Assembly: GCA_900557045.1 (NCBI GenBank)
Contig: USQY01000003.1
Coordinates: 1-56,840, forward strand
Source of the DNA: an uncultured Clostridium sp.
GTDB lineage: Bacteria > Bacillota > Clostridia > TANB77 > CAG-508
Length of the DNA stretch: 56,840 nt
Reading direction: 5' to 3'
A program made the position numbers and the translations under genes. Shown in pieces: positions 1 through 56,840 of this stretch (position 1 is its first letter; each line of letters opens with the position of its first letter). The notes beneath the pieces were generated by a model. That model did not search any database. It was not told where the DNA came from and worked only from the letters and a program-made list of their open reading frames with translations.

Positions 1-36
1 AATCAAAATTTGGGACATTTTCACTTACAAGTCACA
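1..36 (-). repeat. Copy 1 of the TGTGAC repeat, truncated by the window edge
   Basis: The reverse complement of 1..36 reads TGTGACTTGTAAGTGAAAATGTCCCAAATTTTGATT. This matches 52922.. and 56786.. almost base for base. Confidence 0.8.
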
Positions 37-64
37 GCTTTTTAAAGTTTTTAAAATATACCTA

Positions 65-93
65 TTGACTTTTTTATTCTTTTTTGTTATTAT
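65..93 (+). promoter_or_regulatory. Candidate sigma-A promoter for the tRNA pair
   Basis: TTGACT at 65..70, a 17-nt spacer, then TATTAT at 88..93. The site lies ~20 nt upstream of tRNA-Gly. Confidence 0.45.
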
Positions 94-111
94 AACTATT
101 GTTACAGTCAC

Positions 112-187
112 GCGGGAATAGCTCAGTTGATAGAGCGCTGCCTTGCCAAGGCAGAGGTCGCGGGTTTGAGCCCCGTTTCCCGCTCCA
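112..187 (+). tRNA. tRNA-Gly (anticodon GCC), encoded CCA
   Basis: Acceptor stem GCGGGAA/TTCCCGC. Anticodon arm CTGCC-TTGCCAA-GGCAG. T-arm GCGGG-TTTGAGC-CCCGT. The 3' end is T-CCA. Confidence 0.93.
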
Positions 188-251
188 AATTTTTTTACTA
201 AAATTTGGTACTAAATTTATAATTAAAACATATATTAAAATATAACTATAT

Positions 252-325
252 GGCGACATAGCCAAGCGGTAAGGCACGAGTCTGCAAAACTCTGATCCCC
301 GGTTCAAATCCGGGTGTCGCCTCCA
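252..325 (+). tRNA. tRNA-Cys (anticodon GCA), encoded CCA
   Basis: Acceptor stem GGCGACA/TGTCGCC. The anticodon loop is CTGCAAA. The T-arm has CCGGTTCAAATCCGG. The 3' end is T-CCA. Confidence 0.92.
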
Positions 326-331
326 TATAAA

Positions 332-370
332 ATAACGATTGTTTTATTAGCAATCGTTATTTACTTTTTT
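332..370 (+). terminator. Rho-independent terminator after the tRNA pair
   Basis: Perfect 10-bp stem ATAACGATTG/CAATCGTTAT with a 9-nt loop, followed by TTACTTTTTT. Confidence 0.8.
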
Positions 371-528
371 AATAATTTATGCTATACTTTGAAGTACACT
401 TTAGCAAAAAAATAATATAATATATCAAATATAAAATTATTACCAAATTTACCAAAAATTATGCATTTATTTGTTGTATAATTTGATGTATAATAATATT
501 AGTATAACTTTAGGTTAGGGGTGTTACA

Positions 529-1152
529 ATGAAATTTGAAAAACTTAATGAAAATAAAATAAGAATAACTTTAAATAATCAAGATTTAGCTGAAAAGCAC
601 ATAGATTTTCAGTCATTTATGTCTAATTCACAAGAATCACAAAATCTTTTTCTTGACATGTTAGATGAAGCTGAAAAAAAAGTAGGATTTATTACTAAAG
701 ATTACAAAATTAGAATAGAAGCTTTAGCAATGTCTGATGGCAATTTCATTTTAACAATTACAAGATTTGGGAAAAATATAGATAGTGATTTTAAAACATC
801 TAAAATGAAGAAAGTAAAAATAAAGCGAAAAAATTTAGATATGAAATCAAAACAAATAATTTATACATTTAATTCTTTTGATGATTTCTGCAATTTTTCT
901 AATTTTATCTCTAAAATAGATAATTTTTCTAATCTTGCTAAAAGTATGGTTTTATATTTATATAATGATATTTATTATTTATGTATCTCAAATATAAATA
1001 TTGAAAACTCTAATATAAAACAACTATATACTCTAATTACAGAGTTTGGTACATATGTTGATAATTCAGAAGTTTTCAGTAGAAAGCTTAATGAATGTGG
1101 AAAAATAATTATGAAAAATAATGCAGTAAAAACTTGTATTAAATATTTTTAA
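529..1152 (+). CDS. mecA: Adaptor protein MecA
   Basis: N-terminal MKFEKLNENKIRITL, LYLYNDIYYL and C-terminal LNECGKIIMKNNAVKTCIKYF line up with B. subtilis MecA blocks MEIERINEHTVKFYM, LYSFENRYYLY and LEEYGKLIISEHALETIKKHF. An AGGGGTG ribosome-binding site precedes the start. Confidence 0.75.
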   Translation: MKFEKLNENKIRITLNNQDLAEKHIDFQSFMSNSQESQNLFLDMLDEAEKKVGFITKDYKIRIEALAMSDGNFILTITRFGKNIDSDFKTSKMKKVKIKRKNLDMKSKQIIYTFNSFDDFCNFSNFISKIDNFSNLAKSMVLYLYNDIYYLCISNINIENSNIKQLYTLITEFGTYVDNSEVFSRKLNECGKIIMKNNAVKTCIKYF

Positions 1153-1160
1153 ATTACAAA

Positions 1161-1199
1161 AATAGCAAATTATTTAGTATAATTTGCTATTTTTATTTT
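1161..1199. terminator. Bidirectional terminator between convergent mecA and the M23 peptidase gene
   Basis: Perfect 12-bp stem AATAGCAAATTA/TAATTTGCTATT with A/T runs on both sides. Confidence 0.75.
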
Positions 1200-1200
1200 A

Positions 1201-2214
1201 TTAATATAAATAATTTTGTGGATTATGCGCTGTTCCATTTATTCTTACCTCTAAGTGTAAATGATTACCTGTAGAATTTCCTGTGCTTCCTACAGCTGCT
1301 ATAGTTTGCCCTTGTGAAACTGATTGTCCAGCTCCAACATATAACCTACTACAATGTGCATAATATGTTTGAACTCCATTTCCATGAGATACAATCAATA
1401 AATTTCCATAACTATAATGATATCCAGCATATGTAACTGTTCCCCCTGCTGCTGCTTTTATAGGTGTTCCATTCGGACATGCAATATCTAATCCTGTATG
1501 ATAATAAGACCCTCTATTTCCAAATCTACATGATATAGTTCCATTTACAGGTCGTATTAAAGATATGCCTAAATTAACTTTCTGTGTTGTATTACTAACA
1601 TTTTTAGATGACCCTACTGAACCATTACCTGATGATCCATATGTTACTCTTCTAACAACAACTGGTTTTTTTTCATATAATTCAGATACACAAGTTTCTA
1701 CATTTGCAAATTCTACCAAATTAGTATCATATTTTTCAGTAATACTTATTTTATTTATATTATTACTATTTTTTTCTTTTAATTGATTAACTACACTTTC
1801 TGCTTCCTGATAAGTTGATAATTTATATTTTTCTTGTCCATCCAATAAAATAATAAAATATTTATAATATGATACCCCTGTATCTACTATTTTGCTATAT
1901 ATTTCATCATCATTAGTTTGTACATCTCTTTTTAATAAGCATATTTCATATTTAGGCATACTTTCAATTTGAACAAACGCAATATTAGTATCACCATTTC
2001 CATTTGTTATGTACTCATTTATTTTAGATTGTAATTGACCTTTACTATTAACATAACCTAAGAATTCACCATTATAATTAACTGCATAAGTTGGTTTATA
2101 AAATATTAAAATAGTACTTAATACTATAAACATTGCTATGCTTAATAATATAATGATTTTCATCCAATTGCGAAAATGTATTATTCCTTTCTTTACCGTA
2201 CTAATATAAAACAC
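1201..2214 (-). CDS. Membrane-anchored M23 (LytM-type) metallopeptidase
   Basis: N-terminal TM helix. HxxxD motif in YHTGLDIA and HxH motif in GNHLHLEV within a typical C-terminal M23 domain. Confidence 0.85.
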   Translation of the reverse strand: MFYISTVKKGIIHFRNWMKIIILLSIAMFIVLSTILIFYKPTYAVNYNGEFLGYVNSKGQLQSKINEYITNGNGDTNIAFVQIESMPKYEICLLKRDVQTNDDEIYSKIVDTGVSYYKYFIILLDGQEKYKLSTYQEAESVVNQLKEKNSNNINKISITEKYDTNLVEFANVETCVSELYEKKPVVVRRVTYGSSGNGSVGSSKNVSNTTQKVNLGISLIRPVNGTISCRFGNRGSYYHTGLDIACPNGTPIKAAAGGTVTYAGYHYSYGNLLIVSHGNGVQTYYAHCSRLYVGAGQSVSQGQTIAAVGSTGNSTGNHLHLEVRINGTAHNPQNYLY

Positions 2215-2357
2215 TCTCCTCTCAACCTTAGTAGTATCATTTTATATTATAATTTTACAAATTCACCTTCTAAGCTTTTACTATTTTACTACTTTTTTCT
2301 ACATAAATCAACACCTCAATTTATTTTTTGTACCCATCTTATTGTTATTCGCAATTG

Positions 2358-2402
2358 AAAATACGCCCCTACTGTACAAACCGCACAGCAAAGGCGTATT
2401 TT
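2358..2402 (-). terminator. Terminator downstream of the CotF-like pair
   Basis: Stem AAAATACGCC/GGCGTATTTT with an inner stem CTGT/ACAG. A T-run follows on the minus strand. Confidence 0.6.
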
Positions 2403-2412
2403 TAATTATACA

Positions 2413-2655
2413 TTATTGTAACTCATTTTTCACAGTTTGAATTTCAGTAACTGTAGCAGGTTGAGCTGGTTTGTAATACCCTTTAGTTTGAGCTATCTTA
2501 AATAACTCATATTGAAAACTTTCATCATTATTTCTTATTTGTTGAACTGTTTGTCTTAATTGCATATTTTCTGCTTCAGAAATAACACCTTGATATGTTG
2601 TAAGTTCAGCTTTAACACCGTTTAGTATATCATTCACCATTGTTTTTTCATCCAT
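2413..2655 (-). CDS. Spore coat protein, CotF (Coat_F) family
   Basis: 80 aa. ILNGVKAELTTYQGVISEAENMQLRQTVQQI...FQYELFKIAQTKGYY matches the Coat_F helical pattern. Confidence 0.65.
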   Translation of the reverse strand: MDEKTMVNDILNGVKAELTTYQGVISEAENMQLRQTVQQIRNNDESFQYELFKIAQTKGYYKPAQPATVTEIQTVKNELQ

Positions 2656-2678
2656 AATAAAATCCTCCTAATAAATAA

Positions 2679-2867
2679 TTAATTATTCAAAAATGTCATT
2701 AATTTTTGTTTAGTATTTAATGCATCTTGTGCAGATTTTGTAAATATTTGTTTTATTTGTGGATCCACTGCTTGTGAAGCATATGTGTTTAATTTTTGAT
2801 ATGATGTTTCATGCGCACCTATCAAATGTCTCAAATTTTGAAGCTCAACTTGTGATAAATTAGTCAT
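2679..2867 (-). CDS. Small helical protein co-oriented with cotF-like gene, likely a spore-coat partner
   Basis: I moved the start to the second ATG (MTNLSQ), which gives a 9-nt spacing from the AAAGGA ribosome-binding site. It lies 23 bp upstream of the CotF-like gene. Family assignment is uncertain. Confidence 0.45.
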   Translation of the reverse strand: MTNLSQVELQNLRHLIGAHETSYQKLNTYASQAVDPQIKQIFTKSAQDALNTKQKLMTFLNN

Positions 2868-2980
2868 TACTATCATTCCTTTCCTTTTTTATTTATATAT
2901 TAATTATTTACTATATTTTAATTTTTATACAAATGTAAACGCAGTTTTTTTATGCTTTTATGCAATATACACATAATGCA

Positions 2981-3017
2981 CAGTTTTTTGCAATTTTTTT
3001 GCAATTTTTTTGCAAAA
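2981..3017. repeat. Three phased ~11-bp repeats (TTTTTTTGCAA)
   Basis: The sequence reads cagTTTTTTGCAATTTTTTTGCAATTTTTTTGCAAaatttt. It sits ~100-140 bp upstream of the coat-protein pair. Confidence 0.7.
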
Positions 3018-3128
3018 TTTTACACTCTTTTTAGATAAAAAACTTAGCAAACACAACAAAATTTAGAATAAAAAAATCCCAGTAGAAATCAAATTATTTT
3101 CAAAAATTTCATTTATACTGGAACGTTA

Positions 3129-5480
3129 TTATATAATTTCCAATCCTGCATATTTAGCCATTAATCTCTTATTTCCAGACTTATCAAAACTGATATCAAC
3201 TTTCATATCATCACCTTCTGGCTCAACTTTATTAATTGTACCTTCTCCAAATTTTTTGTGATATACTCTTTGTCCTGCTTCATATTTAGTTACATCTACA
3301 TTATTTGATTTATTATTAATGGATTTTAAGAAACTTTCTGCTGTTCTGAAAGCATATGAATTATTGCTTTCAGAAATTCTTCCAGTTGTTGAAGAATTAC
3401 CATTAAATGTATTTCCTATTCCTTTTGCCCCTGCACCTACAGGTACTTTATATGAATCAACATTATAAGTTTTAACTTTAGACTCACTTTTTCCAAATCC
3501 ATATTCCCACTTATAACTACTATCATTAAACTCTTGTTTTTTAGGAGATATTGTCTCTTCATAACCTTCTAATAGTTCTTCTGGAATTTCTTTAACAAAT
3601 CTCGAAATTGGATTATAACTTGTTGAACCAAATATAGTTCTTCTTTTTGCGCAAGTTAAAAACAAGAATCTTTTAGCTCTTGTTATTCCAACATAAAACA
3701 AACGTCTTTCCTCTTCCAATTCTTGTGGTTCTCCTATTGATTTATATCCTGGGAATATTCCTTCTTCCATTCCAACTAAAAATACAGTTTCAAACTCTAA
3801 ACCTTTCGCACTATGTAAAGTCATTAATATTACACAATCTTCCTCATCTTGCATATTATCTATGTCTGCTGTTAATGTCATATTTTCCAAGAATTCTGCT
3901 AAAGTATTATCAGCTGATTCTTCCTCAAACTCCATTGCAACTGTTAAAAACTCGTCCAAGTTCTGAATTCTACTTTCCGCTTCTATAGTATTTTCATCTT
4001 TCAAAGCTTTAGTGTAACCAGTTTTACTTAAAGTTTCTTTTACTAATTCTGAAATTAACATTTTATCTTGTCTAGCGCGTAAATCTTCAATTGTTTCAAT
4101 AAATTCTCTTGAGTTTATATACACTCTATTTAATCCAAATTGCTCAGCATGCTTAATTATTTCATACATAGAAGTTCCTGTTTTTTCAGAAATTTCTTGA
4201 ATAGAATCTAAACTTGTTTTACCTATTCCACGTTTAGGTTCATTAATAATTCTTCTTAAAGCTAAATTATCTGATGTATTATATATTAATCTTAAATATG
4301 AAATAACATCTTTTATTTCTTTTCTTTCATAGAATTTTTGACCTCCTATAATTTTATATGGAATTTTTTCTCTTCTTAAAATATCTTCTATTGCTCTTGA
4401 TTGAGAATTCATTCTATATAAAATGGCAAAATCTGAGTATTTATAATATTGTTCTCTTCTTAATTCATTAATTTTGCTAACTATATAATTGCTTTCATTA
4501 TATTCATCATCGCCAAGATAAATTGATGGAAGATTACCTTCATCATTTTGTGTCCATAATTTTTTGTCATATTTTACTTGATTGTTTTTTATAACAGCAT
4601 TTGCTGCTTTTAAGATATTTCCTGTACATCTATAATTTTGTTCTAATTTGATTATTTTCGTACCTAGAAAATCTTTTTCAAAATTCAATATATTTGATAT
4701 ATCTGCTCCTCTAAATGAATATATTCCTTGGTCATTATCACCTACAACAGTAATATTTCCATGTCTTGAAGCTAAAATTGATATAAGCATAAATTGTGCT
4801 TTGTTTGTATCTTGATACTCGTCTACTAATACATATTGGAATTTATCTGTATAATATTCTAATACATCTAGATTTTCTGTTAATATTTTTATAGTATAAT
4901 TTATTATATCATCAAAATCTACTGCATTGTTTTCTTTTAAACGTCTTTGATATAGTTCATATATTTGTGCTATTATTTCTTTTCTATAATCACCTTCGTA
5001 TTTTGTACTATATGCTTTTGGTTCTAACATTTCATTTTTTCCATTACTTATTTCAGATAAAACTGCTCTATCTGTGAATAATTTGTCATCTATTTTTAAT
5101 TGTTTTAGGCATTCTTTTATTAAAGTTTTTTGATCTGAGGTATCAAAGATTATAAAAGAATTATCGAAACCTATTCTGTCTATATATTTTCTTAGTATTC
5201 TAACACATATAGAGTGGAATGTTCCAATCCACATGTCATTTACAGCATCTCCAACTAAAGATTCTATTCTTTGTTTCATTTCATTAGCTGCTTTGTTGGT
5301 GAAAGTTATTGCTAATATGTTCCATGGTTTTATGTATTTTTCTGCCATTAGATAGGCTATTTTATGTGTTAATACTTTTGTTTTTCCGCTGCCAGCACCT
5401 GCTATTATTAAGCATGGACCTTCTGTTTGAAGTACAGCTTCTTGTTGTTTGTTGTTTAAATCTTGTATTAAGTTTTGCAT
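3129..5480 (-). CDS. pcrA: ATP-dependent DNA helicase PcrA (UvrD family)
   Basis: Walker A AGAGSGKTKVLTHKIAYL, VDEYQDTN, and LEQNYRCTGNIL. The C-terminal tail is HKKFGEGTINKV...KRLMAKYAGLEII. Length is 783 aa. Confidence 0.92.
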   Translation of the reverse strand: MQNLIQDLNNKQQEAVLQTEGPCLIIAGAGSGKTKVLTHKIAYLMAEKYIKPWNILAITFTNKAANEMKQRIESLVGDAVNDMWIGTFHSICVRILRKYIDRIGFDNSFIIFDTSDQKTLIKECLKQLKIDDKLFTDRAVLSEISNGKNEMLEPKAYSTKYEGDYRKEIIAQIYELYQRRLKENNAVDFDDIINYTIKILTENLDVLEYYTDKFQYVLVDEYQDTNKAQFMLISILASRHGNITVVGDNDQGIYSFRGADISNILNFEKDFLGTKIIKLEQNYRCTGNILKAANAVIKNNQVKYDKKLWTQNDEGNLPSIYLGDDEYNESNYIVSKINELRREQYYKYSDFAILYRMNSQSRAIEDILRREKIPYKIIGGQKFYERKEIKDVISYLRLIYNTSDNLALRRIINEPKRGIGKTSLDSIQEISEKTGTSMYEIIKHAEQFGLNRVYINSREFIETIEDLRARQDKMLISELVKETLSKTGYTKALKDENTIEAESRIQNLDEFLTVAMEFEEESADNTLAEFLENMTLTADIDNMQDEEDCVILMTLHSAKGLEFETVFLVGMEEGIFPGYKSIGEPQELEEERRLFYVGITRAKRFLFLTCAKRRTIFGSTSYNPISRFVKEIPEELLEGYEETISPKKQEFNDSSYKWEYGFGKSESKVKTYNVDSYKVPVGAGAKGIGNTFNGNSSTTGRISESNNSYAFRTAESFLKSINNKSNNVDVTKYEAGQRVYHKKFGEGTINKVEPEGDDMKVDISFDKSGNKRLMAKYAGLEII

Positions 5481-5628
5481 GTGTTTTCTCCTTGTATTGT
5501 GTGAATTTGGGAAAATTATTTTTAATTTTTACCATGGTTATAGTATAGCATAGGATTGGGGAAAATACTACTTATTTTAGGTATTTTTTTGAAAATGGTT
5601 TGGAGTAAGAGAAAGGGGGTGTTGCTTT

Positions 5629-5901
5629 GGTTAGAAGTTGAGCGTTGGGAGTAAAAAATTTATTAGTTGGGTTAGAAGTTGAGTGCGAAGAGAAAAAATT
5701 TGTTAGCTTGGTTAGAAGTTGAGCACCGAGAGAAAAAATTTGTTACTTTAAAAAAAACAAACCTCCTTCAAACGCGGTATGATGCGTGCTGGGTTGAGTG
5801 AACTTGTTACGATAATGACTGGAGTTGAATGTTGAAGGGCTCAGGTCGGAGGTTTGTTTTTTCAAAAGTAAAAATTTCTTTCTCCGAGGGAGGTTGGTGG
5901 T
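5629..5901 (+). repeat. Composite palindromic element, copy A
   Basis: Three tandem ~40-bp units (GGTTAGAAGTTGAG...GAGAAAAAATTTGTTA). These are followed by a 15-bp-stem hairpin (AAAAAACAAACCTCC...GGAGGTTTGTTTTTT, 5750..5862) around an ~80-nt core, then one inverted unit. About 85% identical by eye to the reverse complement of 27076..27297. Confidence 0.85.
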
Positions 5902-6025
5902 GTTTTATATGTTTTTTTTGTAATAAAATTTTTAGAGGTCTGAGGAGGCTTTTGGTAAAAAGATTTTTTTAGGGTATTTTTTCTTTGCTTGTTTTGGTAG
6001 CTTGTTTGGTGGAACGCTTTTTATA

Positions 6026-7240
6026 TTAATTTAGGCTTTGAGCAAATATTTTAAAGTAGTCCAATATGTCTTTCTTTTGGATGGTGTTTTTATTTTTTAT
6101 TTCTATTACATCTACTGTTTTTTCGTCTAAATTAAGTTTTATAGTTCCTATAATCGTATTTTGTTGTAGTGGTGCTTCGAAATAAAATATGTTATTTACT
6201 TCTATTTGTATTTTGTCTTTATCTGTTTTCTTTATTGGAATTACATCATTATCTAAATTGTCTATGTATAATTCTAGGTTATTGTTTTTGCATTTATTTA
6301 TTTGTATTCTACTTGTGTTAATCGAACACCATCTTTTAAATTGTTCATCAACAATTTCTTTTATATTTACAGGTTCATAATTTTTGTATATGTATTCTAT
6401 TAATTTAATACTGTCTGCTGTTCTGAATTTTTTAGTGTCAGCTTGAAGTATAACTGTTATAATTTCAAATCCATTTCTGTTTACTGATGTAACTAGGCAT
6501 CTTCCTGCATTGTTTGTAAATCCAGTTTTTACCCCATTTACACCTTCTAGATATCCTAATAACTCATTAGTGTTTGAAATTGATTTTGGATATCCATTTA
6601 TTGTTACTGTATAATTTTTAGTATTTACTATTTTAGCAAATGTTTCGTTTTGTAAAGCATAATCTGCAAGTTTGGCAAGTTCTACTGCTGTTGTATAATG
6701 TTCTGGATCGTCTAACCCATGTGGTGTAACATAATGTGTATTTTCTAATTTTAATTCCTTTGCTTTCTCATTCATTAATTCTGCAAAGCCTTCTACACTC
6801 CCCCCCACTGTTTCTGCTATTGCAACAGCAGCATCATTACCTGATTTTAGCATTAACCCATATAACAAATCATTCATTGTTATTTTATCATCTGATTTTA
6901 ACCCTAATCTTGAACCACCTGTACCTGCTGATTTTTTAGATATCGTTACTGTTTGAGTTAAATCACAATTTTCCAAAGTTACAATTGCTGTCATTATTTT
7001 TGTAGTAGATGCCATAGCAGTTCTTTTGTTTTCATCTTTTCCCCATATTACTTCTCCAGATTTTCTATCATATGCAACTGCTATTCTTGAATTTAATGTT
7101 GGTTCATCTTTAGTTTGGTTTATTACTTGAACATAGTCTTCTTGTGTTATTTCTTCGTTTTCGTCATCTGCAAAGACAATTGTAAAATTCATAATTAGTA
7201 TAATTGTTACACTCATGAAAAATATTACTTTTTTTATCAT
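6026..7240 (-). CDS. D-alanyl-D-alanine carboxypeptidase (S11, low-molecular-weight PBP)
   Basis: Signal/TM N-terminus. SxxK in MASTTKIM, SGN in LKSGND, and KTG in GVKTGFT. Confidence 0.88.
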   Translation of the reverse strand: MIKKVIFFMSVTIILIMNFTIVFADDENEEITQEDYVQVINQTKDEPTLNSRIAVAYDRKSGEVIWGKDENKRTAMASTTKIMTAIVTLENCDLTQTVTISKKSAGTGGSRLGLKSDDKITMNDLLYGLMLKSGNDAAVAIAETVGGSVEGFAELMNEKAKELKLENTHYVTPHGLDDPEHYTTAVELAKLADYALQNETFAKIVNTKNYTVTINGYPKSISNTNELLGYLEGVNGVKTGFTNNAGRCLVTSVNRNGFEIITVILQADTKKFRTADSIKLIEYIYKNYEPVNIKEIVDEQFKRWCSINTSRIQINKCKNNNLELYIDNLDNDVIPIKKTDKDKIQIEVNNIFYFEAPLQQNTIIGTIKLNLDEKTVDVIEIKNKNTIQKKDILDYFKIFAQSLN

Positions 7241-7300
7241 TTATATCACCTATTACAATATATATTGTAATAATTATTTTTATTCATTTTTTAGAAATAT

Positions 7301-7339
7301 AATAAACACACTTTTATTTATTATAAAAGTGTGTTTATT
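7301..7339. terminator. Hairpin terminator downstream of the small membrane-protein pair
   Basis: Perfect 16-bp stem AATAAACACACTTTTA/TAAAAGTGTGTTTATT with a 7-nt loop. Confidence 0.7.
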
Positions 7340-7345
7340 ATATAT

Positions 7346-7732
7346 TTATTCTAAAAAATTATCGTTTATTTTATTTAAACCTGATTTTTGTGTTAAGTCA
7401 TATATTATATCAATAAATGTTGTAACTGAAAATAGTAATATAGCGCCTATCACAAACATAATTATTTGTTTTTTTATTTCAGCTTTTCCTTCTGGTGAAA
7501 CTGTTACATATTTTATTCCATTAATTATAACAGCACCTACAGAAATTGCAACACCTACATATTTTATTATACCTAATATAACTTTTGTTGGTGCAACTAA
7601 CGGATTATTATTACTGGAAGTTATCGGATTATATATTTCGTTTAAATCTTGCGCACATATACAATAATAGTTTGAAATCACTAAAATTAGAACTATAACT
7701 ATATATACTATTATAATACATTTATTCTTCAT
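7346..7732 (-). CDS. Small secreted/membrane protein, paralog 1 (pilin-like topology)
   Basis: Signal-like N-terminus, then two C-terminal TM helices flanking GIKYVTVSPEGKAEIKKQ. Paralogous to 7767..8129. Confidence 0.7.
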   Translation of the reverse strand: MKNKCIIIVYIVIVLILVISNYYCICAQDLNEIYNPITSSNNNPLVAPTKVILGIIKYVGVAISVGAVIINGIKYVTVSPEGKAEIKKQIIMFVIGAILLFSVTTFIDIIYDLTQKSGLNKINDNFLE

Positions 7733-7766
7733 ATTACTTTCCTTTCATTTTATCAGGCTATCAACT

Positions 7767-8129
7767 TTAGAATTTAAGTGTTGTTTCTAATATACCTACT
7801 ACTGTTGTGGCAGCAACTATAAATACAAATCCCAATACATATACACCTAATTGTCCTTTTAGATTAGCTTTTCCTTCTGGAGCTGATGTTACATATTTTA
7901 TTCCTAAGAATATTAGCATTCCTACCGCTATAGCAACACCAATCCATTTTAATGCACCTAAAACTGTTTTTATAACACTATTTGCTGAAGAACCAGCTAT
8001 TGCTGTTGTGTCAGGTTCAAAATTGCCAGCAATTCCATCAGCGGCAAATACTGTGCTTCCTATTGACATTAATAACACTATAGCTAATATAACTATACTT
8101 ATAACTTTCATACTTTTTTTATTTAACAT
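7767..8129 (-). CDS. Small secreted/membrane protein, paralog 2 (pilin-like topology)
   Basis: Signal peptide ending VFAADG, then LKWIGVAIAVGMLIFLGIKYVTSAPEGKANLKGQ and a second TM helix. Confidence 0.7.
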   Translation of the reverse strand: MLNKKSMKVISIVILAIVLLMSIGSTVFAADGIAGNFEPDTTAIAGSSANSVIKTVLGALKWIGVAIAVGMLIFLGIKYVTSAPEGKANLKGQLGVYVLGFVFIVAATTVVGILETTLKF

Positions 8130-8289
8130 TTTAATTTCCTCCTTTTATTTTAATAATTACATGCTATATTATTATCATACCTCTTTTTTACAAAAAAGTC
8201 AAATTTTTTATTACAGAATTTTTTCGTTTGTGCCTATTTTTAAAAATTAACGCCAAAAAACTTAACATAAAACACAAAAGAGATGAACA

Positions 8290-8631
8290 TTATGTCCATC
8301 CCTCTAGGTCTTTGATAGCATCATTCAATTCTTTGAAGTTGAATAACACTTCTGGTTTTCGCTCAAATAAGCGAATTTCATCATGTTCATGTAAATGCTT
8401 AGTAATTTTTTTTGAGTTTTCTAACAAAAGTTTTTTAGCCTTTTCCGTTATAAAAATTTTTTTCCTTAAATTTGCCATTTTCAAGTCCTGAATATGAATA
8501 ATATTCATATTACGGTATTGGCCGAGTTCATTTGCATAATATACCATTACTTGACAGGAAGATAATTCATCTATATAAGTACCTTCCTCTGTAGGCTCGA
8601 TTGGTATTTTTTTAATAACTTCGCATTTCAT
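8290..8631 (-). CDS. Hypothetical protein
   Basis: 113-aa ORF with no family I recognise. The plus-strand ORF 8228..8491 overlapping it looks like an antisense shadow. Confidence 0.5.
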   Translation of the reverse strand: MKCEVIKKIPIEPTEEGTYIDELSSCQVMVYYANELGQYRNMNIIHIQDLKMANLRKKIFITEKAKKLLLENSKKITKHLHEHDEIRLFERKPEVLFNFKELNDAIKDLEGWT

Positions 8632-8843
8632 AAAAAAGTAAAACCTCCTATTGTTGTTTTTATAAGTTATATTATACTATTGGTATACATAATTTGTCAA
8701 TCTCTATTTATAAAACTTTGCATTTTATTATAATTATTACTATCATTTTTACAACTTGCATTTACTTTAAAAAATAGTGTTTAATTTTTTATTTATATTT
8801 TTTCAACAATTCGTTCATAGCAACACATTTAAATTAACACAAC

Positions 8844-9281
8844 TTAACTCTCTAAATCAATAGTAACAGGGCCATCATTCAATAAGCTTACTTTCATATC
8901 TGCACCAAATACTCCAGATTGCACATTTCCTAATTCACTTTTAACTAGTTTTTTAACATATTCATATAATTCATTTGCTTTTTCTGGTCTAGCTGCTTGC
9001 ATAAAACTTGGTCTATTTCCTTTTTTACAATCTGCATATAAAGTAAATTGTGACACTACTAAAATTTCTCCTTTTATATCCTTAATACTAATATTCATTT
9101 TTCCGTTATTATCCGCAAAAATTCTCATATTACATATCTTATTTATCAAATATTCTGCATCTTGTGTATTATCACTTTCTTTTACTCCTAATAAAACTAA
9201 AAGCCCTTTATCTATTTTTCCGACAGTTTTTCCTTCTACTTCAACATTAGCAAATTTTACCCTTTGTATTATTGCCTTCAA
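8844..9281 (-). CDS. dtd: D-aminoacyl-tRNA deacylase
   Basis: (M)[16 protein letters not shown]...GLLVLLGV...SQFTLYAD...RPSF. I moved the start to the TTG codon 6 nt after a GGGAGGA ribosome-binding site, giving a typical ~146 aa. Confidence 0.88.
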
Positions 9282-9376
9282 TATTATTCCTCCCATTAAA
9301 TACATTTACAATTTATTCAATTTTTTTATAAAATTTACATTTTATTAATTAAACAGTAGTCATATTACGCTGATAG

Positions 9377-9416
9377 CTGATAAGTGATGGCAAATATTTT
9401 TGCCATCACTTATCAG
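9377..9416. other. Perfect 16-bp inverted repeat just downstream of hpf
   Basis: CTGATAAGTGATGGCA / TGCCATCACTTATCAG with an 8-nt loop. No U-tract follows on the minus strand, so it is not a canonical intrinsic terminator. Confidence 0.5.
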
Positions 9417-9427
9417 TAATATATTTT

Positions 9428-9964
9428 CTAAGCTTCTGGTTCTACTAAACCGAAATTTCTACCATCTTTTAATTTAAATATAACATTTACTTTTCCTGTA
9501 TCTATATTAACAAATACTAAAAATCTATCTTGTTTTTTCTCTGATAATACTAATTTTGCATCTTCAGCAGACATTGGTTTTAATTCATAATATGAAGTTT
9601 TTAATATTTCATTTTCAACTTTATGATCTTCTACACCAAATCTAATATCTTCTTTAGCTTTTATTGAGCCACTCATGTTTTGTTTTTCTTTTTTAGCCTT
9701 TGTTTTTCTAATTTGACCTTCCATAATATCTATATCTTTATCTATTGATGCATATAAGTCCTTATTTTCAGCTACAGCTCTATAAATGTCTCCGTTTATT
9801 GCTGCGCTTAACTCTGCAACTTGATTAATACCTTCTGTTTTAATTGTTACTTGTACATCAATTTCATCTTCTGAATATTTTTGTAATCTTTCACATTTTT
9901 TCTCTAAGTATTCTTTAATTGCTTCTGTTGCTTTTAAATCCTTTCCTGTTATTTTTATTTTCAT
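9428..9964 (-). CDS. hpf: Ribosome hibernation promoting factor, long form
   Basis: MKIKITGKDLKATEAIKEYLEKK at the N-terminus. The C-terminal dimerisation domain shows MSAEDA...FLVFVN...G.VNVIFK..DG.FGLVEPE. Confidence 0.9.
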   Translation of the reverse strand: MKIKITGKDLKATEAIKEYLEKKCERLQKYSEDEIDVQVTIKTEGINQVAELSAAINGDIYRAVAENKDLYASIDKDIDIMEGQIRKTKAKKEKQNMSGSIKAKEDIRFGVEDHKVENEILKTSYYELKPMSAEDAKLVLSEKKQDRFLVFVNIDTGKVNVIFKLKDGRNFGLVEPEA

Positions 9965-10094
9965 AAAAACCACTCCTCTTCTTGTTAGTCTCTCTTTTGT
10001 TATAACTTACGTTATTAAATTAATTATATATGTTTTTTTTTATTTTTTCAACCTTTTAAGCGATTTTTCAAAATAATTTTTTTGCAGCTACCCC

Positions 10095-10123
10095 TTGCAA
10101 AATACATTTTTTTGTGTTAGAAT
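10095..10123 (+). promoter_or_regulatory. Candidate sigma-A promoter of rpsT
   Basis: TTGCAA, a 17-nt spacer ending in TGT, then TAGAAT. It lies ~45 nt upstream of the rpsT start. Confidence 0.55.
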
Positions 10124-10166
10124 ATTGTTTGTTATAAATTACTAACAATTGAACGGAGGTGCAAAA

Positions 10167-10433
10167 ATGCCAAATATTAAATCAGCAATTAAACGTGTTA
10201 ATGTTATTGAAAAGAAAACATTACGTAATAATATGATTAAATCTGGATATAAATCAGCAGTTAAAAAATTTGAACAAGCTGTTGAAGCTGGTAATGTTGA
10301 AGAAGCTACAACATTAATGTCTCAAGCTACTAAAAAAATTGATCAAGCTTGTAGTAAAGGTGTTATAGTAAAAAATACAGCTGCTAGAAAAAAATCTAAT
10401 TTAGCAAAAAAATTAAATGCAATGAATGCATAA
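10167..10433 (+). CDS. rpsT: 30S ribosomal protein S20
   Basis: [11 protein letters not shown]... with a GGAGGT ribosome-binding site 7 nt upstream. The TTG start at 10149 in the ORF track is an upstream artefact. Confidence 0.93.
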
Positions 10434-10467
10434 TTTAAAGTAAAAAATTGTGCACAGTTTTTTACGA

Positions 10468-10510
10468 AAAAGCAATCTAAAGTATATTTAGATTGCTTTT
10501 TATTTTTTAT
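10468..10510 (+). terminator. rpsT rho-independent terminator
   Basis: Stem AGCAATCTAAA/TTTAGATTGCT followed by TTTTTATTTTTT. Confidence 0.8.
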
Positions 10511-10545
10511 AATTTTATATTTCATTGTTCTTAGTATTTCACAAT

Positions 10546-10824
10546 TCATCTTGTTTTAATAATATTATTAAATGCATATCCGAATATTACAAATGATATT
10601 AAGAAGAATAAACTAGATTTAAATAAAGATACACCTATATTATATGTACTTGGAATACTACTTCCGCAATATATTGCCAATATAAACACTGCAATCAGAC
10701 AAAAAACGAAAGAAAACTTAATACCGTTTTTCATAATCATATAAATTTTTTTATCTATATCTTTTATATTTTTTAAAACACTTTTAACATTCATATCATC
10801 ATCCTCTTTTCTATGTTTGCTCAC
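10546..10824 (-). CDS. Small hypothetical membrane protein
   Basis: Charged N-terminus followed by two predicted TM helices. No recognisable family. Confidence 0.5.
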   Translation of the reverse strand: MSKHRKEDDDMNVKSVLKNIKDIDKKIYMIMKNGIKFSFVFCLIAVFILAIYCGSSIPSTYNIGVSLFKSSLFFLISFVIFGYAFNNIIKTR

Positions 10825-10951
10825 TCTATATTTATATTATCATATTTTTAGTTACATAATCAAATGTAGTTTTTGGTATAATTACTAAAATGCTCCAAAT
10901 TATAGTCGCCTATAAAATGTGTTGATTACCAAAAGCAACATCCACACTAGC

Positions 10952-10988
10952 AAAAAAATTGCCAAAAAGCTCCATACCTTTTGACAAT
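10952..10988 (-). terminator. gatCAB operon terminator
   Basis: On the minus strand, hairpin ATTGTCAAAAGG...TTTTTGGCAAT followed by TTTTTTT, immediately after the gatB stop. Confidence 0.65.
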
Positions 10989-10997
10989 TTTTTTAAT

Positions 10998-12440
10998 TTA
11001 TTTATTCAATTCTTCAACAAACATTTTATTTAACATTCCTGGATTTGCTTTTCCTTTAGTTTCTTTCATTGCTTGACCTACTAAGAATCCGATAGCTTTA
11101 TCTTTTCCACCTTTATAATCTGCTACAGATTGTGGGTTTGCTGCAATTATTTTTAAAACAACTTCTTTAATAGCTCCTTCATCAGATATTTGAATCCATC
11201 CATTTTCTTTTATTATTACTTCTGGATCTCTTTGATTTTCAAATAATTCTGTAATTACTTTTTTAGCTATTGCTGAGCTTATTGTTCCTTTTTCTATTAA
11301 CTCAACTACTTTTGCAAGTTCTGTAGCACCAAATGGTATTTGGTCTGGTTCCATTTCTTTTTCATTTACAATTCTAGATATATCAGACAATATCCAATTT
11401 GCCACTGCTTTAGCATTTCCACATTTACTTTGAGCTCCTTCAAATAAATCTGATAAATATTTTGATGCTGTTAAAAGATTTGCATCTTTTTCAGATAGCC
11501 CAAATTCTCCCATATATCTTGCTCTTCTGCTTTCTGGTAGTTCTGGTAAACTATTTTTTACATTTTCTATATATTCTTCAGATAATCTAATTGCAACTAG
11601 GTCTGGGTCTGGGAAATATCTATAATCTTGTGCATCCTCTTTATCTCTCATTTGGAATGTTTTTCCAGATACATCATCCCATCTTAAGGTAGTTTGTTCT
11701 ACATTTCCACCTTCTTCTATTAAATCAATTTGTCTTGCTGCTTCATATTCTATTGCTCTAACTATTGATCTGAAAGAGTTCATATTTTTCATTTCTGTAC
11801 GTGTACCGAATTCTGTTGTTCCTTTTTTTCTAACTGAAACATTAACATCAGCACGTAATGAACCTTCTTGCATTTTACAGTCTGATACTTCTATATATTC
11901 AAGTATTGATTTTATTTTTCTCAAATATTGTTCTGCTTCTTTAGAACTGCGTAAATCTGGCTCTGAAACTATTTCTATTAATGGTACCCCTGCTCTGTTT
12001 AAATCTACAAGACTACCTTGTCCAAATTCATTATGATTTAATTTTCCTGCATCTTCTTCTATATGGATTCTTGTTAATCTTATTTTCTTTTTGTTACCTT
12101 CATCATCTTCTATTTCAACATATCCGTGTTCACATAAAGGCTTATCAAATTGAGATATTTGGTATGCTTTTGGTAAATCTGGGTAAAAATAATTTTTTCT
12201 GTCATTCTTACTATCTCTTGATATTTCACAGTTTGTTGCTAAACCTGCTTTTACTGCATATTCAACAACTTTTTCATTTAAAACTGGAAGTGTTCCTGGC
12301 ATTGCCATACAAATTGGGCAACAATGTGTATTAGGTTCACCACCAAATTCTGTAGGACATGAACAAAATATTTTTGTTTTTGTACTAAGTTCAGCATGTA
12401 CTTCCAGTCCCATTACTATTTCATAATCACTTCTTGACAT
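10998..12440 (-). CDS. gatB: Asp/Glu-tRNA(Asn/Gln) amidotransferase subunit B
   Basis: YEIVMGLEVHAEL.T.TKIFC, RIHIEEDAGK, and DLNRAGVPLIEIVSEPD. The C-terminus carries a YqeY-like tail. Confidence 0.95.
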   Translation of the reverse strand: MSRSDYEIVMGLEVHAELSTKTKIFCSCPTEFGGEPNTHCCPICMAMPGTLPVLNEKVVEYAVKAGLATNCEISRDSKNDRKNYFYPDLPKAYQISQFDKPLCEHGYVEIEDDEGNKKKIRLTRIHIEEDAGKLNHNEFGQGSLVDLNRAGVPLIEIVSEPDLRSSKEAEQYLRKIKSILEYIEVSDCKMQEGSLRADVNVSVRKKGTTEFGTRTEMKNMNSFRSIVRAIEYEAARQIDLIEEGGNVEQTTLRWDDVSGKTFQMRDKEDAQDYRYFPDPDLVAIRLSEEYIENVKNSLPELPESRRARYMGEFGLSEKDANLLTASKYLSDLFEGAQSKCGNAKAVANWILSDISRIVNEKEMEPDQIPFGATELAKVVELIEKGTISSAIAKKVITELFENQRDPEVIIKENGWIQISDEGAIKEVVLKIIAANPQSVADYKGGKDKAIGFLVGQAMKETKGKANPGMLNKMFVEELNK

Positions 12441-12604
12441 GTGTTTATCATTCCTTTCATAAATTTTTTTGTTTACAGTATTGTTTTCTTTTCTATATTA
12501 TTTTGTTTTCAATATTTTAGGTTTGCAGTGTTTATTATGTTTTCAGCATATGTTTTATTTACAGTATTTCTATTACAGTGTTTGCCTTATTTATAATATT
12601 TGCC

Positions 12605-14074
12605 TTATTTACAAAAACTAGGTTTGTAATTTTCTCTGAATTTTGTTGCTTGTTCATATGTATATGCTGCATTTAAAATTTTGCCTTCTTCAAATCTATT
12701 TCCTATTAATTGCATACCAATTGGCATTCCTTTACTATCTACACCACAAGGTACTGAAATACCTGGTAACCCAGCAATATTTACTGAAACAGTACATATA
12801 TCTGCCAAATACATTTCTAGTGGATTATTTGATCTTGTACCAACTTCAAATGCTACTGTTGGTGATGTTGGTGTTAATATAACATCATATTTTTCAAAAG
12901 CTTTATTAAATTTCTCTTTTACTAGTGTACGAACTTGTTGTGCTTTTTTATAGTATGCATCATAATACCCCGAACTTAAAACATATGTACCAAGAATGAT
13001 TCTTCTTTTTACTTCTGCTCCAAATCCTTCGCTTCTTGAATTTATATATATATCTTTTAAATTTTCATAATTTTTAGTTCTATATCCATAACGGATTCCA
13101 TCAAATCTACCTAAATTTGAACTTGCCTCAGCACATGCAATTATGTAGTATGTAGCAAGTGCATATTCAGCTATATCTAGTGAAAATTCTTCTATTTCTG
13201 CACCTAATTCTTTATATTTTTCTATTGCTTCATCTAATTTTTCTTTTACCTCTTTGTTTATACCCTCAGCAAAAAATTCTTTTGGGATACCTATTTTTAA
13301 TCCTTTTACATCATTTTTTAATGCTTTTGTATAATCTGTTTTTGGCATATCTAAAGATGTTGTATCTTTTTCATCATGTCCTACTAATAAATTTAGTAAA
13401 ATTGCACTATCTGTAACATCTTTTGTTATTGGTCCTATTTGATCTAATGATGATGCAAATGCAACTAAACCATATCTTGATACTAAACCATATGTTGGTT
13501 TTAATCCTACTACACCGCAGAATGATGCAGGTTGACGAATTGAACCACCTGTATCACTACCTAGTGCCCATGGTACTAAATTTGCTGCTACTGCTGCAGC
13601 AGATCCACCTGATGAACCACCTGGTACAGTATTTAAATTCCATGGATTACGTGTTTTTGCTAATGCAGAGTATTCTGTTGAAGCTCCCATTGCAAACTCA
13701 TCCATATTTAATTTTCCTAGATTTATCATTCCTTCTTTATTTAGTTTTTCAACAACTGTTGCATCATATGGTGCAACAAAGTTTTCTAGCATTTTAGAAG
13801 CACATGTAGTTTTTACACCTTTTGTACACATATTATCTTTTATTCCTATTGGGATACCTGCTAATTCTGAAGTTAATTCTCCATTATTTACTTTTTCTTC
13901 AATCTCTTTTGATTTTTCTATAGCTTCATCAGTTAAAGTTGTTATAAAGCTATTTACATCTTTTTCTTTCTCATTAATTCTATCTACATAAGCTTTTGTT
14001 ATTTGGCTTATTGTTAATTCTTTATTTTTAATTTTTTCTTGCAATTCATGTACTGTTAATTCTGTAATTTCCAT
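12605..14074 (-). CDS. gatA: Asp/Glu-tRNA(Asn/Gln) amidotransferase subunit A
   Basis: Amidase signature [13 protein letters not shown]...[16 protein letters not shown]. Confidence 0.95.
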
Positions 14075-14094
14075 TATTTATTTCCTCCAATCAA

Positions 14095-14379
14095 TTAAAT
14101 TACCTTAGGAATTTTAAACATTCCTCTTTCTTGTTCTGGAGCATTTTGTAATAAAGCATCTCTATCTCCAAAATTTTTAACCTCATCTTTTCTAAATACA
14201 TTGTAGTTATCATTTGCACCTATTGTTTCATTCAAACCTTCAACTGGTGCATTGTTTACAATATTAGCAAAATTTAATATATCTTGTAAGTGTAATAAAT
14301 ATGTATCAACTTCATCATCCTTAATATTTAAACTTGCAAGTTTAGCAATATGTAAAATTTCCTCTCTTGACACCTTCAT
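14095..14379 (-). CDS. gatC: Asp/Glu-tRNA(Asn/Gln) amidotransferase subunit C
   Basis: MKVSREEILHIAKLASL... with a start ATG 9 nt after a GAGGAG ribosome-binding site. It lies directly upstream of gatA. Confidence 0.88.
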   Translation of the reverse strand: MKVSREEILHIAKLASLNIKDDEVDTYLLHLQDILNFANIVNNAPVEGLNETIGANDNYNVFRKDEVKNFGDRDALLQNAPEQERGMFKIPKVI

Positions 14380-14471
14380 AATATTCAACTCCTCTTTTTG
14401 ATTTTTGTGATTAATTATACCTCTTTTTAGTTAAAAGTACAAGCTTTTAATCCCTTTTAAATAACTTTATT

Positions 14472-15356
14472 TTAATCTTTTTTAACTAATTTTCTTAATT
14501 CTTCTTCTGTAAACAAATATTTCTTATTACAGAAATGACAAATTAGTTCAGCTTTTTTATCTTTTTCAATAATGTCATTTAATTCTTTTTCTCCTAATGC
14601 AATTAAACTTTTTTCAATTTTTTCTTTTGAACAATTACATTTATATTTAGGAACACTATCATCTTCAAAATACATTAAATTTTTATCTCCTGTTACTTCT
14701 TCTGCAATTTCCACTAATTCTTTTCCATCACTAAGCATTTTGCTTATACTATCTGCATTTTTTAATGCCTGTTCTATTTTTTCTATTTCTTCTTCTCCAG
14801 CATCAGGCATTAATGTTAATAAATATCCACCTGCTGATTTCAATCCATCTTTATTAACTAAAACACCAAGTGCAACAACAGTAGGTGTTTGTTCTGATCT
14901 TGCAAAATAATTTGTAAAGTCTTCAGCAATTTCTCCAGATATTATTGGTGTCATTCCTATATATGGCTCTTTTAATCCTATGTCTTTTATAATATATATC
15001 ATTCCTTCGTTTCCAACTGCTTCGCCAACATTTATTTTTCCATTTAGTGGATTTAGTGGTAATTCTAATTGTGGGTTTGATACATATCCTTTTACATTTC
15101 CATTATTATCTGAAACAGCTACTATTTTCCCTATTGGTCCATTTCCTTTTATTTGTGTAGTAATAGTACCTTTTTCTTCTTTCATTTCTTTTCCCATCAA
15201 ACTTGTAATTGTTAGTACCCTTCCTAATGTAGCTGTAGCAGTTGGGCTTAAATCATGTATTTTTCGTGCTTCTTCTACTATATTAGTTGAATTTATACAT
15301 CTTATATTAACTTTTCCGTTGTATGCTAAGCATCTAATTATTTTATCATTTTGCAT
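14472..15356 (-). CDS. hslO: Redox-regulated chaperone Hsp33
   Basis: Length and layout are typical of Hsp33. The C-terminal zinc centre is CNCSKE...CHFCNKKY. Confidence 0.88.
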   Translation of the reverse strand: MQNDKIIRCLAYNGKVNIRCINSTNIVEEARKIHDLSPTATATLGRVLTITSLMGKEMKEEKGTITTQIKGNGPIGKIVAVSDNNGNVKGYVSNPQLELPLNPLNGKINVGEAVGNEGMIYIIKDIGLKEPYIGMTPIISGEIAEDFTNYFARSEQTPTVVALGVLVNKDGLKSAGGYLLTLMPDAGEEEIEKIEQALKNADSISKMLSDGKELVEIAEEVTGDKNLMYFEDDSVPKYKCNCSKEKIEKSLIALGEKELNDIIEKDKKAELICHFCNKKYLFTEEELRKLVKKD

Positions 15357-15503
15357 TTATATCTATCTCCTTGATTTTTATTTTTACTTAGTAAATATAA
15401 CATATTTTGTTGTTTTTAACAAGTTTTTATTTAATATATTGTTTACATTTTCAATAAATTATGTTATCATTATTTTATAATTTTTTAGAAAAGAGGTTTT
15501 ACA

Positions 15504-15944
15504 ATGAAATATTATGCCCTACGGTCTTTGTTAAATGTTTCTTCATTTAATAATTTTGAAAAAAAAAGTTTTATTGTGTCATCATACAATAAAACACAGC
15601 CTACTGACTCGAAGGAAAAAATCTTATCTGATGTAGAATATATGATTTGTAAATTTTACTGGAACGAAATATCTATTGAAGACATTGTAGATGTACTGTA
15701 CGGTCTTAAACATTGTAGATATAAGTTTAGAAAAAAAATCAGAATTCCCGAGGTGCTAATAACTAATTATTTTACATTAGACTTATTTTTGTTAGTATCT
15801 GAAGATAAGCAAAGAATCGTTTTAAACACACTTTTATGTCAAAAAAAATTAAATGAATATGATTGTGCTAAGATTCTAAATGCGTATAAAACTGAAATTT
15901 TAGAAAAAAACAATTCTATAATTTCGCTTTATGACGCTTTATGA
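15504..15944 (+). CDS. Hypothetical protein (orphan)
   Basis: 146-aa ORF preceded by AAAGAGG. No recognisable motif. Confidence 0.5.
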   Translation: MKYYALRSLLNVSSFNNFEKKSFIVSSYNKTQPTDSKEKILSDVEYMICKFYWNEISIEDIVDVLYGLKHCRYKFRKKIRIPEVLITNYFTLDLFLLVSEDKQRIVLNTLLCQKKLNEYDCAKILNAYKTEILEKNNSIISLYDAL

Positions 15945-15955
15945 GAGGTTATAAT

Positions 15956-15994
15956 AAAAGTGACAGAAAATCAATTGATTTTCTGTCACTTTTA
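15956..15994. terminator. Bidirectional terminator between the orphan ORF and aspS
   Basis: Stem AAAAGTGACAGAAAATCA/TGATTTTCTGTCACTTTT with a 3-nt loop. Confidence 0.8.
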
Positions 15995-15997
15995 TTA

Positions 15998-17752
15998 TTA
16001 ATCTCTAACATCAATTTTTATATGAACATCTTCCAATTGACTTCTTGTAACATTTCCTGGGGCTCCCATTAATAAGTCTTGTGCTTTACTATTCATAGGA
16101 AATGCTATAACATCACGAATAACTTCTGAATCTGTTAAAAGCATCATAATTCTATCAATACCAGGTGCAATACCAGCATGTGGTGGGGCACCATATTGGA
16201 ATGCATTATATAATGCAGAGAATTTTTCTTTAATAGTTTCTTCACCATATCCAGCAAGTTCGAATGCTTTTACCATTATTTCTGGGTTATGATTTCTAAC
16301 AGCACCTGAAGCCATTTCATATCCATTACAAACAATATCATATTGATATGCTAATATATCTAATGGATTATCAGAATTTAAAGCTTCTAAACCACCTTGT
16401 GGCATCGAAAACGGATTATGACTAAATGCTAATTTTCTTTCATCATCTAATTCATACATTGGGAAATCTACTATCCAGCAAAATTTAAATACATTATTAT
16501 CTATTAAATCTAATCTTTTTCCAAGTTCATTTCTTATTTGGCAAGCATAATTATTTGCATTAGTTTCATTATCTGCAATAAAGAATATAGTATCATTTAT
16601 TTCAAGTTCTGCCATTTCTTGTAATTCTTGTTTCATATCATCTGGAATAAATTTATCTATTGGTCCTTTGTAACTCAAATCTTCTTGAACCTCTAAATAT
16701 CCTAATCCCCCCATACCAATGCTTTGTGCAAAAGCTAACATTTTCTCATGGAATCCTTTTGATTGATGTCCTTTTATTTTTATTGCACGAACAGTTCTTC
16801 CATGGAAAGGTTTAAATGTACATCTTTGGAAAAATTCTGTTACATCAATAATTATTAGAGGGTTTCTTAAGTCTGGTTTATCACAACCATATTTAAGCAT
16901 TGATTCTCTATATGGAATTCTTGGGAATGGATATTCTGCTATTGTTTTGTTTGAAAATTTAGAAAAAGTTTTATAAATTACATCTTCCATTACATTAAAA
17001 ACATCTTCTTGTGTACTAAAAGACATTTCCATATCTAATTGATAAAATTCACCTGGAGTTCTATCAGCTCTTGCATCTTCATCTCTGAAACATGGAGCTA
17101 TTTGGAAGTATTTATCTATTCCTGAAACCATTAACAATTGTTTAAATTGTTGTGGTGCTTGTGGAAGAGCATAAAATTTTCCTGGATGAACTCTACTTGG
17201 AACTAAATAATCTCTTGCACCTTCTGGTGATGAACTTGTAAGTATTGGTGTTTGAACTTCTAAGAAACCTTTTTCAATCATTTGGCTTCTTAAAAATTGC
17301 AATACTTGTGCTCTTAATATTAAATTATTCTTTAATTTATCACTTCTTAAATCTAAAAATCTATATTGAAGACGTAAGTCTTCTCTAACATCTTGTAGAA
17401 CATTTACTTCAAAAGGTAAATTTTTAGTTCTTTTTCCTAATATTTCAATTTTGCTAATTACAATTTCAACTTCACCTGTTTTAATATTTGGATTACATGT
17501 TTCAGGGTCTCTTTTACGTACAACACCTTCTACACATACAGTTGATTCAATAGGAATATGTGATGCAAAATCAACATCTTCAGATTCACTACTTGAAGTA
17601 ACAACTTGTGTTATTCCATACATATCTCTAATATCTAGAAATACTAATCCACCTAAATCTCTAATTGTTTGCACAAATCCACTAATTTTTACTTGTTTCC
17701 CAACATCTTCTAAACTGATTTCATTACAGTTATGTGTTCTGTATTCATTCAT
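15998..17752 (-). CDS. aspS: Aspartyl-tRNA synthetase, probably non-discriminating
   Basis: Bacterial-type AspRS with the GAD insertion: FLDIRD..G..Q, QSPQ-like QAPQQFKQLLM, FRDEDARADR, and GGLEALN...GIAPGIDR. The presence of gatCAB and the Asn-type T-box suggest a non-discriminating enzyme. Confidence 0.9.
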   Translation of the reverse strand: MNEYRTHNCNEISLEDVGKQVKISGFVQTIRDLGGLVFLDIRDMYGITQVVTSSSESEDVDFASHIPIESTVCVEGVVRKRDPETCNPNIKTGEVEIVISKIEILGKRTKNLPFEVNVLQDVREDLRLQYRFLDLRSDKLKNNLILRAQVLQFLRSQMIEKGFLEVQTPILTSSSPEGARDYLVPSRVHPGKFYALPQAPQQFKQLLMVSGIDKYFQIAPCFRDEDARADRTPGEFYQLDMEMSFSTQEDVFNVMEDVIYKTFSKFSNKTIAEYPFPRIPYRESMLKYGCDKPDLRNPLIIIDVTEFFQRCTFKPFHGRTVRAIKIKGHQSKGFHEKMLAFAQSIGMGGLGYLEVQEDLSYKGPIDKFIPDDMKQELQEMAELEINDTIFFIADNETNANNYACQIRNELGKRLDLIDNNVFKFCWIVDFPMYELDDERKLAFSHNPFSMPQGGLEALNSDNPLDILAYQYDIVCNGYEMASGAVRNHNPEIMVKAFELAGYGEETIKEKFSALYNAFQYGAPPHAGIAPGIDRIMMLLTDSEVIRDVIAFPMNSKAQDLLMGAPGNVTRSQLEDVHIKIDVRD

Positions 17753-17775
17753 TTTTCTTCTTCCTTTCTAAAATC

Positions 17776-17967
17776 AAAAAACGTCCACTACACTTATTAA
17801 TCTCACTTAATAAATGCAGGGACGAAATAAACTTCCGCGGTGCCACCCGGCTTGAAAAAATAAATTTTTCCTCTTTTTTTATATTTTATTGCTCCAATGT
17901 GTTTCACAAGCTATGTTCTTCTAATAAAGGCTTTCAGCGTAACACCTTTAATCTCTTTTAGTAACTT
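17776..17967 (-). promoter_or_regulatory. T-box leader of aspS, probable AAC (Asn) specifier
   Basis: The minus strand carries the T-box motif GGGTGGCACCGCG (17835..17850). A terminator hairpin plus TTTTTT ends at 17776. Stem I has base helix AAGUUA/UAGCUU and an AGAGA motif. The specifier loop UUAGAAG-AAC-A places the codon at 17915..17917. Confidence 0.75.
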
Positions 17968-18014
17968 TTAGTTGTTTTTCATTTTCAATGCAATATTATA
18001 TACATAATATGTAT

Positions 18015-18043
18015 ATTTTACATATTATATGCAAAAAAGTCAA
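18015..18043 (-). promoter_or_regulatory. Candidate sigma-A promoter of the aspS leader
   Basis: On the minus strand: TTGACT, a 17-nt spacer, then TAAAAT. Confidence 0.5.
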
Positions 18044-18137
18044 TAGATATATTAACTTTTTTAAAATTTATTCATTTTTTTATTTTTCATGCATATACTT
18101 ATTGTATGGTTATATTTTACTTAAGGAGGAATTTCTT

Positions 18138-18452
18138 ATGAAAGACACTTTGTCTAATAAGAATGAAGTCAAAACTGATGAAGAGCAAAATCGGGTTCGT
18201 GAAGAGCAGTATTCTATTATTAAAGCTTTATTTTTAGAAGCCTCTAATATTACAGAAGAAACTCCCCAAAGAGAAATCTGTTCTTTACTTTCTAAGACTT
18301 CGAACTACATTTTTAGAGGAAAGAACTACATTTCAGAAGTATGTAAATTGCACTTAAAATTAAGTGATTGCTTAAAAAGTAAATATAATGAACATCCTTC
18401 TGGTTTTGCAGATTTATCCAAGTTTATCTCAGAGTCGAAGTTTTTAGATTAA
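18138..18452 (+). CDS. Hypothetical protein (orphan)
   Basis: I moved the start to the ATG 9 nt after an AAGGAGG ribosome-binding site. The longer ORF from 17988 would run through the aspS promoter region. Confidence 0.5.
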   Translation: MKDTLSNKNEVKTDEEQNRVREEQYSIIKALFLEASNITEETPQREICSLLSKTSNYIFRGKNYISEVCKLHLKLSDCLKSKYNEHPSGFADLSKFISESKFLD

Positions 18453-18462
18453 TAATCAGTAT

Positions 18463-18495
18463 AAAAAGCAGGAGAATTTATCTCCTGTTTTTTAT
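18463..18495. terminator. Bidirectional terminator between the orphan ORF and adhE
   Basis: The sequence AAAAAGCAGGAGAatttaTCTCCTGTTTTTT forms a hairpin with flanking A and T runs. Confidence 0.75.
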
Positions 18496-18501
18496 ATTAA
18501 A

Positions 18502-21105
18502 TTATTTTCCATAATAAGCATCTAACATAATTTGTTTTAATTCTGTTACTAGTGGTAAACGAGGATTAGCATTAGTACATTGATCTTCAAAAGCTCTATC
18601 TGCTAACATATCTACTTTACTTAAGAATTCTTGTTCATCTACACCAGCATCTTTTAATGAATGTGGTATACCTAAATCTGAATTTAATTTTTTTATTTCT
18701 TCAATTAAAGAATTAACTCCCTCTTCATTTGTATATGCTGGGAATCCCATTTTTCTTGAAATATCTGCATATTTTTGGTCTGCTATAAAATATTCATATT
18801 TAGGGAATGATACAAATTTAGTTGGTTTTTCTGCATTATATTTTATAACATATGGTAATAAAATTGCATTAATTCTACCATGTGGTAAATGGAATTCTGC
18901 ACCTAATTTATGTGCTATTGAATGGTTAATTCCTAAAAATGCATTAGTAAATGCCATACCAGCAATTGTACTTGCATTATGCATTTTTTCTCTTGCAGTT
19001 TTGTTTGTTCCATTGTTATATGCTTCTCTTAAATTCTTAAAGACTAATTCTGCTGCTTTTTCAGCTAAACCGTCAGTATAATCTGAAGCCATATTAGAAA
19101 CATATGCTTCTATTGCATGTGTTAAAACATCCATTCCTGTATCAGCAGTAATTGATTTTGGCAAACTCATTACTAAATCTGGGTCTACAATTGCTACATC
19201 TGGAGTTAACTCATAATCTGCTAATGGATATTTTTTATTTATATTTTTGTCTGTTATAACTGCAAATGAAGTTACTTCTGAACCAGTTCCTGAAGTTGTA
19301 GGTATTGCAACCATTTTAGCTTTTTCACCTAATTTAGGGAATTTATAAGTACGTTTACGTATATCCATAAATTTAAGTTTTAAACCTTCAACATCTGCAT
19401 CTGGATGTTCGTAAAATAGCCACATTCCTTTAGCAGCATCAATTGGACTTCCTCCACCTATTGCTATAATAACATCAGGTTTAAATTCATTCATCATTGC
19501 TACACCTTTTTTTATTGTATCAAAAGATGGGTCTGATTCTACATCTGAGAATATTTCTGAATGAACATAATCAGCTCTTTTTCTTAAATGATATAATATT
19601 TTGTCAACATATCCTAATTTTACCATTGAAGGATCTGTTACTATAAACGCTCTTGTAATTTCAGGCATTTTTTCTAGATATGCTATTGAACCTGCTTCAA
19701 AATAAATTTTATCTGGAACTTTAAACCATTGCATATTAACCCTCCTTTTTGCAACTCTTTTTACATTTATTAAATTAACACTTGATACATTAGCTGTTGT
19801 TGAATTTCCACCAAATGTTCCACATCCTAATGTAAGTGAAGGCATATTTGTGTTATAAATATCACCTATTGCTCCATGTGTTGATGGAGAATTTACAATT
19901 ATTCTTCCAGCTTTTATTGTTTCTGAAAATTTCAAAATTGTTTCGTTGTCTTCTGAATGAATAACTGCAGAATGTCCAAGTCCTCCAAATTCTATTAATT
20001 TTTCAGCTAAACTAATTCCTTCATCACTATTATCTACAACATAATATGCAAGAACAGGGCTTAATTTTTCTTTTGAAAATGGATATTCTACACCAACACC
20101 ATTTTCTTGCAATACTAATACTTTTGTATCTTTTGGCACTTCAAATCCTGCCATTTTTGCAATATTATATGGACTTTTTCCTACTATATCAGCATTTAAA
20201 GCACAACCCTTTTCTTCAATAAACATACTACATTTTAATTGATTAGTTTGTTCTGCATTTAAGAAATAGCATCCCGCTTCTTTCATTAATTTTTCAAATT
20301 CATCTTTAATTTCTCTATCAACTATAACAGATTGTTCAGATGCACAAATCATTCCATTATCAAAAGATTTTGAAAGTACTAAATCATTAACAGATGTTTT
20401 TAATTTTGCTGTTTTATCTATATAACATGGAACATTTCCTGGTCCTACACCTAAAGCTGGTTTTCCACATGAATATGCTGCTTTTACCATTCCTGTACCA
20501 CCTGTTGCTAATATTAAGTTAACATCTGGATGATTCATTAAAAAATTTGTTGCTGTAATTGAAGGTTCTTCAATCCATAAAATACAATTTTCTGGTGCAC
20601 CTGCTTTAATTGCAGCATCTCTTACTGTTTTTGCTGCCTCTACACTACATTTTTGTGCAGATGGGTGAAATCCAAAAATAATTACATTTCTAGTTTTTGC
20701 AGCTATAATAGATTTAAACATTGTTGTGGATGTTGGATTTGTAACTGGTGTAACACCAGCAATTATTCCAACAGGTTCTGCTATATTTACATACCCCTCT
20801 TCTTCATTTTCATCTATTATTCCTACTGTTTTATCATATTTTATACTATGATAAATATATTCTGTTGCAAACATATTCTTTGTTATCTTATCTTCATATA
20901 TTCCACGACCAGTTTCTTCTACAGCCATTTTGGCAAGTTCCATGTGTTTTTCCAAACCAGCCATTGCCATACACTTTATAATACTATTTATTTGTTCCTG
21001 ATCTAGTTTTAAATATTCTTCAGATGCTTTTTTTGCTTTTTCTACTAGATCATTTATCATTTGTTTTATTCTTTGGTTTTCCTCCTCTGTAATCTCGTTT
21101 GCCAT
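18502..21105 (-). CDS. adhE: Bifunctional acetaldehyde-CoA/alcohol dehydrogenase
   Basis: 867 aa. The N-terminal ALDH domain has ICASEQS. The C-terminal iron-ADH domain has [10 protein letters not shown] and histidine-rich metal motifs. Confidence 0.95.
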
Positions 21106-21344
21106 ATAAAATTCCTCCTTTGCTTATAATAGTTATATTATATAGCATTGATTTCTTTTGTCAACAAATTTCCATATACATTTTTTTACATTTTTTGCGT
21201 TGATAACTGTTTATTACAGTTTAAAATTTTTAATTTACTATTTAACACTTCATTATCATTTTTTTCCAAAATCCTTTATTTTTTAAAAATTTTATAGTAT
21301 AATGTAAAACAAATATCTTACCACAGAAAGGATTTGGTAGTATA

Positions 21345-23741
21345 ATGGAATATAATTTTAAAGAAATAGAAAAAAAATGGCAACAATATTGGGATGAAAA
21401 CGAGACATTTAAAACTGATGTATGGGATTTTTCTAAACCAAAATTTTACGCTTTGGATATGTTTCCATATCCATCTGGTCAAGGTCTACATGTAGGACAT
21501 CCTGAAGGATATACAGCTACAGATATCTTATCAAGAATGAAAAGAATGCAAGGTTATAATGTTTTACATCCAATGGGATGGGATTCTTTTGGATTACCTG
21601 CTGAACAATATGCAATTAAAACAGGAAATCATCCTGCAAATTTTACAAAAGAAAATATTCAAACATTTAAAAAGCAACTAAAAATGCTAGGATTATCTTT
21701 TGATTGGGATAAGGAGATTTCCACATGCGAACCTAGCTATTATAAATGGACTCAATGGATTTTTAAACAATTATATAATGATGGATTAGCTAAATATGTT
21801 GATATGCCTGTAAACTGGTGTGAAGAATTAGGTACTGTTTTAGCTAATGATGAAATCATTGATGGAAAAAGTGAGCGTGGTGGATTCCCTGTTATTAGAA
21901 AAAACATGAAACAATGGGTATTAGATATTCCAAAATTTGCAGATGTTTTATTACAAAACCTAGATGAATTAGATTGGCCTGTCTCTACTAAAGAAATCCA
22001 GAGAAATTGGATTGGTAAATCAATTGGTGCACATGTCAATTTTAAAGTTTCAAATCACGATTTGATTTTTACTGTATTCACCACAAGATGTGATACTTTA
22101 TTCGGAGCAACTTATTGTGTTTTAGCACCTGAACACGAATTAGTAAAACAAATTACTACACCTGAACAATTACCTCTTGTTGAAGAATATATAAAAAAAT
22201 GTAGTTCAAAATCTGATTTGGAAAGAACAGATCTTAACAAAGAAAAATCCGGAGTATTTACTGGTGCATATGCTATAAATCCGGTTAATAATAAATTAAT
22301 TCCTATTTGGATAGCAGATTATGTTCTAGCTTCTTATGGAACAGGAGCAATAATGGCTGTTCCTGCACATGACGATAGAGATTATGAATTTGCAAAAAAA
22401 TTTAACTTAGACATAATTCCCGTTATTGAAGGTGGAAATTTGCAAGAATCTGCATATACTGAAGACGGAGCACACATTAACTCTAAATTTTTAAACGGTT
22501 TAAATAAAGAAGATGCAATAAATAAAATGTTGCAATGGCTTGAAGAAAACAAAATCGGTTCTAAAAAGGTTAATTATAAATTGCGTGAATGGATTTTTGC
22601 TCGTCAACGTTATTGGGGAGAACCTATTCCAATTGTTCACTTTGATGACAAAATGGAAGTATTAGATGATAGTGAATTACCTTTAGTTCTTCCCGAGCTT
22701 GAAGATTATGCTCCTTCAAAATCTGGTGCTTCTCCTTTGGAAAAAGCAACTGACTGGCTAAAAGTTGAAAAAAATGGTCGTATTGGGAAGAGAGAAACAA
22801 GTACAATGCCTGGTGCTGCAGCTTCTAGTTGGTATTTTATGAGATATCTTGATCCTAGAAATGATAAAGAATTTGCTGACAAAAAATTATTAGAATATTG
22901 GTTACCTGTTGATTTATATATGGGTGGACCAGAACATGCTGTTGGGCACTTACTATATTCTAGATTTTGGACCAATTTCTTGTATAACAAAGGATTCGTA
23001 CCTGTAAAAGAACCATTTGCTAAATTACGTCATCAAGGCATGATTTTAGGTTCAAATGGTGAAAAAATGAGTAAATCAAAGGGAAATGTAGTCAATCCAG
23101 ATGATATAGTTAATAAATATGGTGCTGATAGCTTACGTCTTTACGAAATGTTTATGGGACCAATTGAGGCATCTAAACCTTGGGATCCAAAAGGTATAGA
23201 TGGTTCTAAAAAATTCTTAGACAGAGTTTGGAGATTGTATGTAGAAACTGATAAAATTAAAAATGAAGAAAATTTAGAATTAGAAAAAGTTTATAATGTT
23301 ACAGTAAAAAAAGTTACAAATGATTACGAAACTATGAATTTTAACACTGCAATTAGTCAATTAATGATTTTTGTTAATGCAGTTTATAAAACAAATGTAT
23401 TTCCTAAACAGTATGCAGAAGGTTTTGTCAAATTACTAAACCCAATTGCTCCACATATTACAGAAGAATTGTGGGCAACCGTTTTAGGGCACAATAATAC
23501 AATAACATATGAAAAATGGCCTGAATATAATGAATTTAAAACAATAGATAATGAAATTGAAATTCCAGTTCAAATTAACGGAAAGTTAAAAGCAACAATT
23601 TTGGTTCCACTAAATTCTGATCAAGAAATAGTAAAATCTATTGTTCATTCTAATGAAAATGTTATCGCTAACTTGGATAGAAAAAATATTATTAAGGAAA
23701 TTTATGTAAAAAATAAAATTTATAATATAGTTGTAAATTAG
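21345..23741 (+). CDS. leuS: Leucyl-tRNA synthetase
   Basis: HVGHPEGY (HIGH motif), KMSKSKGN (KMSKS motif), and a typical N-terminus [16 protein letters not shown]. Confidence 0.96.
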
Positions 23742-23752
23742 AAAAGAAATAA

Positions 23753-23800
23753 AAAAACTGATTATTTTTTAGTAATTTTGAAAATAATCAGTTTTTATTT
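23753..23800. terminator. Bidirectional terminator between leuS and the YihY-family gene
   Basis: Stem CTGATTATTTT/AAAATAATCAG flanked by A-runs and T-runs. Confidence 0.75.
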
Positions 23801-23805
23801 TTTAT

Positions 23806-24627
23806 CTATTTTTTATTTCTATATATAACAAAGTTGTTAATTTCAGCCCCAATCAAAATAATATACATACAAAAATATACCCACATCATAGCCAAAGTTA
23901 TTGTTGTTAAACTTCCATACATAACTGAAAAGCCTTTAAACATATCTATATATATTGAAAAGAAAAAAGAAATTACAAACCATCCTAAAGTTGCTACAAT
24001 AGCACCCGGAATTTGTTTTTTTAGACCTTTCTTATGACCTGGTATAAACCTATACATTAATAATAATGCCAGAAATAACACAATATATATAACTGTTTTT
24101 GACATATTAATAACGCCAATTATTTGTGACGAAATATTAAATTTCCACTGCACAAATTCTAATATAGTCCCACCAAATACTGAAATTGTAAGTACTAATA
24201 TTATTAATATTATAAAAATCACTGTACATATTAATGATTTTAATTGCATATAAAAATAATTATATTTTCTTTCTGTTTCATAAATATTGTGTAATCCTTT
24301 ACACAATGCAAAAAATCCCTTTTCAGCAGACCATAACAAAAATATTGCAGATATAGAAATTGTACCTATTGATTTTGAATATACTTCTTGGACAATACCT
24401 ATAGTTGCATCATTCATGCTTGCTGGAACAATATTTTGAATTATCGAAATCAAAGAATCCTTTGATATTCCAGTATATTGTATTAAAGTTACTATTAATA
24501 TTAAACATGGTATAAAAGACAAAATCGTATAATATGCACATTGAGCTGTATATTCACTAATATGGTGATTATTTAAATTCTGTAAAAATTTTTTTATGTT
24601 TTTTAAAATACCTTCCATTGTAGACAA
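23806..24627 (-). CDS. YihY/BrkB-family integral membrane protein
   Basis: AQCAYYTILSFIPCLILIV followed by ~6 TM segments. Size fits the YihY family. Confidence 0.7.
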   Translation of the reverse strand: MSTMEGILKNIKKFLQNLNNHHISEYTAQCAYYTILSFIPCLILIVTLIQYTGISKDSLISIIQNIVPASMNDATIGIVQEVYSKSIGTISISAIFLLWSAEKGFFALCKGLHNIYETERKYNYFYMQLKSLICTVIFIILIILVLTISVFGGTILEFVQWKFNISSQIIGVINMSKTVIYIVLFLALLLMYRFIPGHKKGLKKQIPGAIVATLGWFVISFFFSIYIDMFKGFSVMYGSLTTITLAMMWVYFCMYIILIGAEINNFVIYRNKK

Positions 24628-24648
24628 CTCCTTTTCACTATATTGTTT

Positions 24649-25968
24649 TTATTCCTCTATACACTTATCTATTATATATTTTGCAACATCTCTTCCACTC
24701 CTTGCAGCCCAAGCAACTGTTGCTTTTCCCCCTATAACATCTCCACCAGCAAATACATTTTTCATTGAAGTTTCACAATTTTCATCAACTTTAATATATG
24801 ATTTATTATTACATTCTAAACCTAAATTATTAATTACATTTTCCTCAACAGTTGAACCTATTGCCATAACAACATAATCCATTTTCAAATTAAAATTACT
24901 TCCAACAATATCAATTGGTGATAATCTAGTTTCTCCCTCCTTTTGCATTAACTCAGTTTTCACGCATTCTATTTCTTCTACTTTATCTTTTCCAAATATT
25001 CCAATTATATTAGTTTGAAATAAAAAATTTACTCCTTCGTTTTTGGCATCCTCAATTTCTTTTCTCTCCGCAGGCATTTGTTCTTCTGCCCTTCTATAAA
25101 TAACTGTAACCTTTTTAGCACCCATTTTATTTATAGTTCTTGCACAATCCATTGCAACATTTCCACCACCAATTATTGCAACATTTTTTTCTTTATAATC
25201 TGGATGACAATTATTCTCTAACAAAGAATTTCCTCCAAACACTCCATTTAGCTTTTCCCCATCTATTCCCATTTTCCAAGGAATATTAGCACCTATTGCA
25301 ATAAAAACATAATCATAATTATCTGATAATTCCTTTAACAACACATTTACACCAAGCTTTTTATTATATTCTACATTTATTCCCAAGCTTAAAATTTTAT
25401 TAATAACATTATCCAAAATCTTTTTATCTAATCTAAACTCTGGTATTCCATGCCTTAAAATACCACCCAATTTATCATACTTTTCATATATAGTAACTTC
25501 AAATCCATTTCTTGCTAAAAAAGCAGCACAAGTCAACCCTGCAGGTCCACTTCCCACTACAGCTACACTTTTACCATTTTTTTTACATTTAATATCATTT
25601 ATATTACAACCATTTTGCACAACCACATCATTTATATTATATCCATTTTGCACAACCATATCATCCATATTATAACCATTCTGTATAGCCATATCACCAA
25701 TAAAAGCCTCTAACTCTCCTATATTTACTGGATGTGACTTAATACCTCTAACACAACTTCCCATACATTGACTCATATGAGGGCAAACCCTTCCACAAAC
25801 TGACTCTAACACAGTAGTTTTACTTAATACTTTATATGCCTCCTCATAATTTTCGTTTTTAATATTTTTAATAAACTCTGGTATATCATTTCCCAAAGGG
25901 CAAGCTTTCTGACAAGGTTTAGTTTTGCAATTCAAGCAATATTCTGATAATTCATTTATATTCTCCAT
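24649..25968 (-). CDS. GltD-like NAD(P)H-dependent oxidoreductase (glutamate synthase small-subunit family)
   Basis: N-terminal Fe-S cysteines CLNCKTKPCQKACP and CGRVCPH..C. Dinucleotide folds VAVVGSGPAGL and VAIIGGGNVAMD. The C-terminus has VFAGGD. Confidence 0.85.
   Translation of the reverse strand: MENINELSEYCLNCKTKPCQKACPLGNDIPEFIKNIKNENYEEAYKVLSKTTVLESVCGRVCPHMSQCMGSCVRGIKSHPVNIGELEAFIGDMAIQNGYNMDDMVVQNGYNINDVVVQNGCNINDIKCKKNGKSVAVVGSGPAGLTCAAFLARNGFEVTIYEKYDKLGGILRHGIPEFRLDKKILDNVINKILSLGINVEYNKKLGVNVLLKELSDNYDYVFIAIGANIPWKMGIDGEKLNGVFGGNSLLENNCHPDYKEKNVAIIGGGNVAMDCARTINKMGAKKVTVIYRRAEEQMPAERKEIEDAKNEGVNFLFQTNIIGIFGKDKVEEIECVKTELMQKEGETRLSPIDIVGSNFNLKMDYVVMAIGSTVEENVINNLGLECNNKSYIKVDENCETSMKNVFAGGDVIGGKATVAWAARSGRDVAKYIIDKCIEE
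25594..25692. repeat. Three in-frame 33-bp tandem repeats inside the GltD-like gene
   Basis: Units lie at 25594-25626, 25627-25659 and 25660-25692. They encode MAIQNGYNMDD / MVVQNGYNIND / VVVQNGCNIND just before the FAD-binding GxGxxG motif. Confidence 0.9.
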
Positions 25969-26187
25969 TTAAATTTCTCCAATCACACAAAATAATTTTC
26001 TTAAGAACAAAGTGCCTATTCCACGCTTTTCATCTACTATTTAGCAAACTCTTACATATAAATAAAACTTTTCTATAATATAAAAAAAAAGCATTATCAT
26101 AATTTTATAATAACACTTGAATTCACTATATGTCAATCAACCTATAACATAATTGCACCTATACCTATAACATGATTCCAACTATAC

Positions 26188-27027
26188 CTACAGCATAATT
26201 ACAGCTGTACATAAACCATACTCACTCTTTTCAACACGATATGAATGAACCTTATCACTATTGCAAACACTACATATCCCACAATCAAAAATATTTTCCT
26301 GTTTTAACCCAACATCACCCAATATTATTCTATTTATAAGCACAGTATCAATTTTCCATTTATTTTTTCCATCCTTAACACCTACATTCTCAATAATCTC
26401 ATCCAGCCTACCTGTATATCCAAAATTTTCTACACACATATCCTTAACATCATCTTCAACCTCAAAATGACACTTTCTAATACTCGGACATATACAACAA
26501 ATAATATCCTGTGGATTACAACCATACTCTACCCTCATCTTATTCACAGCATTAACAGCAATCTTCTGAAAAGTACCTCTCCATCCAGAATGAACATTAG
26601 CAATAACCCTTTTTACAGGATCATAAAAAAGCAACAAAATACAATCAGCATTTGTAGTTGCCAAAATCATACCTTTCTTATCAGTCACCAACCCATCAAC
26701 ATTATCCAAAGCCTTATCATTTATCACAAATTTTTCTGTGCAACCAACCTCAACATCAACTCCCACGCACCTAACATTTCCACTATGTTTCTGCACAGGT
26801 TTAACAACATTTCTATAATCAACTTCCAAACAATCACACAACAACCTATAACAATTTACAGCCTCATCAACTTCATTTTTACCAACACCATATCCACTTG
26901 TTCTATAATTTCCTGGAATCAATCCATAAGCATTATTCACCCCAAGCTCCAACAACTTTCTAAACTGCAAATACTCACAAATTCCCTTCTTAACATGAAT
27001 CACCACATCATTACCCAAATTTTCCAT
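26188..27027 (-). CDS. pgeF: Peptidoglycan editing factor PgeF (YfiH/DUF152 family)
   Basis: QKHSGNV, TNADCILLLFYDP...ANVHSGWRGT, CPSIRKCHFEV, and CSVCNSDKVHSYR. Confidence 0.85.
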   Translation of the reverse strand: MENLGNDVVIHVKKGICEYLQFRKLLELGVNNAYGLIPGNYRTSGYGVGKNEVDEAVNCYRLLCDCLEVDYRNVVKPVQKHSGNVRCVGVDVEVGCTEKFVINDKALDNVDGLVTDKKGMILATTNADCILLLFYDPVKRVIANVHSGWRGTFQKIAVNAVNKMRVEYGCNPQDIICCICPSIRKCHFEVEDDVKDMCVENFGYTGRLDEIIENVGVKDGKNKWKIDTVLINRIILGDVGLKQENIFDCGICSVCNSDKVHSYRVEKSEYGLCTAVIML

Positions 27028-27075
27028 AACATTCTCCCTCCACCAAAAATCAAAAACACACCAAAAAAATCAAAT

Positions 27076-27297
27076 CACCAACCACCCTCGGAGAAAGAAA
27101 TTTGTTACTTTTGAAAAAATAAACCTCCGACCTGAGCCCCAAAACATCAACCCCCCGTCATTATCGTAACAACTCCCTCAAACACAGCACAACCCCCACC
27201 GCGTTTGAAGGAGGTTTATTTTTTCAAAAGTAACAAATTTTTTCTCTCGGTGCTCCCTCCAAAAAAAGCAACAAATTTTTTCTCTCAGTGCTCCCCA
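27076..27297 (-). repeat. Composite palindromic element, copy B (inverted relative to copy A)
   Basis: The reverse complement aligns with 5670..5901. It has two tandem units, a 15-bp-stem hairpin (27114..27128 pairing with 27210..27224), the shared core TTGTTACGATAATGAC...GGCTCAGGTCGGAGG, and an inverted unit. Confidence 0.85.
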
Positions 27298-27344
27298 AAA
27301 AAAGAAACACTTTCAAATCACAAACCACATATCAAAAAAGAAAA

Positions 27345-30300
27345 TCACCTCATCATCTCCAACACTACCTCTTTCTCCAAATTATTAATATAATTATACC
27401 CATTCCTACAATCTCCTCCACTAAAATTGCAAATCGACTTAAACCCACAATATTCACAAGGAGTCTTCTTATTCTTAACATTATAATAAGGCCTTATATC
27501 AATATTTCCACTCAATATCTCCTCAGATATCTGCCTAATCAACCTATTAGTATATTTTTGCAAATATTCAAACTGTTTCCTATTAACCACACTAGAACGA
27601 TTATTACTCAAAGTGCCCTCTTTCCCAATATATGCCGGAATCACATCAGAAGAACCAGTTTCCAGCTTCGTATCCATCATTTTTACTATATCCACATCTG
27701 CCAAAATTAATCCCTGCATTTTAAATTTTTTCCTAATTTTATCCTCTATCTCCTCATCAGTCAAACTTTTCTTAGACTTTATAGTAGGATCTATCAAATT
27801 AAAGTACAACACCCCTGCAGGCATTAAATCTTCCTCTTGGCATACAGCATCTAAATATGTAATTAACTGTAACTGCAGACCAGCATAAACTTGATTCAAA
27901 TCAATATTTTTGGCTGATGATTTATAATCAATTATTCTAACATATTTATCATTATCTAATTTAGCAATATCAATTCTATCTATCTTTCCTGTTATTTCAA
28001 CCTTTTGCCCACTTTCTAGTTCAATTGTTATTGGGCTATATTCTTTACCTTCTTTAAATTCCACTTCATTCCCAAGCACTTCAAATTTACTATATTTTAA
28101 GCTTTCTACTATATATTTCATTGATTTTAAAACAACTCTTTTTAACCTTGTACTAAGTGATTTATATTTAGGTGAACTTGAAAAAATAAAGTTTTTATTA
28201 AGATTTAGTTTTTCATCAATAATCTCTTCAACAATTTCATTAATCTCTTCTTCAGACAATTCCTTAATATTAAATGATTTTTCCCTAATCTTATTAAAAA
28301 AGTCATCAATAACATCATGCATAAATGTTCCTGTATCTATTGGATTTATTTTAAAATTGTCTTTTTCCGATAATTGTAATCCATACTTTAAATAATACGC
28401 AAAATGACATGCTTGATATTGTTCAAGCCTTGATACACTTGTATGAAGTGTATCTCCATACATCTTTTGAATATTTTTTTCATTAATTTTATCTGGTTTG
28501 TTTGTATAACTTAAAGCTTCCATTGCCTTTTCTAATTTATATTTCCACATAGGATTATTTTTATAATAATTATATACTTCAACCCATTCATCTTCTATTT
28601 CACCTGTATCACGATATTCACCCAACTTATTTAATAACTCATCAAATGTAGTATTTTCAATTAATATTTCAGATATTTTTTCAATAATATCACTATGTTC
28701 CTCTAGCATTGGAAATATCTTTTTAATTTTTGATACCAATATAGACCCTCTTAAAGTTTTTCCTTCTGAATCCGATGATGAATAAGATAAAAACAATTTT
28801 TCTTCTGCTGTTGTAAATGCTTTGTAAATATTAAAATTATCCTCATATAAACTTTCAACCGTATTTCTTGCAAGTTCTACTCCATTTTCTTTTAAATATT
28901 GTCTATCATTATCATTGAAAAAACCTTCATTTTTATGAACTGTTGGAAACATTCCATCATTTAATCCTATAATAAATATTGCTTTAACTTTATGACTTCT
29001 AGACCTATCAACATCACCTATTATAACTTGATCTTGTGTTCCAGGAATCTTTCCTAAATCACTACTTGCAAGCCCTGTTTTTAAAATTTGCATATATTTA
29101 TCAAAACTTACTTTTTCATTTCCAAAAACTAAAACAATTTCATCTAATACTCCCATTATAATTTTCCAACTAGTTTCATATTGTGTTGCAAATTCAGTTT
29201 GTCCTAATTGTTTTAATTCTTCTATCTTCTCCTCAAATTTTTTGTCTATTTCATTTTTTATTAAAAAATTATATAATTTTGTTGTAATAAGTTTTACTTC
29301 ATTTGTACCTTTTAAATCTTCTTTAAATTCTAGCAATGGATTTACTATTATTTTTCTTAACTCTCTAAACCTTTGTATTTTTGCCTTATTCTCATCATCC
29401 TCATCTTTAAAATTCCATTCTTGTTTATACCATTTACTATTTTTTATTCCCAATTTTTGACAGTAATTCTCTAATGCAAAAATTTCTTGTTTTGAAATAT
29501 CTAGAAAACCTGTTTTTACATAATTAAAAACTGATTCATAAGACCAATTTCTCGCAAAAATTTCTAAAATTGACAATAAATATTTTACAATAATATTTTG
29601 ATTTAAATCATTTTTTTCATCTATAAATACTGGTATTTGATATTTGTTAAATATTACTTTTACCAAATTTGAATATATATCTAAATTCTTAGTAATAACT
29701 GAAATATCTTTATATCTATAACCCTTTTTTTGCACTAATTTCACTATATTTTTAGCAATATTTTCTATTTCTGAATACTGATTATTGGCTAAAAATAATT
29801 CTATGTTTTCTGGTGTATTTTCATATCTTTTATATGGAACACTATATAAATTTTTTTCTAAATGTTTCAATTCATCATTTTTAAATCTATAAGGTTCTTT
29901 TAGAAAAATAGGTTCATCTATGGTTATTTTTGCTTCTTTCATTAAATCTAATAAACGAGAAATTGTTAATTTATTTGAATAAAATATATCATTTTCAGGA
30001 GCTATTGCTTCTTCAATAGAGTCTGAGCATATTGCAACAGTAACATCTTGTGCTTTATATGATAATTGTTTAATTATTTCATATTCTTGTTTTGTAAAAC
30101 CAACAAACTCATCTATATAAATTAATGTATTATCAAAAATTGAAACCTCATTAAGCTGATTTGCTAAACGTGTTAAATTATCATTTTCATCTATATATTT
30201 ATTTTCTATAACCTTTTCAAAATCAGTATACACTTGCAACATGTCTTGCAATTTTAGTTTTAAATAATCATCATCTGTTTCTTCCTTTATTTTGTTTAAA

Positions 30301-30698
30301 TCATCAACTGAAACTCCATGTTTTTTAAACTCTGTAATTTGTTCTATTATTAAATCAATATTTTCTTCTGACTTTCCTAAAAATTTTAACTTACTTTTTT
30401 TAGTTGCCAATATATTATAAATAAGCATAGCTTTACCTGAGCTTGATAATTCAACCTTTGCTGTTCCTCCAACTTCTGATGCAACTCTATATGCCATTCT
30501 GTTGAAAGTTAAAACTTCTGCATTTATAATAGACCTATTTCCTAATGTTTCTAATAATTTTTTTTCTGCTGTAAATGAAAACTGTTCTGGTGTAATTATA
30601 TAAATTTTATTTTCACAATTTATTTTTTTCTTTATTTCATTATACATATATGTACTTTTTCCAACACCTGATTTTCCATATATTAATCTAAAACTCAT
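27345..30698 (-). CDS. addB: Helicase-exonuclease AddAB, subunit AddB
   Basis: MSFRLIYGKSGVGKST at the N-terminus. RecB-type nuclease motif RIIDYKSS. The Fe-S cysteines include CEYCGFKSIC. I moved the start to the ATG 7 nt after a GGAGGA ribosome-binding site; it overlaps the ogg stop as ATGA. Confidence 0.9.
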   Translation of the reverse strand: MSFRLIYGKSGVGKSTYMYNEIKKKINCENKIYIITPEQFSFTAEKKLLETLGNRSIINAEVLTFNRMAYRVASEVGGTAKVELSSSGKAMLIYNILATKKSKLKFLGKSEENIDLIIEQITEFKKHGVSVDDLNKIKEETDDDYLKLKLQDMLQVYTDFEKVIENKYIDENDNLTRLANQLNEVSIFDNTLIYIDEFVGFTKQEYEIIKQLSYKAQDVTVAICSDSIEEAIAPENDIFYSNKLTISRLLDLMKEAKITIDEPIFLKEPYRFKNDELKHLEKNLYSVPYKRYENTPENIELFLANNQYSEIENIAKNIVKLVQKKGYRYKDISVITKNLDIYSNLVKVIFNKYQIPVFIDEKNDLNQNIIVKYLLSILEIFARNWSYESVFNYVKTGFLDISKQEIFALENYCQKLGIKNSKWYKQEWNFKDEDDENKAKIQRFRELRKIIVNPLLEFKEDLKGTNEVKLITTKLYNFLIKNEIDKKFEEKIEELKQLGQTEFATQYETSWKIIMGVLDEIVLVFGNEKVSFDKYMQILKTGLASSDLGKIPGTQDQVIIGDVDRSRSHKVKAIFIIGLNDGMFPTVHKNEGFFNDNDRQYLKENGVELARNTVESLYEDNFNIYKAFTTAEEKLFLSYSSSDSEGKTLRGSILVSKIKKIFPMLEEHSDIIEKISEILIENTTFDELLNKLGEYRDTGEIEDEWVEVYNYYKNNPMWKYKLEKAMEALSYTNKPDKINEKNIQKMYGDTLHTSVSRLEQYQACHFAYYLKYGLQLSEKDNFKINPIDTGTFMHDVIDDFFNKIREKSFNIKELSEEEINEIVEEIIDEKLNLNKNFIFSSSPKYKSLSTRLKRVVLKSMKYIVESLKYSKFEVLGNEVEFKEGKEYSPITIELESGQKVEITGKIDRIDIAKLDNDKYVRIIDYKSSAKNIDLNQVYAGLQLQLITYLDAVCQEEDLMPAGVLYFNLIDPTIKSKKSLTDEEIEDKIRKKFKMQGLILADVDIVKMMDTKLETGSSDVIPAYIGKEGTLSNNRSSVVNRKQFEYLQKYTNRLIRQISEEILSGNIDIRPYYNVKNKKTPCEYCGFKSICNFSGGDCRNGYNYINNLEKEVVLEMMR

Positions 30699-31561
30699 AT
30701 ATTTTTCCTCCAATAAAATAAATATTGCTGAGCAATACCACTTAAATTTCCAAATTTTTCTTGTGCTATTTCTAAAATTTGTTTTTTACTTACTTTAGTT
30801 TCATCTGTATTTTTAATATATAACTCATTCATAACTCTTCTAACCCATACATCTATTGGGAAAACATCAAACCTTTTTAATGTAGAAAATAATAAAATAC
30901 AATCCGCAACTTTAGGTCCTACTCCTGATAATTTAAGTAACTCCTCTCTTACTATATTAGTATCTTTTTCTTGATGTAATTTTTCTAAATCTATTTGCTT
31001 TTCTAAAATCATTTTTGTAGTTTCATACATTCTTATGTTTCTAAATCCTAATCCTAATTTTCGAAAATCTTCAACTGTTGCTTTGCTTAATTGATTAACT
31101 GTTGGAAAAGAATAATATTTTTCATTATTCCATATTATTTCATTTCCATATGTTCTACTCAATTTTTCAATAATTCCCTTTATTCTTGGAATATTATTAT
31201 TTGCTGAAATTATAAAAGACATTATTGTTTCCCATAAATCTTGATTTAAAATTCTAATTCCTTCTCCATATTTTATACTTTCTAACATATAACTATCTAT
31301 TTGGCTTAATTTAATTTTTATTTTTTCATAGTCAGTATTCATATCAAAATAAAAATTAAATAATTCTGCAATATCGTCTTTTCCATAGCTTTTCACAATT
31401 ATATTGTTGTTGGTTTGTGTTATTTTTATAATATTATTTTTTACTATTCCAATATAACTACCATCTTCATTTTCATTCCATCTAAAACATTGACCACATT
31501 CAAATATATTTTTTAAATCAAATGAATTTATACTATCCAGTTTTAATTCTTGTTCTTTCAT
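30695..31561 (-). CDS. ogg: 8-oxoguanine DNA glycosylase/AP lyase (Ogg, HhH-GPD)
   Basis: FECGQCFRW at the N-terminus and the HhH-GPD motif LSGVGPKVADCILLF...FPIDVW. Confidence 0.8.
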   Translation of the reverse strand: MKEQELKLDSINSFDLKNIFECGQCFRWNENEDGSYIGIVKNNIIKITQTNNNIIVKSYGKDDIAELFNFYFDMNTDYEKIKIKLSQIDSYMLESIKYGEGIRILNQDLWETIMSFIISANNNIPRIKGIIEKLSRTYGNEIIWNNEKYYSFPTVNQLSKATVEDFRKLGLGFRNIRMYETTKMILEKQIDLEKLHQEKDTNIVREELLKLSGVGPKVADCILLFSTLKRFDVFPIDVWVRRVMNELYIKNTDETKVSKKQILEIAQEKFGNLSGIAQQYLFYWRKNI

Positions 31562-31731
31562 AATTACCATATCCTATAATATTTTTTGTTTATTATATAA
31601 AAGTATTATATAAAAAACAATACTAAAACTGTAAAATCCAGTAAATAATTTGACATAATTAGCAAAATATATTATAATATCAATATTGCATTACGCAAGA
31701 TTATATGTGCATTAAATAAGGAGGATTTTTT

Positions 31732-32403
31732 ATGAAAAGGCGGTTAAAAGCTATTTCAACAGCATTATTAGGCAATCAAAATGTTCCAGTCTGGTTTTTA
31801 AATGGTGGGTATGAGATTCCTAAATTTTTAAATATTGTTAATACTACTGAATGCATTCAAATTCCTATACAAAAGCCTCATTTTTATACCAAATCGCAAA
31901 TAATATCTAGTCAAGGTTGTAAACCATTTGTAGAAGTACTTCAAAAATATAATATTTGGTTATCCAAATTTGTAGACGAAGTATTATCTTCTTCAGATAA
32001 CACCTGCACATTTTGCAATTCAAAACTTGATTTTTTAAATCCAGGAATGTCTGCATTTAGATTATACGATTCAAATTTGGATTATTTGCAAGTTCAAGTT
32101 ACAAGAGTTCAGCAAAACCCTGAATTTTTTCAACTAGATATTTACTATGATGACTCTAACATTCCCAGCTTAATTGTGCTATGTGATATTCATCACCCTA
32201 GACAAACTATACTAGACATAGTTTTTAGAAAAAACAATCATAAAGAAACTTTTTCTCAGGCTACTGAAGTAGCTCGGCACATAAGCTCATTATTTAGAGC
32301 TTTACTAATTTATCTTCGTCCCTGGGATTACACATCAAAAATATGCACTGTATTCCCATTTGATTCGGATTGTGCAGATTTTCCGAAATTACCAGAAGAT
32401 TAA
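31732..32403 (+). CDS. Hypothetical protein (orphan, Cys-containing)
   Basis: 223 aa with a strong AAGGAGG ribosome-binding site. No family recognised. Confidence 0.55.
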   Translation: MKRRLKAISTALLGNQNVPVWFLNGGYEIPKFLNIVNTTECIQIPIQKPHFYTKSQIISSQGCKPFVEVLQKYNIWLSKFVDEVLSSSDNTCTFCNSKLDFLNPGMSAFRLYDSNLDYLQVQVTRVQQNPEFFQLDIYYDDSNIPSLIVLCDIHHPRQTILDIVFRKNNHKETFSQATEVARHISSLFRALLIYLRPWDYTSKICTVFPFDSDCADFPKLPED

Positions 32404-32411
32404 AAAATAAT

Positions 32412-32446
32412 AAAAGACTGGAATTCCAGTCTTTTATTATTTTTTA
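32412..32446. terminator. Bidirectional terminator
   Basis: The sequence AAAAGACTGGaattCCAGTCTTTT forms a hairpin and is followed by a T-run. Confidence 0.8.
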
Positions 32447-32447
32447 T

Positions 32448-32941
32448 TTACATTATAATTTCAATTTCATTAACACCACTATTACCTTCTAACCTAACTT
32501 TTTTATCTTTTAGTTCATTTCCATTCAATATAATCTTATTTATGCCACTTGATTTTCCATTTGCATTATTTATTTTTATATTATAAATACTGTTTTCAAA
32601 CTTATATTTAATACTATATTCTTTCCATTCATTTGAAATTGATGGATTAAAACTAATATAACCATTTTCAATATTTAATCCTAAAATATATTTAATTCCT
32701 GCAATATACATCCAACTACTTGAGCCTGTATACCAAGTCCATCCTCCTCTTCCTGCTAGGTTACCGTACACCATATACATCTGCTGGAATTATATAAGGT
32801 TCTACTTTATATTTCATTGATGAAGCTTTGGTTCTTGAATGTTCTATTGGATTTATCATTTTGAAAAATTCAACTGCTTTATTTCCAAAGCCAAGCATTG
32901 CTTCTGCAATTATTACCCAGATGGCAGCATGTGTGTATTGC
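32448..32941 (-). pseudogene. Detached 3' fragment of the glucan-synthase-like gene (GH94 C-terminus), frameshifted
   Basis: From the repeat core, the minus strand reads QYTHAAIWVIIAEAMLGFGNKAVEFFKMINPIEH...KYKVEPYIIPADVYGVR and then a stop at 32761-32763. The sequence continues in another frame as (M)VYGNLAGRGGWTWYTGSSSWMY...EIEIIM (ORF 32448..32780). Confidence 0.85.
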
Positions 32942-32987
32942 AGTTAGTGCCATTTTTTATATTCTCTCTTTTAGTCACAAATTCTTG

Positions 32988-34625
32988 CTATACAGCCTTT
33001 CTCTCATATTCTTTTTTAGCACATATAAATTTTTCTAAATTATCATTTAATTCTTGTAGTGGTTTAAAGTTGAAATAAATGTCAACTTGTTTATCACTAT
33101 GAATTTCAATTCTTTCTATAAATTCTCTAATTATTTCTTTATTTGGTTTTTCCATATTCAAAAACTCATCAACCAAACTATTTAACTTTTCATCTTTATC
33201 TATTTGCTTATCTTCTCCATTAAGCTCTTTTTCAAGTTCTTTAATTCTTTTTTGATAGTCTTCAATATCATTCTTAATTTTTTTCGCATTTTCAATATAG
33301 TTTTCGACTGTAATGATTTCTGCAAGTCTATCTTCATATAATAGTTCTAATTTTCTTGTTTCTTTTTTTATTTGAGTTTTATAATTCTCAATTTTATTTT
33401 CTAAATCCAATTTCTTATCTTCCTTTGATTTAGACTTTTTTGCAATTTCTTCAAGTTTTTTCTTATTTGAATACTCTTTGCAAATTTCTCTTAAAACTCC
33501 TATCATACTTTCTTCAAAAACTTGATAATTAAAGTTATGTGGAGAACATACATCAAATTTTCCATATCTTCCATATCTTTGACATCTGCCATATATATTA
33601 CCATTTTTATCGGGACTTCTTATTCCTATATATCCTTTACAATCATAGCATTTTAATAGTCCTTTAAATAAATAATCGTTTACATCATTCCTTGAGCCTT
33701 TTGTAGCTTCAATTATTTTTCTTGCTCTTTGATAATCCTCTTGTGATACTATTGCTTCGTGCATGTTAGGAACTCTTATCCAATCTTCTTCTGGAACATC
33801 TACAAATTTATTAGATTTAAAGCTAATCTTTTTTCGTTTACCTTGTATAACTGTTCCAGTATATACCTCATTTGAAAGAATAAATCTAACTGTAGATTGA
33901 GCCCATAAGCCATAAGTTATTGATTTTGTTCCTCTATTTCTTTTATTGTAATCTGATGGAATTGGTATTTTTTGTTCTGACAAATAATCTGCTATTTGCA
34001 TTGTTCCATATCCTACAAGAAACATTCTAAAAATAGTTTTAACAACTTCTGCTGCTTCTTCATCTTTTATTAAATGATATTTATTCTCTGGATCTTTCTT
34101 GTATCCATAAGGTGCAGTTCCTAAATATTCTCCCTGCTTTCTTTTTGATTGTAATACACTATTTATCTTTTTAGATGTGTCTTTTGCATACATTTCATTT
34201 AATATAGATTTGAAAGGTGCAATATCATTGTTTGCAGAATCTAGTCCTGTATCTATATTGTCTAAAATAGCAATATATCTTACATTATGCTCTGGAAAAT
34301 AAGTTTCTGTATAATATCCAGATTGCACATAGTTTCTTCCAAGTCTTGATAAATCTTTTGTAATAACCATATTTATTTTGCCTTGTTCAATGTCTTCTAT
34401 CATTTTATTAAATGCTGGTCTATCAAAACTTGTACCACTTACACCATCATCAACATACTCTGCTATAAAATTAAGCTTATTTTCTTTAATATATTGCATA
34501 AGTAATGTTCTTTGGTTTTGAATACTCTCGCTTTCTGAATATTTTTCCTTTTCTTCGTCTTCTTTTGAAAGTCTTATATATATGCCTACTTTATAATCAA
34601 TATTATTCATTATATTAAAGCTCAT
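32988..34625 (-). CDS. Large serine recombinase (TnpX/SpoIVCA class)
   Basis: The resolvase catalytic domain shows VGIYIRLSKED...SIQNQ...YVDDGVSG....RP.F..M...I....I..VI.KDLSRLGRN. It is followed by a recombinase domain, a zinc-ribbon (CYDC...C..RYG...C) and a coiled-coil tail. The stop lies 47 bp from the left repeat. Confidence 0.9.
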   Translation of the reverse strand: MSFNIMNNIDYKVGIYIRLSKEDEEKEKYSESESIQNQRTLLMQYIKENKLNFIAEYVDDGVSGTSFDRPAFNKMIEDIEQGKINMVITKDLSRLGRNYVQSGYYTETYFPEHNVRYIAILDNIDTGLDSANNDIAPFKSILNEMYAKDTSKKINSVLQSKRKQGEYLGTAPYGYKKDPENKYHLIKDEEAAEVVKTIFRMFLVGYGTMQIADYLSEQKIPIPSDYNKRNRGTKSITYGLWAQSTVRFILSNEVYTGTVIQGKRKKISFKSNKFVDVPEEDWIRVPNMHEAIVSQEDYQRARKIIEATKGSRNDVNDYLFKGLLKCYDCKGYIGIRSPDKNGNIYGRCQRYGRYGKFDVCSPHNFNYQVFEESMIGVLREICKEYSNKKKLEEIAKKSKSKEDKKLDLENKIENYKTQIKKETRKLELLYEDRLAEIITVENYIENAKKIKNDIEDYQKRIKELEKELNGEDKQIDKDEKLNSLVDEFLNMEKPNKEIIREFIERIEIHSDKQVDIYFNFKPLQELNDNLEKFICAKKEYERKAV

Positions 34626-34648
34626 TTTTCCTCCTTCCTGCTAAAAAT

Positions 34649-34701
34649 AATGAGATAATATTGATACTCTTCTGACCAGAATTATATCATATTATCTCAT
34701 T
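34649..34701 (-). promoter_or_regulatory. 13-bp perfect inverted repeat (terminator/attenuator-like) directly upstream of the recombinase RBS
   Basis: Arms AATGAGATAATAT and ATATTATCTCATT are separated by 27 nt. On the minus strand the hairpin is followed by ATTTTTAG and then GGAAGGAGG-ATG of the recombinase. Confidence 0.5.
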
Positions 34702-34741
34702 TATTGCTATCTATTTATTATAAATTTTTAATTGGATTTTA

Positions 34742-34885
34742 TTAACTTTTTAAGCAATAATTTCCAAATGCTCTTTCAACTATTCTTTCAAGTGTTTCTC
34801 CATTATTATTAAATATAATGTTAAATCTAAATTCATTTTTCTTTTTATATTTTTTCTTTTTAACATCCTGTTTTACTTCAGCCAT
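34742..34885 (-). CDS. Small basic protein, TnpW-like (possible directionality factor)
   Basis: 47 aa, too short for the ORF track: MAEVKQDVKKKKYKKKNEFRFNIIFNNNGETLERIVERAFGNYCLKS. An AAGGAGGG ribosome-binding site lies 6 nt upstream. The FNIIF...ETLERIV pattern resembles TnpW as I remember it (V.V.FS...ET.EDKI). Confidence 0.4.
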   Translation of the reverse strand: MAEVKQDVKKKKYKKKNEFRFNIIFNNNGETLERIVERAFGNYCLKS

Positions 34886-34943
34886 ATCTAATCCCTCCTT
34901 ACTTTATTTTTTCCACATTTTGCTATTTTATACAATAATTCAT

Positions 34944-35237
34944 CTAATACACTCTTGAACTTCTTATGCTACTTGCTTGTACCACATTTCTCACAATTTT
35001 AGGTACATCAAATGTAACATTAACATCTTTTTTCACGACTAAATTACTAGAATTATTTGCATAATCATATATAGATCTATTCCAATTTGCGAAATCAACA
35101 TCCGATATTTCAGTTTTAGTTGATAAAACCTTATCATCTTTATCTATTCGTGCAAGTAAATTATAATATTCTTCTCTATCTTCTTTTTCTTTTGCATTTC
35201 TAACATAACTTTTGCTATATTCTTCACTACTATGAAC
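34944..35237 (-). pseudogene. Start-less 97-codon gene remnant
   Basis: The frame opens right after a TAA and has no ATG, GTG or TTG near its 5' end. It reads VHSSEEYSKSYVRNAKEKEDREEYYNLLARIDKDDK...VVQASSIRSSRVY-stop. It abuts the intron fragment. Confidence 0.45.
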
Positions 35238-35244
35238 TTATCCG

Positions 35245-35620
35245 ACTGCCTAATATTCTTTTGATATTCTCCGTTTTATTGTTGTTTATCATACTTGTAT
35301 TGCTACAAGAAACATTAGGCTCTCCCCAGTTGACTAAGTAATCACTATGTAAAGCATGATTGGTTCTAATGACCCCGTAAAAGTTTGAGTATTCTCACCA
35401 TAACGATTACTCAAATATTGCATTCCGCAGTAATTAATACGTCTGCCTTTTAATTGGTAACATTTCGGGGCTTAATCGCCTTTTAACCCTACTTTCTCGC
35501 TGTTTACGCTTTACTCATAATATTACTATTACAAGCACAAAACTCGCTACTGGTGGTTGGTTAAACCTTAGCCAGACGGGATTTCCACCCGCTAGATTAC
35601 TTGCCCTTTTCTGGGCGCAC
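35245..35620 (-). ncRNA. Group II intron 5' fragment (domain I region), with no domain V/VI or reverse transcriptase
   Basis: The minus strand starts GTGCGCCCAGAAAAGGG at 35620, compared with GUGCGCCCAGAUAGGGUG in Ll.LtrB. It also contains ...CTTAGTCAACTGGGGAGAGCCTAA, resembling the Ll.LtrB segment ACUAACUGGGGAUACCCUAA. I found no GAGCCGUAU-type domain V downstream. Confidence 0.65.
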
Positions 35621-35702
35621 AATTACTATTTTTCTTTATCCAACTTGTACGGAATATTACAAATTTGTTAACAACACCAAAATCTTGTAAACAACTTGAT
35701 AT

Positions 35703-36281
35703 TTATTTATCAAGCATTTGCTCATGATGACCATAGCATATCTTTGATATATTATGACTTAATATACTTTTCCAACTATTATTTATTTTATCATCATTAA
35801 ATGCTGATGCTGAGTTTAAATCATATAAGTCTCCAACTATTGCAATACCATCATCTAATATTAAAGAAATACTATCATCACTGTGTCCTGGAGTATATAT
35901 TATTTCTCCATCTATTCCTAAATCACTTAAAAATTTTCTGCTTTCCTCACATGAAATTATCAATGGTTCTGTATTTATAGGAGTAAATTTTGACTTTTTA
36001 TCTTTTTCAAATATTTTATCTGAACAATGAAGATAATCTTTTTGAATATCTATAACTAATAATTTTGCATTCATATTATCAATTATCTCTTGTGCTATTC
36101 CCATATGATCAGGATGATAATGAGTTATTAAAAGATAATCTATTTTTGTTATGTCTAATTCTTTTATTTTTTTATAACAAGCTTGTAATGTTCCAGCCCA
36201 ATCTGTATCCACTAATATACTTCCATTTTTCCCCTCTACATAATAGCAGTTTGTATTTCCGTACTTCAAAAGCTTTATCAT
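35703..36281 (-). CDS. MBL-fold metallo-hydrolase
   Basis: The HxHxDH motif is THYHPDHMG. Downstream are GHSDDS and a C-terminal GHHE. Confidence 0.8.
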   Translation of the reverse strand: MIKLLKYGNTNCYYVEGKNGSILVDTDWAGTLQACYKKIKELDITKIDYLLITHYHPDHMGIAQEIIDNMNAKLLVIDIQKDYLHCSDKIFEKDKKSKFTPINTEPLIISCEESRKFLSDLGIDGEIIYTPGHSDDSISLILDDGIAIVGDLYDLNSASAFNDDKINNSWKSILSHNISKICYGHHEQMLDK

Positions 36282-36304
36282 CTTCTTCTCCTTTTATTTA
36301 CATC

Positions 36305-36673
36305 TTATATATCATATAACAAATATGTGTTACACATACTATATTTTTTTATTAATTCACTTTCTTTTTTTGAAAGCTCTTTATCAGAAAAATTAGCAAC
36401 TAATGAACATAAATAAATATACTTTTGGCTATATCTTTGCGAAAAATTTTCTTTTCCATATTTTCCTTGTATTGTATCAAATTTTAATTGAATTTGCCTA
36501 GTTGTTTCACAATTGATAAAATCTGAAATCTCGTCCAAATCTTTTTTGCTTGTATTATCAATTATTGATTTAGATGTATTAATTACTACATATAACCACT
36601 CTTCCAAATCTGTTAGCTGTTTGGGTTTGCTCTTTAGTTTTGATTTTATTTTTAAATAAATTTCATCTTCCAT
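36305..36673 (-). CDS. Hypothetical protein
   Basis: 122-aa ORF lying 23 bp upstream of the MBL gene. No family recognised. Confidence 0.5.
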   Translation of the reverse strand: MEDEIYLKIKSKLKSKPKQLTDLEEWLYVVINTSKSIIDNTSKKDLDEISDFINCETTRQIQLKFDTIQGKYGKENFSQRYSQKYIYLCSLVANFSDKELSKKESELIKKYSMCNTYLLYDI

Positions 36674-36815
36674 AAATTCATTCCTTCATTTTATAAATAT
36701 TACATTTATTTGTTCAAGACTTGTTCGCAATATTACAATATTGTTAACATCTTTATTTCTCTATAATAATATCACAAAAATGAATGAATTTCAATTTCAC
36801 TCGCCTATTTTATGA

Positions 36816-37073
36816 TTACATTATTATAAACTTTTTTACTAGCTTTTGCATACATTTATTGCACACATGTTTATTATTGTGGTCTATTAAATCCTTTGTA
36901 CTAGAACAAAAAATACATTTATGACTATCCTTTACTAAACTTATTACATCATTTTCAACATAAATATCCATTCTGTCATTAGTTTTAATCTCAAACCTTT
37001 CCCTTATTTCCTTTGGAATGACTATTCTTCCCAATTCATCAACTTTTCTACTCATTCCTGTATCTTTCTTCAT
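36816..37073 (-). CDS. AbrB/SpoVT-type DNA-binding protein with a C-terminal Cys4 zinc-ribbon
   Basis: MKKDTGMSRKVDELGRIVIPKEIRERF is a swapped-hairpin motif. The C-terminus has CIFC...CNKC. I moved the start to the ATG 5 nt after a GGAGG ribosome-binding site. Confidence 0.75.
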   Translation of the reverse strand: MKKDTGMSRKVDELGRIVIPKEIRERFEIKTNDRMDIYVENDVISLVKDSHKCIFCSSTKDLIDHNNKHVCNKCMQKLVKKFIIM

Positions 37074-37181
37074 AATACTCCTCCAAATTATATTTTTATA
37101 TCTTTTAGCAGTCTGTCCGCTAAAAGATAACATAATAAATATTATAAAATCAATACATAATAATAGTATTGAGGGTAGATT

Positions 37182-37430
37182 ATGAAAAAATTTGATAGAA
37201 AAAGTAATGCATACGGTAAAATAATTGAAAAATGTAGAAAAGGCAAAAACATGTCTAGAGCAGATGTTTCAAGAGAGTTAGATTTAATAGATATTCCTAT
37301 TAATCCAGATGAATTATATAGAATTGAAAGACAAAATATGATTTTAAAAGATTATGAACTAATTGCCATTTGCATGATTTTAGATATTGATTATAATGAT
37401 TTAATAAAAATAATTAAGAAGAAAAAATAA
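37182..37430 (+). CDS. XRE-family helix-turn-helix regulator
   Basis: 82 aa. GKIIEKCRKGKNMSRADVSRELD fits an HTH. It is divergent from the AbrB-like gene. Confidence 0.65.
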   Translation: MKKFDRKSNAYGKIIEKCRKGKNMSRADVSRELDLIDIPINPDELYRIERQNMILKDYELIAICMILDIDYNDLIKIIKKKK

Positions 37431-37457
37431 TATAGATAGAGCCACTTATTTGTAGCC

Positions 37458-38756
37458 CTATCTTATTTTATTCTTGTTCTTATTTTTAACAGTTTCTTTT
37501 TCACTTCTTTCTTTATTATCTTGAAATCTCTTTTGTATTATCCAGTCCTCTTTTTCTCCTTTTTCAACTTTACTAATTATTCTTCTGCAAGTTTGTATTT
37601 TCTTATTTATTCTTTCAATATCTTCATTTAAGATATTAATTCTTGCCTTCAAAATCGTTTTATCTGCTGCGTTATCTGTTTTATTATATAATTTCATATA
37701 TATTTCTTTTTGAGCCTTTAAAGGAGAAACTTCTTCTAAATATTGAGTTCTTAAATTTTGAGCATCTTCTATTGATTTCAAATCTTTGCTACTAATCAAA
37801 CTAAGTTCATCACATAGCTTACTAAATTTATCTATTTCTTTATAATATTCTGGTGTTCTTTCAACATAGTGTATTTTAGGTGGTAACTTTCCTAAAACAT
37901 ATAAAAAATGCACATACCACCTATAAAAATGAGAGTGTTCCAATAAAAAAGGATCTATTTTTACACCTTCATATATTTTAACTTTATATACTTTATCTTC
38001 TTTGAATTGATAATTTTTGTAATAGATTCTATTCTTTATATTTTCAAAAGTATAGTCCTCTCCAAAAGCTCTTGCTAGCCTTATATTCCTATTATAATAT
38101 GGAGTTGATATAGAAATTGAATCTCCAGACTTTTTTATATAATAACCTTTGTATGCTAAAAAATCTGCAAATTCCTGATATTTTCTTGCCTCTTTTATTG
38201 CTTCGTCAATATCATTCTTTATAAGTTCCATTTTACCACTATTGCGATTATAATTTTTAATTCTACTTCTTGCTATATCTTTTTCTTTATTCGCCTTATC
38301 AGTTTCTATTACTGATAGTCTATATTTTCTACATAATTCATCATTCGTTTTTCTAACTAATGCTAATTCAACATTTGAATTGTGATATTTACTTCCATCA
38401 ACAAATGAAACCGAATTTAAAATAATATGGTTATCAACATTGTCTTTATCAGTATGTGTGCAAACTAATACTTGATATTTATCTCCCCATAAACTTTCAG
38501 CAAGTTCCATGCCTATATCATTACATTGTCTAGCTGATACTTCTTTTCCATTAAATGATTGTATAAAATGATAACCTAATCTTCCACCTTCCTTATGAAA
38601 ATTTTTCTTTGTTAGCATCATTTGAGTATAAGCATTTTCTGGTAAACAATTTAATCCAGATATTAAAATTCCGTGTTCAGTTTTTTCTCCGTTTTTAACA
38701 TAATTTATTGCTGCCTCTAAATTCTTTTTTATAACTTTATATTTAGTAATTGCCAT
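37458..38756 (-). CDS. Relaxase/mobilisation nuclease (MobA/VirD2 family)
   Basis: YHFIQSF and the histidine triad HTDKDNVDNHIILN lie in the N-terminal ~130 aa. A coiled-coil C-terminus follows. The GGAGGTG ribosome-binding site overlaps the end of the mobC-like frame. Confidence 0.85.
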   Translation of the reverse strand: MAITKYKVIKKNLEAAINYVKNGEKTEHGILISGLNCLPENAYTQMMLTKKNFHKEGGRLGYHFIQSFNGKEVSARQCNDIGMELAESLWGDKYQVLVCTHTDKDNVDNHIILNSVSFVDGSKYHNSNVELALVRKTNDELCRKYRLSVIETDKANKEKDIARSRIKNYNRNSGKMELIKNDIDEAIKEARKYQEFADFLAYKGYYIKKSGDSISISTPYYNRNIRLARAFGEDYTFENIKNRIYYKNYQFKEDKVYKVKIYEGVKIDPFLLEHSHFYRWYVHFLYVLGKLPPKIHYVERTPEYYKEIDKFSKLCDELSLISSKDLKSIEDAQNLRTQYLEEVSPLKAQKEIYMKLYNKTDNAADKTILKARINILNEDIERINKKIQTCRRIISKVEKGEKEDWIIQKRFQDNKERSEKETVKNKNKNKIR

Positions 38757-38767
38757 AAGCCACCTCC

Positions 38768-39094
38768 TTATTTTTGTCTTGAATATACTTCCTTTTCAAA
38801 CCTTAAAATAAAATCTGACAATTCTTTTGAAATATAACTATAATCATCATGTGATGTGCTATATCTTGAATTTGCAATTCTTGCAATCTGATTTATATTA
38901 TTTGCTATTCCATATATCTCTTTTTGAAAAAATTTTATTTCTTCAGTTGGTTGTGCTTTTATTCTATAACCTTTAATCGTACTTCTAATAAATTCAGATT
39001 CAGTTAGTCCTGCCTCTTTTGATTTTTTCTTTAATAATTCATCTTCTTTTGCATCTATCCATATTTGTTTGCATATATTTGACCTAAAATTGTT
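38768..39094 (-). pseudogene. MobC-like ribbon-helix-helix relaxosome protein lacking a canonical start
   Basis: The open frame reads ...CKQIWIDAKEDELLKKKSKEAGLTESEFIRSTIKGYRIKAQP...IYGIANNINQIARIAN... and ends in TAA 11 nt before the relaxase ATG. There is no ATG, GTG or TTG anywhere near its 5' end, and an in-frame TAA lies at 39095-39097. Confidence 0.6.
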
Positions 39095-39252
39095 TTATTT
39101 CTAATAACAAATATACCTTTCTTTGTTACTATAATATAATTATAGTAAGTCATTTTACTTCTTCCTTTTATTAAAATATTCTTGTAAATTACAAGTTCAT
39201 TTTTGAATAGATTTTTAAATTCTTCTGTTACTTTTAATTCATTATTTCTCAT
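39055..39252 (-). pseudogene. NERD-domain-like fragment (65 codons)
   Basis: YNYIIVTKKGIFVIRNKTILGQIYANKYG resembles the NERD core (DH..I...GIFVIE.K...G.IYG) but stops abruptly. It overlaps the 5' end of the mobC-like frame. Confidence 0.4.
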
Positions 39253-39333
39253 TTTTATTTGCTCCTTTCAAACTATTTTTTATTTTAAAAGGAGAAGAAA
39301 CTTTTACATTTCTTCTCCACTATTTGTATTTAC

Positions 39334-48500: not shown

Positions 48501-50561
48501 TACCACATTTAAATTTTTATCTATTTCGGGTTTATTTAATATATGTGCCATAGCCCCAATTAATTCTAGACCAGAATTTAATACCAAGTCAGTATCTGAA
48601 TCCAATGTTATTATATATTTCACAATCGTAGCCATATTTTGTTTACTAAAATTACACAATATAACCCCTTCTTCAATTGTAGATTCTATGGAATTACATA
48701 GAAATGGATTTTTTATATTTCCAAGTAAATACTCGTTAAACTGATTTATTAAACCTCTTTTTCTTTCCCAACCTAAATAGCATTCCTCACCATCATTCCA
48801 TGTTCTTTTTCTATATATAAAATTAAATTTATTTAATTTTTGTGGATTTTCATTAGGATATTTTTGGTTTAATTTTTCTATTTCTTCTAATCCTGTTTTT
48901 ACTATTTCATCATCAAATTTTTCTGTTTGCTTATCACTGCTTGAGCAATCTCCTAATAAAGTAAAATATAAATTTTCGCTTTTATTTGCTATATAATACA
49001 CTTCTAATTGTGCAAATAATTCCTTCACCTTTTCCTTGTTCTTTACTATTGTTGGTATAATTACCATGGTTGAACTTTCTTCTGGAACTCCATTTTTGTA
49101 ATCTAATTTTGGTGTCATTTTTGGCTTTATTATTTTACTTAAAACATATTGTATTATTTGAGTTACTATAGTATGTGCTGGCACAAATGTTAGAATAAAT
49201 ATAATTATAGCTATTGCAAAATTTTTGTAATTGTTATACACATACAATCCACATAATAAACTTATCAAAATAGATGATATTATAACTCCTGAAACATATA
49301 TTTTCATTTTTGTTTTAGGAGAAGTATTTTTTATTTTTTTATTACATAACTCTGATAATAATAATGTTTTTCCATCTGATATTAAATAATATCCTATATG
49401 AGATTTTTTTATTTCTGTACTATTCTTATTAGCTTTAGCCAATTCCAAGCATTTTTTTGCTATATATATTTCTGATATTTTTGTTTTTTTAGCAATTTTC
49501 TCAATAGCCTGTCTATAATAAGCTCTTGTTTTATAATCCATTTTTCCATATACATTAGCCGGATCTTTCTTTAATATTTCTTCAACACCGTTTATTTCTT
49601 CAAATATCTGTAAAAAATTAACTCTAATAATAGTGTTTATACTAGTTATAGAATTTCCCATTGACACTTTTTTTAATGCAATATCAAAATGCTCTTTTTG
49701 AATAATTTCATCAATTGTTAATCCCATTTTATCAACTTGTTCCTCCAAAATTGATAAAAAACTATATGCTTGTTTTCCATATTGTTTCAATCTATATGAC
49801 ATATACTCTATAAATGGACATTTCATTTCTCCATTTACTTTTCCCCTTGTTGTTTCCCTTGTATTTATAATTTTTTTAGAATATTTACATTTATTATTAA
49901 TATATTCATTTATATTGGGTACATTTTTAAATTTTGGATTTTCCTTTTTTTCAACTAATCTCTCTATAATGTTTTCAACTTTATATTTCTGTAATTGTGA
50001 AGAATAAATTTTATCACAAATCATCCTAATATTCTCAATTAGAGCAATTTGTAAAAATGTACCTATATTCCATATTTCTTCCATACCTAAACTTTTCTTA
50101 CTTTGATAAGCCTGTAATAAATTGCTTAAATTGTCTCTATCAATTACAGCATCTGTATATGCTACAATCTCACTAGCTAATACATAAATTCTTGCAAATC
50201 CTTTATAATTTCCATTTTCTAACCCCACAAAACTCACATACTTTTTTAATGGCATATCTTTTATAATTGTTTTTACAGTTTTTTCTATTATATAATAATT
50301 ATCTAAAATCCATTCTCCTGCAGGATGTATTGGTAATCCTAATTTTAAATGTTCAGTCAATATATTGTACACTTTTGTTATATATTCATAATTTTCTTTT
50401 ACTCTTGGAATTGGATATGTTTTTTTATCTGATTTACTTTTTAAAACATTATCAGATGCAAGTTTTGCCAAATAATTTTCTAACTGCTGTTTATCTAACA
50501 ATACACCTTTTATAGTTAATATTTTGTATCTTTCCAATTTTTCCACCTCTTGCATATACAT
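42543..50561 (-). CDS. Cyclic beta-1,2-glucan synthase-like giant protein (GT84 plus GH94), 3'-truncated by the element
   Basis: HPAGEWILDNYYIIE at the N-terminus, with multiple TM segments. GT84 motifs: ITLDSDTDL, LSHDLLEG, RSHRWIRGDYQ. GH94 motifs: GFRDQLQD, GSGDWNDG, RENGGQYTH. The last 18 codons (ECCCYHHFLANMLEIKLK) are read-through into the element. Confidence 0.85.
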   Translation of the reverse strand: MYMQEVEKLERYKILTIKGVLLDKQQLENYLAKLASDNVLKSKSDKKTYPIPRVKENYEYITKVYNILTEHLKLGLPIHPAGEWILDNYYIIEKTVKTIIKDMPLKKYVSFVGLENGNYKGFARIYVLASEIVAYTDAVIDRDNLSNLLQAYQSKKSLGMEEIWNIGTFLQIALIENIRMICDKIYSSQLQKYKVENIIERLVEKKENPKFKNVPNINEYINNKCKYSKKIINTRETTRGKVNGEMKCPFIEYMSYRLKQYGKQAYSFLSILEEQVDKMGLTIDEIIQKEHFDIALKKVSMGNSITSINTIIRVNFLQIFEEINGVEEILKKDPANVYGKMDYKTRAYYRQAIEKIAKKTKISEIYIAKKCLELAKANKNSTEIKKSHIGYYLISDGKTLLLSELCNKKIKNTSPKTKMKIYVSGVIISSILISLLCGLYVYNNYKNFAIAIIIFILTFVPAHTIVTQIIQYVLSKIIKPKMTPKLDYKNGVPEESSTMVIIPTIVKNKEKVKELFAQLEVYYIANKSENLYFTLLGDCSSSDKQTEKFDDEIVKTGLEEIEKLNQKYPNENPQKLNKFNFIYRKRTWNDGEECYLGWERKRGLINQFNEYLLGNIKNPFLCNSIESTIEEGVILCNFSKQNMATIVKYIITLDSDTDLVLNSGLELIGAMAHILNKPEIDKNLNVVVNGHALLQPRVGIGLLEVRRSIFSKIFAGQGGTDSYVNAIFDVYQDNFGEGIFTGKGIYDLKVFSQVLNNEIPENTVLSHDLLEGCYLRCGMVSDIMLMDGFPTSYLASKKRSHRWIRGDYQILSWLKNKKLNILCKYKIIDNVFRSNLEVSIVLSIIILVLAKVFAKIKIWPIIIFLTISLLIPNIIEIVNKIIFRKEGETRQKTFIKNTTTVKNSLIKVFFAISTLPDKAYMSISAGITSLYRMIISKKHLLEWVTAEEAEKKSKNDLKSYYSNMIPNVVSGIIGILFVILTQTTFEIFGIISLILSTLWLIAPIILCYISKPIKEKNPIELLDKNDKEYILDIAKKTWLFFKEYINEKTNYLPPDNYQEDRKPKVVMRTSSTNIGLGMLAVISSYDLGFEKLDDTIKLLEKMINTVNGLPKWNGHLYNWYNIETLEHLYPRYVSSVDSGNFIGYLYVVYQFLEGVVAENKNYEICKSLSQIILQIIKNTDFSKLFDEKNNLFSIGFDIEENKLTDSYYDLLASEARQASLVAIAKKDIDVKNWYNLSRTLTILNKYKGLISWSGTAFEYLMPNINIPKYPGSLLDESCKFMIMSQKEYAKKLGIPWGISESAFNLKDLNNNYQYKAFGIPWLGLKRGLADEMVVSSYGSILAITEEPKNVINNIKILEKQGMNSKYGLYESIDYTPNRVEKNKKYVPVKTYMAHHQGLILLSINNLFNNNILQKRFMKNPEMQSVNILLEEKMPENVIITKEKKEKVEKIKYNNYDFYSEKTFTKINNDIERFNVISNKNYTIILDEKGNGYSKYKNNLVNRYKQTSDIDQGIYFYLKNIKNKKIWTNIYNGNMDKPDKYTVTFAPDICKYIRIDGNIETNTKITVSPNDSVEIRRLEIKNLGNTDETLEISSIIEPVLSNKEQDYAHPAFNNLFLTYEYIPELNIILVKRKKRSENQKEIFMAVTLCSDEHGDNTNFGSDLEYEISKERLIERNNFGIPKLIEDSKPFSKKIELTTDSIIAMRKTINIKARENTKLDFIMCVSEDKEYVINTIKKYMNFENNKRVFELSRARVEAENRYLNINGKDLDLYQRILTYILENNVTNFSCDSNSKQEDNTNSVNARNLENNGNLENTDNNKIYSINELWKYGISGDVPIIFVKIKNINDISVIEELVKAYEYFKTKNIEIDLVILNEEKGNYNNYVKDAILDTVLNSGLGYMLNTKGGIYVLNGIKNKDIQLITIYSKLVFNAQNGNLNLQLNDVEDDIPKVYIERSNQQLNLLEEPKQENKLLNNNLLYYNEYGGFSADGKEYLLRINKENNTPAPWSNIMANNNFGTLVTETNGGYSWYKNCRLNRISAWSNNQILDVPSEVIYLKDEETKRKWSIGYNPMPDENDYYITYGFGYSKFNHASCGIEQELEVFVPKQDSCKIQILKLKNTTLRKRKIKLVYYLKPVLGEDEIKTNEFLDINFNKNSNTIFAKNITNTDYKNMVFVSSSEQIKSFTGSKKEFFGGGDISNPTGLDLDNFSNKLWSKISNVIVIQFEIQLEALEDKEISIVLGAGESKIECQDLAYKYSNLNNCIHENEIVKKYWADLLNTLQVQTPVESMNLMLNGWIMYQTIVSRLISRTGFYQSGGAYGFRDQLQDSLSAKYLNPEITRNQIIKHSKHQFIEGDVEHWWHDETNRGIRTRFSDDLLWLPYVTADYIEFTGDYSILDVETNYLNGAILPDGIDERYDMYIQSDKKATIYEHCINAIEKSLNFGENGLPKIGSGDWNDGFSTVGNKGKGESVWLGFFLCSVLEKFVKICEYVENNSENLNINEGVNVEKERMNENKNKNKKQNVEAGTEETINDFETKKSEKYKQIIEKLKKTLNKNAWDGRWFKRAFMDNGKVLGSIQNDECKIDSIAQSWSVISNMADNDKKFISMESLENHLVDKENGIIKLLDPPFDKGNLEPGYIKAYIPGTRENGGQYTHECCCYHHFLANMLEIKLK

Positions 50562-50623
50562 TTATTTTTTTAGGAGTATTCTCTCCTAAATTTCAAAATT
50601 TTATGCATAAAGTTAAAAAATGG

Positions 50624-51532
50624 TTATATATTAATACTCTTTTTTATTTTTTCCAAGTTTTTAATAACAGAATTATAACCATATTCATAGCATTTATCTA
50701 ATTTTGCAACATCCAATAATCCAACCTTATCTGTATATACTTCTAAAACAAAATCACTTATTTCTAGACTATTTTCTGATATTTTGTTTCCCATTATGTC
50801 AATAGATTTCATTATAACATCCATTATATTACTTTCCTTTTCGATTTCATCAGCTCGAAATTTTACTGCTAATATTTTGTCTGCACCTTGTAATTTAACC
50901 TCTTCAGTAGGAATATTATCTAAAACACCTCCATCCATAAAAGTATAATCTTTATATATTAATGGACTATATATTCCCGGAAAACTACTACTTGCTCGTA
51001 CTGCTTTTCCTATAGTTATATTATTTATATATTTTTTATTATTACTTGATATAAATTTAATAGTATTTTCATCCCTTACATTTGTATAATTATTTTTGCT
51101 AAACTCAGGCACATAATTTGTAAATATAATTTTTTTTCCACTGTTCATATCAACAGTGGGAATTACAAGAGGCATTTTAATTTGGGATATATTATATATT
51201 TCTCTTCTGCTTGCAATTTTATTATATAATTCTTCTATTTTTTTTCCACTATTACAACCTTTCACCGATATTTTCTTTCTAAAAATGCAATTATGTATTC
51301 CTGACAAAGTTAGTAGAATATCAATTTTAGCAATTTCACTTGCATATCTTTTAAACAATATATAAATATGGTAAGGAGAATACCCCATTGCATACATTAC
51401 AGCTACCATGCTTCCACAACTTGTTCCACCTACTATATCAGGTTTTATATTATTTTCTTCTAATGCTTGCAGTACACCAGCATGCGCAATTCCTCTTATT
51501 CCACCTCCAGATAAAGCTATTCCTAATTTCAT
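50624..51532 (-). CDS. Patatin-like phospholipase
   Basis: GIALSGGGIRGIAHAGVL and GTSCGS (the GxSxG motif), with DGG in FMDGGVLDNIP. I moved the start to the ATG 8 nt after a GGAGA ribosome-binding site. Confidence 0.85.
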   Translation of the reverse strand: MKLGIALSGGGIRGIAHAGVLQALEENNIKPDIVGGTSCGSMVAVMYAMGYSPYHIYILFKRYASEIAKIDILLTLSGIHNCIFRKKISVKGCNSGKKIEELYNKIASRREIYNISQIKMPLVIPTVDMNSGKKIIFTNYVPEFSKNNYTNVRDENTIKFISSNNKKYINNITIGKAVRASSSFPGIYSPLIYKDYTFMDGGVLDNIPTEEVKLQGADKILAVKFRADEIEKESNIMDVIMKSIDIMGNKISENSLEISDFVLEVYTDKVGLLDVAKLDKCYEYGYNSVIKNLEKIKKSINI

Positions 51533-51640
51533 AAAAATCATCTCCGTTTTATTTGATATATTTTATAAAATTATGTACTATGTTATTTGTTTTATACACT
51601 AATTATATATAATTATAACTTTTGCATATTATAAATGGTA

Positions 51641-51680
51641 AAAAATAAAGCTGTAAACTAACCCGAATTAGCCTACAGCA
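51641..51680 (-). terminator. rpsF-ssb-rpsR operon terminator
   Basis: Minus-strand hairpin GCTGTAGGCTAA...TTAGTTTACAGC (with G-U pairs) followed by TTTATTTTTT. Confidence 0.7.
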
Positions 51681-51696
51681 TATTATACTTATGTAA

Positions 51697-51972
51697 TTAA
51701 TCTTGAGTATATGGTAACATAGCAATTTGTCTACATCTTTTAACTGCAACAGTTATATCTCTTTGATGTTTAGCACATGCACCAGTTGCTCTTCTTGGTA
51801 ATATCTTACCTCTTTCATTAATAAATTTTTTTAATTGATCTGGATTTTTATAATCTAGAACTAAATTTTTATCTTTACATAATGGACATACTTTTTTTCT
51901 TTTTTTGAATTTTGGATTAAAGTCGTCATCATTACTTCTATTATTTCTTCTATTATTTTTCTTATCTGCCAT
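51697..51972 (-). CDS. rpsR: 30S ribosomal protein S18
   Basis: MADKKNN...KKVCPLC...[27 protein letters not shown]....AVKR.R..A.LPY. Confidence 0.92.
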
Positions 51973-52004
51973 TTTATTCCCCCCTATCTTTTTATATTTA
52001 TACA

Positions 52005-52430
52005 TTAAAATGGTAGGTCATCGCCTGAAGATATTTCAAAATCAGAACCAGTATTTGATGATGGCATTGTTCCAAATGTAGCATCAAAACTTCCACCCAT
52101 TTCGCCATCTTTTTTGCTATCTGCAAAATATGCTTCTTCTGCAACAACTTCTGTTACATAATGTTTTTGACCTTGTTCATCATCCCAAGTTCTTGTTTGG
52201 ATTCTTCCAATTACAGCAACTTGTTGACCTTTCTTAAAATATTTGCTACAAAACTCTCCAGTTTTACTCCATGCTACTATATTAATAAAATCCGCTTGTC
52301 TTTCTTCTCCTTGGCGAGCAAATCTTCTATTTACAGCTAAAGTAAATGATGCAACTAATGTGTTATTAGTTTGTGTATATCTTACTTCTGGATCTCTTGT
52401 TAGTCTTCCCATTAATACAACTTTATTCAT
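52005..52430 (-). CDS. ssb: Single-stranded DNA-binding protein
   Basis: [19 protein letters not shown] at the N-terminus, an OB-fold, and an acidic tail ending DDLPF. Confidence 0.93.
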
Positions 52431-52496
52431 ATCTTTCACCATTCCTTTCAAAAAAGGCCCCATTTTTATTAGTTTTTTTATTTTACTTTTAAACTA

Positions 52497-52778
52497 TTAG
52501 TCTTGTTTAACAGTCATAAATTTAATAACTTCATCTGTTATTCTATAATTTCTTTCAAGTTCTGAAATTAGATCTGTATTAGCTTCAAAATAAAATACTG
52601 CATAAAAACCTTCTTTAAATTTCTTTACATCATAAGCTAATTTTCTTTTTCCTAATTCATCAACTTTTTCAACTTTACCATCAGTATTAATCAAATCTGA
52701 AAATCTTGAAATTAAAACTTTAATTCCTTCTTCATCAACATTTGGATTAATAATGATAACACTTTCGTATTTATTCAT
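52497..52778 (-). CDS. rpsF: 30S ribosomal protein S6
   Basis: MNKYESVIIINPNVDEEG...GKRKLAY.....EGFY. It is the first gene of the conserved rpsF-ssb-rpsR order. Confidence 0.92.
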   Translation of the reverse strand: MNKYESVIIINPNVDEEGIKVLISRFSDLINTDGKVEKVDELGKRKLAYDVKKFKEGFYAVFYFEANTDLISELERNYRITDEVIKFMTVKQD

Positions 52779-52865
52779 TATATTCACCTCCTTATGGATA
52801 ATAAAACCTGCATTTATTTATGCAAGTAAGGAGAAAAATAGTATATCTACTTTCTCAATATTGCT

Positions 52866-52894
52866 ATTTTAACATATTTATGGTAATTTAGCAA
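52866..52894 (-). promoter_or_regulatory. Candidate sigma-A promoter of rpsF
   Basis: On the minus strand: TTGCTA, a 17-nt spacer, then TAAAAT. Confidence 0.45.
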
Positions 52895-52921
52895 TAGGGT
52901 TTTACTTATTTTTTTATTTTA

Positions 52922-52981
52922 TGTGACTAGTAAGTGAAAATGTCCCAAAATTTAGATTCATTTTTAAGTAAAAATATCCCC
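52922..52981 (+). repeat. Copy 2 of the TGTGAC repeat
   Basis: TGTGACTAGTAAGTGAAAATGTCCCAAAATTTAGATTCATTTTTAAGTAAAAATATCCCC. It contains two direct half-sites, TAAGTGAAAATGTCCC and TAAGTAAAAATATCCC. Confidence 0.8.
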
Positions 52982-53031
52982 TTTTAATTTTACGGTAATA
53001 TTAAAGCAACAAATTGTAACAACAATATTTA

Positions 53032-54774
53032 TTAAACTAAACTATTATAATATGACATATATAACTTTCCATAATATTCACCATTTTTAATTAGCTCTTC
53101 ATGACTACCTTGTTCAATAATTCTCCCCTTATTTAAAACAATGATTTTATCAACATTTACTATAGTGGCTAATCTATGAGCAATAAAAATTGAAGTTTTA
53201 TCTGCCGATAACTTATCAACAGACTCTTGAATTAACTGCTCTGTTGTAGTATCAATATTTGCAGTAGCTTCATCTAATATAAATATTGATGGGTTCAAAG
53301 CAAATATTCTTGCAAAAGCTAAAAGTTGTTTTTCACCTGCTGAAAATGAATTTCCCTGTTCTTGAGCAACTTCATTAATTCCATTTTCTAATGAATTAAT
53401 AAATTTACTTGCTGAGGATAATTCTAATGCTTTTCGAATTTCCTTATCATCCATATCATTAAATAATTTTATATTTTCTTTAATAGACTTAGCATAAATA
53501 AAAGGTTCTTGAAGAATTGTACCAATATTTCTTCTTAAATCTGATAAATTAATATCATTTATATTTACGCCATCAATTAAAATTTCTCCCTTTTGAATTG
53601 TATAAAACTTATTAATTAAATTAGTAATAGTAGTTTTACCAGAGCCAGTTTTTCCAACTAGTGCAACACTTTGTCCTGGTTCAATTGTAAAACTTACATT
53701 CTTTAAAATCCAATTATCCTTTTCATATGCAAACCACACGTTTCTAAACTCTATTTTACCTTTAATTTCTTTTAGTCTTTTCCCACCTTCAAAATTTTCT
53801 ACAAATTCTTCTGCTTCTAAAATTTCATATATTTTATCTATAGAAGTTACCGCTTCTTCCACAATTTCAACATTTTCAATAATTCTATTTATTGGATCAA
53901 ACAGACTCTTTAGATATGTAATAAACATATAAATAATGCCAACATCCAAAGTTTCTTTTATATAATTATTTATAATTCCCCATATTACAATTGAAATACC
54001 TAAATTTTCAATTATAGTCATTATTGCTGGTAATGCTCCTTGCAAAAATCCAATAGGTTTAATTGCCTTTCTAAAATCATTTGTAATATTTTCACATTCT
54101 CTTTTTTTCTCCTTTTGTCTATTAAATATTTTTATTAATTTAATTCCATAAATAGACTCTGCAAAAAATATGTTTAATTTTGTTCTAATATTTTTTACCT
54201 TAGAATATGTTTTATTTAGTAACTTTGTTAAAATTAATGATGAAATAATAATAAGTGGAATTATTATTATGCTAACCATTGCTAATTTGTAACTTATATA
54301 CACCATTACTCCTAATAATCCAAGTATAACAAAAATATCTTTTATAAAAGTAGTAATAACATCACTAAACAGAGCAAAAACATCTTCTGTATCACTTATA
54401 ATTCTTACAAACAAAGTTCCTGAAGGCACTTTATCATGAAACTTTGCATTAGCATTTTCCATATACTCATATAACTTATTTCTTAAATCAAATACTACAC
54501 TTTCACCAATAATATTAGTTTTGCTCCTATTAAAATAATCTAAAAAGTTTTCTAAACACACCATTAATATGTACACATATGAAATTATAGAAGTAGTAAC
54601 AACTCCATTTTTATTTATTCCTTTCTCTAAAAATTCATCAATAAGAATTCTAACCAAATATGGTTTTGCTAAGGCTAATACATCTATTATTATAGCTATA
54701 ATGGTAACAAATACTATAGTTTTAACATATGGTTTTATCATTTTCTTTATTCTTTTTATAGTGTTACTTTTCAT
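53032..54774 (-). CDS. ABC exporter, fused permease/ATPase (heterodimer partner 2)
   Basis: Six-TM domain followed by Walker A GKTGSGKTT, signature FSAGEKQLLAFAR and Walker B ILDEATANID. Confidence 0.88.
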   Translation of the reverse strand: MKSNTIKRIKKMIKPYVKTIVFVTIIAIIIDVLALAKPYLVRILIDEFLEKGINKNGVVTTSIISYVYILMVCLENFLDYFNRSKTNIIGESVVFDLRNKLYEYMENANAKFHDKVPSGTLFVRIISDTEDVFALFSDVITTFIKDIFVILGLLGVMVYISYKLAMVSIIIIPLIIISSLILTKLLNKTYSKVKNIRTKLNIFFAESIYGIKLIKIFNRQKEKKRECENITNDFRKAIKPIGFLQGALPAIMTIIENLGISIVIWGIINNYIKETLDVGIIYMFITYLKSLFDPINRIIENVEIVEEAVTSIDKIYEILEAEEFVENFEGGKRLKEIKGKIEFRNVWFAYEKDNWILKNVSFTIEPGQSVALVGKTGSGKTTITNLINKFYTIQKGEILIDGVNINDINLSDLRRNIGTILQEPFIYAKSIKENIKLFNDMDDKEIRKALELSSASKFINSLENGINEVAQEQGNSFSAGEKQLLAFARIFALNPSIFILDEATANIDTTTEQLIQESVDKLSADKTSIFIAHRLATIVNVDKIIVLNKGRIIEQGSHEELIKNGEYYGKLYMSYYNSLV

Positions 54775-54789
54775 TTTCCTCCCTCCAAT

Positions 54790-56532
54790 TTAATCCAAAA
54801 TAGAAACTGTTCTTTTTTCAGCTTGATTTCTATAAAATTCATAATATTTTTCCTTATTATTCAACAATTCTTTATGTACTCCTCTCTCAACAATCTTTCC
54901 TTGATCTAAAACAATTATTTCATCACAATGTTTAATATCTGAAATTCTATTTGAAACAATAATACAGGTTTTATTTTTTGTTAATTTCTTAATATTATTA
55001 AGTAAGTGTTGTTCAGTTCTATTATCTAAAGCAGAAAATGTATCATCAAAAATCACTATATTACTGTTGTTTAAAAACGCTCTTGAAATAACAACCCTTT
55101 GCTTCTGTCCTCCTGATAAATCAATACCCTTTTCTCCAATTATTGTATTAATTCCATCAGACATATTTTCTATCTCTTCATATATCATTGCTAATTTAGT
55201 ACTTTCTAAAATATCAATATCATCATATATGTCTCTAAACAAATTTATATTTTTCTTTAATGTAGTTGAAAATAAAAAATTATCCTGTGTTATATAACAA
55301 ATATTGTTTCTAATTTCATCTGTCTTAATATCATTTATATCTTTACCATCTATATATATTTTTCCATTCGGAACTTCGTATAGTTTTAATAATAAATTCA
55401 TCAATGTAGTTTTTCCACTCCCTAGTACGCCTATTATTCCTAAAGACTTTCCTGATTTTATGCTAATATTAATATTTTCTAACACTTTATCAACACATCC
55501 TGGATAATTATATGTTAAATTTTTTATTTCTATATTACCAATTAATTTTTCTCTGTTTGATACATCATTTATACATATTTCTTCTTTTAAATTAAACATT
55601 TTGTCTAATCTTTTATACGAAACTTGCACTTTCTTTATATTCTTTAATACCCATGGAATCCACATAATAGGTGATTGTAGTAATAACATATATCCATTAA
55701 ATGCAACAAAGTCACCTAATGATATTATATTATTTAATACTAAACTACTTCCATATAATATTGATAAACCAGTTCCAATCCCTATACCTAAATTTGTGTA
55801 AATACTTAATAATGTTTCATTTTTTATAACTTGAAAATTTGTGTTTTTTAGATTTGTGTTTTTATTTAAAAATTCATTATATTGTTTTTTTTCACCCACA
55901 TATGCTTTTGTTGTACGTATACTATCTGTACTCTCTTGAACAAATTCTGATAAATTAGTAAAATTAATACGCGACAAATTATAGTTTTTTTCTAATTTTT
56001 TCACTAATTTAAATATAAGAAAAATACTAATTACAATTGGAGATAGTGAAATTGCCGTTAATTTAATATTTGTTGACTTTACCATAGAAAATGCTATAAT
56101 TGTAAAATTCAAAATAAACCTTATTGCAAGAGTTATTGCATTTGAAACAAATTTTTGTACTTGTCTAATATCTCTTACAAAATGGGACATTATATCTCCA
56201 TTTTTAATTGATTGTAATTCTGATACATCTGTTTTAAGTAATTTTTCAAACAAGCAATCTTGTAATTTTTTAACTATATTTCTTGCAATTTTAGCATCAA
56301 TCATTTTCCAAATAATTCTTGATATCATTATCAATATACATATTCCTAATAAAGCATATATTGAAGTTACTATATTGGACTTATTTAAATTAATATTATT
56401 AAGAAAATCAATAATTTGACCCAATATTTTTGAAGGAACTGTTAAAAGATAAATATTAATTCCTATCAAAACTATTTCTACTAATATCCACAAAAAATGT
56501 TCCTTTATTAATTCTTTAAGTATCTTTTTCAA
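54790..56532 (-). CDS. ABC exporter, fused permease/ATPase (heterodimer partner 1)
   Basis: Six-TM domain followed by Walker A GVLGSGKTT, signature LSGGQKQRVVISRA and Walker B VIFDDTFSALD. Confidence 0.88.
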   Translation of the reverse strand: MKKILKELIKEHFLWILVEIVLIGINIYLLTVPSKILGQIIDFLNNINLNKSNIVTSIYALLGICILIMISRIIWKMIDAKIARNIVKKLQDCLFEKLLKTDVSELQSIKNGDIMSHFVRDIRQVQKFVSNAITLAIRFILNFTIIAFSMVKSTNIKLTAISLSPIVISIFLIFKLVKKLEKNYNLSRINFTNLSEFVQESTDSIRTTKAYVGEKKQYNEFLNKNTNLKNTNFQVIKNETLLSIYTNLGIGIGTGLSILYGSSLVLNNIISLGDFVAFNGYMLLLQSPIMWIPWVLKNIKKVQVSYKRLDKMFNLKEEICINDVSNREKLIGNIEIKNLTYNYPGCVDKVLENINISIKSGKSLGIIGVLGSGKTTLMNLLLKLYEVPNGKIYIDGKDINDIKTDEIRNNICYITQDNFLFSTTLKKNINLFRDIYDDIDILESTKLAMIYEEIENMSDGINTIIGEKGIDLSGGQKQRVVISRAFLNNSNIVIFDDTFSALDNRTEQHLLNNIKKLTKNKTCIIVSNRISDIKHCDEIIVLDQGKIVERGVHKELLNNKEKYYEFYRNQAEKRTVSILD

Positions 56533-56785
56533 AACTACTACCTCCTTTTAATTTATAATATAAATGCAAAAATACCAAATATGATCAATTACATATTCGG
56601 CAACTACATGATTAAAGTATTGTATAACTTTTAATAGTATTTATTTTGATTTACAAAAATCATATAAATCTATTAATAGAGTTTAGCTTCTGTGTTTGGA
56701 ATGAAAACAGGTATCTCTCTATAGATTTGAATTATAACAAGTATGTCAAAGCATGTCAATCATTTTTTGATTTTTTGTTGCATTT

Positions 56786-56840: not shown

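Follow-up and report, generated by a model that had tools for sequence, protein, structure and literature searches.

Elements that encode a large serine recombinase and that split a gene of a spore-forming bacterium, in such a manner that excision joins the halves, are known from sigK (skin), spsM (SPβ) and gerE (gin), and the example of gin demonstrates that an element of this type may be something other than a prophage and may use an RDF of about 42 amino acids (PMC5595907). Integration within dispensable genes is known for integrative mobilisable elements (IMEs) that have site-specific serine recombinases, as in the case of the streptococcal IMEs in rumA (PMC5704250). A further clostridial precedent is provided by Tn4451/Tn4453 of Clostridium perfringens and C. 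difficile (TnpX, TnpV, TnpZ), in which TnpX brings about excision without an RDF (PMC5704250).

We studied a window of 56,840 nucleotides (the whole stretch of DNA that was analyzed) from an uncultured Clostridium sp., in which a gene for a giant cyclic-glucan synthase (cgs) is split by an element that we refer to as element A. A sequence-only reading of this DNA had considered the gene to be either a skin/SPβ-style rejoined gene or simply dead. Our analysis indicates that element A is very probably a site-specific IME of an undescribed family that resides in a gene already deprived of a working GH94 module. The features of the locus are as follows.

42613..50561, minus strand: 5' part of cgs (Pfam Glycoamylase, GH94 supersandwich and GH94 catalytic domains)
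42599..42612, minus strand: attL core, exact 14-bp direct repeat GCAATACACACATG, encoding (G)QYTH
32942..42598, minus strand: element A, very probably an IME; missing from empty-site alleles
41734..42390, minus strand: AbiEi-like antitoxin/regulator, cargo (PADLOC AbiEi, E=3.6e-38)
40777..41730, minus strand: AbiEii nucleotidyltransferase toxin, cargo (Pfam PF08843; PADLOC AbiEii, E=2e-102)
39334..39708, minus strand: TnpV, a backbone gene of the family (Pfam PF14198, E=4.5e-36), kept in the relatives L108, L114 and L116
38771..39252, minus strand: deletion scar at which a NERD remnant abuts a MobC remnant (tblastn with the complete genes of L108)
37458..38756, minus strand: intact MobA/VirD2-type (MOBP-like) relaxase, 432 aa (full-length Pfam PF03432)
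35362..35585, minus strand: group II intron D1-D4 fragment, no RT ORF (Rfam RF02005, 161.6 bits, E=1.8e-47)
34742..34885, minus strand: conserved basic 47-aa ORF directly upstream of the recombinase (comparison with relatives)
34649..34701, minus strand: putative recombinase promoter region, read from the sequence
32988..34625, minus strand: intact large serine recombinase, 545 aa (Pfam Resolvase, Recombinase, Zn_ribbon_recom, DUF4368)
32928..32941, minus strand: attR core, second exact copy of GCAATACACACATG
32448..32927, minus strand: 3' part of cgs, 160 codons; the gene resumes at 32927 downward (AAIWVIIAEAM...)
32402..32445, no strand assigned: bidirectional hairpin terminator where cgs naturally ends (20-bp stem, then a T run)
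2413..2655 and 2679..2876: Coat F domain ORFs (Pfam)

The two listed copies of GCAATACACACATG are the only ones within the window, and element A together with one copy forms a unit of 9,671 bp (~9.7 kb). The computed join across the repeat is in frame at the junction, and the computed attB matched exactly the natural empty-site alleles of other samples. The anatomy proposed from the sequence, a polysaccharide synthase gene split by an element with a large serine recombinase, such that precise excision would reunite the halves, was thereby borne out, and element A has the direct-repeat-bounded integration/excision module and the matching empty attB in relatives that are expected of an IME. The imperfect core of a second element found at this site (element B, below), together with the center of the attP dyad, narrowed the crossover to CATG; the crossover dinucleotide is probably CA at 42601-42602. 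According to our model, the recombinase would act on an attP with a dyad centered on CA in ...ACAATACACA-CA-TG..., which would mimic the codons of the conserved GH94 motif Q-Y-T-H, and integration would sever the last 160 codons of cgs. The predicted attP junction of the excised circle had no matches in a scan of JGI metagenome contigs, and a control pattern matching attR likewise returned none; this collection is without the element, and the scan therefore says nothing on excision.

The called ORF of the 5' part of cgs (42543..50561, minus strand; 2,672 aa) crosses the repeat and enters element DNA, such that its similarity to GH94 ends after ...GGQYTH and is followed by 18 codons of foreign DNA. 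In a PDB search it matched the solved Cgs/NdvB structures 8rf9 and 8rf0 at E=0; an MdoH-like GT match at aa 761-993 was weak. The gene, which is apparently in an operon with a gene for a patatin-like protein, resembles known Cgs/NdvB in its length class and domain order (TM and GT84-like, GH144-like cyclase, GH94 phosphorylase), and it is distinguished from them by its host, a Gram-positive gut anaerobe, and by a frameshift that puts the last ~105 residues out of reach. An ORF at 32448..32780 (minus strand) represents the last 110 codons of cgs as an out-of-frame tail.

The frameshift consists of one extra base (+1) in the codon GTAC (32766..32769), 55 codons downstream of attB, and leads to a premature stop at 32761..32763. 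Orthologs read YG-x-GNLAGRGGW, with exactly one codon where cgs has GTAC. Sequencing error was rejected as its cause, since the site is not a homopolymer and the base is identical in 17 independent assemblies. Indeed, the same extra base was present in all 18 alleles that cover the site (the window and 17 samples), or, counted by locus, in 19 loci from 17 samples, among them seven empty-site loci from six samples in which the element is absent. No intact allele was found among 5.8 billion protein clusters, and none is recorded above 74% identity; among genome contigs, the C-terminal 563 aa of the rejoined gene matched only orthologs at 59-74% identity from other uncultured Clostridia, with the window's species not among them. 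Because element-free strains share the frameshift, excision cannot rebuild a working gene but only a frameshifted pseudogene tail, and the joined sequence reads on to a stop at codon 2710 rather than through an intact ORF. Independent translation of the 108-aa tail was rejected as well, its ATG having no preceding SD. The sequence-only reading had itself pointed to the frameshift, had held that a real and fixed lesion would refute a rejoined gene, and had called for strains with and without the element to be compared. The lesion has proved real and is shared by every sampled allele, empty ones included, which supports the "simply dead" alternative at least for the GH94 module.

Polymorphism within the gene is in keeping with this conclusion. 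pN/pS was 0.20 overall; the codons below 1700 had 12 N and 25 S differences and the GH94 part had 9 N and 0 S (Fisher p=2.7e-4, from 46 linked sites and with a cut-point picked after the data were seen). Independent frameshifts in GH94 were also found in a second element-bearing species. The N-terminal portion, with the glycosyltransferase and the cyclase, is probably still under constraint and expressed, and it may retain some function. In Cgs of Agrobacterium the GH94 catalytic residue is dispensable but large C-terminal truncations are not tolerated, and residual function of the truncated product is therefore uncertain. We propose that the GH94 module (phosphorylase, length control) would have been inactivated before the insertion, which would then add no further cost, the module being inactive already.

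Element A has the layout of a Firmicutes IME: a lone large serine recombinase gene at one of its ends, a relaxase gene that in relatives is accompanied by MobC, no T4SS, short terminal direct repeats, variable cargo, and one specific site inside a dispensable protein-coding gene that is disrupted by integration. Among the ORFs of element A, a Pfam search found no domains of a mating pore (T4SS) or a coupling protein (T4CP). It differs from the rumA IMEs in its target, the QYTH codons of the GH94 domain of cgs, which is new; in its hosts, which are uncultured low-GC gut Clostridia; and in the gene order of the family backbone, with the window's copy also being without the MobC start. Like Tn4451/Tn4453 it is clostridial and mobilisable and encodes TnpV and a large serine recombinase with a DUF4368 tail; the 545-aa recombinase is less than 40% identical to its best plasmid-borne relatives. 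Unlike Tn4451/Tn4453, it has a relaxase of the MobA/VirD2 type (PF03432), not a MobV/Pre-type TnpZ, it uses a single conserved target in place of low specificity, and its core GCAATACACACATG has no GA dinucleotide on either strand for a GA crossover.

The claim that transfer functions have decayed held only in part. The relaxase, which is 97% identical to that of L108 and also gives weak MobP matches (NCBIfam), is intact, as is TnpV. The MobC remnant (38771..39079), by contrast, has lost its start and first four codons, the NERD remnant (39055..39252) corresponds to aa 1-64 of 163, as judged in both cases by tblastn against L108, and orf157 is truncated beside the group II intron fragment. The relaxase would let element A be mobilized in trans, though the window's copy has a damaged MobC, and given this lesion and the other deletions the transfer competence of that copy is doubtful. 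The AbiE toxin-antitoxin pair would stabilize the element; such a pair constitutes an abortive infection or addiction module.

That the recombinase gene is intact was confirmed by its full domain set. The exact protein was found on at least 23 contigs, and full-length relatives at 85-100% identity number in the hundreds. Assignment to CcrB or XisF was rejected, as the NCBIfam matches fell far under the cut-off. Just upstream, the 47-aa ORF is 100% identical in L108, though the recombinase is 96.5% identical, and an ORF of 46-48 aa occupies the same position in all relatives examined. It had no matches in Pfam or NCBIfam and is a candidate accessory or directionality factor. The recombinase appears to have a σA-type promoter: an extended -10 motif TGATATAAT at 34681..34689 lies inside a perfect 13-bp inverted repeat (34689..34701 and 34649..34661), and both the motif and the right arm of the repeat are kept in six family members.

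Recombinase relatives at 97%, 89%, 87% and 86% identity were found in seven other host contexts, all of them beside a 3' fragment of GH94, so that related elements in different hosts use one target, the GH94 QYTH codons, in 8/8 host contexts. Different hosts and species can share an identical recombinase protein. The family has a common backbone (TnpV-MobC-relaxase ... DUF6076-orf157-orf47-recombinase) and variable cargo, which includes AbiE, Schlafen/pAgo-associated-like and helicase genes and immunity proteins.

We also compared the locus across 20 additional metagenome samples that contain this species. Three forms coexist within this one species: element A (about nine of the contigs read), an empty site (eight contigs) and, on one contig, element B, a different element of 15 kb with related ends that occupies the same site and whose recombinase is 76% identical to that of element A. 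One contig (L013/L004/L027) was left out of the polymorphism counts as error-prone ('contig_' name; 144 differences; split SSB gene). Element A was 100% identical over 9,685 bp in five other assemblies and overall showed 0-10 differences per 9.3 kb, whereas the host flank had 20-115 per 9 kb. Meanwhile, 7.96 kb of flank showed no differences among two occupied loci (the window and L016) and two empty ones (L015 and L021). Both occupied and empty states were found on both flanking haplotypes, with element A scattered over haplotypes. Because occupied and empty alleles can have identical flanks, and because diversity is lower within the element than around it, its gain or loss is recent, and the site does not show the stable inheritance within a lineage that is expected of a gene-intervening element. 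The domestication that the sequence-only reading had suggested is contradicted by an element that is polymorphic, spread across haplotypes and nearly invariant relative to its flanks, and whose family moves between species. We propose that element A would be, or would very recently have been, mobile within and between species, and that it may still excise.

Occupied and empty alleles on identical backgrounds could also have arisen by homologous recombination between strains, without action of the recombinase. In its strong form, this explanation makes element A an immobile relic that can neither excise nor transfer and whose alleles are swapped only by recombination of the flanks, as the start-less MobC, the truncated NERD and orf157 and the intron fragment might suggest; the unmatched attP junction would also fit, except that it was sought in a collection without the element. 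We consider a relic unlikely. Neither the recombinase and its putative promoter nor the 47-aa ORF, the relaxase or either att site shows damage or variation, no flank differences separate occupied from empty alleles, and close relatives with identical recombinases reside in different species, which needs site-specific integration.

Somewhat less probable still is that the whole family switches cyclic-glucan synthesis on and off reversibly in gut Clostridia. This idea arises because the 3' fragment is clean and in frame from QYTH to the natural stop in 6/8 host contexts, the inverted repeat at the recombinase promoter is operator-like, and the small ORF is a candidate directionality factor. If it were true, regulated excision, possibly in sporulation or stress, could restore cgs much as that of SPβ restores spsM, and the window's species would be a lineage in which the frameshift made the switch moot.

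A developmental switch of the skin/SPβ/gin type, in which a sporulation sigma factor directs the excision of a domesticated element in the mother cell and a polysaccharide synthase needed by the spore is thereby rebuilt, is very improbable. The host is a probable spore-former, as proposed earlier, having the two Coat F domain ORFs and, on longer contigs of the same species, nearby genes for SpoVG and an SpoIVB-type S55 peptidase; an intact recombinase adjoins a junction that joins in frame, and the conserved small ORF could be an RDF like the 42-aa GirX. In splitting a gene of a spore-former whose halves excision would join, element A does resemble skin, SPβ and gin. Unlike the genes that those elements interrupt, however, the joined cgs is still broken, as are the natural empty sites in every allele, and reconstitution of the gene by excision is refuted because the frameshift is fixed. 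Nor is element A fixed: it is polymorphic, young and horizontally mobile. The proposed σE- or σK-type promoter upstream of 34885 or 34625 was not found either, as the 675 nt that precede the recombinase gene had no σE/σK consensus (a motif scan that is weak either way at 26% GC and in an uncultured lineage) and had instead the conserved σA-type extended -10 motif. Finally, to our knowledge Cgs has no role in sporulation, and nothing ties it to that process.

Least probable of all is a bypass of the frameshift, whether through programmed +1 frameshifting at GUA-CGG-UAA or with the 108-aa tail as a separate subunit, which would make the element a true on/off switch: the 8.1-kb upstream ORF is open in every short-read assembly, the tail bears no additional lesions and CGG before a stop is a rare-codon context, but a slippery P-site codon, an upstream SD-like stimulator and an SD ahead of the tail's ATG are all absent, the 9 N to 0 S differences of the GH94 part are what relaxed constraint predicts, and the second element-bearing species has acquired its GH94 frameshifts independently.

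Thus, a site-specific IME in an already inactive module accounts best for the locus. For the window, the skin-like developmental-switch annotation is removed, and the split gene becomes a pseudogenized GH94 module in which a mobile island resides; it exemplifies, in nature, insertion into a gene with a dispensable enzymatic tail. Since cgs fragments beside recombinases recur, this assignment should be of use in the annotation of MAGs, and also for catalogs of integrase/att-site pairs, because the QYTH codons of GH94 in cgs are a new, previously undescribed attB for large serine recombinases. At this site, a sizeable family of mobilisable islands very probably ferries defense and toxin-antitoxin cargo between uncultured gut Clostridia.

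The gene split in this window (GC ~26%) is a Cgs/NdvB homologue, as indicated by its domains and by the matches of its long 5' ORF to the solved cyclic beta-1,2-glucan synthases 8rf9 and 8rf0 (E=0); the sequence-only reading had rightly described a "polysaccharide synthase" gene parted by a recombinase-bearing element. We refer to the gene as cgs. Its homology stops after ...ENGGQYTH, beyond which 18 codons of unrelated sequence are read before the ORF ends, and resumes at 32927 (AAIWVIIAEAMLGFG...) to terminate at 32448, just ahead of a strong terminator hairpin. The features of the locus are:

42543..50561, minus strand, cgs 5' ORF of 2,672 aa, with putative-glucoamylase (GH144-like), then GH94 supersandwich and GH94 catalytic domains
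32448..32780, minus strand, +1 tail of cgs, out of frame via an extra base in GTAC
31732..32403, plus strand, Cys-rich ORF of 223 aa that converges on the cgs terminator

Both break points carry a 14-bp direct repeat, GCAATACACACATG, that is absent elsewhere in the window, and joining the halves across it creates an in-frame gene of 8,451 nt. The joined frame ends prematurely at codon 2710. The window reads GGT GTA CGG TAA where orthologues have YG-x-GNLAGRGGWTWYTGS with a single codon for x, and hence one base of GTAC (32766..32769) is surplus; deleting any single base of the four yields a protein of 2,813 aa. A frameshift both real and fixed was what the sequence-only reading had said would count against a rejoined gene, and the identical extra base is present in all 19 loci that cover the site (17 samples), every empty allele included. 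The C-terminal 563 aa, repaired and used as a query, retrieved no spanning protein above 74% identity, and thus no intact allele from this species is recorded among the 5.8 billion clusters searched.

Polymorphism within the species gives a pN/pS of ~0.20 for the 5' fragment (42613..50561, minus strand), unevenly spread. Codons below 1700 (the TM, GT84-like and cyclase parts) carry 12 nonsynonymous and 25 synonymous polymorphisms, as against nine and none from codon 1700 onward, in the GH94 part (Fisher p=2.7e-4; p=0.006 when the division is placed at the Pfam GH94 boundary, ~codon 2000), a contrast that is suggestive only, since the sites are few and linked. It suggests that constraint has been lost in the phosphorylase module alone, and would fit a synthase still constrained and a GH94 module that is dead. 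Agrobacterium Cgs keeps its function upon loss of the GH94 catalytic residue, and large C-terminal truncations are harmful (PMC10901819); here, unlike in those truncations, only the final ~105 residues are lost.

At least 23 contigs, drawn from many gut metagenomes, carry the exact recombinase protein, at the cgs locus every time. Searching by both flanking genes (a patatin-like gene and the 223-aa ORF), we found three forms of the locus in one species: with element A, the 9,671-bp insert of the window (~9 of the contigs read); empty (~8); and with a different element, B, of ~15.5 kb at the identical target (L009, L014 and L019). The sequence of empty alleles, ...GGTGGGCAATACACACATGCTGCCATCTGGG..., is identical to the attB that the window predicts. 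Element B is closely related to element A at the left end, its recombinase is 76% identical to that of element A, and its imperfect attR core (AATCACACTCATG) confines the crossover to the CATG that ends the core on the right. The best dyad in the reconstructed attP, centered on the CA of this CATG, matches at 13 of 20 arm positions, as much as is reached by ~3% of shuffles. Element B carries a Schlafen/AlbA_2 ATPase (PADLOC pAgo-associated-like match, E=1.3e-53) together with immunity genes in a row, of SUKH, Imm33, DUF4261 and Tdi1 type (L009:18960-20909, L019:11200-20672).

The 13 alleles compared have 46 segregating sites in the 7.96-kb 5' fragment, where there are zero differences among the window and L016 (both with element A) and L015 and L021 (both empty). 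Element A and empty alleles are each found on both main flanking haplotypes. Copies of element A differ at 0–10 positions per 9.3 kb and the adjoining host flank at 20–115 per 9 kb; the frameshift is therefore older than the diversity sampled, and gain, loss or spread of the element followed. Comparison of strains with and without the element, which the sequence-only reading had proposed, thus speaks against a switch: the element is polymorphic and the frameshift is common to both. The flanks also vary by a ~198-nt indel between alleles, by a Cu-oxidase_4 gene (~26188..27027) of 279 or 312 aa, and by an AddB that in one sample (L025:5621-8967) is in two pieces, of 865 and 249 aa. The 223-aa ORF has no Pfam match, but an identical protein in 165 assembly-collection blocks shows that the gene is real, though uncharacterised.

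Element A has the anatomy of an integrative mobilisable element (IME), somewhat eroded. All of its genes except one HTH gene lie on the minus strand, as do the features listed here:

AbiEi and AbiEii
UPF0158 protein
TnpV
NERD remnant of 65 aa
MobA/VirD2 relaxase
AbrB/MazE-fold protein
ORF of 122 aa
MBL-fold protein
35362..35585, group II intron D1-D4 fragment with no RT ORF (Rfam RF02005, E=1.8e-47)
34742..34885, lysine-rich ORF of 47 aa, directly upstream of the recombinase
34681..34689, extended -10 of the recombinase promoter, TGATATAAT
34689..34701 and 34649..34661, perfect 13-bp inverted repeat, AATGAGATAATAT / ATATTATCTCATT, bracketing the extended -10
large serine recombinase of 545 aa, with Resolvase, Recombinase, Zn-ribbon and DUF4368 domains

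Mating-pore genes are absent from element A. We judged damage against L108, a more complete relative. The recombinase, thought intact from the sequence, is so (full domain set, 96.5% identical to that of L108). The accompanying claim of decayed transfer functions holds in part: orf157, adjacent to the intron fragment, is cut short, and through a deletion the shortened NERD gene is now fused to a MobC gene whose first four codons are gone, whereas the relaxase, TnpV and the 47-aa ORF (100% identical) are intact. Two metagenome contigs (L005, L007) start near the intron fragment, 1,091 nt ahead of the recombinase gene; the fragment may thus be a genomic repeat.

The host's ability to sporulate, presumed by the sequence-only reading, is supported by a SpoVG gene and a SpoIVB-type S55 peptidase on longer contigs of the species and by genes in the window:

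2413..2876, minus strand, two small Coat F-domain ORFs
1201..2214, minus strand, adjoining M23 peptidase gene

The sequence-only reading had proposed looking for sporulation-type promoters upstream of 34885 or 34625, and a motif-level scan of 675 nt ahead of the recombinase and 47-aa ORF gave no match to the σE-type (CATACAnT) or σK-type (AC-16/17-CATAnnnTA) motif. Six family members share the extended -10 and the right repeat arm with little or no change, making the inverted repeat (34649..34701) a likely operator; at the motif level, the promoter sequence suggests vegetative expression. An ORF of 46–48 aa precedes the recombinase in every relative. That of element A has no family match and might serve as a recombination directionality factor, comparable to GirX (42 aa) in gin.

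Full-length relatives of the recombinase at 85–100% identity number in the hundreds, and every one looked up (97%, 89%, 87% and 86% identity) directly precedes a GH94 3' fragment starting at the QYTH codons; in seven further host contexts the downstream genes are unrelated. Single recombinase proteins are shared by two or three different hosts: P0168 and P0219 are identical across genomes with unrelated flanking genes (L108-L110; L116-L117), indicating very recent interspecies transfer of these islands among gut Clostridia. The family backbone is conserved (TnpV-MobC-relaxase ... DUF6076, orf157, orf47/48, recombinase) and its cargo variable: AbiE, an ABC ATPase with LytTR, a Schlafen/AlbA_2 ATPase with a helicase, Band-7-domain (PF13421) and zinc-ribbon (DZR) proteins, or immunity-protein arrays.

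The split gene and recombinase element resemble skin, SPbeta and gin in anatomy. Those systems define themselves by excision that rebuilds a functional gene, and here the joined frame stops. Domestication as a gene switch thus finds no rebuilt gene, fixation or sporulation-type promoter motif in its favor. The 3' fragment is an uninterrupted frame of 162–180 codons in six contexts; even so, that the family serves as a switch where both cgs halves are intact is very improbable, and no present result favors it. In another species, which carries a related element (L111-L113), three assemblies have a frameshift of their own in the 5' part of cgs, at ~codon 2573, with a second one in one sample (L111:4560-4720, L113:3640-3660), and a short tail, a decay of the GH94 region independent of that in the window species.

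In all likelihood, then, element A is an ordinary site-specific IME that has been mobile recently and sits in a part of cgs, the tail, that was already defunct. A review describes IMEs with serine recombinases as typically entering one specific site within a dispensable gene (PMC5704250). The common GH94 target, different hosts and variable cargo mark a horizontally mobile, target-specific IME family, and it is this target site and element family that are, modestly, new here.
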